A DNA stretch of 64,000 nucleotides, taken from NCBI GenBank assembly GCA_020137815.1, contig CM035350.1:3782001-3846000 (forward strand). Reading direction: 5' to 3'. Origin of the DNA: Hormiphora californensis (taxonomy: Eukaryota > Animalia > Ctenophora). Of the stretch, positions 1-64,000 are shown piece after piece. Every line of letters begins with the position of its first letter. Within the stretch, counting starts at the first letter, position 1. Position numbers and translations under genes: made by a program. Under the pieces are notes generated by a model that was given only the letters and a program-made list of their open reading frames with translations, did no database searches and was not told the origin of the DNA.

Positions 1-951
1 ACTATATTTCACATGCAGTATCTCCGCGACTCGAGCAGCAGTTGCATTCATGGCGTCAACAGTATATTGTGTCTTGTCCGGGTTGACAGGTAGCCGCAGC
101 ACTCCATAGAGCTCCCTAAATGGATTTCCGTTTGTTTTCTGTTTGTGTAGGTATACCCTATAGCTCAATTTCTACAGCAAACAGAGCCTCCTTTTCTTTG
201 CACGTACGAATTGTTTTTCATCCTTGTGTGTATCTATCTATCTATCCTAATATCCCATCCTATTCACGAACGAGATATCTCAAGAGTCTCAATGTCAGCT
301 CATGGTAATCCTAGTTTTGACCTTATTGTACCCTGCTGGTGATCTACACAGCAATATATTATACATGATCAGCCTGATTCATCTGGATGTACTCGCATAG
401 AGAATCAGCTGATGAGACCTTAATCCCATCTACCATTATATATTGTTAGCTTTAGTTGAGATGGAAATAGAAAGAGGGAGAAGCTGGGATAGAGATAGAG
501 AGGCTCAGATAGACAGAGATAGAATATAGAGAAACAAAACAGAGACAGAAATATGTATGTAGGCACTTCCATGGCCATGCAGTGTTACATTAGTGAATGA
601 GGCCTAACAGGCCTTGCAGTGTAGCTCTGTGTGTACGTGAAGGCCTTGTCCGCTTGTCAAAGGTTTTCAGCTGTTATGTATCACATGTGTGTTTTTGTGG
701 TTGGCAACACCATGTGTCACACTGTGTGTGTGTTTAGTATAGCACTGTGGTGGTGGTGGTGTATTTATTGTACACTTCCGGTCACATGTGACACATGTGT
801 GGTTCAATATCATGATGTAGATTGTAGGGCCTAGTCAATCGAGCTGGAACTCTATTCCACGTGCTATATAGTGATACCTATAATCAGACTATCCAGTATC
901 CGTCCCTATTCTGACTATCTCTCTTAGACTTCCTTGGGTAATAACTCATAC

Positions 952-1137
952 AGTAGGGTAGCGACTGGCTATTTTAAATGGCCAGCAGGTCAGCAGGTGC
1001 ACCATATTTGGCTTTTCAGTGGGCTATTCAGAACTCATGCGAAGCCCATGCTGATGTCTAAAAATCCAAATCTGCTGGCCTTTAGAGAGGGTGTTTCAAA
1101 TTAGCCGCCATTTCAAATAGCCAGTCGCTACCCTACT
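952..1137. mobile_element. MITE-like element with ~22-bp terminal inverted repeats
   Basis: AGTAGGGTAGCGACTGGCTATT at 952 and its reverse complement AATAGCCAGTCGCTACCCTACT ending 1137; non-coding interior; no clear TSD. Confidence 0.65.
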
Positions 1138-1325
1138 TGACTTATATGATGCTGGCTTCGTCGTGCGTGCTGCCGGTTATAAGTCGCATTAGTTGTAACC
1201 CTCACTTTTACAGTTTACTAAACTTTTTAGCTTGCAATATATGTGTGCTACCATGACACGTGCCTATCATGTATACGTGTAATTCCTCTACGTATGCTAC
1301 TACTAAAACTGCACTACAGCTATGA

Positions 1326-1407
<82 letters not shown>

Positions 1408-2111
1408 GAGCATTGGCCGCAGTGTAAATGGATAGAAAATTACTGGAGTACTTGTGCAACACGATTCTTAACACGGCAGCTGGCGTATTCCGATTTTACC
1501 TGTACCAGCCACTCCATGAACGTCATATTGTCCTGTGTTGTTTGTGCGCCGCTTACTTTTTGTCAGAAATATCCGGGACGTATGCCTTGTAATTCTCATG
1601 TGTAGTAGTTTTGACGCACTGCATCGGCCATTGTTTCAGTTCACTGTCTTGTTCCATCAATTACCACCTTCTACGCAGCTTTTGAGCCACCTAGTTTCTT
1701 TCTTTGATCTTTGGTGAAGAGACCTAACCGCACTCAAATGTTACTGCCAAAATCTTTTTAAGTTCAGTTCTAAGGCTTCTATTTCCCTCTGACCTCAGCT
1801 TCATTTTGAACTGCTAGAGCAGCAGTTGTTCGGAAGATGCATGTTTGGTTAAAATAGATTCTTTGCTGGGGGTCCTCTCTTGCTGTAACAGTAGGCCTCT
1901 CCTTCAATCGAAGAAGAATGGGTGAGATCGCTCTCCTTCTATCTCTCTCTTTCTCTATCTTTCTCTCTCTGTGTGCACCCTCTATCTCTATATACTTCTC
2001 TTACTTTTGTCGAAGTGAGGATGATCGCCGAACACTACCACCTCCTGTAGCTCATGTAAGCTTTGTGGAGTCCTTTGATTTAATTTAACTAATGATCATC
2101 CTTTCTCTTCC

Positions 2112-2147
<36 letters not shown>

Positions 2148-2149
2148 CT

Positions 2150-2223
2150 CTGTCTGGCGGGTCCCCGACCCTCTGAGCGCACGGGGTGTGTGCCAATTGG
2201 GGTCGTGGCGCCGCCATATACAG
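2150..2223 (+). mobile_element. Diverged copy of ~75-bp CTGTC/ACAG mini-element (family M1)
   Basis: CTGTCTGGCGG...CTGAGCGCAC...TGGCGCCGCCATATACAG, similar to the copies at 44971, 46703, 47232 and 48295. Confidence 0.6.
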
Positions 2224-2341
2224 CGACGTTGTTCAAATATCCAGATTTGTTTCCATTACTTCGTTTTCACATCTTTTCCTTATCGAACTAATGGAGGAAG
2301 GGATATTTAGTTGATTGAAAAGAAGGAGGGGTTAGTCGATC

Positions 2342-5130
2342 AAGGAAGGAAGGAAGGAAGGAAGGAAGGAAGGAAGGAAGGAAGGAAGGAAGGAGAAGGA
2401 GGTAAGGAAGTAAGAAGGAAGGAAGGGAAAGGAAGGAGTAGGAGGAAGGAAGCAGGAAACAAGGTGTGTGTGGGAGGGAAGGAAGGCAACAATGAAGGAA
2501 TGATAAGGAAGTGTGAATGACTTAATGAAGTGGGGAAGTCTTCTTCCCGGTACTTCGCTCCTTTCCTTCCGGCATTCCCTCCTTCCTTCCTTCCTGTTCC
2601 CTTCCTTCCGTCCCTCCTCCTTCCCTTCCTTCCCCTTCCTTCCTTCCTTTCCCTTCCTTCCTTCCGTCTTCCTTCCCGTCTTCCCTTCCTCCTCCGTGCC
2701 TTCCTTCCTCCGTCCTTCCTTCCTTCCTTCCTTCCTTCCTTACCTTTTCCGTCCTTCCTTCCTTCCCTTCCTTCCTTCCTTCCTTCCGTTCCCTTCCCTT
2801 CCTTCCTTCCTTCCGGCCCGTCTTCCGTCCTTCCTTCCTCTTCCTTCCCTTCCTTCTTCCTTCCTTCCTTACTTCCTTCTCCTTCTTCCTCCTTCCTTCC
2901 TTCCTTCCCTTCCTTCCTTCCGCCTCCTTGCCTTCCCTTTCCTTTTCCTTCCTTCCTTCATGTCCTTCCTTCCTTATTCTTCCTCCTTTCCTTCATCCTT
3001 TCCTTCCTTCCTTCCTTCTTCCTTCTTCCTTCCTTCCTTCGTTCCTTCCCTTCCGTCCTTCCCTTTTTCCCTTCCTTCCCCCTTCCTTCCCTTTCCTTCC
3101 TTCCTTCCTTCTTCCTTCCTTCCTTCATTCTCCCCTTCGCTTCCTCTCCTTCCCCTTCCTTCCTTCCTTCCTTCCCTCCCTTCCTTGCTCCTTCATCCTT
3201 CCTCCTTCCTTCCTTCCCTTCCGTTCCCTTTCCGTCCTTCCTTCCTTCCGGTTCCTTCCTTCCTTCTTCCTCCCTTTTCCTTCCGGTCCTTCCTCTCCTT
3301 CCTTCCTGCTTCCCTTCCTTCCTTCCCATGTAAAACACGTCTCCTTCCAAAATTCCTTCCGTCCTCCTTTCCTTTCCTAGCCTCCGGCCTGCGTCCGGCC
3401 TGTCCTGCCTTCCTGCCTGTCGTCCGTCCTTCCCTTTCCGTCCGCCTTCCTTCCTTCCTTCCTGTCCCTTCCTTTCCTTCCTTCCTCTCCCCTTCCTTCC
3501 TCCTTCCTTCCTTCCCTTCCTTTTCCCTTCCTTCACCTCCCTTCCTTCCTTCCCTCCCTGTACCTTACTTCCTGTCCTATTCCTCCTCTTTCCTTCCCTT
3601 CCTTCCTTCCTTCCTTCCTTCCTTCCTTCCTCTCCCTTCCCTTCCCTTCTCGTGATCACGGCCCTTCCCTGCCGTCCGGCCGGCCCGGCCGGCCTTCCCT
3701 TCCCTTCCGTCTTCACCTTCCCTTCCTTGCCGGCCTGCCGGCCTTCCGGCCGGCCGGCCGGCCTGTTCCTGCCCCTCCTTCCTGTCCTTCCTGCCTGCCG
3801 TCCGTCTTAAACGTCGACTGCCTTCCTCCCCCGTCCCTGCCGGCCCGTTCGCCTATCCTTCCTTCCCTTCCTTCCTTCCTTCCTTCCTTCCTTCCTTCCT
3901 TCCGTCCTTCCTTCCCTTCAGTCCTTCCTCTCCTCCTTCCATTCCCCTTCCTTCCTCCCTTCCGGCCGTTCCTGGCCCTTCCTCCCTTTCGCTTCCCGTC
4001 CTTCCTTCCTTCCTTCTTTCCTCTCCTTGTCCTTTTCCGGCCTTCCTTCCCTTCCCTTCCTTCCTCCCGTCCGGCCCTTCCCTTGCCCCTTCTGGTCCCG
4101 CCTTTCCCTTTCCTTCCCCTTCCTCGTCCTGTGTCCCCTTCCTTCATTTGCCCTTACCTTCCTTCCTCCTCCTTCCTCTCCTTCATTTCCTTCTCTTTCC
4201 CTTGCCTTCCTTCCTTCTTCCCTTCCTTCTTCCTTCCTTCTTCCTGCCTTGCCCTTCCTTCCTTTCCTTCCCTTCCTTGTCCCTTTTTCCATTCCCTTCC
4301 CTTCCCTTCCCTTCCTTCCTTCCTCCTTCTCCTGCCTTCCCTTCATTCTCGTCCTTCCGTTCCCTTCTTCCTTTTCCTTCCTTCCCTGCCGTCCTTCACT
4401 CCTGCCTTCCTCCTAGCCCTTCCCTTCTTCCGTCCTTCCTTCCGTCCCTTCCTTCCGTCCGTCCCCTTCTTCTTTGCCTTCCTACCTTCCTTTCCTTCCC
4501 TTCCTTCCTTTCCTTCCTTTCGCTCCTTCCCTTTCCATCCTTCCTTCCTTCCTTCCCTTCCTTTCCCGTCCTTCCCTTTCCTTCCTTCCTTCCTTCCCCT
4601 TTCTTGCCTGCCCTTCTTCCCCTTCCTTCCTTCCTTCCGTTCCCTTCCTCCCTTCCTTCCTTCCCTTTGCCTCTCCTTCCTTGTCCCTTCGCTCTTCCTT
4701 CCTTCCCTGCCCTTCCCTTCCTTCTCCTTTTTCTTTTCTTCCTTTCCTTCCTTCCTTCCGTCTCCTTCCTTCCTTTCTATCCTTCCTTCCTTCCGTCCTT
4801 TGCCTTCCGTCCTTCCTTCCTTCCCTTTCCCTTCCCTTTCCTTCCTTGGCTTCACGTCCTTCCTTCCTTCCGTCCTTCCTGCCTTCGCTTCCTTCCTTCC
4901 TTCCTTCCTTCCTTTCCTTCCTTCCTTCCCTTCCCTTCCCTTCCTGCCTTCCGTCCGTCCTTCGCTTCCGTCCCTTCCTTCCTTCGCTTCCTCCTTTTCC
5001 TTCCCTTCGTCCTCCTTCCTTCCCTTCCCTTCCTTCCTTCACCGCCCTACCCTTCCGTCCTTCCTTCATTCCGTGCTCCTCTTTCCTTACCTTTCCCTTC
5101 CTTCCTGTCATTCTTCCGTCCCTTCCCCCT
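2342..5130. repeat. Degenerate (GAAG)n followed by ~2.6 kb (CTTC)n simple-repeat tract
   Basis: Purine tract ~2342-2510, then pyrimidine tract ~2560-5130. All overlapping ORFs are low-complexity P/S/F/L or G/R/K/E translations. Confidence 0.95.
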
Positions 5131-5331
5131 TCCTGCTGCATGAGCAATGAAGTAAGTCCCTCTCCTTCTTCCCCCCCGATCCCCGAACGACTGTACGTCT
5201 GTACGTTTGTACCAGATATTACAAGCTTTTTTTCAAAAAATAGTCAAAATTTGACAATAAAAGGGGTTTTACTCCACTATCATCCAATTTGGTAGGCTCA
5301 AATATACTTATTTTCGATCACAGACATGCCG

Positions 5332-5562
5332 TAAGTCAAATAAAAAAGGTTCGGGAACTTTTGCAGACAAAATTTTTTTCAGCTTTTTCAGCGGGTGGAC
5401 TGTAAATCCAAAACTGGGTGCGCGTCGCACATTAAATTTTGGTCACAGACATACCTTAAGTCAAGTAAAAAGGTTCGGGAACTTTTGCAGACAATTTCTT
5501 TTTCAATTTTTTCAGCGGTCTGACTGAAATTTTAAAACTCGGTGCGCGTCGCAAACTAAGTT
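5332..5562. repeat. Two tandem ~125-bp units
   Basis: TAAGTCAA...GGTTCGGGAACTTTTGCAGACAA...GGTGCGCGTCGCA occurs twice. The adjacent 5605-5690 segment matches (inverted) 57038-57115 and (direct) 58020-58115. Confidence 0.7.
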
Positions 5563-6026
5563 TCGCGCCGCAGGGTGCGCGTCGGAACACGTTTTCGGGC
5601 CTCCATAGCCGTTTGAAAAAAGTCGGTCTAAGTATACTCTTTTGGTAGCGCGCACCTGTAAACAGGCTGCAAGGCACCCAGACTATAATCGTGCCCAATG
5701 TAAGCGGCAAAAAGTCACACTTTTTGTTTTTAGCGAACGTTTTTGGCCATTTTCCACCCTCCGACACGACAACATCAGAGACCTCATGGCTGAGATATGC
5801 TCGTATGCGGGTCTCAAAGGTGTGGAAACAGAAAAGCTGCTGCTGCCATGGACGCCATAGCACGTGGTAGCACTAGACACGCGGAGAACAAGAATTATTG
5901 CATTATATATTCATAATGCGGTGTTTCCCTACCCCAGATGGGTGTAAAATTGATGACAAAGCTTCAAAACTGGATTTCCCGATGAATTTTGCACTCAAAG
6001 AGCAATTTTTCGCTGATACGATGTTA

Positions 6027-6124
6027 GTTGCTATGGTATCCAGAGTGGTTGCTATGTAATCAAATCAGTTGCTATGGTAACCAAGGCAGTTGCTATGATA
6101 ACCAAGACAGTTGCTTAGGAGACC
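6027..6124. repeat. ~21-bp-period array of five GTTGCTATGGTAAC-like (RFX X-box-like) motifs
   Basis: Copies start at 6027, 6048, 6068, 6089 and 6110. The best, GTTGCTATGGTAAC, fits the X-box consensus GTTNCCATGGNAAC. Confidence 0.6.
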
Positions 6125-6465
6125 CTAGTTGCAGCTCGCACATATGGATATCCGAATTTTCCATGCCGATGCACCAGGGACGGCGCAGGCAGGGTCCAGG
6201 GGCTGCAAGCCCCGGTGGGGGTTGAGGGGGCGAAGCCCCCCGAAAATTTCGGACATTTTGAGGCGTTTTTAAACGATTTTAAGCATTTCTGAACTCCTTT
6301 TGTGAAAAATTGCCGGTTCGACAAACGGGGAACAGGAAGAAAACTTGGAACACGACTGTGCGGGTGTACCAGTATAGTGTTGTGTTGGCACACGGAGAAG
6401 GTGGGAGAGGGAAACAACAAGAGTGGCTTCACAATCCACCACTCCTGGTACACCACGCACGTCCC

Positions 6466-7006
6466 ATAAGGAACCATAATAAAGTTCAAGAGCGCACCCC
6501 ATCCAAGAGCGCACCACCTCCAAAAGACACCACTTCAAGAGCGCACCACATCAAAGAGAGCTCCCCATCCAGAAGATACCGCGCGCAGGGGACACCACGC
6601 GCAGAAGAGACCGCACGCGCAAATACAACGCCGCGCTGGTCTCTTCTGCGCGTGGTGTCCCCTGCGCGTGGTATCTTCTGGATGGGGAGCTCTCTTTGAT
6701 GTGGTGCGCTCTTGAAGTGGTGTCTTCTGGAGGTGGTGCGCTCTTGGATGTGGTCTCTTTTGGGTGTGGTACGCTCTCAGGTGTGGTCTCTCTTCGATCG
6801 GGTGTGCTCTTGGGTGCTCTTGGAGGCTCTTGAACTTTAAAGTCGGATTTTTTGAAGTTGTCACCCCAAAATGACCGCGCATGTGAAATTTATGAATTTA
6901 AACGCGCACACGACACGTTAACATGTGATGTGACGCGCAAAAACATTCCGCGCACGAAGAGGGGGGTGACAACTTCAAAAAATCCGACTTTATTATGGTT
7001 CCTTAT
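6466..7006. mobile_element. TIR element (ATAAGGAACCATAATAAAG) carrying two tandem palindromic cassettes
   Basis: TIR at 6466 and inverted TIR ending 7006. Palindrome A at ~6481-6838 (AAAGTTCAAGAGC...GCTCTTGAACTTT); palindrome B at ~6839-6991 (AAAGTCGGATTTTTTGAAG...CTTCAAAAAATCCGACTTT). Confidence 0.8.
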
Positions 7007-7572
7007 GCGACTTATAAACATAAATTTTGTGAAAAATGGAAAAAAAGATGAAAGTTTCCTGATCACGAGAAAAAAATCATCTGCGCGCACACACAATTTT
7101 CTGGGTGAACCGGACACCCTGGGGTAAGTCGGAAGAACCTGTCCGTTCCTCTCATGAGCGCTCATGAGTGTATCATGAGTGTGTCATGAGTGTATCATGA
7201 GTGTATCATGAGCGCTCATGAGACGTTTTTAGGTGTTTCAACGTCTCATGAGCGCTCATGAGTGTATCATGAGTGTGTCATGAGTGTATCATGAGCGCTC
7301 ATGAGTGCTCATGAGACCTTGCTCATGAGCGCTCATGAGACATATGTCTCATCCCATCTCTGTTTCAATGTCTCATGAGCGCTCATGAGACGTTTTGACC
7401 TACATGTGCTCATGAGTGTATCATGAGACATGTCTCATGAGACATATGCCTCATGAGACGTTAGGGTTATGGTTATGGTTGGGTTTAGGGTTGGGCTAGG
7501 GTTAGGACTTTCCTTTAGGTCTAGGGACCCGTAGAGGGTAGGGCTAGGTCCAAGCCTATGAGTCAACCCTAA

Positions 7573-7615
7573 AGTTTCAAACTTTTCAACACTACTTTAA
7601 ACAAATTAATTTGAG
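7573..7615 (+). other. Spliced-leader (SL)-like exon sequence forming the 5' end of the LINE
   Basis: AGTTTCAAACTTTTCAACACTACTTTAAACAAATTAATTTGAG closely resembles, from recall, ctenophore (Pleurobrachia-type) SL sequences ending ...AATTTGAG. It is followed by CC, not a GT donor, so it is not an SL RNA gene. Confidence 0.75.
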
Positions 7616-7626
7616 CCTATGTAACT

Positions 7627-9087
7627 ATGGCTATGTCCATGTCTACCGGAAATCTCAAGGAAAATGACATTATCCTAGGGGAACTACTAAACCTAGCCGT
7701 CAACAATCCCAACGCTTTGAAAGTTCTCAACGCGTATGATCTTGAGGGCTCGTTTGAGGGTAACTTGGATACCTTGCGGAAACTCCCGGAGAAAGCCCTT
7801 GTCGCGGCATGCGCCCTACTCGGGTTGAAGCCCTTGATTGATGGAAGGAAGCGATATGGTTCCCGGACAACACTGGCAGAGTGGGTTATCATGAACATAT
7901 CCGTTTTGTTTGTGTATGACTGCGGCTCCTGTGGTAAGGAATATCAAGTTGATAGACTATCCGAACCAAAGATGAGATGCAGAGTGTGTGGACAAGGCAG
8001 CCACGACTGCGATCCTTTCTTGGAGGCATACGAAGCACTGGAGAAACTAAACGTGGAGGTGCCAGGGCTTTCTTGGTTATGCCATCCCTGTGCTCGTAAA
8101 AATCGTCTCGAGGCTTTCCCAGGTTACACTTACGGGGAATCAGACGATAAGGCGGCTGCAGATGGAGAGAGTTCGGACACTGAATTTCAGGACAAGATCA
8201 GTCCGGTCCAAGAGAAGAAAGGAAAACGTGGAAGAAAGAAGAAAGCCCCGATCGATGAGGAAGCGATCACGCCGGTAATTGGAGGTGACAACCAGCCAAA
8301 TCGCCGGGATCTGACACTCAAACTAGAGGGGAAGGATTCTGCTCCTGATGGAGATGGGGAGAAAACGAGCGAGGAAAAGGGCGATAAGAAGCCAGGAAAA
8401 TCCAGCTCTAAGTTTGAAAATGTGTGTGAAGCGTACAAGAAGAAAGCTTGCCCTCACGGGAGAAAGGGTGATAAACTTGTAAATGGGGTCGCCTGTTCGA
8501 AGAATCACCCAGTTTCTTGTACCAGATACGTATCACAGGGAACCATCAAGAGAGGGGGTTGCTCCAAGGGCAAAGACTGCAAATATTTCCACCCCCCAAT
8601 TTGCAGGAACTCGGAGATCAAGAGACAGTGTCTTGACCCTGATTGTGATAGGATCCATTTGAAAAGCACTCGCAGGAAACCTACCCCACCTGTAGTTACT
8701 GATCTGGATAAGGGGAATGCCGGAACATCCAGTAACAGCAAAACCCAGAAGAAGGCCGAACCCAAACCGAAACCCAACAAGAACGGCAACAACACGAAAA
8801 CGGGTCTGGTAGACCAGGATTTTCTATTGACTACCATGGGTACCCTTCGGGATGGGATGATGGAAGAGATGCTGGGGGTAATGAAGAAACTACTCAGGGA
8901 GGAAATGGCAGAGATCCGTTCGGTCCTCAGCCCACCTGGGGAATTGGAACGATTCCGACATCGCAGCTCCCCGGCACTGACGGTAAAGGGAACACCCGCG
9001 GGCTCCACGCCGATGAGCAGAAACGTGTCGTACGGGGACATAATAAAACGGTCTCAAAACTGGTTTTGCTCAACGCCAGGAGTCTAA
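7627..9087 (+). CDS. LINE ORF1 (486 aa): PHD-like finger plus three CCCH-type zinc fingers
   Basis: CGSC...CRVCGQGSHDC...WLCHPC is PHD-like; C..C..C..H clusters lie in CEAYKKKAC...H, CTRY...C...CKYFH and CRNS...C...CDRIH. PHD domains are known in CR1 ORF1. Confidence 0.88.
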   Translation: MAMSMSTGNLKENDIILGELLNLAVNNPNALKVLNAYDLEGSFEGNLDTLRKLPEKALVAACALLGLKPLIDGRKRYGSRTTLAEWVIMNISVLFVYDCGSCGKEYQVDRLSEPKMRCRVCGQGSHDCDPFLEAYEALEKLNVEVPGLSWLCHPCARKNRLEAFPGYTYGESDDKAAADGESSDTEFQDKISPVQEKKGKRGRKKKAPIDEEAITPVIGGDNQPNRRDLTLKLEGKDSAPDGDGEKTSEEKGDKKPGKSSSKFENVCEAYKKKACPHGRKGDKLVNGVACSKNHPVSCTRYVSQGTIKRGGCSKGKDCKYFHPPICRNSEIKRQCLDPDCDRIHLKSTRRKPTPPVVTDLDKGNAGTSSNSKTQKKAEPKPKPNKNGNNTKTGLVDQDFLLTTMGTLRDGMMEEMLGVMKKLLREEMAEIRSVLSPPGELERFRHRSSPALTVKGTPAGSTPMSRNVSYGDIIKRSQNWFCSTPGV

Positions 9088-12023
9088 CTCCCGCTGCCAC
9101 GAGTGACTGTCGATGGAAACTCTCCTATTTGACTGATATGGTGAGCAACTCCTCTGTTCCCGTTTTGGCAGCAGCCGTAACGGAGACTTGGTGGAAAGAG
9201 GAGTTTACTGAGGCCCAGGTAGAAATACCTGGTTTTTCAGTAGTTAGGAGTGATAGGAAGTCCCGTAAGGGAGGTGGATGTGCACTGTACGTGAACCAGA
9301 GAGTGACACCCACAGATGAATATATTTGGAGTGACAGTTGGTCCAACATTGCTGCAGCCTACGTTGCAGAATCACATATGGTGCTGGCATCTGTCTATCG
9401 GGCCCCAGGTTCCCAAATGTCTTCGATCCTTCACCGGCTACAAACCTTCATCGAAAAACACTCATCTGACCAGGTTTTTCCCGACGTTTACATTCTGGGG
9501 GATTTCAACTGCCCGGGTATTAACTGGTCAACACATTTTTCCTTAGACTCAAGGGAGTCGGAGCTTTTGGAGTTTGGGGATAAATACTTTCTATATCAAA
9601 TGGTGCACGAACCTACTAGAGGGGAGAATACTTTGGATATCATACTCACTAACAGGGAGGAGTATTGTGCTTCAGTTGGGGTGGAGGACCTTAACATCTC
9701 TGACCATTCAGTTGTCCAGTGTGTGCTGGGATTTGGGCTTGAGCCGGTCAGGGGGAGGCCAGCGAGGAATATGCAGGGCTTCGCTGGACTTGATATCCAT
9801 TCTGCTGACTTCGAGGCAGTCAATGCCGAACTACAAGGTGTAGACTGGGACGGTGTCCTGGATGGCTACTGTAGAGACGGAGACGGGTCGGACATTGTAC
9901 AGCGAATCTCAGAGGTGATTTTGCAGATCGTATCTCGGTATGCCAAGGTCAAGAGACGTGGTATTGCGAGGAAAGACCCAATGCTGAAACGGCTAAAGAA
10001 GAAGCAGAAAAAGTTAAACCGGGAAATCTCCAAGGCAAAGAATGCCAACTCATATGCTGGGCATATTGCAAAGTTGGAGAGGCGAGTTGCGAGAGTGGCC
10101 CTGGAAATCAGGTACTATCTTAACAGGCGAATGGACCAGGAGGAACAGCGTGCTGTGGAGATTATTAGGAGCAACCCTAAATTTTTCTGGACTTACACAA
10201 ATGACAGGAGGAAAACAAAGTCACGTATTCCTCCTTTGAAAAGGGCGGATGGGACTCTGGCAGAGGATCCTGGGGAAAAGGCTGAATTACTACAGGAACA
10301 GTATTTATCAGTCTTCAGTGATCCCGAACAAGTCGTGGTGGAAGATGCAGTAGGGAGTATATCCTTTGCAGGACCAACTTTATCTGACATCGAATTCACT
10401 CCATCTTCTATCGAGGCAGCTCTCAAGCTGCTCGATCCCTTCTCTGCTGGCCCACCGGGGGATATACCATCATGCATACTCCACCGGTGCCGATCAGCTT
10501 TGTCGTACCCTCTGTTTTTGCTGTGGAGGGATTCCTTTAATCGGGGTGTTGTCCCTAGCTGTCTTAAGCGACAATTCATCACTCCAATTTTCAAGAAGGG
10601 TTCCCGATCCGAGGTTGGCAACTACAGGCCTGTATCGCTGACGTCAAATATCATCAAATGCTTTGAGAGAGTGGTACGTGCAGGGCTCATTACCCACTTC
10701 GAGACGTGTGGTATCTTGAATGAGTCGCAACATGGTTTTAGGAGAAACCGTAGCTGTTTGACCCAGCTTATAGAACATCTCGACCGGGTTTTGCGTGCAG
10801 TAAGTGATGGTGATGAGGTCGATGTGATCTATCTAGACTATCAAAAGGCGTTTGACAAGGTCGATCACAGGGTCTTAGTGTCCAAATTGGAGAAATATGG
10901 TGTGTCAGGAAAACTGCTGGAGTGGATCAAGAACTTTTTACAGGATCGTGTTCAGACTGTTACTGTTGACCAGGTTTTCTCGAGCTTCAAGGAGGTTTTA
11001 AGCGGTGTCCCGCAGGGGAGTGTCCTGGGGCCCGTACTTTTCTTGGTCTATGTCATTGACCTTGAATCATCCCTGAGTTTTTCGGATGCTTTGACTTTTG
11101 CCGATGATACGAAGATCATTAAAGTTATCAGAGGAATCCTAGATCATGCAAATCTACAGGAGGATCTGTGTAACGTGGTGGATTGGTCGGTGTTAAACAA
11201 CATGACACTCCACGACGATAAGTTTGAGCTGGTGCGTTATTCACCACGCTCCAACAACTTAATGCGGGAGCTTCCTTTTACAGCGGGCTATCTCTCTTAT
11301 GAGACCCCTAGTGGAGTATGTTTGACATCTTCTCCGGTTGTAAAGGATCTTGGTGTTCTCCTGTCAGAGGATGGGTCGTGGAAGCCACAGATCGAAAAGG
11401 TATCTGCATCGGCATCAAGGGTTGCAAACTGGATTCTGGGGGCGTTCAAATGCAGATCAGTTAAGGTAATGATGACTCTTTACAAAACACTTGTTCGCCC
11501 AATCCTGGAATATTGTTCTGCAGTCTGGAACCCGTCATCGGTTGGTGAAATTGCCCAACTGGAGCAGGTGCAGCGAAATTTCACCAGGCGTATCCTAGGG
11601 TGTCAAAACTTGGACTACTGGGAGAGACTTGCTTTCCTTGATTTACAGTCCCTGCAGAGGCGCAGGGAGCGCTATGTCCTTATCCACATGTTCAAAATCT
11701 GTAAGGGACTAGCCCCAAACGGACCCGGTTTTGATTTCAAGGACACCCCTCGTTACGGGGCACGGGCAGTGATCCCAAAATTCAATCATGGGGCACAAAG
11801 GTCGGCGTCCACTATGTTTGAAAACTCTTTTTCGGTTCTTGGGGCGAAACTATGGAACACTCTTCCTAAATGTGTCAAGGACGCCGGGAATATCGATGAA
11901 CTCAAGGTTGTACTGGGAGGGTACCTCAGGGGCATTGCTGATAGACCACCAACCAGGGGGTACTCGTGTGTTCATGGAAACTCCTTGTTGGACTATGCCC
12001 TGAGCCGGGGCACGGACTTCTAG
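9066..12023 (+). CDS. LINE ORF2: APE endonuclease plus reverse transcriptase (frame open from 8736; listed start is TTG)
   Basis: APE motifs NARSL, VTETW, GGG.ALY, YRAP, GDFN, LD, SDH; RT motifs NYRPVSLTS, QHGFR, DYQKAFD, GVPQGSVLGP, FADD; CR1-type C-terminus LEYCSAVWNP. Confidence 0.95.
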   Translation: MLNARSLTPAATSDCRWKLSYLTDMVSNSSVPVLAAAVTETWWKEEFTEAQVEIPGFSVVRSDRKSRKGGGCALYVNQRVTPTDEYIWSDSWSNIAAAYVAESHMVLASVYRAPGSQMSSILHRLQTFIEKHSSDQVFPDVYILGDFNCPGINWSTHFSLDSRESELLEFGDKYFLYQMVHEPTRGENTLDIILTNREEYCASVGVEDLNISDHSVVQCVLGFGLEPVRGRPARNMQGFAGLDIHSADFEAVNAELQGVDWDGVLDGYCRDGDGSDIVQRISEVILQIVSRYAKVKRRGIARKDPMLKRLKKKQKKLNREISKAKNANSYAGHIAKLERRVARVALEIRYYLNRRMDQEEQRAVEIIRSNPKFFWTYTNDRRKTKSRIPPLKRADGTLAEDPGEKAELLQEQYLSVFSDPEQVVVEDAVGSISFAGPTLSDIEFTPSSIEAALKLLDPFSAGPPGDIPSCILHRCRSALSYPLFLLWRDSFNRGVVPSCLKRQFITPIFKKGSRSEVGNYRPVSLTSNIIKCFERVVRAGLITHFETCGILNESQHGFRRNRSCLTQLIEHLDRVLRAVSDGDEVDVIYLDYQKAFDKVDHRVLVSKLEKYGVSGKLLEWIKNFLQDRVQTVTVDQVFSSFKEVLSGVPQGSVLGPVLFLVYVIDLESSLSFSDALTFADDTKIIKVIRGILDHANLQEDLCNVVDWSVLNNMTLHDDKFELVRYSPRSNNLMRELPFTAGYLSYETPSGVCLTSSPVVKDLGVLLSEDGSWKPQIEKVSASASRVANWILGAFKCRSVKVMMTLYKTLVRPILEYCSAVWNPSSVGEIAQLEQVQRNFTRRILGCQNLDYWERLAFLDLQSLQRRRERYVLIHMFKICKGLAPNGPGFDFKDTPRYGARAVIPKFNHGAQRSASTMFENSFSVLGAKLWNTLPKCVKDAGNIDELKVVLGGYLRGIADRPPTRGYSCVHGNSLLDYALSRGTDF

Positions 12024-12439
12024 TTGCAAAGCCGAATGAGTTCAGAGAGGCTGAAGCGTTTATTTATAATGTGGATGTCTCGACATGACTGGTCAAACTA
12101 TTTTGAAGATTTGAAGATTTAACCTTATCCCTACGGGTCCCTAGACCTAAAGGATAACCCTAACCCTAGCCCAACCGTAAACCCAACCCTAACCCTAACC
12201 CTAACGTCTCATGAGACATATGTCTCATGAGACATGTCTCATGATACACTCATGAGCACATGTAGGTCAAAACGTCTCATGAGCGCTCATGAGACATTGA
12301 AACAGAGATGGGATGAGACATATGTCTCATGAGCGCTCATGAGCAAGGTCTCATGAGCACTCATGAGCGCTCATGATACACTCATGACACACTCATGATA
12401 CACTCATGAGCGCTCATGAGACGTTGAAACACCTAAAAA

Positions 12440-12506
12440 CTGTCAGGCCAATGCTCTGACCACAGTTCTCGCGCGCTCCGATAGGGTCAGGCCAATGCTC
12501 TGACAG
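12440..12506 (+). mobile_element. 67-bp mini-element (family M2) inserted in the right arm of the foldback
   Basis: CTGTCAGGCC...CTCTGACAG with 8-bp TSD CCTAAAAA (12432-12439, 12507-12514); absent from the left arm. Confidence 0.85.
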
Positions 12507-12817
12507 CCTAAAAACGTCTCATGAGCGCTCATGATACACTCATGATACACTCATGACACACTCATGATACACTCATGAGCGCTCATGAGAGGAACGGACA
12601 GGTTCTTCCGACTTACCCACCCTGGTCACGTCAAAATGCACTGTGGCGCGCGGAAGAACCCTCTTTATGCTCTGCCGTGCGTTACAGGTGCGCGCAGTGA
12701 ACCTGGGTGTCCGGCAGAGCTCCGGACACCCGGCTGCGCACAAATCCAAAATTTCGCAGTTTTCACTTGGCATGCGCTGCAGACCCCAAGTGCGCGCGTT
12801 TTCCACGGCTTCTAGGG

Positions 12818-12917
12818 NNNNNNNNNNNNNNNNNNNNNNNNNNNNNNNNNNNNNNNNNNNNNNNNNNNNNNNNNNNNNNNNNNNNNNNNNNNNNNNNNNN
12901 NNNNNNNNNNNNNNNNN
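12818..12917. other. Assembly gap (100 N)
   Basis: Run of 100 n; the true distance and adjacency across it are unknown. Confidence 1.
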
Positions 12918-14036
12918 ATTGTTGAAAACTGGATTGCGTCGATTATCTTCCTCTTCTCTTGTTAGTGATTCTTGAAGCAGTACAGGATTCCTTGAAGCAT
13001 AATGCAGATACCCTCGTTTCTCTCTCCCTCCCTCGCTCTCTCTCCTCTCTCTTCTCTTTTTGATTGACTGCAACCGCCCATTAGAGTAGGTGACAGGAGC
13101 TGAGACATCATTATATTGATTATGTCTACACATACCAGGGAGAGGAGAGAGAGGAAAAGAGAGAGAGAGGGGAGAAGAGAGGGAGAGAGAGAGAAAGAGA
13201 GAGAGAGAGAGGCAGAGAGAGAGAGAGAGAGAGATTTGATAAGAGAATGGAGAGAGAAAGTAGAGAGCGAGAGAGGATGAGAGAGAGATAGATAGATAGA
13301 GAGGGATAGAGAGAGAGAGGAGAGGAGATGCAGAATGAGATGTTATAGGGAGAGAGAGATGAGAGAGACGGGAAATTTTAGGTCCAAGCAGTAACCTTCT
13401 TTGCCCATTACCACTTTTCATGGGTATGATTTATTCATTATACGAAACACATACCATACACAACGATCACGTCTAGACGATAGCAATTTGGACTAATGAT
13501 TTGTCTGCTCCTTTCCTCATCACTAGATTGGTTTACCATAATATGCTCCTAAAGGCACTCATAAAGGTTGGGGGACAACAGAGAAGACAGTCGAGACACG
13601 AGTTATGTCTGAAATTCCTCTCCTGCACTGTCCGGAAGCCACTATATACTGTAGATACAATCTCACCAAGCAGTTTGCCACCACGACTGCATAGTTGGAA
13701 ACTTTGGTAGCCTCCTATCCCGAGTGACTTATAGTCACGCTCATTGCAACCGCTTGTATCAAATCAAATCCCTCGAGTGAATCTTCCAACAGAAAGATCT
13801 TGAGGATATATATTAATATAATCAATTAAGACTGTTATAAGGCCACGAACATATGGTGGTGCATGTACTAATTCCACTTCGGAGAAGGTGGTGGTGGCTT
13901 AATTTAGTTATGAGTTCATGATCGGACGTTGCAGTGTCAATTTGTTCTCTCCCCTTCGTCTATAACTCGTGTAGTCCTCTCAGTGTGTCTTTCTGTCTGT
14001 CTCTATCTAATGTGGATGTCAGCAATCAGCATGTGT

Positions 14037-14092
<56 letters not shown>

Positions 14093-15145
14093 CCATGTGC
14101 CTTCTTAGTTCACGTGGTAATACAGCTCCCTTGCCGAGCTATAATAATAGCAGCTAGGCTCCAGATTTTGAGCACACATGCGTGCGCTACCACTTTGGTC
14201 AATCTACTGCAGTAGAGATCTCTAAGGAATTGCACTTTATAAATCACGGACTATAATATCAAGTTGAATCTAGCTCTTGATGCAAAGTTTCAATTTCTGA
14301 TTTATGTCACAACTTTATTCCATCTGAACGGCGCTATTAGAGCCGCCTCTTGCAACCAACAGTGTCGCTTGTAGTGGAGAAAGTGAGGGGTGTGAATCGA
14401 TTGAGAAAGCTGTCCGTAGTAGCAGTCACCAGATGCGGTTACTTTTTCGTATACCATCCACCGCTTATCCCCTGTCTCTGCTGCTGCATAGAGGCCCGTG
14501 CTACATTTTCCTCGAAAATATCACACATTCCGGCCTTTGAGTTTTAAAATCGGCAGCTAGAACTCTCTCCGTGCTTTCAAGTCGTCACATTTTTGTGTCT
14601 GTTTCGCAGCCTCCGTGACAGTTCTTTCTCTAGCTAGTTTTAACAAGAACTTCTTGTGCATACCTCTGGCAGACAGCTATATCTAATTCTAACAGCTGTG
14701 TGCAGTCACTAGTACCCATGGGGAATCCGCATCATTGGATAATATACAGGAAATAGAGATTGAGATTACCCGAGATTACTTCATGACCCTAATTGTTATC
14801 CTCGGACGTACATCTGGTAATATGTTAGTGTTACATGTTTTAATGTGACACTATAACAAGACAGTAATCGGTAATTAATGTCGTTAATTATCATGTAGAT
14901 CAGTCCAGCTCTGTCATACAAATGGCGATCACTGCAGGAGGTAGCCCGGTATATATCATGTCTCGATCTGATGATACAAAGCTCAAGGTGTTCTTTATTA
15001 GATTACCGTTGTGATCCAATCCTAAAACTTCTTGTTCTGGTCATCTTCAAATGAACAATTCCACAGCTAGGACAGAAAGGATACTACGTCTCAGCAGGAG
15101 ACATCCTTACTAATATTATAGTACTTCTGCCACTGCAGTTCTAGG

Positions 15146-15220
15146 CTGGTTGTTCATTGGCAATCATGACCTGCAGAACAAGAAGTTCTCGTTCTGATCA
15201 TTTGCCAACGAACAACCAGC
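15146..15220. repeat. Short imperfect inverted repeat (mini-MITE-like)
   Basis: GCTGGTTGTTCATTGGCAA...TTGCCAACGAACAACCAGC. Confidence 0.55.
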
Positions 15221-17368
15221 GGCCAGTTACCCCTTGCCAGCGCGTGCGAATGTAGCCCCGGGTTATTTCGTAACCAAACTATGACTGCAGCCAACAGCAG
15301 TATGAATGTCTCCTACTGAGCAGTTAAATTAAATAGCCTTCTGTCCTCCATGTCCGGTGGGTAAACCTAGTCATTGTATCAGGCTGCCATCCCTCGATTA
15401 CTTGGTCGATTTTCTAATCCATGTCATCAGCACATTATAGCCTTCATCACTGCAGCTAGTACAGAGTGGAGGTGAGACTGTGCCAAATTCCAGACGTGTC
15501 AAGATGTAGATTAATAGAGGACAGAGAGAAATGTATAGAGTTAACGAAGAAATCCAGAGAGCAGAGACATCTATGTCTGCAGCGCCGAAATCAAGACCTT
15601 GACTTTTAGTAGTAAGAAGAAGTCAGTTACGAAAAGATAATGGTAATGGCAATCAGAATTGTATAGTAATGCTAGTTTTATACAATTAAGAAACTTAATT
15701 TGGTATGCTCTTACTCATTCAGGTAGTCACTTCAAAAATAACTAAAGCTAGAAAGTTTATAGAAAGTTTGTTGTCTATTCCCCTGCATCTACCAAGATAA
15801 TCATAGTAGGTGGGGATTCACTAGGATATAGCTTCAGACAAGATTCTTTCCCATTTCATCCCCATTATATAGGAATTAGTTTGGTCGATCAGCTGCTGTA
15901 TAATTGTTTTTAATAAACAGAGCCAAATCATTAGCCGTGGTATGGAATTTTTCGAGACATGAAAAAAGTGGGGATTTAATTATAAAGATGGAGATCGTTC
16001 ATTTTTACTTCTCTTTTTCCTAGTGCTCAATATAATGAATTAGATTTTTTTTATATATTCTCTTTTCGGTTTTTATTATCTAAATCTCTCTCTATATGTA
16101 ACATCTCTTAAGATATTATATTATATATATATCTAAAATTTTTCCCCACTATTTCTCGATACATAACCTCTCCTTTTTCTATTTCTTTTTTCCCTATTCG
16201 ATTCCCCCCCCTCTGCATTTCCTCATCTCCCTTCTCTATCCTACTTTCTTTCCTCTCAATCTCCATAGCTCCGGCTACTCTCTCTAACTCTCTACTCCTC
16301 CTCTCCTCTTTTCTCTCTCTCTCTCTGCGGGTCTACATGTTTATGGTTTTTATAAACGCGTTTGAATCCTCTCACTCATCTCAATACCCAAAAACTCTAC
16401 TGAGCTCTAATAGCTTAGAATTGCATAATATGTTAGCTTTTTAGAAATCCATCATGTGATTCTTAGCCATCAGGGTGATTTAAAGAGCTATTCAGATTTT
16501 ATGTAGTTTCTCTTTAAAATTTTTAAGAAAAATGAAATGAAACAGTTAACCACCCCCTAAAGGGAAAAATTGCTATTTCAACCCCTTACTAGTTATTTAA
16601 GTAAAGTTTGAAAATTTTTTTTTTGTTTAAAAAGAAAAATTTAAATGGAGGAATTTTTCAACAAAAAGGGTCCCAAAAAAAAAGGGGAAAAAAAAATTTT
16701 TTTTTTTCCCCCCCCGGGTTTTTTTTTTTTTTTTTTTTTTTTTTTTCCCCCCCCCCCCCCCCCCCCCCCCCAAAAAAAAATTTTTTTTTTTTTTTTTTTT
16801 CCCCCCCCCCCCCCCTCCCCCCCCCTTTCCCCCAAAAACCCCCCTCCCCCCTTTCCCCCCCCCCCCCCCCCCCCCATTTCCTCTTCCTCTTCTCCTCCTT
16901 TTTTCCCCCTCTCTCTCCTCTCCTTCTCCTTTGCTTTCTTTCCTTTTTCCTCTCCTTCTCCCCCCTCTCACTGTGTGGATAACTTAAAACCCCCCCTTTT
17001 AAAACCCAAAACCTCATGATTTACTTTAGTTGAAAATTTTGAGCTATTTATTGTGTTTTCTTAAAATAGGGGGAAAGAAAAAGAATATGTACCCCCCTTT
17101 AAAAAACAAAACCCCCAAAATTTTAAAATTTTAAAAGAAAACCACCCCTTTTGGGAAATTTTGGGGTGTTTTCAACATTACCGTCAGATTTCATTATAGT
17201 AGTTTGATTTGTAATTTTGTTTGAATTAACACCTGTAACAAGTAGACTCGAGAAAATGGAAAATCTGATGTCATTGTCCATTACTAGTAATTAGTAGTAA
17301 TACTATATGTTATACTTCTACCAATTGAGTTGGGCAACTATCTATCGTTCTTGATGTACCATACCCAC

Positions 17369-17490
17369 TACAGTCGGACCCCGATTTATCGGGATGCTCG
17401 GGCTGGAAAAGGGTTTGCCCGGTAAATCGGGGTGCCCGGTATAATGAGGGTCAAATACCGTTCGTTTCGTATATTGGGGGAATATTACCT
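17369..17490 (+). mobile_element. Tc1/pogo-like MITE fragment
   Basis: TA|CAGTCGGACCCCGATTTA..GGG terminus; related copies at 47128-47348 and, inverted, at 55391-55416. Confidence 0.6.
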
Positions 17491-17639
17491 TTAACCCACT
17501 ATTCTGTTCTCTGCAGAGTTATTGGTGAAACATTAGCCGTGCAACTTCTGTCATCACCATGTACAAACGTGCCTTTATTCTCTTCCATATCAATACCATT
17601 CTGTTGAATCGTGTTTGCAGTTTAATCCAGTTTTATTAA

Positions 17640-20200
17640 TTTTTATACCCTGCTAACTTAAATAATGCGCCAGTGGCGAGAAGTCCCACTAGGCGCTTTT
17701 CAGGGGGAAAAACCGTCCAGCGGCAGATTATTCCCCCTGGCAGGTTTTTTATTTTTTAACCTACGTAAAATAAAATGTGGGTAAAATCAGTTCTTACTAA
17801 AATACAGAGGGAACACTATGTGCAACACTTACACCCTACTTGGGAGAGAAAGAAAGGACACATTCCGTCAATTACTCTCTCTTTATCTCCCCTTTTGTCT
17901 CACTACTTTTTCCGTGTTTTTTGTGAAGCCCCTTATCAGGCTATTTTTTTTTCATTTTTTCCTTAGCAACTGCTTAGTAACTTTTCCAACAGGGGACACT
18001 AAATTTGTGACGTGTTTTTAAAATTTTTCAGTTTCTTTGTGTTTTTTTGATTAGTGTTTCTCTCTTGTTGGTGGGGGTAATACTTGAAATAAACAACTAA
18101 AGCGGGTATATAACCCATAAAATCTGACCACTGGCACGTTTAGGGTTTTAAAACCCCCCGCCTCCCTCGGTCCGCCCCGGGCGTCGTCTATTTAAACCCC
18201 GTTTATCCCCCGGCGGCGGATAAACTCCAGCTAACTTTCCCCCGCGGGCCCGGGTGGGAGAAGTTATCTGAAAAAAACGGCCCGTGGGGCCCGAGTTTAT
18301 GCCTCATATATCCCCGCCCAACTTAAATAACCCGCCAGTCCCACTAGCGCGCTCTCAATAACGCCAGTCCACGGCAGATTTTTCCCCACGGCAGGTTATT
18401 TTTTGAACTTAAAATGTGTAAAAATGATCAGTCTTACTAAAAAAAGGGGGAACACTATGTGCAACACTTACACCTACATTGGAGAAAAAAAAGGGACCAT
18501 TCCCCAAATTTACTTCTTTTTTTCTCCCCTTTGTCTCACACTTTTCCCTCTTTTATGTTACTCCCCTTTCACTTTTCTTTCACTCTTTTTCCCTTAGCAA
18601 CTGCTTTCTTTTACCAAACATGTCCCCAAATTGTGAGGTTTTTTAACTATTTCTCATCCTCTTTGATGTTTTGTTTGTGTTCTCTCTCTTGGGTGTGAAA
18701 TACAACAAAAGCAGGGTATTAACCAAAACTTGCCCAGGGCAGTTTGGGTTTAAAACCCCTCCGCCTCTCCCTGGGCTCCCCCTGGGGGATGCGTCGGATT
18801 TAAACCATTTATCCGCCAGGGGCGGAAAAATTTCAGCAAACTTTCCCAACGGGCCGGGGGAAAAAGTTATCTAAAATAACGCCCAGGGGCCAATTTTATA
18901 CCCCCTTTAAACAAAATTTAAACCTATTATTGTGCGGTTGAGTACACACCAACAACATTTGAAAAGGAAGAGGAGCTTTGTAGAAAGAGAGGAGCTGATA
19001 TCATGATCGGTAAGTAGCTTCTCTACCTCTCTCACTTTCTTCTCTTCTAACCTTCTCACAGTTAGCTCCCACAACAAAAAACAACAGACCATGTTGCATG
19101 ATCCCATGAGGTATAGTAAACATAGCTTCTCTAGATCAATACATGGTATACTCTAGGCTAGCTAGGTTGGTTTTATAGTGCACAATATATCCGTAAGCGC
19201 TCCATCTATATTGTCAATCTGTCAATAGGAGGCAGGGTGGAGTTTGCCTTTTGCATCGTATATAGATAATATAATTGATCTTTTTATCCTTTTTAAAATC
19301 ATAAACATTCGCTGGAATTGGATTCTATTTTTGACATGATATGCCTTGATTTTGTTAGTCTATGTTCTATAGATATTTACTGGTGCACTATTTATATTAT
19401 TAGTTATGTATCCACCGAATTATGTGTTCTGTAGAGGACTTTGGCCGATAAAATATATATTTTATCGTATCGGGCATCAAGAGCGTTTTTGTCTAAAGTT
19501 CTGACGCAGTCAAGCGCGCCATTTTTACCTCGCCCCGCAAGCGTATTGGAGGGAAAAGCACGACAGCGGGCTGGGGTGCATTTCCACCCAATTTCACGAG
19601 TGAAAAAGAGTGCGATATAGGAACGCTTCACATGCCGGAGGAGTTATTGAGTATATATTTCCCCGAGAAAAAACATGACAGCAAAAAAACCCAAAAATTT
19701 TTGGGTTTTTACACACAGAGAAATGTGACAAACAGGTACAAATAACAAAACTACACACAATACACTCCTACACCTCTTACACACAAGGGAACAGTTTCCT
19801 GTTGTTTTATTTGTGAAAAAAAGGAGAGAAAAGGGAAAGAGATATGAGAGGGGGAGTTTGGGAATTTTTGGGAAAAAAGCAACAACAAAACGTATGGGGG
19901 GAAAATTGTGGAGAAAAGAGGGAGAGTGAGTGTAAAATGGCGACTGTGTGTCGTGATACCTTGCATTTTATTCTGTGTATTTGTGTGTAAAAAACTGCGA
20001 GAACACATTTTTTTCTTATATCCCTCGCCCCCATTCTGCACGCTCCCCCGGAAACACGTGCTATTTCAGTGCAAATGGTCCGCACGCGGGAGTGATATGG
20101 CATCCGGTATATAATACTCAATCACTATAAAAGACGGACTACCTCCTAAAAAAATTTTTGCGGTTATTACGAACAAAGGGAGTTACTTAGGGAGTGGTTG
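17640..20200. repeat. Three copies of a ~600-bp repeat in low-quality sequence
   Basis: Tandem copies at ~17640-18310 and ~18310-18905 share AACTTAAATAA, GGGAACACTATGTGCAACACTTACACC and other blocks. A more degraded inverted copy lies at ~19400-20200. All are distorted by homopolymer errors. Confidence 0.6.
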
Positions 20201-22962
20201 GTCAGCCCTTGGGTGGGAAATTTAAGACGGGGTCACAAAATATTTCGGATATGGGTTAAATGGCCTAATCTGCTTTTGCCCCTTTTGGGTTTTTAAAATT
20301 TAAATGAAATAAAAGGGTTATAAAACCCCCAAAAATTATTTTTTAAATTCTCATAAATTTAAATTTTTTTTTTTTTAAAAATCCCTCCGGTCGGAAAACC
20401 TATACAAATCGGCCCCTAAAATATTGTTCCCTCATAAATTCCTCCCTGATCCATTTGGGTCTTCATTTTTATCCCTCTTCCCTTTGTTTCCCCGATGTTT
20501 TAAACTTGTATTGTAGTACGGTTCCTGGGGGTAATTAGATCTGTTTTTTGGGAAGGTTTTTTAATAGATGTTATCAAAACCCCGTGCGGGTACCGTGAAA
20601 TATACAGCTCTTTTTTCTCTCTCTCCCCTCTCCCCCTCTCCCCTCTCTCCCCCCTTCTCTCTCTCTCTCCCCCTTGGGGGGCTTCCCCTCTCTCCCCCCC
20701 CGTCTCTCTCTCCTTTCTCTTCCCTCCTTCTCTTTTCCCCTCTCTCTCCTCTCCCCTCTCCCCTTTTTCCCCTCCCCCCTCTCCCCCTCTCTCTCTCCCC
20801 CCTCTTTTTTCTCTCCCCGGCGCAGTGAAAACATTTCCCACCCAAAATCCACTTTGCGCCACTTTTTCCACTTTAAATGCTGAAAAACCAGGGGGAAAGG
20901 GGAAGAGAGAGGAAAAGAAGAGAAATAGAGAGAGGGGAAAAAAAGGAAAAAAGAGAAGAGAGATAGAGAAGAAAAAGAGAGGGAGAGGAGAGAAGAAAAG
21001 AGAGAGAAAAGAAAAAAGGAAAAAAGGAGAAAAAAGAAAAGTAAAGAGGGGGGGGGATGGAAAAGGAAAAATTACACTTTTCCATCTCGCCCCTCCCCTT
21101 CCCCGCACAATTTTTAAAAATTTGTGAAAAACCTAAAATTTTTTTGGGTTTCTTTTTTCTTTAAGAGGATTGCAAACTACCCAAAAAAAAAACGGGCAAT
21201 GGGAAATTTTTCTACCACCCACGGGAAACGGGCTGAAATGGGGAAAGGGACCCGGGAATTTTGGTTTGGTTGGTGTACCCAGTCACAAAAAGGGGGGGGA
21301 AACCCAAGTTCAAGAAGTGGTGTTTCCCAAAAGGGGAAAGGAAACCTTTTTTTTAAAAATTTTCCAAAGGAAAATATAATAAATAAATTGGAAGTGCAAA
21401 CCTGCTACGTATGAGTTTCAGTGACTAATTTGGCCCCACAAAAAACCGCATGCATACAAAACTGAAATGCTATAATAAAAGGGGGGCACTTTGTACTTAG
21501 AGAGTCCTTTTGTGCAGTTCTCCTCCATATTGTAGGAGCGTTAGAACTTAGAGGGTTATATTAGTCCGAGCCGAGACACATAAACAGAAAGGATTTGAGT
21601 TAGACATTATCTTTTGATGCTTATTGGACCTTCAGTTTTAAATTTCTACAAAAAAATACTTGCATTCACATTTGTCACAAATAATATCCCCATTGGGAAA
21701 CTTGTTTTGTTTTTAATACTGAGGAAGAATAAATTTAAAAAAGCTGTCGGCCAAAAGCTTTTGAAAACTTCTCGCGCCCCCTCCGCGGAAAAAAAAAAAA
21801 GGGTCAGGCCAAGCTCTGACAGTAAAAAAATTATCTAATCAAACGATTGTCTTTAGGCATCTTTTAAAAATTTTTTAACCCCATATTTTTTCAAAGAAAA
21901 GGGGCTGGGGTTTCATACATTTCAAAAAATTTTGCACGCTAGGGAAAGCTATTTTTTTCTTTGTTTCCCGGGTTTACCTAAACAATATATTATTCGGAAA
22001 AGGGAAAGAATTTCATCGTTTAAAGGACTTCCAAGTGTTCCCATGCGGGTATTAATTAACTTTGTTTGCTGAGAGGAAAAAGCCCTTTTTTTTTTTTGGG
22101 GTTTTCCCCCCACTCTGATTTTCGAAAGGGCCCGCCCCCAAGAAGAAGGGGTTTTAAATGTTTCTTTGGGGGCACAAAAGACAAAACCCCTTCTCCCTTT
22201 TTTCAAACGGCCCATTGTTTCTGTAGAGGTTTTTTTTTTTTTTTTCTTGGGTGGGTTCATTTTTTGTCCTAGTCCAAAAAAAAAATGGGTTGGGCCCCCT
22301 TTAGCTCTCCTCCCCCTCCTTCCCCCTTTTCCTTTTCCTTTCCCCTCCCTTCCCCTTTCCCCCCTTTTTTTAACTTCCCCCATTTTTTCCTTTTTTTTTT
22401 CTTTATGGTCTCCTCCCCCCCCCCCTTTGTTCCCAAACCCGCTTTTAATCCCTCCAAATCTTGTTTCCCCTCTTCCCCTCCCCCTCCCTCCCCCCCTCCC
22501 CTCTCTCTCCTCCCTTTTTCTCCTTTTCCCCCCCTCCTCCTTTTCTCTCTCTCCCCCCCGCCCCCCCTCCCCCCCTTCCCCTCCCCCCAAAAAAACTCCC
22601 CCTCCCTTTTCTCCTTTCCCCTTTTCCCCCCTTCTCCTTCCCCCATTCTCTTCTTTCCCCCTTTTTTCTCTCTCTCTCCCTCCCCTTTTCCCCCCTTTCT
22701 CCCCCCCTCCCTTTTTTCCCCTTCTTCCCCTTTTTTTCCCTTTTCCCCCCTTTCTTCCCACTTCCTTTTTTTCCCCCCTTCTTTTTCCCCTTGTTTTCTC
22801 TCCTTTTTTAGTGGGCCATTAGTTCGATATTTTTAGTTGCGAGATCGATCTCTGAGTGCGCCGTACGTCAATCACAAGCTATTAGGTCAATCCCCCCCCC
22901 CCCCCACCAATAATCGATCTTTCCGCGGCAGTATGATTCATTGTATAATTGGTCTTTTAGCG

Positions 22963-23074
22963 AAACAACAATGAACTGGCTGCGTATTGCACAACGTTGC
23001 GCATGTGAATCTCATCGGTAAGATTGGTGCAACGAATGCGCTATGCGTATTGCGCAGCCGGTTCGTTGTTGTTT
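22963..23074. repeat. Imperfect inverted repeat (MITE-like)
   Basis: AAACAACAATGAACTGGCTGCG...CGCAGCCGGTTCGTTGTTGTTT. Confidence 0.55.
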
Positions 23075-23458
23075 TACTTTAACGCATGCATAATTGATGG
23101 TCTAGTATAGGGAATTGGAAAAATGCCAGGATGACCCCGGGATATTTCCTGCAGCTTCTTCGACAGAATTGAAGCTGCTTAAGTTGTTTCAGTAGCCCTT
23201 GAAGTGTGAGAATTCATAAGGGTCGGTGGATTTGCAGGCTCCCTAGCCCCCGCTTGATGGTGTGATGACCTGTAAAATGTTATTATACTAGCTCATGGTA
23301 TGGAAGTGTGTGTGTGTGGTGTTAGAGGAGTTCAATACCTAGAATGGGGATCATTGTTCTCGATTTTACAACACAGCTGTTAGGTCCTTGTGGCAAAGAG
23401 AGAAGGCAAGGATGAGATGGAGGGAAATATAGGCGGAGAGAGAGAGAGGAAGAGAAGA

Positions 23459-23542
<84 letters not shown>

Positions 23543-24999
23543 TGATTGAAGTATGAGAGCGGTATAAATCTTGGTCCGCTTGGTTAAGAATACGGGAAAA
23601 AAAGATAGATGAAAAAAGAGAGACTGGGAGAGCTATTTGTGGTGTATACCTACGGCAGATCATGTCCGGGAAAAAGAACACACTTTGGAAAAGAAAGAGG
23701 GAGAGTTATATTGTGAAATGTTAGAGAATATATATATATATGGCTGGTGTTTAGCTTTTCCTTATAACCGCATTTCAGTGTTAACATAGTAGTAGAGTAT
23801 ACTTTATACTTTGCAGTGATTCTACTTGCTGTTTTGCGCCCATTTTTGATATATTTCGTCAGCGATATATTATATCTTTATTTCACTCAAACTCATTTTA
23901 CAAATAATGTAATCCGCCGCTAAAAAGAATTTAAAAAAAAGTATTTAGATTTATAAGAAATTCGCCAGGGATTCCATGAAATGCATGTGTTGCGTCCATG
24001 AAACATGTGTTGCGTCCAAAATACAGTTGTATTATTTGATCGTTGTAAGAAATTTGTTTCAAATTTTAAATACATTCTTTGTGTACTCTTTCTAGCTTCG
24101 GAGCGTGTCGATCTTCAACATTTTTATCGCAGCTGAGTCATTACGTTAATTGTTTTGCCATTTCCTCGACAATGTTTTCTGGCCTGTCTCTTTCCACTCG
24201 TCGTAGCGTTGTTATGTTGGTGAATCACTGTGTTGAGCTTCTTCAGACATATTACTGGGAGAGATCAGCTAGAGAAAAAACAGAGTATTTATCTTTTCTA
24301 AAATGTGTGCTGAACTGATGTTGGTATTATTTAGAATTCTGTCAACAACTGTCTCTACCTGCAGACTGAACTAGTGGCAAGCTCCTTGGCCTTCCTTCCA
24401 CGCGTCTGTCTATATAGACAGTACAATTAAAAACGTACTATTTTACCGTCAGTCGGATCCAAACCCCAAAATTAATTAATTTTGAGTAAAATTCAATTGA
24501 GTTACTGGCACTGACAGTGACAGAGATTTTTTCAATGACGCAAACGCTTCTTCTGCTGGCGCTGCTGCACGTAGCATCACGGAATTTTTTGGTAGACTGC
24601 TTTTAGTTTAAATACAGATTGTAGAGAAACCTTTGGAAATTGGATCTTGTTTTGTTCAAACCCATTTTATTTTATTTTATAAAAAGGGCGGGGCACGCGG
24701 AAACACGGTCGAGGAACGCAATTTGGAGCTTGGAGATAGCTGAATAAAGAAAAGATAAATAATAGTAGAATCGTGGATTACAAATTTAAATGGTGGCCTG
24801 AAAATTTTAGTTAGGAATTAGAAGTAGAATGAAAGTTATAAGACCAGATTATATTTAAGTGGTTAACTGGCCAGATTATAAAAGTGGTTAACTGACCGTC
24901 GACCGAATACACATCTGAATGAGTTCACTTCCCAGCTCTAAACACTGAAGATCTGATGGTGGAACTGGTCTTTTGTGGTAATTAGAGAGAAGAGAGAGG

Positions 25000-25086
<87 letters not shown>

Positions 25087-25117
25087 AGAGAGAGAGGGGG
25101 GGGGGGGGGGGGGGGGG

Positions 25118-25179
<62 letters not shown>

Positions 25180-28100
25180 TAAAGGGAGAGATAAAGGGGG
25201 GGGGGAGAAGAAAGACCTGTACTACTAGATCAAGTGAGCTTTTAAATGAACTCTATTTATCTTGACCCCATCTTAGATCTTTTGTATGTAAGCATACATC
25301 AACTTGCACATATCTAATACATGTAATATATATGCTGATTAGATACACTGAAAAGTCATTGCTCCGCTTCACTTTTTGCCAATTGTCATTATACTGGCTA
25401 GATCGTGGTTTGATTTGTTGTCTTATAGCTACCCACATATTGTGACTTGTTGAGTAAGGGGTGAGAAACCTTCTCACCCCTCAACAACATGTGACCACAT
25501 TCCCTATGTTACCGACAAATCTTTGATATTGATTCCATCATGATGTGTTGCCGTACTGTAATTATGGAGACACAGAGAGACATATTATATGTGGGATTGC
25601 TAATGACCTTCCTGATCGACACATATTATATCCCCCGATTCCTAGGAATGTGTTTTGATTTGGACACAATCAGTAGGTTACTCGTCCAGTTACTGCAACC
25701 CATCATTATCAACGACACCTTGGGAAGATGTCAATAAACCTTCGACGCTCTGATCTGTTTTGTTATAGCAATTGATCTATTTGAAAAACGTGACTACGAT
25801 TCAGAAGCATTCGAGAGAAGCTGTCCCTTCTGGGTTGATCACGGGTGCAGCAGTTGAGAAGCATTAATTTTCTCTTGATATTGCTTCTCATACAACGCAT
25901 TGAGGTGTAGTCTCAATATTAATCTTCGCAGGGCTCTAGAAAAAAATATAGTTCGAAAGAATCCGACAAATCTTGATAGTTAATAAATAGACCCATGTAG
26001 ATAGTAAAATATTATAAGTTTACAAAATCAAAAACTCTGATAACGTTGTAATTGTTCTTGAGTTTTGGCTTCATCTTTTAGAACGTAAAATGTTTGACGT
26101 ATAGTTACTTGTATATGGTTCAGGCTTTTCTCTAGAGCTGTTCTAGAACAGTTCTATAGAAGACTTTTAATTGGTCAGCTTTTTGTGCCAGAGTAGTTAG
26201 ATGCAGTACTGGCCTGCAGCAAAATGTAACAGATGTTCTCATTCGTGATAATTGATGGTGCCAGGCTCGATTTGATGTGTTTTTACCAGTAACTGCAGTT
26301 TTGTGATGTTTCTCGATCAATTTGGTGTTTTCAGGGTCCTGCTCTGGGACTTCAACTGTCGAATTAGTTGTTTGCTTGCATGTGTGTGTTAATGAAATGT
26401 TTCAATTTCGATTTTGCGCTTTATGGAATATTCTCGCCGTGAATGACTAATACCCACTCGCGGCCGTTTGAAATGTCGTTAATTATCACTTGTGATGACA
26501 TATTATATTTGTATATTTTAGCAATTTATTTCGCATCTTTTTTACCAATTAGGGAGAACGGAGATGTATATATCTATGATAGAGAGAAATGGATTAATGC
26601 ATCTGTGATTTGACATGGAATGCAAAGATATTAGCTTAGTGAGTGCAGAGTGTATTTAATCCAATTCTTTGCCATTTTGAGCTCTTCTAAATTATAGTCC
26701 TTTGTTTTTCTTGTAAATGAGCTTGATAATTCAACCCGTTTTCAATGACGTAAACGACCACTAATCACTATGGTGTGTATTTTCAAGCTATTTCAACCCC
26801 TATTTATCTCCGTGTGCTCCACTATTTCTCTGCCCCCTTGTGCAAGACTAACTGCAGCTCTCGCAACAGCCCCCCTCCCATGTACCTTGTTGGACTGCAG
26901 TATGCAACACAGGCGAATCTCCGTGTCTCTAATACTTGATGATCCCCTCCTTTACCGGCGCTCAGGTAAGAGTTGTGTGGCTCACACACCGCATTTTATT
27001 TCATAGTTCATTAGATCGAAAGGTAAGAACTGTTTTAGAACATTAAGTTTTTACCCAACAACTAGTTATATCTGCTGTTGCAGCGGTACACAGGTCATTT
27101 CATGTATTTTATTTTATATATAGGTAACTTATGAAATATGTTACTTTATAATTCATATGTAACCTACTCCGCAATCTCCATCAAGCAAACACGTGGTGGG
27201 AACACCCCCTCCCAAAGCACGTGACCTTATGTATAATATGATTTACCATAGCCACACATACTATGTGACATATATATTCTGGAGAAGTAGAAGAGAGTTC
27301 ATTTCCCCAGATTTATTTCCCAGCTCTGTTGCAGTGATTTGATCATTCGGTATAAGAAGACGAGCTGATGCCCACGTGTAGTATAGAGACAGGTACCATC
27401 AGAGGAAAACTGCAAGAGAAGGAATGATAGAACAGTTATCGTCACATTATTATTCCATATCCTCTACTACTGAGCTGCACATGGGCTTATATAATGTTGG
27501 TTACGAAATAAGCCCTTCGTGCGCTGGCAATCAGGGAGGGGTTACTTCGTTACCAACTGATAGTGATTGCGTTTGTGGTAGAGTTCTTTTAGTAGAGGCC
27601 TCCCCCGCAACCATAAAATATGTTTATACTCCCGCATTACTTCTCCCAGCAGGAGGCATATATTATAGTGATTGCTTGCCCCCGACACCCCGTGCAGTAA
27701 TAGCATGAGTGGTACCATTATGAGAGGGGCATCATGGCTTGAGGTTATATACAAAGTAACACCTTGACCAGTGCTGTATAGTTCTTCCCATGACAGGAAC
27801 TCCACTATGTCACATGATGCACCTTCTATAGTTACTACTTACTACTACACATAGTACGTGACTCTATATTATATATATCAGCCATATACCACTTTTGTTT
27901 ACTGGCAACCCCATTACTTTTCCTTATGCCTCATTTCATCGGGCAAGATTCAAGCACTACTGCTGCAGTCTATATAATGGCAACTCCACCGGCCCTCAAC
28001 AAATGGCAACCCTATTGCTTTCACATATATGTCATCAAAAGTATTGTAAACAATAACGCGAGGAATGTTTACTCATTATTCCGTAAGCCTAAAGTTGAGG

Positions 28101-28316
28101 AGTTGCCTAGCTTTCCTACTAAACGATCTCTCTTTCTCACCATGTGTCTCTCTCCATCTTCTTCTCATCATGTGTCTCTCTCCTTCTCTCTCTCCCTTCC
28201 TCTCCGCTCTCTCTATTTCGTTCCCATGATCTCTACTAACCTACTTGACACATGATTTGTATGCGGACGCGTCGATTACTTTATTAATTGCCAAATACTC
28301 CAAGTCGTGAGCGCAA

Positions 28317-28389
<73 letters not shown>

Positions 28390-29597
28390 TCTCTTCTCTA
28401 GGCGCATATAATAACTTTGACAGTCACTCATAAAGTATACCTGTGTGCATCTTGTAACAACTCCATCGCAAGATATGATGCCTATATAGATTGACATGAG
28501 CCTTTCAAAATGTTGTGTCACTACCAATTTTAAGTGTCCTTTAGAATTCTCCCTACGTCACCGCCCTAGAGAGTTCTGTTACCATGGTTTTCTATTAGTT
28601 CTGTTACCATGGTTTTCTATTATTCTACGTCACCGCTCTAGAGTTCTGTTACCATGGTTTTCTATTATGTTGATGGGAAGTTTCGTTTCCCTATCCTCTT
28701 TCGATTCTTCACGGAACCTTCCAACCAACAGCGACCACACACTTCCACCTCGACAACAGGTTAGAAGAAGCTGATATAGTCAGCATTGGCCTAACAAAGA
28801 AGGTGCTTGTCAGCGCCAGCTCATTACTCATATATATGATCTCGGAATAGTTTCAATTTCACCATGTCTCGGTGTGATATCATGTGTTAAATCTCATTCT
28901 GACTCATGCAGTGTGACACAGACATTGTTTTGCGGGTAGACGGGGGTACATGATATATACATTCGCGTCATATCTCTTGAGAGAAAGAAAGAGAGAAAGA
29001 TAATTGTACCATACATGTTTACGTGTTCGTTAGTCCATCCCCCACAAACCTGGGTTTAGACAGGGTAATTCCAAGCTGCCGTCAAGCTTGCAGCATCTCC
29101 ACGTGTGTCAGGTCTCATGTGAAATTAACCGCAGGAATTTGTGTCGAGTAACAAGCTATAGAATTTGGTTTACACACTACTCTTTTGTGTCACAATTATT
29201 GATAATTACACTTTCATTTTTCATCTAGCTTCGTTTTGGCACATTGACATATCTGCTCACTCATTACAATGTTTCTCAATACAATGTGCGTAGACATGGT
29301 ACGAACAGTTTAAGGTTGTCAGTTGGTTTATTCGAGGCTATCCGAGTTACTGCAATGCTAGCTACAGACGTTTTTGGCCTGCAAGCATCCTTGAAAGTGG
29401 GACTTACAGGATATTTTTCATGGGATTTTGGGCCCCTTCCTAAATAATAAATGCCGCTGTTTTTAGTTTGGCCTGATCCAGATAGTTCTCCGAGAGAATT
29501 TTATCCAGCATTTACCCAGGATCATTTGATGAATATTTTCCCTTGGAAATGCAAATTTAATTGCAACCTCTATTGACCCTATTGTTGACCTTTTTTT

Positions 29598-29669
<72 letters not shown>

Positions 29670-29988
29670 TCTCCCGCATATTCTCATTATTCTCACCCTA
29701 TATTTTCCTCCTCGTTCCGAACACTACTCTTTCCCATGCGTGTTCCCTTGTTTCCCTGGCAACTGCAGATGGGTTATCTAGGCAGTGCTCTGTGAGGTCG
29801 ATCACCTGTCTGTGTGTTACTCAGGGGAGGTGTTGGCCATGCTGTTCGTGATGTTTTGTGAGATCCTGCAGTATGCTCCGTGATCAGTACCATGTGGTCC
29901 CCCCTCTCTCTATCTTGTGATCCATGGTATATTTCTTTACGGGGTTGAATTATGAACCAATTACTGGTGTCCAGTCGGCAGTGGCCGT

Positions 29989-30047
<59 letters not shown>

Positions 30048-32439
30048 CTGGATCTCTCTCTCTCGCACGCTCATCAGTCTAGATCGATCTGTCGCCCTCT
30101 CACTCTGTGGAGAAAGAAAGCTCCGCTCTATACCCACACCTCCGTGAGGACTCACAACAGATTAGCGCAACGGCGGGGTTCCGGGAGAAGGGGCTGATGA
30201 GGAAGTCAACATAAAGAGAGTCACTCTCGTCTTTATCTACTCTAGCGATCTATAGAGCGCGTCGCTGCTTCGCGCAGCTCTCGAGCTAGTGATTTTTAGT
30301 GTCTCTCTCTCAGTATGCGAGCGCGTATTAAATTAATTGGGGGGTTTTTTCTTTACCCCCGTTTAATTTTGGGTAAACCCTTAATTTTTTTTCCACCCTT
30401 TAGCCCGGGGTTACTATTTTTTTTAGCAAAATTTTTTAGTAAATTTTGGGAACTAACTCCTTTCTTATTACTATGATAATTTTGGCTTTTATTTAAATCG
30501 GAGTTCGAGAGATCGCTCGGTATCATGAAAAACCTACAATGCAAGCATGTCTCAATGAGATGTATATACCTTCTTTCTCAATTCTTGCTCTCCCTTTTTT
30601 CTATACTTTTAGTGTTGTGTCCAAAGTTGCTTCTTCATGAAGCCGAGAAGAAGCATTGTTCTTTTTATCTGTTTTATTTTTTGTACTTCTCTATGTTACA
30701 CCATGAAATAATCATTAGGAGTATAGTACATGTTGGAGTTAATTTAAATTGATTGAGCATCTAAACTTTATACATGTAATGGTCAACATAGAGTCTTGAT
30801 ACTTTCTCTACGTGCAGGTAGTCACAAAGATGGGTTCAACACCAAGTGGACGGTTTTCTCGTGTCTGTTTCTCATGGTCAACTAGCTTCAACCATTGTTC
30901 ATGTTTAGATTTCAGTTTCAATGAGTCTAAATGCCTTCACACTCGGGTTTTCCAGTTATACTAACATACGTTTTAATGGGTAAAGAATTCATAACACTCT
31001 ATCATTATCCCCCAACTAAATTCTCAACGTTATATGTATTCCTGTGTTAAAAATTGCTGCACATTGGACCATCAACAAACGGATGTAGTCTTATAATTCA
31101 CCGAGCTCCCCAACCCAAGTATCCTTTATATTCACTCTCCTCAGACTAGTGATCCGGCCCCCCTCCCCCAACCCCTTAACCATTCAGAGGTATAGAGTGT
31201 CTTGATTCTCATACTCCCACCTGCCCAGCCGGGGTCCGTCGCTATCTGAGACATGAGCTCTTCAATATAAGATCCTGTTATTTCGTAGTTATTGCCATCC
31301 CATTATAACCATTCATGTGTGTTTTTTCTACATATGATTGTTTGTCCTAACCTCGCTCCTCTATCTTTTCTACCGCCCCAAGTGCTCTCACTCTACTATC
31401 CGTCCGGCTCAACTGTTAGAGATGTTTGGCCTGATAGGACGTGAGATCGAGTGTGCTGAATCAATCAGATCATCTCCTACTTGGACCCTAACTAATATGC
31501 AGACAGTATCTCAATCGTTACTGTGTGCATGCTGCATCCACTAAATTTCCCACTGTTCTTTCTGAGGCTAGTGACTTAGATGTTCTCCTTACATTCATCA
31601 CTTCAATCCTACTTCTTCACTCTCTATACCTCCTTCCCATATCCCTGGAAGCAAGGTGACGGGCACAAGCAACTAGCGAGTTTTTAATGACGTGCTTTCG
31701 TCTTATCACTGACTCAACCTTCTAATATCAGACTTCACCCTACTGCTGCACTGTGTCCTGCGAGGCCTCTCATCTCTGTCGTCTCGACCATACTGGCCTA
31801 TCCTATATCTATCTCTCTCTTGCTTCGTCTTTCATCTCTCTCTCCTTACTCTCTCTCTACCTTCTCATCTCTCTCTCTCCATCTCTCTCTCTTACTCTAT
31901 AATCTCTCTTCACCCCCTCTTCCTGTCCTCTCTTCTCTCTCATATTCCCTCCTCCTCATCTTCACTCTCTCTCTCTCTCTCTCTCCTCTCTCGGTTCTCC
32001 ACCTTCCTCTCCCGCTCCCTCTCCCCGCTATCTCTCATCATCTCCTTCTCTCTCCTCTCACTCGACTTCTCTCTCCTCTCCTCCTCTCTTACTTTCATCT
32101 CACTTCCTCTCTCCTTCTTTATCTCCCTCCAGTCATCGCACATCAATCCACCCTTCTCTCGTTCTTCTCTCCTCTCTCAGTCTCTCCCCTCTCCTATCTC
32201 CTCTCCCTTCTGTCCACTCATCCGTTTCTCTCCCTCCTCTCCTCCTCTCCCTCTCTTCTCGCTCTCTCTCTCCTCCACTCTCTCCGTCTCCTCTCTCTCC
32301 TTCGTCTCACCTCTCCTCTCTCTCACCCTCTCTCTCTCCTCTCGTTCTCCTCCTCCCCTCTCCTTCTCCCCCTCCTCTCCTCTCCTCATCTCTCTCACAT
32401 CTCTTAAAACTCCCTCCTCTCATCTCTCCTCCGTGCTCT

Positions 32440-32519
<80 letters not shown>

Positions 32520-33088
32520 GTGAAGCACTCCTTGTTTTCTATGTTTGCTGTTCATGTTATCAGCACTGTGTGTCACTTATAGATCTCGTGTGGAGGTTAG
32601 TCGAGATTGGAAAGTTTCAGATCACACGGGCAGTCCCCGGTCTACTACAGCTGGTAGCCTCACAACAGCCTCTACAGCCATGTAATTATTGTTCAGCAGC
32701 CCCTGCTGTAAACACTACTGCACTTCAAGGACCCGCTAGTTCAGCTGTGATTGCTTGTCGAGAGATGGAGTGCGTGCAACAAAAGCTCCATTATATCACT
32801 TCTAGCTTGAGTTTGCTGCTGCTACATGTGCTATTGCTGTTGTCGGTGTTCAGAGAAAAAGAGGGGAGAGGGGTAGAGAGCGAGAGGTAATGAGTACAGG
32901 AGAGTTCTTGGTCATCATAATGTAGAAATGACCGCGGCTAATAACGATTTAGCCAAAATGTAGAGACCAAATGTGTAATTTGTAGGAGTAAGTAGTATAG
33001 CTGAGTCTATCGTCAGTAAACGGGGTTGTTCTTTTTTTACTATGAGAATATGTTACGTTATGATATCCGGCAAATGCAATTTACTTTG

Positions 33089-33419
33089 TGTCAATATGAT
33101 GTTGGGAAGGTGTTTGGAATGGGAAGGTGGACGAATGGAAACACGGTAGATAACGGGTGGTTAACAAAATAGACGGATCAGGTAGTACAACGTTAAGGTA
33201 GTTCGATATTGGGAATCTGACAAAGTGCTTGTCAACTTAAAACTCACTCATCTTCACAAAAAGCACGTGCGCGCACTTGAAAGGTGCATTTCAAGTGCGT
33301 GCACAAAAGTGTCACATACTAATGATCAGTTCGCGCGTTACGTCCGGTAGGCGGTAACAACTGCGACAGTGTGTCCCACAGAACAATACACTCAATCTCA
33401 TGACACACAGCTCATGACA
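33089..33419 (-). repeat. 3' LTR of the copia element
   Basis: Direct repeat of 38055-38385; contains the internal hairpin GTGCGCGCACTTGAAA...TTTCAAGTGCGTGCAC. Confidence 0.95.
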
Positions 33420-33439
33420 CTCCCCTCTATTTCTTTCTC
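33420..33439 (-). other. Polypurine tract
   Basis: Minus strand GAGAAAGAAATAGAGGGGAG directly abuts the 3' LTR. Confidence 0.9.
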
Positions 33440-33708
33440 AAAAGGACTTACCGAACTCGAGACCGATGAGGCAATGAACGCCGAGAGGGTTCCAAACCGT
33501 GTCAAGGCTAAAACTGTCATTTGTCAATTGTCGTAACAATACAAGTGAGAGTTAACTGGGAAAAACTAACAATGTGAAAATACTGAGATACGAAAAGGTA
33601 CATGTTGTCTTTGTCTGGAAGAAAAATAGAAAACAAAGTCAGTTGTCCGATAAAATATTTCAACTGGAGAAATAAAGTTAAAAAAATACAAGTAGGTTGG
33701 AAAACACA

Positions 33709-36700
33709 CTAGATCATCCTCTCGATCACTCTGGGACTCACTCCTCGCTTTGTGAGTACATCAGCGGGGTTAGACTTCGACTCCACCCAGTTGATGGATG
33801 CTTCTCCCTTTTCGACCTTCTCTTGAACTTCACGTAGCTCCAAGATGCTTCCCTTATCGGTTGGTACAGCTGAGACGGAGTTTGCCAAACTCACAACTTG
33901 TGCGGAGTCTGTGTAAAGTCTGATGGGAGGGTCAAAAGATAGTTCCTGGAGGAGGGCTTTGATCATAACTCCATATCCCAATCCTTCAGATACAGCATAC
34001 AATTCTGCGGCAAAGACGCTCTTCACTACACGTTTTACCTTGCCACACGAGTAGGCGATCAAATTGAAATCAGAGCTGTCTCCCCAGAAAACTACAACTC
34101 CTGCTCCGCTCTTTCTGTCAGCTAGGTTGCCGAGACTGGCATCAGTGTAAACAATTATCTCAGCTGTGGTAGGGTTAAAAGGGGAAAAGGTTATCGTTGA
34201 AGGAGAAAGGTTGGTCACAATCTTCTTCAGTTCTTTGAACTCTTTGCCGGTCCAGGGTGATTTCGTCGTAATGTCAAGGAGACTGAAACTGATCTGTGGC
34301 ATACTTTGGGTAGCCAGCCAGTTCAACTTTCCGATCACCGTTCTCATATAGGATTGAAGATTCTCATCAACCTCTTCTTGATTCTGTGGTACCGGTTTAA
34401 CAGCTTTCATCTTGTCCAGGATATCCTCTCTCACAAACTTACAATACTGTTCCTGGGTTACACAAATGTCAATTCCTTGCTGTTTCAACTGCCATCCCAG
34501 GTAGTTGAATTCAGTTGTTTCAACTCTTCCTATCTTGTAGTTGTCAAGAGCGGGTTTAACTTTCTTGTAGAAGTTGTGATCACCAGTAATAAGAATATCA
34601 TCCACATGAATTACTAGTAATCCTTGTAGTTTCCCGTCATCTCCAGTGGTGAAAAATACATTCTTGTCAATTCTTGACATCTGGAGAGTGTTTTTCAAAG
34701 TTGCGGTGAGTGACATGTACCATCTTCTTCCCGCGTCACCAAGACCGTACAGTGGTTTATTTAGTTTCCACAGTACATCCTTCCTCTTGAGGTAAGCTGG
34801 GGGTTTGATGAACACATCTCTTGTCATCTTATCTGACTGCAGGTAGGCACTGGTTACATCAACACTTTTCAGGGTCCAGTTACTGGTAGTTGCCAAACTT
34901 AGCAAGATCCTCACTGCGTGTTTAGTAACAGTCGGTGAGTTAGTCGGGTCCTCGAGTTTTTCCTCAAATCCTCGGGCCACCAGCCTGGCTTTCACTGTGC
35001 CATCATCTTTCCGTGTCATCACCCATCTGGTGGTGACTGGTTGTTGTCCTGTATCGGGTACTTCCTCGAAAACATTGAATTCACGGAGTTTGTCAATCTC
35101 CCTATTTCGTGCTGTCTGCACTTCTTCCTTGCCCAGTTTAGATGCGGCAAGAAGAATGATCTCCTCAGCATCAGAATCGGGATCTGAGTCCTCTGTGTCT
35201 TGATCTGGGGTGTTTGCTGCGTCCTCTGTGGGCTCTGCAACATCCTCTTTTGGCGTTAACGTGTCCTCATTGGAGTCAGTCTTTTCCTCATTGGGTCTGG
35301 CGCTGTCCTCTGTGGGATCTGGCTCTATGTCTCTCTGACCAGGTGTATCCTCAGTATCCGGGCTGGTTTCACTTTCAGGAACTCTCACAACAACAGGTCC
35401 ACTTGTTGTGGCCTCATCCTCCTGCTGGTCCTCGGTTGGGACGGCTATCTCTGCATAAGTAGGTTCTCTGGGAACTTCTTCAATGTTACTCTCACTGTGT
35501 CCATCTTGTGGAGTGTCCTCTTCGGGATCTGTTTCACTAGGGATGAGTAATTCATCTGCAGGATGCTCTGGTGGGGGGATTTGTCGTCTGTTGTGCCGGA
35601 GATTGTATTTTCTGGTCGGTTCACGGACTGTCTTCTTTGGACGTCTGACTCTGCTAGCCTTCGGTGGCTGCAATTTAGATTTCTCTATCGGTTCCGGGAC
35701 ATCTTCATCAGTCGTCACTTCCGGTGCAGTCTGCATCTCGGGGACGTGTCTCTTGGAACTTGATTCCTCGTTTCGTTTGTACTCCTCTTTCCGTTGTTGG
35801 TCCTCTGGGGGTTCTTGTCTTTGTTGTACCAGTCTCACTTTGCATGGGTGTGCTCTTAGTAGTTGTCCGCCGTGTTTAATCAGTACTTGGTTCTCAGTCA
35901 TTCCAACTACAGTTGCAGGTCCCAACCAGGTCTTGTGTTGCTCACGTTTATAATACACCTTATCTCCCTGGACGTAGGTGGTCTGATCCTGTGTTGGTCC
36001 TGAACTTGCTAGAGCTCTCTTTAATCTGCTTGCATTCTCGAGTTGGATGAATTTCTCCCTGGCGGTCTTCATGGCTTTGATATTGTCTGAAATCACTTGG
36101 TCCTCACTCTTCTGGTCTCCATGGGCAGGTAAACAATCATCGTTCAGTACACTGGGGAAGGTAGGATTGCTCCCAAACACGAGTTGGTGTGGTGAGAATC
36201 CCATCTGGTTAGTCAACTGGTTCTTCGCATTGGAAGCCCAAGCACAAGCTACAGTTATACTGCACTTCGTGTCATCTTTGGTCTTCTCAACCATCTTTCC
36301 AAGAATACTGTTATGTCTCTCACAGATCCCATTGCACCAAGGACTTTCTGCTGGAGTAGACTTTAATTCGATTCCAAGTCTGCTCGCCATCTCAAGTAGG
36401 GTATCATTGATGAACTCGCCACCGTTGTCGCTGAGAATTCTCTGTGGACGTCCAAAAATGCTAATCCAGCTTGTGAAGAACTTCTGGGTGATCTCAGTTC
36501 CAGTTTTTGATTTCACGGGGACCATTACACTGTATCTGGTCAGTGTGTCAATGATGTGTAGTACCCAGCATGATTCTCCAGACTTGAACTTCAGCATCTT
36601 GAGATCCATAGCGAGACATTCGTTGAATGTTTTGCTGAGAGGTAAAGCTACTTTCCTCCGTGGTTTGGATGCACTGTGTTCGAGACAGTTTTCACATTCT

Positions 36701-38028
36701 TGTGTGACCCTGGTGAGTTCTTGACAAATCTCAGACTTTCGAGGGTGATCCGAGGATTTAACAATATCCTGGATCTTGGAGACTGAACCATGAGCAAAGT
36801 ACTTGTGGAGTTTCTTGGCAATTGCTGGAGGAGAGATCCCTGAACAAGAATTTGTTAACAAAGTAGTGGGTGAAAGCTTCTTATTAAGGTCAATTGTCAC
36901 ATGTCCAGTGTCAGTAAGATGTAATGTAGTTGTCTTACCCGAGACACGGAGTTGATCCCTCTCAAAGTCAATCACTGCACCCATCTGACTCAATAAGTGC
37001 CTGGATAGGAGAAGGGGAATGTTAATATCAAGAACATATACCGCAAACTCAGTAAACTTCACACCGAAAATATCAGTTGGGATATAAGCAATCATAGTAG
37101 AGTTAACTCCTGATAAATCACCAAATGTAAATCTTCTCTGTTCACATGATTCTCTTCTCACTCGAATACACGACTCTTTCTCAAAATTCTTTAACCAATC
37201 ACTGCCACACACACTCTTAGCGGCGCCAGTATCAAGCAACGCACGAAGTCCCACTTGCTCGGATAAAGACAAGACATAGTCCGTTTCAACGCTCATCTTG
37301 TACACTCCTGTGGCATCGCCACTCTGACCTCGTCGACCCCCAGATCCACGCTGACCACGTCCTCCACCACGTTTTCCCCGTACGGCACCACGCCGATTGT
37401 AACACTCAGAGGCAATGTGACCAGTCTTCTTACAATTGTAACAGACAACCAGAGTCATTGTTTCAGAGGTTTGATCGGTTTCAGCAGCTGAGGGTAGGGT
37501 CTCCCCATACGCCCTCTTCATCTGTGTGATCATGCATTCCAGACTGATTTCAACACAGGTAGCTCTGAGGAGTCGTTTCTGTTCATCGGAGATGTTAGAT
37601 TGTTCCAAAAGTCTGTAGGCTAACACTTGTGATCCATAGAGTTTGTGATGGTCATCGACTCCAGCCTGCTGTCGGAGCTCCCCAAGTCGGGTGGAAAACT
37701 CTGATATAAAATCTGACATGTTCTGATTAGCTGGTCTGATAAAGTTCTCAAAAGCTTCAATGGCGGAAAAGAGTGAAACAGTTTTGTCTCTGCCGAACAC
37801 TTTCTCGATGGCATCGAGGAGGATTTTAACACCGTTCTCGGACTTGAGCTGCTCGGTGGGTACGCCTAGGGCTACTTCCTTTGCACGTCCCTTCATTTGG
37901 AGAGCTAACCGGGCCGCCTGTTTCTCCTTGGGGCAGCCAGTACCTAACAGCCAGATGTCGACCTCACGGCGATAAGTCTCAAAGTTCGTTTTGTTATCAA
38001 AGACCGGGGCATGAATGTCGGATGGCAT
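33709..38028 (-). CDS. Copia gag-pol polyprotein (~1439 aa)
   Basis: CCHC knuckle CYNCKKTGHIASEC, protease LLDTGA, integrase HHCC plus D..D(SDNGGEF)..E(NGICERHN), RT KARLVARGF and HVDD, RNase H YTDAS...NPADVLTK. First ATG after the PBS is at 38028. Confidence 0.95.
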   Translation of the reverse strand: MPSDIHAPVFDNKTNFETYRREVDIWLLGTGCPKEKQAARLALQMKGRAKEVALGVPTEQLKSENGVKILLDAIEKVFGRDKTVSLFSAIEAFENFIRPANQNMSDFISEFSTRLGELRQQAGVDDHHKLYGSQVLAYRLLEQSNISDEQKRLLRATCVEISLECMITQMKRAYGETLPSAAETDQTSETMTLVVCYNCKKTGHIASECYNRRGAVRGKRGGGRGQRGSGGRRGQSGDATGVYKMSVETDYVLSLSEQVGLRALLDTGAAKSVCGSDWLKNFEKESCIRVRRESCEQRRFTFGDLSGVNSTMIAYIPTDIFGVKFTEFAVYVLDINIPLLLSRHLLSQMGAVIDFERDQLRVSGKTTTLHLTDTGHVTIDLNKKLSPTTLLTNSCSGISPPAIAKKLHKYFAHGSVSKIQDIVKSSDHPRKSEICQELTRVTQECENCLEHSASKPRRKVALPLSKTFNECLAMDLKMLKFKSGESCWVLHIIDTLTRYSVMVPVKSKTGTEITQKFFTSWISIFGRPQRILSDNGGEFINDTLLEMASRLGIELKSTPAESPWCNGICERHNSILGKMVEKTKDDTKCSITVACAWASNAKNQLTNQMGFSPHQLVFGSNPTFPSVLNDDCLPAHGDQKSEDQVISDNIKAMKTAREKFIQLENASRLKRALASSGPTQDQTTYVQGDKVYYKREQHKTWLGPATVVGMTENQVLIKHGGQLLRAHPCKVRLVQQRQEPPEDQQRKEEYKRNEESSSKRHVPEMQTAPEVTTDEDVPEPIEKSKLQPPKASRVRRPKKTVREPTRKYNLRHNRRQIPPPEHPADELLIPSETDPEEDTPQDGHSESNIEEVPREPTYAEIAVPTEDQQEDEATTSGPVVVRVPESETSPDTEDTPGQRDIEPDPTEDSARPNEEKTDSNEDTLTPKEDVAEPTEDAANTPDQDTEDSDPDSDAEEIILLAASKLGKEEVQTARNREIDKLREFNVFEEVPDTGQQPVTTRWVMTRKDDGTVKARLVARGFEEKLEDPTNSPTVTKHAVRILLSLATTSNWTLKSVDVTSAYLQSDKMTRDVFIKPPAYLKRKDVLWKLNKPLYGLGDAGRRWYMSLTATLKNTLQMSRIDKNVFFTTGDDGKLQGLLVIHVDDILITGDHNFYKKVKPALDNYKIGRVETTEFNYLGWQLKQQGIDICVTQEQYCKFVREDILDKMKAVKPVPQNQEEVDENLQSYMRTVIGKLNWLATQSMPQISFSLLDITTKSPWTGKEFKELKKIVTNLSPSTITFSPFNPTTAEIIVYTDASLGNLADRKSGAGVVVFWGDSSDFNLIAYSCGKVKRVVKSVFAAELYAVSEGLGYGVMIKALLQELSFDPPIRLYTDSAQVVSLANSVSAVPTDKGSILELREVQEKVEKGEASINWVESKSNPADVLTKRGVSPRVIERMI

Positions 38029-38044
38029 AATGTCGTCAGCTTCA

Positions 38045-38053
38045 CTGCTACCA
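38045..38053 (-). other. Primer-binding site (tRNA-iMet-like)
   Basis: Minus strand TGGTAGCAG 1 nt after the 5' LTR, complementary to the ...CTGCTACCA 3' end of animal tRNA-iMet; typical of GalEa elements. Confidence 0.85.
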
Positions 38054-38054
38054 C

Positions 38055-38385
38055 TGTCAATATGATGTTGGGAAGGTGTTTGGAATGGGAAGGTGGACGA
38101 ATGGAAACACGGTAGATAACGGGTGGTTAACAAAATAGACGGATCAGGTAGTACAACGTTAAGGTAGTTCGATATTGGGAATCTGACAAAGTGCTTGTCA
38201 ACTTAAAACTCACTCATCTTCACAAAAAGCACGTGCGCGCACTTGAAAGGTGCATTTCAAGTGCGTGCACAAAAGTGTCACATACTAATGATCAGTTCGC
38301 GCGTTACGTCCGGTAGGCGGTAACAACTGCGACAGTGTGTCCCACAGAACAATACACTCAATCTCATGACACACAGCTCATGACA
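38055..38385 (-). repeat. 5' LTR of the copia element
   Basis: Direct repeat of 33089-33419. Confidence 0.95.
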
Positions 38386-39738
38386 CTTTGTGTTTTAGCT
38401 TCCTTTATGTCCACCGCGGCAGAATGACTTACTCTGTTTCTTGTCCCACAGCTGACTAACTATACGGGCGATCTATTCGAGCCCCCGTAATCCCCCGTGT
38501 AACTGAGCCCATTCCTTTTCATCGGAAATGAATAGTTTTATTTTGTTGCTCGGTTAACGGTTTAGTTCTAAGAAGTGCTTACTCGAATATACGCCGCGGG
38601 GAGATCAAGGTTGCAGTGAAGTGAAAGGAGCCGAATTGTGAAGGTTTTAGAAATGAGTTGAACGACGCGGGTGAGAAAGAGAGAAAGAGAGAGAAAGAGA
38701 GACAGAGACAGAGACAGAGACAGAGACAGAGACAGAGACAGAGACAGAGACAGAGGCAGAGACAGATACATGGAGACAGAGACAGAGATAGAGACAGAGA
38801 CAGAGACAGAAAAAGAGACAGAAAAAGAGACAGAAAAAGAGATAGAAAAAGAGACAGAAAAAGAGATAGATAGAGAGTGACACGGTTTGACACGGTGCTA
38901 ATAGTAGTACATTATTAGTATTATAGAACATGGCGTCTCTATAGTGAGATCGATCCACAGAAGGTCAGAGCAGCAAAATAGTGAAACGGGAGGATCAGAA
39001 GTATAGAGAAAGAAGAGAGGGTCAGAGAGGAGCGTTACTAAGGATATAGTAGATTCTATTTAATGTTGTGGTCTAAATGTTGCTACCGCCGTCCCCTGAG
39101 CCACTACATGTGTTGCTCGTTACTGCAGGGAGCTATAGGGCGGTAGTTGTGCCGAGAATAGAAATAGTGAGTCGCTCTATTTTGTTTTTGTTGTGCCTTG
39201 TTGTTGAGTTGTTACATACACCGAATGAGTCTAACAGGCCAGCAGGGTTCCGCCATTATACACACTAACATGCATGTCAGCACTATATCCCTCTGTCAAG
39301 TATGTGAGGGAAATAGTACTGTCAGCTGATATATAATATGGTATATCCCTCTAAGCTACTATCTTAATGCCATTGATCGTTGGCCATATCGTCATATCAC
39401 ATTGCTAGGACTTCACCAGTTCGAGTAAGATAGGACTGGGAGGATGATAACATGATAGATGACTAGGGAAGAAAGAGTACACTGGGTATGAGTGAGAGGG
39501 CTAGCGAGAGAAGGAGAGATATAGAGATGGGGAGAGGGGGAGAGAGACGCAAGTCTCAAAGCTACTACCCATGCTAGCGCACTTTCGACACTTAGCTAGA
39601 GCTCCCCTCGTGATAGTATATTGTGCCCACATATAATTCAACCTAGTATATTGTTCTACTAGTGCTATTTATATACTGCAGCTGCTGGTTGTGTCTTGTG
39701 ATTGTGTGTTTTCAAATTTGCTTGTACATCAAGCAGCC

Positions 39739-44130
<4,392 letters not shown>

Positions 44131-44534
44131 CCAACTTGGACCGTGCTCATCTAGCCCGCAGTTGTGGCACAGAGATATCAGATAAGGACTTCAACTGATG
44201 AGAGAGATATCATCAGACTGATCACTACCACAAACAAACTATAACATTGCAAGTGTTTAGAGCTGTTTCTTTTGTGGACTGTTTTTACATATTTCTACCA
44301 ATTGAGCACACACAGAACCGGATCGGATTTGCTCTGTATTATACAGTTTACACGCGTATTGTAGTATTGAACAGTTATAAATACATTGTACAATAAGTGT
44401 AACATATGTACATGTGATTTGTACATTCCATTGTATTATTTTTTGAGAGAAGGACTTTGGGAAAACAAAACTGGCCGAACACAATATTTATTGATTTAAC
44501 TAATTTTGACAAGAAATGCCACACCTAGCCCAAA

Positions 44535-44835
44535 GGCAAAAACGCATTTACTGCAGACGTCGTGCAGACGTAGAACAGGCTATTGCTGCAGACATAAGTG
44601 TGTTTTTTTCGATTTTGGACGTCTCGGCGAATTTTCGGCCGTGAAAATTCGTTAAAATAATACGTCCGAGATCGGAAAAAAAACCTTTTGAACTATTTCA
44701 ACCCATCTGCAGTAATCCATTGTACGTCTAATTCCCGTCTGTAGTACGTCTGATAACGTCTCGTATTCTAAACGAATTTTACACCTCGTGTAGTATGTTT
44801 GGACGACGTATATATGTAGCAAATTCGTTTTTGCC
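44535..44835. mobile_element. MITE with GGCAAAAACG TIR
   Basis: GGCAAAAACGCATTT...AAATTCGTTTTTGCC, flanked by TAGCCCAAA/TAGCCCAAC (9-bp TSD, one mismatch); Merlin- or MULE-like. Confidence 0.65.
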
Positions 44836-44970
44836 TAGCCCAACTGGCAACTATGCAATATTAGTTTACTAGCAGTATCCTGTGTTGTGGTGCCGATCCT
44901 GTTTGGCATTGATTATCAAAACAATATGCTCTCAGATCATATCGGCACCGACAGGGGGAACAGTCGTGCC

Positions 44971-45045
44971 CTGTCTGGCGCCGCGATCCCAACTGAGCGC
45001 ACTGAGCACTCACACTGTCGAATGGGGTATGGTGCCGCCATACAG
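44971..45045 (+). mobile_element. Mini-element family M1 copy
   Basis: CTGTCTGGCG...GCCATACAG with exact 8-bp TSD GTCGTGCC. Confidence 0.85.
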
Positions 45046-45052
45046 GTCGTGC

Positions 45053-45172
45053 CTGAACCTCAGTTTCAGGCCATGGATATTTTCCACTGAGACCTGAGAT
45101 GTCAGGTTTCAGTGATGGCTATTCCCTGACATCTCAGGTCTCGGTGGAAAGTAGCCTGAAACTGAGGTTCAG
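45053..45172. repeat. ~120-bp foldback inverted repeat
   Basis: CTGAACCTCAGTTTCAGGC...GAGACCTGAGATGTCAGG / CCTGACATCTCAGGTCTC...GCCTGAAACTGAGGTTCAG. Confidence 0.75.
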
Positions 45173-45491
45173 CTGCAAGACTGTTTTCCCCCAGGCACTA
45201 TCTAGGTAGCCTGCTGGTGTGTGATGACTGAAATCCACAAACTATTATATGCTCTATTGAATTTGAAGTCTGAGCTGTGTTAATTCTCTGATCGATTGAG
45301 TTTTTAGCTTTTTATCCTCTATAGTTACACGTGATCGGGCCCCAGTGTGAATTATTAACGTGGTTGAATCACGCAGAGAGAGTTTAGAAATCAAAATTAA
45401 GTATAGTGTAACGCCTGTTGCTCGTTGTATTGTTTTTAGCCCATTTTACTATCACGTGTTCGGTAGGGAGAATCTGAAAATTGGTGAGCAC

Positions 45492-45890
<399 letters not shown>

Positions 45891-45893
45891 GGG

Positions 45894-45952
45894 CTATCTG
45901 GCGGCGCCAGACCGCGTTTTGATTCTCAGGTCGGGTCGGCGCCGCCAGACAG
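45894..45952 (-). mobile_element. Mini-element family M1 copy (internally deleted)
   Basis: CTATCTGGCGGCGCCAGAC...GTCGGCGCCGCCAGACAG. Confidence 0.65.
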
Positions 45953-46105
45953 ACAGACAGAGAGAGATTTAAGAGGGAGAATGACAGAAAGAGTCTGTGA
46001 GTGAGTGATATGTCAGTTGACAATTGTGCAGTGTACCAAAATTATATTTCAATAGCTTCATAAAATCCGGTCAATAATTTATTTGTCTTTCAAGGCTGAC
46101 CACCA

Positions 46106-46176
46106 CTGTCAGAGCATTGGCCTGACCCATTCTCGTTTCTCTCAAGAGAACTGTGGTCAGAGCATTGGCCTGACAG
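46106..46176 (-). mobile_element. Mini-element family M2 copy
   Basis: Reverse orientation of 12440-12506; TSD GACCACCA/GGCCACCA (7/8). Confidence 0.8.
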
Positions 46177-46259
46177 GGCCACCAGCAACGCGACGAGAGT
46201 GTATAAAACCCTAGCTGAAGCAGTGTACTCAGGCTCACTAGCTCAACTCTTGAGGCTTA

Positions 46260-46524
46260 GGGGCGATTCAAAAAGTACGTCCAGGGGTAGGGGTAGGTAG
46301 CCAATTTAGGACATCTCTGCACAAGGGGAGAGGGGGGTTGACGCAATTCGGACTGTCCCAGGTTTTGAAGAACAATTTTACTGATTTTACTAGATATAGG
46401 TGAACGAAACTCGGACAGGGGGAGCTGGAGGGAGAGGGTCTGGCAGATTCGGACAAGCCTGGACAGGGGGAGGTAGGGGGTAAAAAATGACCAAAAATCA
46501 TGGACGTCCTTTTTGAATCGCCCC
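46260..46524. mobile_element. PIF/Harbinger (Tourist-like) MITE
   Basis: TIR GGGGCGATTCAAAAAGTACGTCC / GGACGTCCTTTTTGAATCGCCCC; TTA TSD on both sides. Confidence 0.85.
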
Positions 46525-46702
46525 TTATCCAGTAGCCACTCACTGGAGCTATGTTATGCATGGTCTACTTCTAGGTAGTCCGCGGTGTAGGTTTGCGGTA
46601 AATGCCATGGGGCGGTAAATGCAATGCTAGGGCGTTATCTTTATGAAACAGAACTCACGTGCTCCAGACGTCGTCTAGACGGGTTTCCGCACGAGACGGG
46701 CT

Positions 46703-46777
46703 CTGTCTGGCGCCGCCGACCCCATCTGAGCGCACTGTGGAGAATCAAATTCAAATGGGTATGGCGCCGTCAGACAG
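46703..46777 (+). mobile_element. Mini-element family M1 copy
   Basis: CTGTCTGGCGCCGCCGACCCC..CTGAGCGCACT..TGGCGCCGTCAGACAG; no TSD seen. Confidence 0.75.
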
Positions 46778-47127
46778 CCCATCCCTACCTTTGTTTCAAC
46801 CACATCCAGGGAAATGGACGACCATCATGGCACACCGACTATGCTCTGACAGACTATATAGGCCTCCTCGCACATTGAGTAAAAGGGTGAGTGCGAAGGC
46901 TTCCCTCCTGGTAAGAGGGAAGCCTTCCCACCCAACTGCACCAATAATCGGCCCACAGAACAGTCCCCCCTGGAGACCCGCCAATATCTTGATCCGTATC
47001 ATGGATGAAGTCTGATACTGGACGGTCTCAGGGTCGCTGTCATCAGTTAGTGTTACTGTTATTATTATCGATCGAATCATGTCCTGCTAACTTAACCGGA
47101 CACCTTGGATCAAGAAATGTAAGATCA

Positions 47128-47348
47128 CTACAGTCGGACCTCGATTTACCGGGATGCTCTGGGAAATAGAATGGGTTTTGCCCGGTATATATCGGATACC
47201 GGGGTCAAATACCGTTTATTTCCTATACGGGCTGTATGGCGGCGCCATACCCCCATTTGCATTGATTCTCAGTGACAGTGCGCTCAGATGGGGTCGGCCA
47301 GACAGTATACGGGGGAAATTTATCCTCCCGGTAAATCGGGGTTCAACT
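47128..47348 (+). mobile_element. Tc1/pogo-like MITE interrupted by an M1 mini-element
   Basis: TA|CAGTCGGACCTCGATTTACCGGG...CCCGGTAAATCGGGG; colinear with the 17369 copy except for the insert. Confidence 0.7.
47232..47305 (-). mobile_element. Mini-element family M1 copy, nested
   Basis: Exact 8-bp TSD TATACGGG (47224-47231, 47306-47313). Confidence 0.85.
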
Positions 47349-48074
47349 ATACCACACGTTGAATTACAAACTAAAAACACCGTAATTTGGGACGCTTGAA
47401 AAGCCATTTTTGGTCTACAATATTCACAATCTCAATGATCTCAATGGTTGTAAACATGAACAGGCGGCGATGATCTTTCGTTCAAAACAGAGCAAAAATT
47501 GTTATCACGTATTTAACAAAATAGCCGGACCTCCACCTTAACGGGAATTAAATTAATAATTTATAAAAAACTATGAATAAACATCAAAAGAGTTGACTAC
47601 CGGTCGGGAAGCTGACATACAGTAGCTGAGTCCTTGGTGAAGAGGATCTTTACTATGCAGCAGTCCCGCCGTGTTGTATAGGAGTTCTTTACATGTGGGC
47701 GCTAAATCTCAGGATGCTATAAATATATGTGAGGAAAATGTGTATGTAAATAACAGCTAACAGCAAACCAGGATACGGAGGGGGAAATAATCAAATAATT
47801 ACTAACTAGGATCTGCAGAGTGTGTGAAATGTGTGCATTACAATAAATAAACAGAAATAGTATGTGTTAATATTATTATACGTTAAGTTAATCATCATTA
47901 TCGACAGATATCATTATCGGAGTGTAAAGGAGAATAAATATAATATAGAATTAGATACTGGGCAACAAATTAAATATAATATATATTTAAATATAATATA
48001 TATTTATCACAAGTGTCATGTGTGTTTTAAAATTCGCCTTCGCCCAGCAGAGACGGATGAAACATAAAAACAAC

Positions 48075-48216
<142 letters not shown>

Positions 48217-48294
48217 CTCTTTCTTTATCTCTCTTTCTAACGCCAATTGTTGTCAATAAGGTCCTATATATATATAATATATGGGGGGTAATCC

Positions 48295-48371
48295 CTATCT
48301 GGCGGCGCCAGACCCCAATATGATTGACTGACACTATAGTGCGCTCAGCTGGGGTCCGCGGCGCGAGACAG
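48295..48371 (-). mobile_element. Mini-element family M1 copy just downstream of the LARP4 stop
   Basis: TSD GGTAATCC/GGTATTCC (7/8). Confidence 0.75.
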
Positions 48372-48408
48372 GGTATTCCTGATATATAATGTAGTAGCAG
48401 TGTGACCG

Positions 48409-50930
48409 CTAAAAACTTGTGGGGCTCTCGCAATAACTTGAGAAGAATTCGTCTCTTTCAGAATCAAACTCGCTATCTGTGTCCTGGTATATGGGCCCAT
48501 TGACCGCAGGTGGTACTTCAGGCGGGAAATGAAACGTTTCTGGCTCACTGTCCAATCTGACTTCTTCCTCTTTTTCTGCTTTTACATCTTCTCCCTCTAT
48601 CTTCTCAGGGACATCTTCCCAACCTTCTTCCTCCTCTTCTTCTTCTTCTTGTTTCTCAGGTTCTACCTCAGCTTCCTTCTCACCTCCAGCATCTTCACCG
48701 CTATTGCCGTGTTGAGGAGGAGGAGGCTCTACACAGACTATATCTTTCTCAGTCACCACATCACTTTCAACCACCTCACCCTCTTCCTCCGAGAGTCCAT
48801 CATCAAACCAGTTCATACTGAAGTTTTTGGGATTACTCCAGTCATCCTCACCAGATGTTTCCTTCTTGGTTTCAACACAATTAACAAGAGTCTCCTCCCC
48901 ATCCTCGTCGCTACTACCAACACCATTCTCAACGATACTGCCTGGTGTGGGGGCAGCTGGGGGACTACTACCCTCCCTGGGGTTAGTTATTGTCGCTCTG
49001 GTAACAATACTGCTTGGAGTCTGCTGCTGTTGTTGTGGGGGTGTCGAAGCAGGGGGTTGTTTCGTCGTGGAAGGAGATGGACTGAGACGGGGTGGGGGTG
49101 GCGGCTCCGAGATGTCAAGTGCGTTAAGTTGTCGTCCCGTTGCATTTAGCTGACACTTTCTGATTATGTCTGAGTACGTTGGGCGGCTCGTGTCGTGTTG
49201 CTGAGGGAGAGATAATGTGTAATAGAGAGAGAAAGGGAAAGAGAAGGAGTGAGTGAGATAGAGAGGAGAGATAATGTGTATTAGAGAGAGAAAGGGAAAG
49301 AGATGGACAGAGAGCGAGATATAGAGAGACAAGATAAGCATGTTCACAGCATTATTCTCTACCTTTTGAATGGCCACAGGTTTTGGTTGAAAATCGTTTT
49401 TTCTAGCACCGCCTTTGGTGGGTTTCCTCATTGGTCGCATCGATCTGAATCGAAGTACATAATCAGTATTAATTAATTTTACAATCAATATGAAACATTA
49501 TACAATATCAGAGAACAATTATACTTTCTACACACCAGCCCCCTTACCTCGATGCTTTGTGCTGGTTAGGTTGAGTGGGTTGGACTGCTGTTGTCTTGGT
49601 GTGGGGGGTAGAGGAGGGACCTTGCCTCCAGGATGCCGCTGAGTCTGCAGGCCCCTTGGCAGCTGCATGGGGGCTCAGGGTAATGTTGGGAGTCTGTTGC
49701 TGTTGGGGGCCCCATGAAGAGTTGAAGTATACCTCTGGCTGCGGAGAAAAAGGGGTGTTACAAACAAAGTCAATTTGATGTCCATTCTAAAACTGTCAGG
49801 AAAAACGAGCTAGCTGAATGCAGAATGGAGTTCCACCATCACCAAAACTATAGTATGATGGAGTTACAACGCGTTCCATTAATGGAACTGGGATGGAACT
49901 CTATTCACTAGGATGGCTGATAGTTATAATAGTTATAATTATTTAGATTTTAGAATTATTGTGGACCCTAACCTGAACTGGTGTCTTGCTACTAAGAGGT
50001 GGGAAAGATGTCGACTCCTTCAGGTCTGGCGGTGGTTTTGGGATGGATGGTTCTCGTGGTGGCCTCCGGGCTGGTACGGTTCGATGTGATGAAGGTACAG
50101 GTCTGATGTTCTTTTTCGGTAGAACCATTCGATCTCTTTCGCGGTCCAAACGATCTCTTCTTTCTAACCCTCGATCATTGGTCCGTTCTCCCCTATCACT
50201 GGTCCGTTCTCCCCTATCACTGGTCCGTTCTCCCCTATCACTGGTCCGTTCTCCCCTATCACTGGTCCGTTCTCCCCTATCATTGGTCCGTTCTCCCCTA
50301 TCACTGGTCCGTTCTCCCCTATCATTGGTCCGTTCTCCCCTATCACTGGTCCGTTCTCCCCTATCACTGGTCCGTTCTCCCCTATCGTTGGTCCGTTCTC
50401 CCCTATCACTGGTCCGTTCTCCCCTATCATTGATCCGTTCTCCCCTATCACTGGTCCGTTCTCCCCTATCACTGGTCCGTTCTCCCCTATCATTGGTCCG
50501 TTCTCCCCTATCATTGGTCCGTTCTCCCCTATCATTGGTCCGTTCTCCCCTATCACTGGTCCGTTCTCCCCTATCAGTGGTCCTTTCTCCCCTATCACTG
50601 GTCCGTTCTCCCCTATCACTGGTCCGATCTCCCCTATCGTTGGTCCTTTCTCCCCGGTCTCGATCTATCCGATCCAAGCTTCTATCGCTTATCCGATCCG
50701 ATCGATCGTTCACTCTGTCCCCAGCCCGTTCAATACCCCTATTCCCGCCATAATGATGACTCATGGCAGGCTTCCTATGATCCCTGTTACCTCTGGGAGG
50801 ATTGAAGGAACTGGCCGAGGACACAGTACTACTTCCATCGCTGTCGTTCCTTTTGTGTCTCGAATGCCTGAGAATAAAGTTTGAGTAGAGCGCGGGAATA
50901 ACTGGTTAGAGTGTGTGAGAGAGAGAGAGA

Positions 50931-51001
<71 letters not shown>

Positions 51002-53201
51002 TCTGAGAGAGAGATCAGAGATCTACAACACTCACCTATCGTTATATCGCCACGTTGATCTTCTACCTTTCCGTCGAGAAGGTCCATCCCCAGGATGTCC
51101 CCTACCCCTTGGTCCGCCTCCCCCGCCCCTTCCCTCCCCTGGTACAGTTCCTCCACCGCCCCCAATAGCGGGCGGGCCAGGGCCATAGTGTTCGGGGGCT
51201 GGAGGCCCATATCCGGCCATGTCAAGGGGCACCATGCCCCACATTAGAGGGACCATGGCGGGGTAAGGGTACATGTTGTTAGGACTTGGACCTGCAGTCG
51301 TGGGAGAGGTATATCCCACCGGATCTGAACTTCGCTGGATTGTTTTAGCTTTAACCCGGACCTGAGCAGTGTGAAACGGTGAGCATGCAGCAGAGAGAAG
51401 GGGTAGGTGTAGCTTAGCTGGCTGGAAAGATGCAATTCCAACAGAAAAAGAAAAAACACAGTAGGTATAGCAAAACTTTTTTGTTATGATTGTGTGACTG
51501 AACTGTGTGATTGAACTGTGTGATTGAACTGTGTGATTGAACTGTGTGATTGAACTGTGTGATTGAACTGTGTGACTGAACTGTGTGACTGAACTGTGTG
51601 ATTGTGTGATTGAATTGTGTGATTGAATTACATGTGACTGAACTGTGTCATTGTGTGACTGAACTGTGTCATTGAATTGTGTGATTGTGTGATTGAACTG
51701 TGTGATTGAATTGTGTGATTGTGTGATTGAATTGTGTGATTGTGTGACTGAACTGTGTGACTGAACTGTGTGACTGAACTGTGTGATTGTGTGATTGAAC
51801 TGTGTGACTGAACTGTGTGATTGTGTGACTGAATTATGTGATTGAATTGTGTGATTGTGTGACTGAATTGTGTGACTGAACTGTGTGCCTGAACTGTGTG
51901 ATTGTGTGATTGAAATGTGTGATTGAACTGTGTGACTGAACTGTGTGATTGAATTACATGTGACTGAATTGTGTGTGACTTTGTGATTGAATTACACTGT
52001 ATGTCAAGTGTGAAAGAAGTTCAGCGGACCTTGTCAGGACAGCAGCGAGTGTAAGAGAAGAAGACAGCACTTGGCAGCGGGGGGAGAGCATCCTCTCAAA
52101 CCTTGATAAGGTCCCCTCGGAAGTACTGGGGCTGCTCCCGGAATAGGGAGTAGGCGGTGAGGGCCTCGTGTTCCGTGCGGAATTCCACGAACCAGGAATC
52201 GTTGTGGGCTGGTGTGCACTTCACACATGGTGGACAGCCCAGTTGGTTGTTGAATAGTGCTGCAATCTCCTGGTAGGGGGATAAGGGATTGTAATGGGGG
52301 ATTATGGGGGGATTATAATGGGGGATTATAATGGGGGATAAGGGAATATAATGGGGAATTATAATGGGGGATTATAATGGGGGATTATGGGGGGGATAGG
52401 GGATTATAATTGGGGATTAGGGACTATAATATGGAATGGGGGTTATAATGGAGGGGGGAGATAAGAAGTGGGGTTATTATTTCATTGTGAACAGAAACAT
52501 GCCAAGCCCAAGAGGTACACGTCATCTTCTAACTCAGGGTGGGGCACACAGAATATTGGGAAACATTTAACAGTACTCGTGTGAATATGAGTTTACATGG
52601 ACGATAGCATTGGAGAATGGAAAGGGAATAAAAAGATGAGAACATGATTATAATCAAGTATATCATTTATATACCTGGGGAGTTGCAGGCTGGATGATAT
52701 CTCTAAGAATAAGGGTACATCTCCTAATTATGGGCCGAACTTTACTCCCAGTGCTGTCTATCTGAACTTCATCTGACCCATGGAGAGCTTCCTTTATCAC
52801 CTCTATATCTGTAGTCAACTTGCGAACCTGAAAGTTATCTCTTGTAAAAAAAGCGCGACATTTCATGTGATTGATTAATTTGAGAGGATCGTGTAGTATG
52901 AGCTAAACTGCCACTATGCAATAGTTATTTGGTTATCTCTAACATCAATTCTCTTCTCACAATTTTGTAACACAACTCATTATATCGATGATGTATAATT
53001 TTCTCGGACCATTTACATGCAATCACGAGTTTTCTATTTCTGTCTTTTCGACCTTCCCACACTTATTCTTGTGTGTACTTTTTAATTGTTTTCATTCCCT
53101 CTCTCGATCTCGTTTCTCTTTTTATCTCTCATTCATGCAAAGTGCAAGTAATATAATAGGGTGACTGTTACAGTGTATGAAGTTCATAAACCCTATAAGA
53201 C

Positions 53202-53274
<73 letters not shown>

Positions 53275-53982
53275 AGAGAGAAGAACAGATAGAGACAGAT
53301 AGAGAGATAGATAGAGAGGGAGAAAGCACTCAGCAAATACTCATTACCGCATTAAAGTTGGCAACAGTCCAAATTGGTACGAACTGGTCGCCATCCATCT
53401 GTGAAACAAGATACTTGTCCGTCGCCAGGTTCTCTCTAAAAAGAAAAGTAGTTAAAATATATCGTCATCGCACTATTTTTCTCTCAGTACATGTAATAAC
53501 CGTAACCGCAATTTAGTTTGAGAGTGCAGTCGATCGCACAAATAAAATGGATTTACAGAAAAGAGACAAACACACTTACAATGAGAAATAGTACTCGAGT
53601 TGGCGCCGCACTTTCGTAACAATAGAGCTCTCCCCTCGGGCACCGTGCTGTTCCTCAAGATCCATTTCATCGCCCAGCTCCTCTTTCCACATGACGATGG
53701 GCTTGGAGAGGGCTATAGGGTAGCCGAGAACTTCTGGAGAACTCTAAGAGGGGGGGGGGGTGGTGGTGAGAGGTGGTGTACTAATGATTGGGCAACAAGA
53801 GTGGGGTGATGAAATAGTAATTGGTATACCTGGGTAGAGACAGCGTTAGTGTATGCTGCACAGAGAGACAAAGTCGGCTGTTTTCCCTCTGTTGTCGAGT
53901 GAGAAGTGCCATTCACTTGACATACACTGGAAGATGCAAAATTAGCAAAGATTGGGTGAATTTGAGCACACAATTTGTCCAT
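48409..53982 (-). CDS. LARP4: La-related protein 4-like (La motif plus RRM), multi-exon
   Basis: Phase-consistent exons 53982-53830 (tentative), 53743-53580, 53435-53348, 52827-52675, 52269-52102, 51361-51036, 50867-49973, 49738-49548, 49444-49363 and 49200-48409. Motifs [61 protein letters not shown]. The start codon is uncertain (alternative ATG at 53692). Confidence 0.9.
50168..50659 (-). repeat. Coding 21-bp minisatellite, ~23 units, encoding (DRGERT[S/N])n
   Basis: (TGGTCCGTTCTCCCCTATCAC/T)n within LARP4 exon 50867-49973. Confidence 0.93.
51490..51995. repeat. Intronic minisatellite (TGTGTGAYTGAAY)n
   Basis: Direct reading; 13-bp and 8-bp variant units. Confidence 0.9.
52275..52452. 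repeat. Intronic minisatellite (GGGGATTATAAT)n
   Basis: Direct reading. Confidence 0.85.
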
Positions 53983-55541
53983 GTTCCTGCAGTGGGACTA
54001 AAAAGGGCACAATGATGGCGCGCGCGTCATTGTCGCGCAAGTATTGCAACTCAAGCGGGAGGGCGTCGCGCGTTACTGCAGGGGAGCGTTATTGGGCAAC
54101 ATAGCCAACTATGAGGGTAATGTCATGACGATAATGAGAAAACTAATTATAAAATGAAGATGGGGGTTGAACATAACAAGAGCACTGTATAGCCATCAAG
54201 CTATCTTTGAATAAAAAGCATCAAGTTCGTAACAGAACGTAGCAGAAAATTCGTTTTTTTGGTTTTTGTGTTAATATAGCTCTCTGCAAAGATTGTGCAC
54301 TTGTATTGTACAGCTGTATCCTTAGTTAATCCAATACCTATTTTGAGGTAACTAAAGGATTGGAAATATGCCCATGAACAGGACAAATACAAAATGATTC
54401 GAGGAGAAACTATGATGGTCTGGAAAGATAGATGGGTCCAATGTGAAACAAAGAATGTGAGATGAACTAAATGGGGAAGGGATGTTCTCCGTAAGGCGTG
54501 TCATTATATACCAATTCAATGATGATTGAAGAGTAATGATGTGATCATGAATTTCTTACCAATTCATATCTTCCTTTCTAGATGTCTCTCTCCCTAATCA
54601 TATCCATCTCTTATACTCTCTGTCTCTTGACACTCCCATCAATTCTCTCAAAATTCGGTAATTGAGCCGACTAAAATGTATCTCTTATATAGCAGTTGCG
54701 TAACACAGGTTACAATCTTATACAAGCACAGCCACACGGGGGGGATGGAGGAGTAACGTGTTGCAATGGGAGAGAACGAGTGAGAAAAGTGAAAGTGAGA
54801 AAGAAGATCTAGAAGCTGAGAGAGAGAGAGGGAGTGAGAATTGGTGATGCAATGGTGGAATTGCAACACACTCCTCCACTGCGGTATATAACTGTCACTG
54901 CAGCGCATAATATATGCAATTACCGTTATTACTATAATCATAGGCTATTACATGCACAGAATGCACAGTCAGCACACCACTACAGCTATAAGGGGGGGGG
55001 GGTGAAGTAATTTCTTGGATTAAACAAGCACATTTTAATCAAGATTGAAATATCCGATTATCTAACATTCTGAAGCACCATCTTTTTGCTTTGAAAGGAG
55101 AAAAAGAAACAGGCAATTGTTCAGGCTCTTTACCGTACAGGTTCTGTACCGTACTAAGTAATATGCGAATGAAGAGCTGAACAGCATAATCATGATAATT
55201 GTAAGATCAGTACTCAATTGAGGGTCACAGTCAAAAACAACAAAATGACAGAGCTCGCACAGAGCCCAAGATACATAAAATATGAACGTGTAGAAAATAC
55301 CACTGAACTTCTTCACATTCTGGTCAGGCATGACACAAGTTTCAAAAAAGTTAACCAATTATCTGAAAGTCGATACGTAATGGGTAAAGTCCCCGGTAAA
55401 TCGGGGTCCGACTGTATTGACTTTGTTATGGATTGGAAGAATCAAAATTTAGACGAAAACTTAGTTCTTTTCGACTTTTTTTGCGCTTAATCATTAAGCC
55501 ATTAACACCACGGTACACCGACCACGATCATTAAAATTTAA

Positions 55542-56286
55542 ATATCCAGGCGCCAGCGGCGACTTTAATTCAATTCAATTCAATTGACTATAATTTAGTA
55601 AGATATATATGATATCGGCAAAAATCGGGCGCCGTTACGATCTGGGTGTTTGCTGGCCTGTTTACAAGTGTACTGTGTTTGCTGCCAAAAAAGTACCCTG
55701 CACTAAAATGGCTCTAACCACCAAACCACTCAACTGTTTTGGCTAATCCAATCTTTATCTGATAGGAAATGTCTAGCCCTAACCCCAACCCAAACACCAG
55801 CCCTAACCTTACTTTGGCCCTAAGGCCTAACCCTAAAAACCGTGAGCACTGCTGACAATCCAAACCTCAGACTTTAATGTTGGCCGCAAAAATCTCCTTA
55901 CATATCCAGGCGCCAGCGGCGACTTTAATTCAATTCAATTCAATTGACTATAATTTAGTAAGATATCGGCAAAAATCGGGCGCCGTTAGGCGTTACGATC
56001 TGGGTGTTTGCTGGCCTATTTACAAGTGTACTGTGTGTGCTGCCAAAAAAGTACCCGGCCCTGCACTAAAATGGCTCTAACCACCAAAGTTTGGTGACCA
56101 AACCACTCAACAGTCAACTGTTTTGGCTAATCCAATCTTTATCTGATAGGAAATGTCTAGCCCTAACCCCAACCCAAACGCCAGCCCTAACCTTACTTTG
56201 GCCCTAAGGCCTAACCCTAAAAACCGTGAGCACTGCTGACACTCCAAACCTCAGACTTTAATGTTGGCCGCAAAAATCTCCTTACA
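55542..56286. repeat. Tandem duplication (~360 and ~385 bp) containing CCCTAA-like repeats
   Basis: ATATCCAGGCGCCAGCGGCG...AATCTCCTTACA occurs twice. The interior is the reverse complement of ~57545-57790 and ~58440-58620. Confidence 0.88.
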
Positions 56287-56605
56287 GCTTATGAGAAAAC
56301 TTCTCATTCACAGTTTTCCTTTACATTGCATGATTTAATGATTTAAGCTCAAACAAATCAACAACCCACTTCTTGAGTCTTATGATTTGTCATTTGAAGA
56401 TTCGACTTTCGAGGAAAAAATCTCGAAAACGCGCGTCTAAATTTTAACTTTGATCGAGCCAAAATTTAGCTTTTTTGACGCGCGGCTTATTTTCGGCAGA
56501 GCTTTGGAGGTTATATTTCGCGCGTTACAATTTTTACACAGTTTGGCTTCGCGGCGTTGAGGGAAACTTAAAAAATCTGGTATGAGGCCCCTCGGAAAGG
56601 GCGCG

Positions 56606-56993
56606 ATAAGGAACCATAATAAAGTTCAAGAGCCTCCAAGAGCACCCAAGAGCGCACCCGATCGAAGAGAGACCACACCTGAGAGCGCACCACACCCAAA
56701 AGAGACCACACCCAAGAGCGCACCACCTCCAGAAGACACCACTTCAAGAGCGCACCACATCAAAGAGAGCTCCCCATCCAGAAGATACCACGCGCAGGGG
56801 ACACCACGCGCAGAAGAGACCAGCGCGGCGTTGTATTTGCGCGTGCGGTCTCTTCTGCGCGTGGTGTCCCCTGCGCGCGGTATCTTCTGGATGGGGAGCT
56901 CTCTTTGATGTGGTGCGCTCTCGGAGTGGTGTCTTTTGGAGGTGGTGCGCTCTTGGATGGGGTACGCTCTTGAACTTTATTATGGTTCCTTAT
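56606..56993. mobile_element. TIR element (ATAAGGAACCATAATAAAG) with one palindromic cassette (A)
   Basis: Same TIR and cassette A as 6466-6838, in opposite orientation. Confidence 0.85.
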
Positions 56994-57000
56994 TATAATA

Positions 57001-57037
57001 ATAAGGAACCATAATAAACTTTATTATGGTTCCTTAT
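57001..57037. mobile_element. 'Empty' TIR-only copy of the same element
   Basis: ATAAGGAACCATAATAAA-C-TTTATTATGGTTCCTTAT, with perfect 18-bp arms. Confidence 0.8.
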
Positions 57038-59348
57038 CTGGGTGCCTTGCAGCGTGTTTACAGGTGCGTGCTACCAAAAGAGTATACTTAGACCAACTTT
57101 TTTCAAACGGCTATAGCCATGGAACCACTTGGCCGATTTGAGTAAACTAAACGGTATCAGTTAGAGAATCGATAGCCCTAACCGATAACCCCAAACCAAA
57201 CCCTAACCAGACCCTAACGGATAGCCCTAACCCGTCGTGCGCGCCAAAACTACGAATTGTTAGCAATGAAAGGCACCCAGATTTTAACGTTTTCCCCTCG
57301 GAAATGTTCAAGTCATGCACAATCAAGTCACGCCCACCAATCACAGCACAGAACGTGCGGAGGGCTTCGCGCGTTCTGAGGCCCCTCGGAAATGTTCAAG
57401 TCATGCACAATCAAGTCACGCCCACCAATCACAGCACAGAACGCGCGGAGGGCTTCGCGCGTTCTGAGCTGTGATTGGTGGGCGTGACTTGATTGTGCAT
57501 GACTTGAACATTTCCGAGGGGCCTCATGTTTTTTTTGGCCAGCGTTAAAATCTGGGTGTTTTGGGAGTGCTGACAAACGGTTTTTTAGGGTTAGGGCTAA
57601 AGTAGGGTTAGGGTTATGGTTGGGGTTTGGGTTGGGGTTAGGCCTTGACATTCCCTACCAGATAAACTTTGAATCAGCCAAAACGGTTGAGTGGTTTGGC
57701 GGTTAGAGCCATTTTAATGAATCAACTTTTTTGGCAGCGCGCACCTGTAAACAGGCCTTCAAACACCCAGATCGTAACGGCGCCCGTTTTTTTGGGTGTT
57801 CCTTTTTTTCTTGTTTTGAGGGGGAAAAGTGAAAACGTTAAAATCTGGGTGCCTTCCATTGCTAACAATTCATTGATTTTGGCCTTCGAGACGGGTTAGG
57901 GCTGTTGTTAAGGTCGGGTTAGGGTTTTGTTTGGGGTTATCGGTTAGGGCTATCGATTCTCTATCAGAAACCGTTTAGTTTACTCAAATCGGCATTCGGC
58001 CATGTGGTTGTGCGGCTGTAGCCGTTTCAAAAAGTCGGTCTAAGTGGTTTTAAGGTGTACTTTTTTTGACAGCGCGCACCTGTAAACACGCTGCAAGGCA
58101 CCCAGATTATAATCGCACCCTTTTGAGGGCGCCGTTACGATCGTAACGGCGCCCGTAAAGTCTGTGTAAACGATGTGTAAATACTGATCTTTTTCAGGGA
58201 TCCCTTTTCATCGATTTTGGCGGTCGAGACGGGTTAGGGCTGTTGTTAGGGTCTGGTTAGGGTTTTGTTTGGGTTATCGGTTAGTGCTATCGATTCTCTA
58301 TCAGATACAGTTTAGTTTACTCAAATTGGCCATGTGGTGGCCGTTTGAAAATAGTCGGTCTAGAAAATAAAAGTGTACTCGTAAACAGGCTGCAAGGCAC
58401 CCAGATTATAATCACACCCGTGTTTTCAGGGCCAACCTTAAAATCTGGTTTTGGAGTGTCAGCACTCATGGTTTTTTAGGGTTAGGGCTAAAGAAGGGTT
58501 AGGGTTAGGGCTGGGGTTTGGGTTTGGGTTGGGGTTAGGGCTTTCTTATCAGATAAACTTTGGATTAGCCAAAATGGTAGAGTGGTTTGGCACCTGTAAA
58601 CAGGCACCTAGATCGTTATGGTGACGAAATACAGTCAAAAAGTGACAAGAAACATGACTTGAAGTGGCTTTGAAGCTTCCCCAATTGCTGCATTATTTTT
58701 TCCCTGCCCGGGTCCACCACCCGGATGCCTTTTTACTTTGTAAAAAGGCATAGCAGGGTTAGAATTCGAAAACGACATTTTGGTATACTAACTAATCGGT
58801 AGAGGGACCATTTTGGTCACACTTTCGTTGCGAGGGGCAACCGTGCGGCGCGCGCGATTTGAAGTTTGCGGAGTAACTTGCGCGCCCACAAACTATTGAA
58901 AATTTATGAGGCGTGCGTGGCTATAAACTGTAACGCGCGGCAAAATTTGTTTTATATCGGCCGTGCGTCTTGAATGAAGAAACTGGAGAAATTGAAAAAA
59001 TTTTTCTGCGTTTTTTTTGTTGTTTTTTTAAAAATCACTTATTTTAAATAAAACTTGAAAAGCGCTGCCTTATCCCGCGCTATCGGGGGCCAGCAACGTT
59101 TGCCAAACATATCAGTTAAGTGATCAGGAATGATGAGCTGACTGGGGCAGGGAAACTCAGCATTATGGTTAAATAATGCAAATAATTCTTGTTAAAGAAG
59201 TAGGGTGTGCCATGTCACCGCCGTCCAAACCTCACTTACTTGGCCCTGCCTTCTGGGGCTTTTCTTTGCGGTACACGACACTTCGCACTTCACAGTGACT
59301 ATCACTGCCAGACACATACCACTGAAACCATTGCATTTTAGTTTAACA

Positions 59349-60483
59349 ATGAGTGCAGTGGACCTGGCTGGTTGTTGGGCCATTGAAGATGTTGAGAATG
59401 AGGGTGAGTTTCTGAAGAAGATGTTCCAGTCTGATGGAGTCCACCCGACTGAGGAGGAGGTATCTTCTTTTCAGACTATCAGCATCACAGGTGTGTGTTT
59501 CAAGTCCTCTTATCTTTATAACGTGTACTACTTGAATACAAACTACAAAGCGAATGAACACGAAGTATTGTATCTATTGTAATTTTACATGCATGATACA
59601 CGAAAAAACAGTCAACATACAAAAGTTGAGGTTCAACAGTTGGACATAATGAAAATATTAGAAAGTCCTTTGCTCCTTTCTGACGCTTCCTTTTCCAGAT
59701 AACTACTTTACGACTGAGTTGGTATCAATTCGACAAACTAAACGGGGAGAAAAGAAATCATTCTCCCGATTTGATCCTAATTTCTATGCCCCTGGTTCGA
59801 TCGAGACCTTGGAGGATGGCACAGTGGTCCTCACAGATAATGACACCATCAAACTATCTACAATGGTAGAAGAAACAGATGCAGAATCGGGTTAGTGAGA
59901 GAGAGAAAGTATTGTGGATCGAATGATTCATCTTGCACGTTTCCTGTCTCGTCATTATTTAGAGTGGGCTCAGACATTGAATTCGTATTATATTGTAACC
60001 GCGTCAGCAAAATGTTACTCTACAATTGTTATTCTAACTTTCCTTTCAGAGCATTTGAAAACGACGAAAGGAAGCGAGTTTTTCAGATATACGAAACACA
60101 TTGACAAGCCCTCTCTCATGCTGATAAGTGTTAAGGGTGTATTTGTTCACAACAACAATGTGTACATCAAGGTCCAGACACTCAGTGAGAAGTATCACAT
60201 AAAGGTCGGACGGGTGCCAAAGGATGAACTGAAACGAGATGATGTCCTAGTAAGTAATATATAGTACTGCAACTTGAATTTAACATGCCAGAATTAGGAA
60301 TTTAGCAATTCACACCCTTGTATTTTCTAGGAGAGAAAGGTTGAAAAGTTCTCTGAGATAGCTGTTACGAGGACAATAAGTCCGGCAGGGGAGGACGGGA
60401 AAAGAAGAATGAAGATTGAGATGTCGTGTGACGGGGAAACATCGACAATCACTGCTACCACGCATGTTCCGGGGAAATCCTAG
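59349..60483 (+). CDS. 228-aa FABP/calycin-like protein, four exons
   Basis: Exons 59349-59490, 59699-59890, 60050-60249 and 60331-60483 join in frame (687 nt). The N-terminus LAGCWAIEDVENEGEFLKKM resembles FABP G.W....EN..E.LK; the C-terminus TRTISP..DG..MKIEMSCDG resembles the last FABP strands. Confidence 0.7.
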
Positions 60484-61356
60484 AGAGACTTTGCTGTTTC
60501 TATATCATGTTTTGTGGTAAATGGGTTGAAAAGATAGCTGTAAAATATCCTTGGTTGGCCATGCTAGGTCCACGTTATTGGTACTGTTATTACAAGCTTG
60601 AAGTGTCATGGTTTGATAAAACGTGACGTTGCAAAAGTGAGAACAATTTAAGATGGAAATTACAATTTTGATAAGGATGGATGTTGGCCTCCCTAATCAT
60701 GTAACTTGTATATTTCGACTTATGAAGCAGTGAAAATATTTAATATTCCGTATTATTCGTATAATTATGAAAGATCTGACGTCAAGAGTGAGTTTATCGG
60801 TATCTTTAAATTCAATCGTTCTTCTATTTTCAACTCAGCCTTCAGCAATCAGAGTCCTGCAATATACTTACACCGTTATTTTCTATAGCATGACTGATCA
60901 CGATATTTGTGGAGTTTCACCCTGTCCCGCTCTCAAAGTGTCAATGTTGATGTGTGTGGCAAACTCTCGGTCACACTTTTCCAGGTTCGTAGACGTATCG
61001 CGCGGCGTGGTTCAGCTATTTGAGTGAGCGCTGGGCCGCGAGAATCAAACCGGTCGCGCGCGCACTGTCACCATCTTGACCACCAGGGACCTCTCGTGGA
61101 CCTCTCGTGGACCGGTCGATCCTTCGAACCCATTTTCCATTACCCCCGGTTTACAGTTGTGCTACGAGTTGGAAAATAGTCAATTTTATGCAACAACTTA
61201 ACAGTACATCAAGTACAACTTTGTTTTCTACGTGCTTCTTGGTTAGTTATTTTCCTGTCATGGAACTAATAACTATATACTGACATCTCTCGCTTCATAA
61301 GCCTCTTTCTCGCAACTTCTCTCTCGATTTTTCTAAGATTCTCTATTTCTCAATAT

Positions 61357-61497
61357 GATTCCTCAATATCTCTAAGATTCCTCAATATCTCTAAGATTCC
61401 TCAATATCTCTAAGATGTCTCAATATCTCTAAGATTCCTCAATATCTCTAAGATTTCTCAATATCTCTAAGATTCCTCAATATCTCTAAGATTCCTC
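61357..61497. repeat. 19-bp minisatellite (ATTCCTCAATATCTCTAAG) x ~7
   Basis: Direct reading; abuts the stop codon of the minus-strand gene. Confidence 0.9.
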
Positions 61498-63543
61498 AGC
61501 TTCCTTCGTCACTGGAGGATGAGCTAGTATCTTCTTCTCTCCCTCTATCCTGACTTTCTTTTTCTTCTTCTTCTTCTTTTTTCTTATTGGTTTTAATCGC
61601 AGCTCCCACTTTCGGTGTCTGGTAAAGGAAGAAAGGAATATTTTGTGATAAAATGAAATCAGGAGAGGGGAGGGAGCGAGCGAGAGAGAAGAGAGAGAGA
61701 TAGCGAGAGAGAGTAGAGAGAGCGAGAGGAGGAGAGAGAGAAGAGCGAGGAGAGCAAAGAAGAGAGAGAGAGACTGGATGAGGAAAGAGATATCTATAGA
61801 CGTGTACCACGATGCAGAGCTGACCTGCTCGCCTGGCGCTCTCCGCACGTAGCTGGCCTCCCCTTCTCTTCTCCTTCTCCCCTCTCTCCTCTCTCTCTCT
61901 CTCTCCCTCTCTCTCTCCATAGTCCATACCTTGAGACTGTTACTCTCAATCAGCACACAAATGGTACAAATACAATTTTGTCTGGTTATCAACATTGTGT
62001 CAGTAAACTCCTGACTTGGCAACATCCTCAAGCACCGCTCACACCTGTAATTTAAGTGTGTTACAATTGCAGATTCTCTTCTTTTACAATTACAGATGGG
62101 AGTGATTTATAATGGCCCCTTTTGTGCAATACTAAGTTTATTAATTTGGTTGATTGGTTTTTCCACCTCCCGTTTTGACTATTCCCATGTTCCCCATTTA
62201 AACATGTACTGAGCCGAGTGTTAAAGTACAGCCAACAATTCTCTGCTTACCTAACACCTCCTAGAGGCTGGTCTGTAGTCATCTGGCAGACAACGTATTT
62301 CGGAGTTATATCATTGATCTCAAACTTATCATACGTTCTCTTCTCCTTCTCCATGTAGAGATTGTTGAACCGCTCGGAACTAACCCAGAATAGTTTATCC
62401 TTGTCAATGTCACCAAATGTAAAGTTCTTCCACAGGTAGATTAGGAACTTTTGGTGTTCCACAAGGTACTGAATGATGCTATCCGGGAGAGGGGATTATC
62501 AATTAATGACCATATATGGTGTTGCCTGAGTCCATACATGGAGATATTTCCTTACCTCTTGTCCACGCCGTTCTTTCGGACCCTCCAAGTTTTCTCATCA
62601 ATTTCATCACCCAAATGAGAGATAGATTGCTTTAGATCTTGCTTTATGTAGTATACTTCCATCTCGGCTCGAGTAAAGAGGAAGGTCTTCGCTATGGTAT
62701 CTTTCTCAATGCCGTTAACATTCTGGGATTCAGAGTTAGTTAGTATTCTAAAAACAAATCGTGTAGGATGGCCTGGGAACCCTAGTAGTACCGAGAAAGG
62801 TCAGCAAATATCACCATCTACTAATTTGTCTTCTGTAAAAGCTTACCGTCTTCTCATGTGGTAGAGTAGCAAATGTTTTAACTTTGCCCCGATTCATCAG
62901 TTCAATAATCCTCAAATCGAACATTCCTTTTAGCTCCACATTGTAAACGTGCTTTATACAATCCTTTACCTCTCGCACATCAAACATAACCTTTTCATTG
63001 TACGCCACCTCCAGGAATTCTTTCATTCCCTGTGATGAATTGCCTTGTTTGAACCTCTATCACCGGGTTAGAAAATAATAAGTCATGTTGTCATAGAGTT
63101 AGTGTAAACTGTAAAAGATGCGTTTTACAGTAAAACGCATCTTTTTTTAAAAGTTGAATCAGAAATTAGGACTTACTGGTTGCTCAGGATCACCTGTGTC
63201 TGCCCATAATTCGTCGCCCAGTGAGATCACATCAAATATAAAAGTAATCCCAAACCCATCAGTGACAGCAATTGCTCCAAGGAAACCTGATTGGGCATTA
63301 ATAAGTTACCTTATGATCTAAAAATAACGAAAAATGGTAAAATTTCGTTAATTCAATGTTTACGGTACGTTAATGTAATAAACTACATTTTTCAGGAAGA
63401 GAAGGATTCAGGACCTGAACAACATGTGGTGACAGTCATTTCCTACCTTTCCTTGAAATATTGGAACCACCGAATGAAACAAAGATCTCCCTCGTCAACT
63501 GTTTTACACGTGGTTTCATGTAGCTGAAACAGAGGTTAGTTTA

Positions 63544-63611
<68 letters not shown>

Positions 63612-63619
63612 CCCCCCCC

Positions 63620-63717
<98 letters not shown>

Positions 63718-63964
63718 CTTACTGGTTTATGTGGGCCATGGCTTTCCTCATCTCCTCTACCGTCGTTACCAAGGTTACCCCAGCGTAACTTCCATCCTCT
63801 AAATTAGGCTCAAATATCTCCAACTTTCGCTCTTCCTGATACTAATATGGATATTGTAATTGGTTCATTGGCTTGGAGATGACTCTTTTCGCGGGCTTTC
63901 ACCCACTGATAAAACCAAACAAACAAACCTCGACTTTCTTTTTCCTGGAGGTTCTCTTCTTCAT
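61496..63964 (-). CDS. EXD1/Egalitarian-like 3'-5' exonuclease-domain protein (~392 aa; may extend past the window edge)
   Basis: Phase-consistent exons 63964-63929, 63835-63723, 63523-63447, 63286-63177, 63056-62847, 62722-62556, 62478-62251, 62044-61930 and 61618-61496. Motifs NISRKG.L, FIFDVISLG, GMKEFLE...EKVMFDVREVKDCIKHVYNVELKGMFDLRI resemble the EXD1/Egl DEDDy fold; C-terminal CxxC...CxxC. Confidence 0.8.
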
Positions 63965-64000
63965 TCCTCCCACACTCCGTGTTCCTTGGGTCCCCGAGGT

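Follow-up and report, generated by a model that had tools for sequence, protein, structure and literature searches.

Intact ctenophore LINEs headed by a complete host spliced leader, and their likely derivation through host trans-splicing

Non-LTR retrotransposons have to rebuild their 5′ end in every cycle, and they are known to achieve this with internal promoters, ribozymes, terminal repeats or host co-transcription. The 64,000-nt stretch of Hormiphora californensis DNA analysed here (the window) holds a LINE that begins with the sequence of a host spliced leader (SL), and the question raised by this locus is how an element of this kind comes by its 5′ end and keeps it. Our main reading, to which we assign a probability of roughly 0.6, is that an intact CR1-like LINE carries the host leader as its first 43 bases, that at least two distant ctenophore LINE lineages do alike, and that they came to do so via a leader-capped template renewed by host trans-splicing.

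We compared the 43-mer at 7573-7615 (plus strand) with the published leader consensus of H. californensis and found that it equals nucleotides 2-44 at 43 of 43 positions, according to the accessible part of PMC8527503. This comparison had been fixed beforehand as the one that could overturn the identification of the motif as a ctenophore SL in the earlier note, and the match is complete to the first base; the additional G with which the consensus starts possibly derives from copying of the cap into cDNA. The exon of an SL RNA gene on a metagenome contig (L087) consists of the same 43 letters, and there GTAAGC stands behind it. A chance match was rejected: the motif's 3′ 25 nt occur once in the window and were matched, with three mismatches or fewer, in none of 100 shuffles. 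An SL RNA gene was rejected as well. The base behind the window 43-mer is C, in agreement with the remark of the earlier note that no GT donor follows; CCTATG stands there in place of a donor and intron part, and the window leader has no SL-RNA-like structure (fold z +1.38 vs. −3.55 for L087). The order in the window is therefore simple to describe: foldback DNA up to AACCCTAA (ending at 7572), the 43-mer, 11 nt and the ORF1 start codon at 7627, so that the 54 nt counted earlier between foldback and start codon are confirmed by the coordinates (7573-7626). Those 11 nt equal the median distance from leader to first ATG in 109 mRNA-like metagenome contigs among the matches listed. No ribozyme-like fold was detected at the LINE's 5′ end by the fold test, and no ribozyme by an Rfam search of 6900-12800; sub-threshold miRNA-type Rfam matches on the palindromic arms in that interval were taken as chance. 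An 8-mer, AGCCTATG, is present twice here, once in the foldback 20 nt ahead of the insertion (7553-7560) and once across the leader junction (7614-7621), possibly by chance.

By its reading frames the element is an intact APE-RT LINE and appears to be a CR1-like copy (Table 1). Pfam recognised RVT_1 (E 4.8e-23) and Exo_endo_phos_2 (E 1.5e-10) in ORF2, the catalytic motifs GDFN, SDH and FADD were found, and the relatives of this frame include a Mnemiopsis protein. ORF1 shares 86% identity with a protein of Pleurobrachia bachei, and by this match and the leader the window is ctenophore DNA, probably of the Pleurobrachiidae. ORF1 has no Pfam match above the cut-off, only sub-threshold zinc-finger matches, and its putative PHD-like and CCCH-like labels are a reading of Cys/His spacing. 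The C-terminal motif of ORF2 is one that we take to be CR1-like, and a PHD-containing ORF1 is common in the CR1 lineage, though not diagnostic of it. What was found fits an APE-type LINE of the Jockey superfamily: APE and RT in ORF2, a 3′ tandem tail, a target duplication and an empty site. When the CR1 and L2 lineages of this superfamily are used for comparison (accessible part of PMC4120745), the window LINE shares with them the two ORFs, APE and RT in ORF2, a putatively PHD-like ORF1, a short tandem 3′ tail and a tiny target duplication, and differs from them in a 5′ end that consists of a host spliced leader and 11-52 nt of its own UTR.

Table 1. Features of the LINE and its insertion site in the window.
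Feature	Position	Strand	Basis or remark
Foldback, left arm and centre (insertion target)	7122..7572	.	TAACCC-like repeats near centre
Target-site duplication, left, TAA (2-3 nt)	7570..7572	+	Loose end of empty site behind 7572 compared with both junctions
Ctenophore spliced-leader exon, complete	7573..7615	+	Consensus match; identity with L087 exon; unique in window
Residual 5′ UTR, 11 nt	7616..7626	+	41 nt less than the X1/X6 form, which arrives here via ...GATATAG
ORF1, 486 aa	7627..9087	+	Cys-rich, putatively PHD-like N-terminal part; putative CCCH-like fingers
ORF2, APE and RT, open	9045..12023	+	Frame open from 8736; first ATG 9138; overlaps end of ORF1
3′ UTR	12024..12119	+	Ends in tandem tail at 12102-12119: two copies of TTTGAAGA and TT
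Target-site duplication, right, TAA (T may be the tail's)	12120..12122	+	Junction comparison with empty site
Foldback, right arm	12123..12618	.	Inverted-arm match

The LINE sits inside a host foldback whose inverted arms pair 7122-7233 with 12507-12618 (100%) and 7225-7534 with 12131-12440 (98%). To see this site and the LINE's 5′ end in other material, we compared the window with contigs of the DNA runs X1 and X6 (two samples of organism A) and X11 (organism B), and of the RNA run X20, four of the 22 runs listed; contig depths were not taken as copy numbers. Empty foldbacks are present in the contigs of X1 and X6, where opposite-strand joints connect 7534/7538 to 7572, and they run on past AACCCTAA without a leader. 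A 43-mer already residing in empty foldbacks had been named in advance as a refutation, and the empty copies of X1 and X6 do not bear it out. The proposal that this copy was reverse-transcribed from SL-bearing RNA is supported: leader-headed copies of this kind were almost certainly made from leader-bearing RNA that was copied nearly to the cap. NeSL, CRE, SLACS and CZAR also are non-LTR elements adjoining leader sequence, and they carry restriction-like endonucleases with SL RNA genes as their insertion targets. The window LINE, by contrast, has an APE endonuclease, lies in a foldback and has flanks unlike those of the SL gene L087; targeting of the NeSL type was rejected on these grounds, and the difference from NeSL, CRE and SLACS drawn in the earlier note stands.

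The surroundings of the LINE contain further features of their own. TAACCC-like (telomere-type) repeats lie on both sides of it at the foldback centre (7465-7572 and 12120-12170). The right foldback arm is broken by a 67-nt palindromic insertion (12441-12507), related copies of which occur at 46106-46176 and in the mRNA-like contig L062, and a second palindromic repeat of 374 nt is present at 6466-6839 and 56620-56993, its two copies being 98% alike and in opposite orientation. A Copia-type LTR retrotransposon at 33089-38354 (minus strand) looks intact, with a 1439-aa ORF that includes a zinc knuckle, integrase and RVT_2; its two 300-nt LTRs are identical, which indicates a very recent insertion. 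In Pfam searches of 120 of the 145 candidate frames in the window, the host exons recognised were those of a phosphodiesterase at 40.8-43.6 kb; none was near the LINE, and no host gene lay near enough to be named as a source of read-through. These cyclic-nucleotide phosphodiesterase exons (40770-43563, plus strand) have the same strand as the LINE and lie some 29 kb downstream of it.

The contigs of X1 and X6 showed the family's 5′ end to be longer than that of the window copy. Their form consists of the leader, C, 38 other letters, AG and then CCTATG as in the window; it thus exceeds the window copy by 41 nt and places 95 nt before the ORF1 ATG, and the assumption that 54 nt is the family's normal 5′ end had to be given up. 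In X1 a single contig extends without a break from the leader as far as 8300 and shows one difference to the window sequence. Within the additional 41 nt lie a pyrimidine-rich run and, at a distance of 7 nt from each other, two TAGs, the second of which is where the window leader is joined. In X11, which differs from the window at 51 positions in 638 nt, the match starts exactly at the downstream AG, after 30 unmatched letters. The direct junction of leader and CCTATG is absent from the contigs of X1, X6 and X11, and the depth at 7638-7665 in these contigs is explained by the long form alone. This absence does not disprove the window junction, because contigs drop rare variants; assembly typically prunes short low-depth links that adjoin high-depth repeats. 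Coverage of the LINE in the RNA run X20 is confined to 8079-8117, a region that does not include the LINE's 5′ end. In the three DNA runs, the flanks before the leader start are heterogeneous, with loose ends before 7571-7575 and an agreement of 0.41-0.56, values that are pooled over all leader copies. In the X1 and X11 contigs, loose ends behind 7616 and 7618 continue with (C)TGATG-like starts and probably represent further leader-headed repeat families.

The window copy fits a shortened derivative of the family form, with the leader joined at the second TAG either by a second trans-splicing event or by a deletion. Cis-splicing was excluded as the cause of the 41-nt loss, since there is no GT at the start of the missing piece. 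A deletion, a template jump of the reverse transcriptase at the 3-nt microhomology AGC, which is present at both ends of the missing piece, or an assembly error would account for the short UTR of this one copy with no second trans-splicing. Such an origin would agree with the absence of the junction from the contigs of all three DNA runs and with the skipping of the nearer TAG, which has the better pyrimidine run. Its breakpoints would nevertheless have to coincide exactly with the 3′ end of the leader and exactly with a TAG, which is the geometry of trans-splicing, and the pruning of low-depth links weakens the argument from absence. We regard this origin of the window's short UTR as somewhat doubtful; a second trans-splicing event likewise fits that copy. 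Because the UTR was shortened at the second TAG, re-splicing would not always restore an identical end, and the expectation of an identical 5′ end in every cycle has to be relaxed: the window copy is 41 nt shorter than the X1/X6 form.

Two distant lineages include intact, integrated LINEs that begin with the leader, and the sites at which these lie are unrelated. Metagenome contigs were scanned with the last 24 nt of the leader, which gave at least 121 loci, 80 of them examined with long flanks; whether each data set was DNA or RNA was inferred from how its contigs begin. The same pattern had no match in the collections of viral contigs and genome contigs. In most of the listed loci (109 of 121) the contig begins within the leader or with it, preceded by 0-4 other nucleotides; these loci are mRNA-like, with diverse sequences behind the leader. 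The 12 with five or more non-leader nucleotides upstream comprise four LINEs, L081, L071, L085, two SL RNA genes and three mRNA-like loci with odd 5′ letters (L019, L066 and L089), which were dropped as likely chimeras. The two SL RNA genes, L087 and L088, both have GTAAGC after the leader, and lie 778 nt apart on one contig as units of a tandem array. Seven loci are neither genes nor mRNA-like: homology identifies five of them as LINE-derived, L071 is so classed by resemblance, and L085 has no class.

The four LINEs (L028, L039, L042 and L064) have two ORFs, and the RT region of three of them is about 27% identical to that of the window element. Two continue past an (ATT)n tail into flanking sequence; upstream of the leader, L042 and L064 extend by just 6 and 5 nt, respectively. 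We take all four to be L2-like by their motifs, the C-terminal motif of ORF2 in L064 and L042 presumably being of the L2 type, and a quick APE-RT tree, which included no labelled CR1 or L2 reference, set the window group apart from L064, L042 and L039. Other full-length LINEs, here L2-like ones, start with the SL at unrelated flanks as well. L081 contains an ORF with homology to ORF1 of the window element (identity 36% over 76 aa); this locus has at least 282 nt of flank upstream, in a data set in which, by a hand count, 65 of the 66 loci begin within the leader. It is possibly an unspliced read-through RNA, or it may reflect DNA carry-over or a chimera. The sequences of L081 and L085 are known to 300 nt past the leader. 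L071 is presumably an ORF1-like element with a tandem tail, a label for which Pfam gave no support. L071 and L015 are related ORF1-like elements that have the leader at their start and no ORF2; L071 has a genomic-looking flank besides its tandem tail, L015 looks like its RNA counterpart, and both are possible non-autonomous leader-headed retroelements.

All these copies might descend from a few hidden masters that keep their own promoter and outron and whose RNA is trans-spliced like half of the host's mRNAs, the leader-headed copies then being promoter-less dead ends. Capping of element RNA by chance is indeed common, the leader being carried by 56% of Hormiphora Iso-Seq reads and by about 30% of Hydra TE Iso-Seq reads (accessible parts of PMC8527503 and PMC12220107, respectively), and our pattern search could return leader-bearing copies only, so that leader-free full-length copies fall outside it. 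We nevertheless consider hidden masters quite improbable. The X1 contig is unbranched from the leader via the UTR into ORF1, the ORFs of leader-headed copies are intact, and lineages so divergent could hardly last on masters alone if each daughter were promoter-less.

The leader letters that lie outside the search pattern bear on whether the leader is renewed. In the six element loci L028, L039, L042, L064, L071 and L081, these letters agree with the SL gene and show no internal change (106 letters in all); per locus, the match covers 16-19 of 19 nt and reaches to 0-3 nt from the gene start. The UTRs behind these leaders have diverged. Over the first 30 nt, those of L028, L042 and L039 are 90%, 61% and 61% alike in pairs, a likeness reached by 0, 2 and 2 of 200 shuffles, and they are homologous from the leader junction onward; the homology of the L064 UTR to these three is not clear, as 8, 25 and 57 of 200 shuffles reach the observed likeness over 30 nt. 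The upstream flanks of the element loci have nothing significant in common. Unchanged leaders beside diverged UTRs suggest repeated renewal, and together with the second junction at the downstream AG they fit renewal from the host pool. A current leader, a drifted UTR and a kept junction would be expected if the AG of the leader itself served for renewal, but strong selection on a captured leader predicts the same.

Selection of this kind would operate if the leader had been captured once per lineage and were now fixed, with an internal promoter in leader or UTR that starts transcription at the leader's first base and with no new trans-splicing. The leader-UTR junction is conserved in L028, L042 and L039, the 95 nt before the ATG in the family form would be enough for a short internal promoter, and in Ascaris the SL exon itself acts as a promoter element. 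Moreover, the leader's terminal GAG is an unlikely acceptor, GAG being weak in this role in most spliceosomal systems. A fixed leader would, however, require that lineages with 27% identity between their ORF2s captured it separately and that 40-43 nt stayed perfectly conserved next to UTRs that have drifted to about 60%, and it leaves the joining of the window copy at a downstream AG unaccounted for. We judge a fixed leader to be unlikely, and hold that the leader is probably renewed by trans-splicing of transcripts that would start in flanking DNA.

Renewal could proceed as follows. Reverse transcription would reach to within 0-3 nt of the cap, and the integrated copy, having lost any upstream promoter, would be transcribed from flanking DNA. 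The spliceosome would then join a fresh leader at the terminal AG of the old one, by which the 5′ end would be kept, as the junction shared by L028, L042 and L039 would lead one to expect; alternatively, it would join the fresh leader at a TAG further down and shorten the UTR, which would be the case of the window copy. For the L2-like families, re-splicing at the terminal GAG seems plausible, and a promoter-less cycle as a whole appears likely from the sequences compared here. The sequence GGTGTTTTAG is conserved immediately before the G-ATG of ORF1 in L028, L039 and L042. It is likely an acceptor, and its use could produce a translated mRNA with a short leader in addition to a longer RNA that serves as template. 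Tandem relict leaders, anticipated as a sign of repeated cycles, were not evident: inspection by eye of the window and the six element loci revealed no degenerate tandem copies, only the 8-nt GTTTCAAA in the family UTR, which is perhaps there by chance.

Parts of this picture have precedents. Boroni et al. (PMC5832876, accessible part) reported six leader exons fused to TEs in Schistosoma mansoni and suggested trans-spliced, retro-transcribed elements, and PMC12582326 lists, in its accessible part, 597 loci with partial leaders across flatworms. The flatworm loci share with ours genomic leader exons fused to LTR or LINE elements and their attribution to integrated trans-spliced transcripts. 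In the accessible parts of both papers they are mentioned in passing, as loci that were discarded; neither the anatomy of an element nor an empty site is described, families are not compared and no life cycle is proposed, whereas in ctenophores the leader is complete, the element is intact and several families are compared. In dinoflagellates, according to the accessible part of PMC3229502, host genes recycle the leader: capped RNA is reverse-transcribed, reintegrated and re-trans-spliced at an AG of the old leader. The window retrocopy resembles these genes in having a genomic leader at its 5′ end; there, host genes are concerned and tandem degenerate relics accumulate, whereas the ctenophore elements are autonomous LINEs in which no such relics were found by eye. 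Hydra likewise provides animal TE RNAs that use host trans-splicing, but the report, in its accessible part, deals with RNA only and gives no leader-headed genomic copies. The L1Tc/ingi elements of trypanosomes are LINEs in a host with universal trans-splicing, as ours are in a trans-splicing host, and they represent the opposite solution, with an internal promoter, an HDV-like ribozyme and unspliced transcripts. Retroelement copies with a leader from trans-spliced RNA had already been remarked on in passing for flatworms; a search of the openly accessible literature found no paper on leader-headed ctenophore LINEs or on a promoter-less LINE cycle, and the accessible parts of PMC9911081, PMC12460157 and PMC2566580 contain nothing on leader-headed LINEs.

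A leader-headed start appears, on the sequences at hand, to be general to several ctenophore LINE families. The accessible part of PMC8527503 counts 718 genomic leader copies in Hormiphora and 491 in Mnemiopsis, with no assigned origin and no link to LINEs. A wider picture, which we hold at about even odds, is that ctenophore LINEs of at least two lineages gave up promoters and ribozymes and left the setting of their 5′ end to the spliceosome. Any incoming transcript would be re-capped, and the fresh leader would become the first 43 bases of the next insertion; downstream AGs would ratchet the UTR shorter until ORF1 stops the process, of the hundreds of leader copies in ctenophore genomes, many would mark the head of a LINE, and other trans-splicing lineages would have arrived at the same solution. 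Existing ctenophore genomes and Iso-Seq data could test the leader-headed cycle directly. If it is real, the supply of a leader in trans would add, in an animal, another answer to the 5′-end problem of non-LTR elements; it would provide an origin for part of the 718 Hormiphora and 491 Mnemiopsis leader copies, and the leader would serve as a built-in tag for full-length insertions.

Follow-up and report, generated by a model that had tools for sequence, protein, structure and literature searches.

A probable −1 ribosomal frameshift at the ORF1/ORF2 junction of a leader-capped CR1-group LINE from Hormiphora californensis

In the window, a 64-kb stretch of Hormiphora californensis DNA, the second open reading frame (ORF2) of a LINE is quite likely translated by −1 ribosomal frameshifting at the heptamer G_GAU_UUU (8817-8823). 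Since very distant relatives also have a slippery sequence at this position, it is likely that the enzyme is made, as in retroviruses, by a slip of the ribosome that fuses the two ORFs. The preliminary description had proposed this shift together with a hairpin as its stimulator; comparative sequence evidence supports the shift, whereas the hairpin is unsupported. Most ribosomes would finish ORF1; the others, a minority, would shift frame after ...V-D-Q-D-F and read on as S-I-D-Y-H..., giving a predicted 1,465-aa product that comprises the ORF1 zinc fingers, a linker, the endonuclease and the reverse transcriptase, minus the ORF1 C-terminal helix. The sequences show directly the layout, the lack of an AUG, the conserved heptamer and the positions of the −1-frame stops, from which we infer the slip, its rate and the fusion protein. 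Because no folded 3′ stimulator was found, the shift may be of low efficiency or helped by a factor not seen here.

Layout of the element and its insertion site

An intact LINE, by its features of the CR1 group, is inserted inside a foldback transposon; the parts are as follows:

7115-7122 and 12618-12625: 8-bp target duplication CACCCTGG of the foldback, read off the window
7123..7569, unstranded: left arm and centre of the foldback/MITE, host of the LINE insertion
7570..7572, plus strand (second copy 12120-12122): target-site duplication TAA of the LINE
7573..7615, plus strand: spliced-leader exon, the 5′ end of the LINE
7627..9087, plus strand: ORF1 (486 aa) with an N-terminal helical domain, a PHD-like Cys/His cluster (aa 99-155), a CCCH-type zinc-finger array (aa 267-344), a predicted helix (397-434) and then a disordered tail
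8733..8735, plus strand: TAA, last stop in the ORF2 frame
8736..12023, plus strand: ORF2 frame with APE endonuclease, reverse transcriptase (approximately 10593-11237) and C-terminal domain
8817..8823, plus strand: slippery heptamer G_GAU_UUU, predicted −1 shift site (CAG GAT TTT, Q-D-F)
8824..9047, plus strand: dual-coding stretch in which frame 0 encodes the helix and tail of ORF1 and the ORF2 frame a linker of about 75 aa
8834..8855, plus strand: candidate hairpin of the preliminary description, not supported as a stimulator
9048..9074, plus strand: initial beta-strand of the APE endonuclease, with the motif-I Asn at its end
12024..12119, plus strand: 3′ UTR, with two copies of TTTGAAGA at its end (12102-12117) and no poly(A)
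12123..12617, unstranded: right arm of the foldback, split by a 67-bp MITE
12440-12506: the 67-bp MITE inside the right arm, with its own 8-bp duplication CCTAAAAA

The arms of the host foldback are inverted and 98-100% complementary. Empty-site joints in the run contigs, 7114>12618 (8 positions shared by both sides) and 7569>12120 (3 positions shared), assign these inverted repeats to the host MITE, and the possibility that they are part of the LINE was rejected for this reason. The 3′ end is CR1-like, with short tandem repeats, no poly(A) and the TAA target duplication; CR1 elements as a rule end in short tandem repeats without poly(A) and have a short target duplication or none. The clade label rests on the C-terminal motif LVRP.LEY....W.P, which is present in the ORF2 sequence. 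In a quick tree of reverse transcriptases with 64 rows, none of them a named CR1/L2 reference, the five heptamer-bearing CCCH elements required four changes, but with the junctions of most other rows unread this tree was not counted as evidence.

The leader exon exactly matches nucleotides 2-44 of the Hormiphora spliced leader printed in a passage of PMC8527503. It occurs as a single copy within the window, at the exact 5′ end of the LINE and inside the target duplication. The element is a retrocopy of a leader-trans-spliced RNA, and its leader capping can be called demonstrable. The leader pattern gave no match in the viral and genome contigs searched. NeSL, SLACS and CZAR are elements that target leader genes, whereas the insertion site of the Hormiphora LINE is a MITE. 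In Hydra, approximately 30% of the Iso-Seq reads of transposable elements carry a spliced leader according to a passage of PMC12220107; the Hormiphora LINE differs in that its DNA copy itself contains the leader, at the 5′ end.

Pfam searches with ORF2 detected RVT_1 (E 5.8e-23) and Exo_endo_phos_2 (E 1.8e-10). An Atlas search yielded a 0.85 lead and nothing better. ORF1 itself gave no Pfam match at E<=0.01, and a Foldseek fold search gave none at E<=0.001. Among 100 ORF1 homologues, weak matches to zf-CCCH_2 (11/100) and PHD (1/100) were obtained, while domain and fold searches revealed no RRM, CCHC or esterase in ORF1. With its PHD-like cluster and CCCH array, the protein appears to fit none of the ORF1 types I-V cleanly, which include RRM plus CCHC, L1-type, PHD (with or without RRM) and esterase proteins in the part of PMC4120745 covered here.

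The start of ORF2 and the dual-coding overlap

Many CR1-type ORF2s lack a start codon before the endonuclease, and to our knowledge only a few LINEs, all with an AUG (L1, SART1), have a settled mode of ORF2 translation. In the window, the ORF2 frame is open from 8736, after the TAA at 8733-8735, to 12023. Its overlap with ORF1 in the −1 frame, previously given as about 350 nt, measures 352 nt, and the first ORF2-frame ATG (9138) lies downstream of the motif LLNARSL (starting at 9066), as had been described. This AUG is situated 22 codons beyond the Asn of endonuclease motif I. In an AlphaFold model, 9048..9074 forms a strand (E5-13), which matches residues 7-14 of L1 ORF2p in a profile alignment; a protein begun at 9138 would therefore be missing both strand 1 and the Asn of motif I. 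For Zorro3, a passage of PMC1965478 gives less than 5% retrotransposition after the exchange N17A at the conserved endonuclease Asn, and N17 is presumably the same Asn as that of motif I in the window. Unlike SART1 and L1, the element has no ORF2 AUG that coincides with the ORF1 stop or closely follows it and still precedes the endonuclease, the first one lying within the APE domain, and the contigs of organisms A and B (the latter a sister species) contained neither an upstream AUG nor a fused ORF.

It is conceivable that ORF2p is made separately by an L1-like termination-reinitiation, in which ribosomes restart at ACG 9048 after reaching the ORF1 stop (9085-9087) and the x-F-L motif at the heptamer is a helix cap. 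This route is described for SART1 and L1 in passages of PMC5972666 and PMC2881922, and any sense codon is tolerated at the L1 ORF2 start (a passage of PMC1965478). ACG 9048 opens strand 1 in a good Kozak context (A at −3, G at +4), is located 37 nt before the ORF1 stop and revealed no change among the variants listed. Moreover, constraint on the ORF2 frame appears to rise from approximately 9045: the four variants in 9045-9087 are silent once in ORF1 and four times in ORF2, while the 22 variants in 8824-9044 are silent 13 times in ORF1 and five times in ORF2, suggesting that the linker is loosely constrained. The other near-cognate codon, CTG 9060, was rejected as a start since it reads CTT in all three runs covering this position. 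However, reinitiation is unlikely, as it leaves unexplained that the −1 frame is open for 46-83 codons before the APE motif in 4/4 elements (P 0.02, 0.026, 0.078 and 0.0025), that this frame opens just before the heptamer, and the slippery codons themselves.

Frameshifting would make use of GGATTTT (8817-8823), which is in phase with ORF1 (CAG GAT TTT CTA, Q-D-F-L) as the preliminary description had stated and forms an in-phase X_XXY_YYZ heptamer inside the −1 overlap. The heptamer alone is unremarkable, the chance of finding one anywhere in the overlap being about 0.47. By synonymous recoding, the −1 frame would be open from the heptamer to the APE motif by chance with P=0.016; for comparison with this open overlap, 29 −1-frame stops occur in 369 codons upstream. 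GGAUUUU, said to be functional in some RNA viruses, naturally serves as a shift site in that of pea enation mosaic, and the variants listed for such sites include G_GA (both in passages of PMC5009743).

Variation between organisms is consistent with this position of the shift. In organism B, 8790 C>T creates a −1-frame TAA at 8790-8792, just upstream of the heptamer, while none of the downstream variants listed makes a stop or an ATG. No variant falls in 8806-8825 among the 40 rows listed of 43, and a synonymous loss of the heptamer, which had been named as possible evidence to the contrary, does not occur among the variants listed. Indels in 8725-9145 were not listed in any run. That the two frames are one ORF broken by a sequencing error was rejected since both frames are constrained and the other runs contain no indel.

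ORF2 could also be freed by RNA processing, either by leader trans-splicing into the overlap or by cis-splicing of ORF1 into the ORF2 frame. The element is leader-capped and seven YAG sites are present in 8793-9074. Downstream of every one, however, the AUG reached first belongs to ORF1 or to the third frame, so that a leader joined there would expose no ORF2-frame AUG before the APE motif. Since, in addition, neither joints nor leader-bearing loose ends were listed for 8725-9145 in the three covering DNA runs and the heptamers are left unexplained, RNA processing is very unlikely.

The self-complementary words noticed downstream of the heptamer are present (CCAT 8834-8837, ATGG 8852-8855), but their fold is no better than that of shuffled sequences (z +0.43 for 8824-8920; −0.29 to +1.76 over 14 windows), and the hairpin was rejected as a stimulator on this basis. 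A stable 3′ stem-loop 5-9 nt downstream was not found in the four elements folded (lowest z −0.99), with models covering nested pairs only. G-runs 3′ of the heptamer could form a quadruplex; they are not common to the relatives L011, L088 and L089.

The heptamer position among relatives

VDQDFL is kept in 6/7 ORF1 matches, down to 49% identity. Among 132 independent ORF1 clusters (50% identity), Phe occupies the heptamer column in 115 and is absent in 17. The residue before this Phe is never K, Q, E, M or W, which lack a U-ending codon (0/115 versus approximately 27 expected from a background of 23% in the preceding five positions; 54/153 at other x-F-L sites of the same proteins), and the residue pairs H:Q, D:E and N:K stand at 20:0, 26:0 and 8:0. 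Leu follows the Phe in 107/115, and of the six rows with neither Leu nor Phe next, five have D-F, which corresponds to the register of G_GAU_UUU (Fisher p=0.002). The heptamer is conserved beyond the needs of the protein. On the other hand, the predicted helix 397-434 also begins at this motif, a point against a reading by frameshifting only and in favour of the helix cap assumed with reinitiation. An N-cap preference could explain the residues S, D and N, yet it does not account for H (20), A (11) and T (3), nor for the codons found. Six S-V-F rows and the K-N-D rows could encode G_GUU_UUY or A_AAA_AAY.

The protein pattern was fixed first and predicted slippery codons, which were then found in the DNA of L011, L088 and L089, read afterwards. 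L011 contains ACT TTT TTA (U_UUU_UUA) 9 nt after the last −1-frame stop, L088 TCT TTT TTG (U_UUU_UUG) 18 nt after it and L089 GAG GAT TTT (G_GAU_UUU) 0 nt after it, each within a −1 overlap. Hence, 3/3 distant two-frame relatives read as DNA possess both attributes, with ORF2s 25-31% identical to that of the window and a joint chance from codon usage of about 3e-4 (0.055 x 0.059 x 0.093). The conservation anticipated at the 'DFL' codons is borne out in that the codons aligned with them still form a slippery heptamer in distant families. A point against frameshifting is that in L089 the APE motif is preceded by two AUGs in the ORF2 frame. L011, L019 and L088 group on a single branch and derive from two MAGs whose names are built alike, so that their independence is incomplete.

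In L019, the run comprises seven instead of six T and the ORFs are fused in frame exactly at the heptamer site, the ORF1-type helix remaining in the other frame; this additional T may stem from a faulty assembly or mark a dead copy. Taken at face value, this fusion would agree with indel slippage on the U-run during transcription or reverse transcription, by which in-frame templates arise and fused elements are the active ones. This is very improbable, however, as the window run has only four T, the overlap region is free of listed indels, and 4/5 DNA examples are two-frame.

Whole-genome searches of 1,107 genome slots, some of them repeated, yielded L088 and L089 as the only new elements. L017/L087 was left out because it matches weakly via a PHD-like region only and has a different ORF1. 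A metagenome scan with the APE alignment gave one of 59 candidate loci, L001, an unrelated bacterial ORF. Viral scans detected nothing useful (two weak RT loci without ORF1 match) and phage tblastn no match.

Relation to known systems and implications

Like L1 and SART1, the element would have a bicistronic RNA whose ORF2 is translated only if ORF1 is. In L1 and SART1, though, the ORFs are separated by a spacer that contains an AUG or meet in a stop-start overlap, while the window LINE has its 352-nt overlap and no AUG before the endonuclease. With CR1-group LINEs (Jockey superfamily), it shares an ORF2 with APE and RT, a tail of short tandem repeats and a PHD-like ORF1 cluster. The preliminary statement that studied LINEs use termination-reinitiation holds for L1 and SART1, but a passage of the review PMC5911963 says that ORF2 of TRE5-A and TRE3-A from Dictyostelium requires a −1 frameshift, so a claim of no precedent among LINEs needs softening. 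These two are likewise APE-type non-LTR elements with overlapping ORFs, yet belong to another lineage, target tRNA genes and have an oligo(A) tail, and the passage names neither heptamer nor assay. The same in-phase heptamers occur in HIV gag-pol (U_UUU_UUA) and in umbraviruses and dianthoviruses (G_GAU_UUU), where, as in the predicted LINE fusion, an RNA-binding protein is joined to a −1-frame polymerase (passages of PMC5009743). These viral sites are assisted by a 3′ stem-loop or by long-range pairing, of which the analysis detected none for the window element. The parts of PMC4120745 and PMC13343379 covered here contain no mention of CCCH or frameshift, nor of ctenophor (the former) or overlap (the latter).

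A joint reading, which we hold only a little less plausible than its opposite, goes further. Frameshifting without a folded stimulator may be normal for ORF2p in a large part of the CR1 group, across unrelated ORF1 types, namely PHD/CCCH, esterase-type (L008/L041 families, U_UUA_AAC_UAG) and a third ORF1 type (L023, A_AAA_AAC), the RT thus being an ORF1 fusion. The ctenophore element would also be promoterless, cut from host transcripts by leader trans-splicing that re-uses the AG with which its DNA-encoded leader ends, and LINE heads of this kind would make up some of the hundreds of leader copies in the genome.

The leader-capped 5′ end links LINE propagation to trans-splicing in an animal, and the defined 7-nt site makes the question of ORF2 translation directly testable. 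If the frameshift is true, the start of ORF2 is misplaced in annotations of these elements, and the zinc fingers of ORF1 are part of the real enzyme. It would provide a simple route to cis preference and to the ORF1:ORF2 ratio, a one-base change would yield single-ORF fused LINEs as in L019, and these elements would constitute a large natural set of −1 sites apparently working without a hairpin.

Insertion site and frame layout of the LINE

The CR1-group LINE lies within a host foldback element, and the following features were identified.

Features of the LINE and its host element
7123-12617: host foldback element (MITE), 8-bp target duplication, LINE inserted at its centre
7573-12119: LINE, TAA target duplication, 3′ end formed by two TTTGAAGA repeats
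7573-7615: spliced-leader segment at the LINE 5′ end, identical to Hormiphora spliced-leader nt 2-44 (available text of PMC8527503)
7627-9087, + strand: ORF1, 486 aa
from after the TAA at 8733-8735 to 12023, + strand: ORF2 frame, -1 relative to ORF1
8817-8823, + strand: slippery heptamer GGATTTT, phase CAG GAT TTT

Empty-site joints for both the LINE and the foldback element were present in run contigs. The foldback element contains TCATGAG-type internal repeats and, close to its centre, telomere-like repeats. Nested in its right arm is a 67-bp high-copy MITE (12440-12506) that ends in CTGTCAG/CTGACAG and is flanked by an 8-bp duplication; we take it to be hAT-like. Two more palindromic repeats directly upstream (6496-6754 and 6838-6992, arms of 117 nt and 30 nt) are probably other MITEs, the second showing very high depth in the runs. 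A 100-N assembly gap (12818-12917) begins 200 nt past the host MITE, and a 1,497-aa open frame on the minus strand (33709-38202) with zinc knuckle, integrase and RVT_2 is apparently an intact Ty1/copia element.

In the main contig of sequencing run X5, the leader is followed by 41 extra nt ending in AG, after which the sequence runs on into position 7616 of the window copy; in the latter, the leader is attached directly behind this AG. The two leader positions suggest two trans-splice acceptors; alternatively, a deletion between short AGC repeats may have occurred. Since the gap between leader and ORF1 is only ~50 nt, the LINE presumably has no promoter. The top ORF1 match was a Pleurobrachia bachei gene model (86% identity); together with the leader match, this points to a pleurobrachiid ctenophore as the likely host.

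ORF2, whose earliest ATG is at 9138, encodes an APE endonuclease as well as a non-LTR RT. All coordinates of the preliminary description (ORF1, the TAA, the ORF2 frame, this ATG and the phased GGATTTT) were borne out. In a profile alignment, KLVLLNARSL pairs with L1 ORF2p from residue 7 onward, and in an AlphaFold model (mean pLDDT 91.7) 9048-9074 forms the first beta-strand of the endonuclease. Thus, an AUG start would cost ORF2 strand 1 and its Asn. Reinitiation at a non-AUG codon, the ACG at 9048 where this segment begins, is improbable. The openness of the -1 frame is itself hardly expected by chance (P 0.016), and stop-creating synonymous options were taken in 0/10 cases in the open stretch vs 29/92 upstream. 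The heptamer by itself is unremarkable (P ~0.47 of one anywhere in the overlap). A hairpin had also been proposed downstream of it, but RNA folding gave a stability no greater than that of shuffled sequence.

ORF2 is most likely made by a -1 frameshift at G_GAU_UUU. A leader-capped bicistronic RNA would be translated from 7627 and some ribosomes would shift -1 at the heptamer, yielding a predicted 1,465-aa fusion (ORF1-linker-APE-RT). The slippage, its frequency and a possible stimulator are inferred.

The junction in variant copies and relatives

In organisms A and B, no listed synonymous change destroys the heptamer. Variants within 8806-8825 were absent from the 40 of 43 rows shown for 8725-9145 (contigs of both organisms), and three heptamer-covering contigs had all their differences elsewhere (X15 18/18, X5 1/1, X1 4/4). 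In one lineage, ORF1-silent changes at 8802, 8805, 8826, 8827 and 8832 flank the heptamer on both sides. The main haplotype of organism B carries 8790 C>T, creating a -1-frame TAA that ends 24 nt upstream of the heptamer; none of the variants listed downstream makes a stop or ATG. No indels or joints at the ORF1/ORF2 junction were among those listed in run contigs; splicing is a very unlikely route to ORF2, and indel slippage slightly less likely still. Variants up to 9044 are mostly ORF1-silent (13/22), those past 9044 ORF2-silent (4/4). In a contig of run X15 (depth 42), ORF1 continues in frame into the RT region (8839 / 10297, M-E-Q-Y-L...) and the endonuclease is missing; the junction ends, off GT-AG by a single base, were seen in this one contig only.

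VDQDFL stands directly behind a variable linker in six of seven ORF1 matches. For the 11 closest ORF2 proteins, known from protein records without DNA, nine gene-caller starts lie downstream of the motif-I Asn; one protein starts two residues ahead of it and one further upstream.

An ORF1 profile search gave 2,680 clusters at E<=0.001, 150 of which were listed and used. The zinc-finger anchor together with a tail of 110 aa or more was present in 139/157 sequences, leaving 132 rows without the window and six further close ORF1 matches. Among the matches listed, Phe occupies the heptamer site in 115/132 rows (one hand-shifted by a column). The residues ahead of it in these 115 listed rows are S36, D26, H20, A11, N8, P7, T3, Y2 and G2. 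K, Q, E, M or W, which have no U-ending codon, never occur there (0/115 listed), their share being 23% at the five positions just upstream among the matches listed and 54/153 ahead of other F-L pairs of the same listed proteins. Behind Phe, the listed matches have Leu in 107 rows and Phe in two; five of six exceptions are D-F (p 0.002). This pattern is what U_UUU_UUR would produce, with G_GAU_UUU as an alternative register. In an alignment of 39 sequences chosen from motif-carrying rows (26% mean identity), F-L is as invariant as the zinc ligands. On the other hand, Phe is absent from 17/132 rows among the matches listed, and x-F-L is the start of a predicted helix, so a capping preference probably contributes to the motif.

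Eighty LINE loci were found in host DNA within bacterial MAGs, two of them with the window's ORF1 type; genome searches added two further such loci. Three of these (L011, L088, L089) have a -1 overlap of 157-199 nt and, at the aligned motif, the heptamers U_UUU_UUA, U_UUU_UUG and G_GAU_UUU, respectively, located 9, 18 and 0 nt past the last -1-frame stop. With their own codon usage, the chance of slippery codons is 0.055, 0.059 and 0.093. No AUG precedes the APE motif in L011 or L088, and two do so in L089. In L019 the run is longer by one T and the zinc fingers read straight into the endonuclease; this element shares one tree branch with L011 and L088. A stable 3′ fold was found in none of the four two-frame elements (the window's LINE, L011, L088, L089; lowest z -0.99).

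Eukaryote-type LINE contigs (L004-L083) occur in many bacterial/archaeal genome records, some of them isolate assemblies, and are probably host or contaminant DNA; one 17.8 Mb Metamycoplasmataceae record holds >20 of the 80 loci.

Other ORF1 types and known frameshift sites

Eleven junctions were compared, nine with ORF1 types other than the window's. In a family of CR1-type LINEs (L008:3635-3644, L041, related loci), whose ORF1 is presumably esterase-like, ORF1 terminates on U_UUA_AAC_UAG followed by a G-run, and no AUG precedes the APE motif. This site is in phase in 7/10 related loci, one base out in L024 and missing from L015 and L021. A third ORF1 type (L023, 1069-1150) has A_AAA_AAC 6 nt into the -1 overlap and a hairpin further 3′ (z -3.6 at 70 nt, +0.6 at 40 nt). 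In L016, a heptamer coexists with upstream AUGs; L005 and L022 show a +1 arrangement without heptamer. Junctions with and without a heptamer across ORF1 types indicate that the feature is wider than the window's ORF1 type, and not universal. That the heptamer arrangement is a real feature is well supported by comparative evidence.

In the available text of the cited sources, G_GAU_UUU is a natural shift site of pea enation mosaic virus (PMC5009743), reviews assign reinitiation to ORF2 of L1 and SART1 (PMC5972666, PMC2881922), Dictyostelium TRE5-A and TRE3-A are described as using a -1 shift (PMC5911963), Paramecium elements have been suggested to rely on either a +1 shift or reinitiation (PMC5405496), and leader-capped TE transcripts are reported from Hydra (PMC12220107). 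The literature covered, which excludes Repbase and most subscription papers, yielded no description of frameshifting in CR1-group LINEs or in the window's ORF1 type, and no leader-headed genomic LINE in ctenophores was found in it. The proposed shift would be a variant of a known recoding mechanism, in a LINE class where frameshifting is not established.
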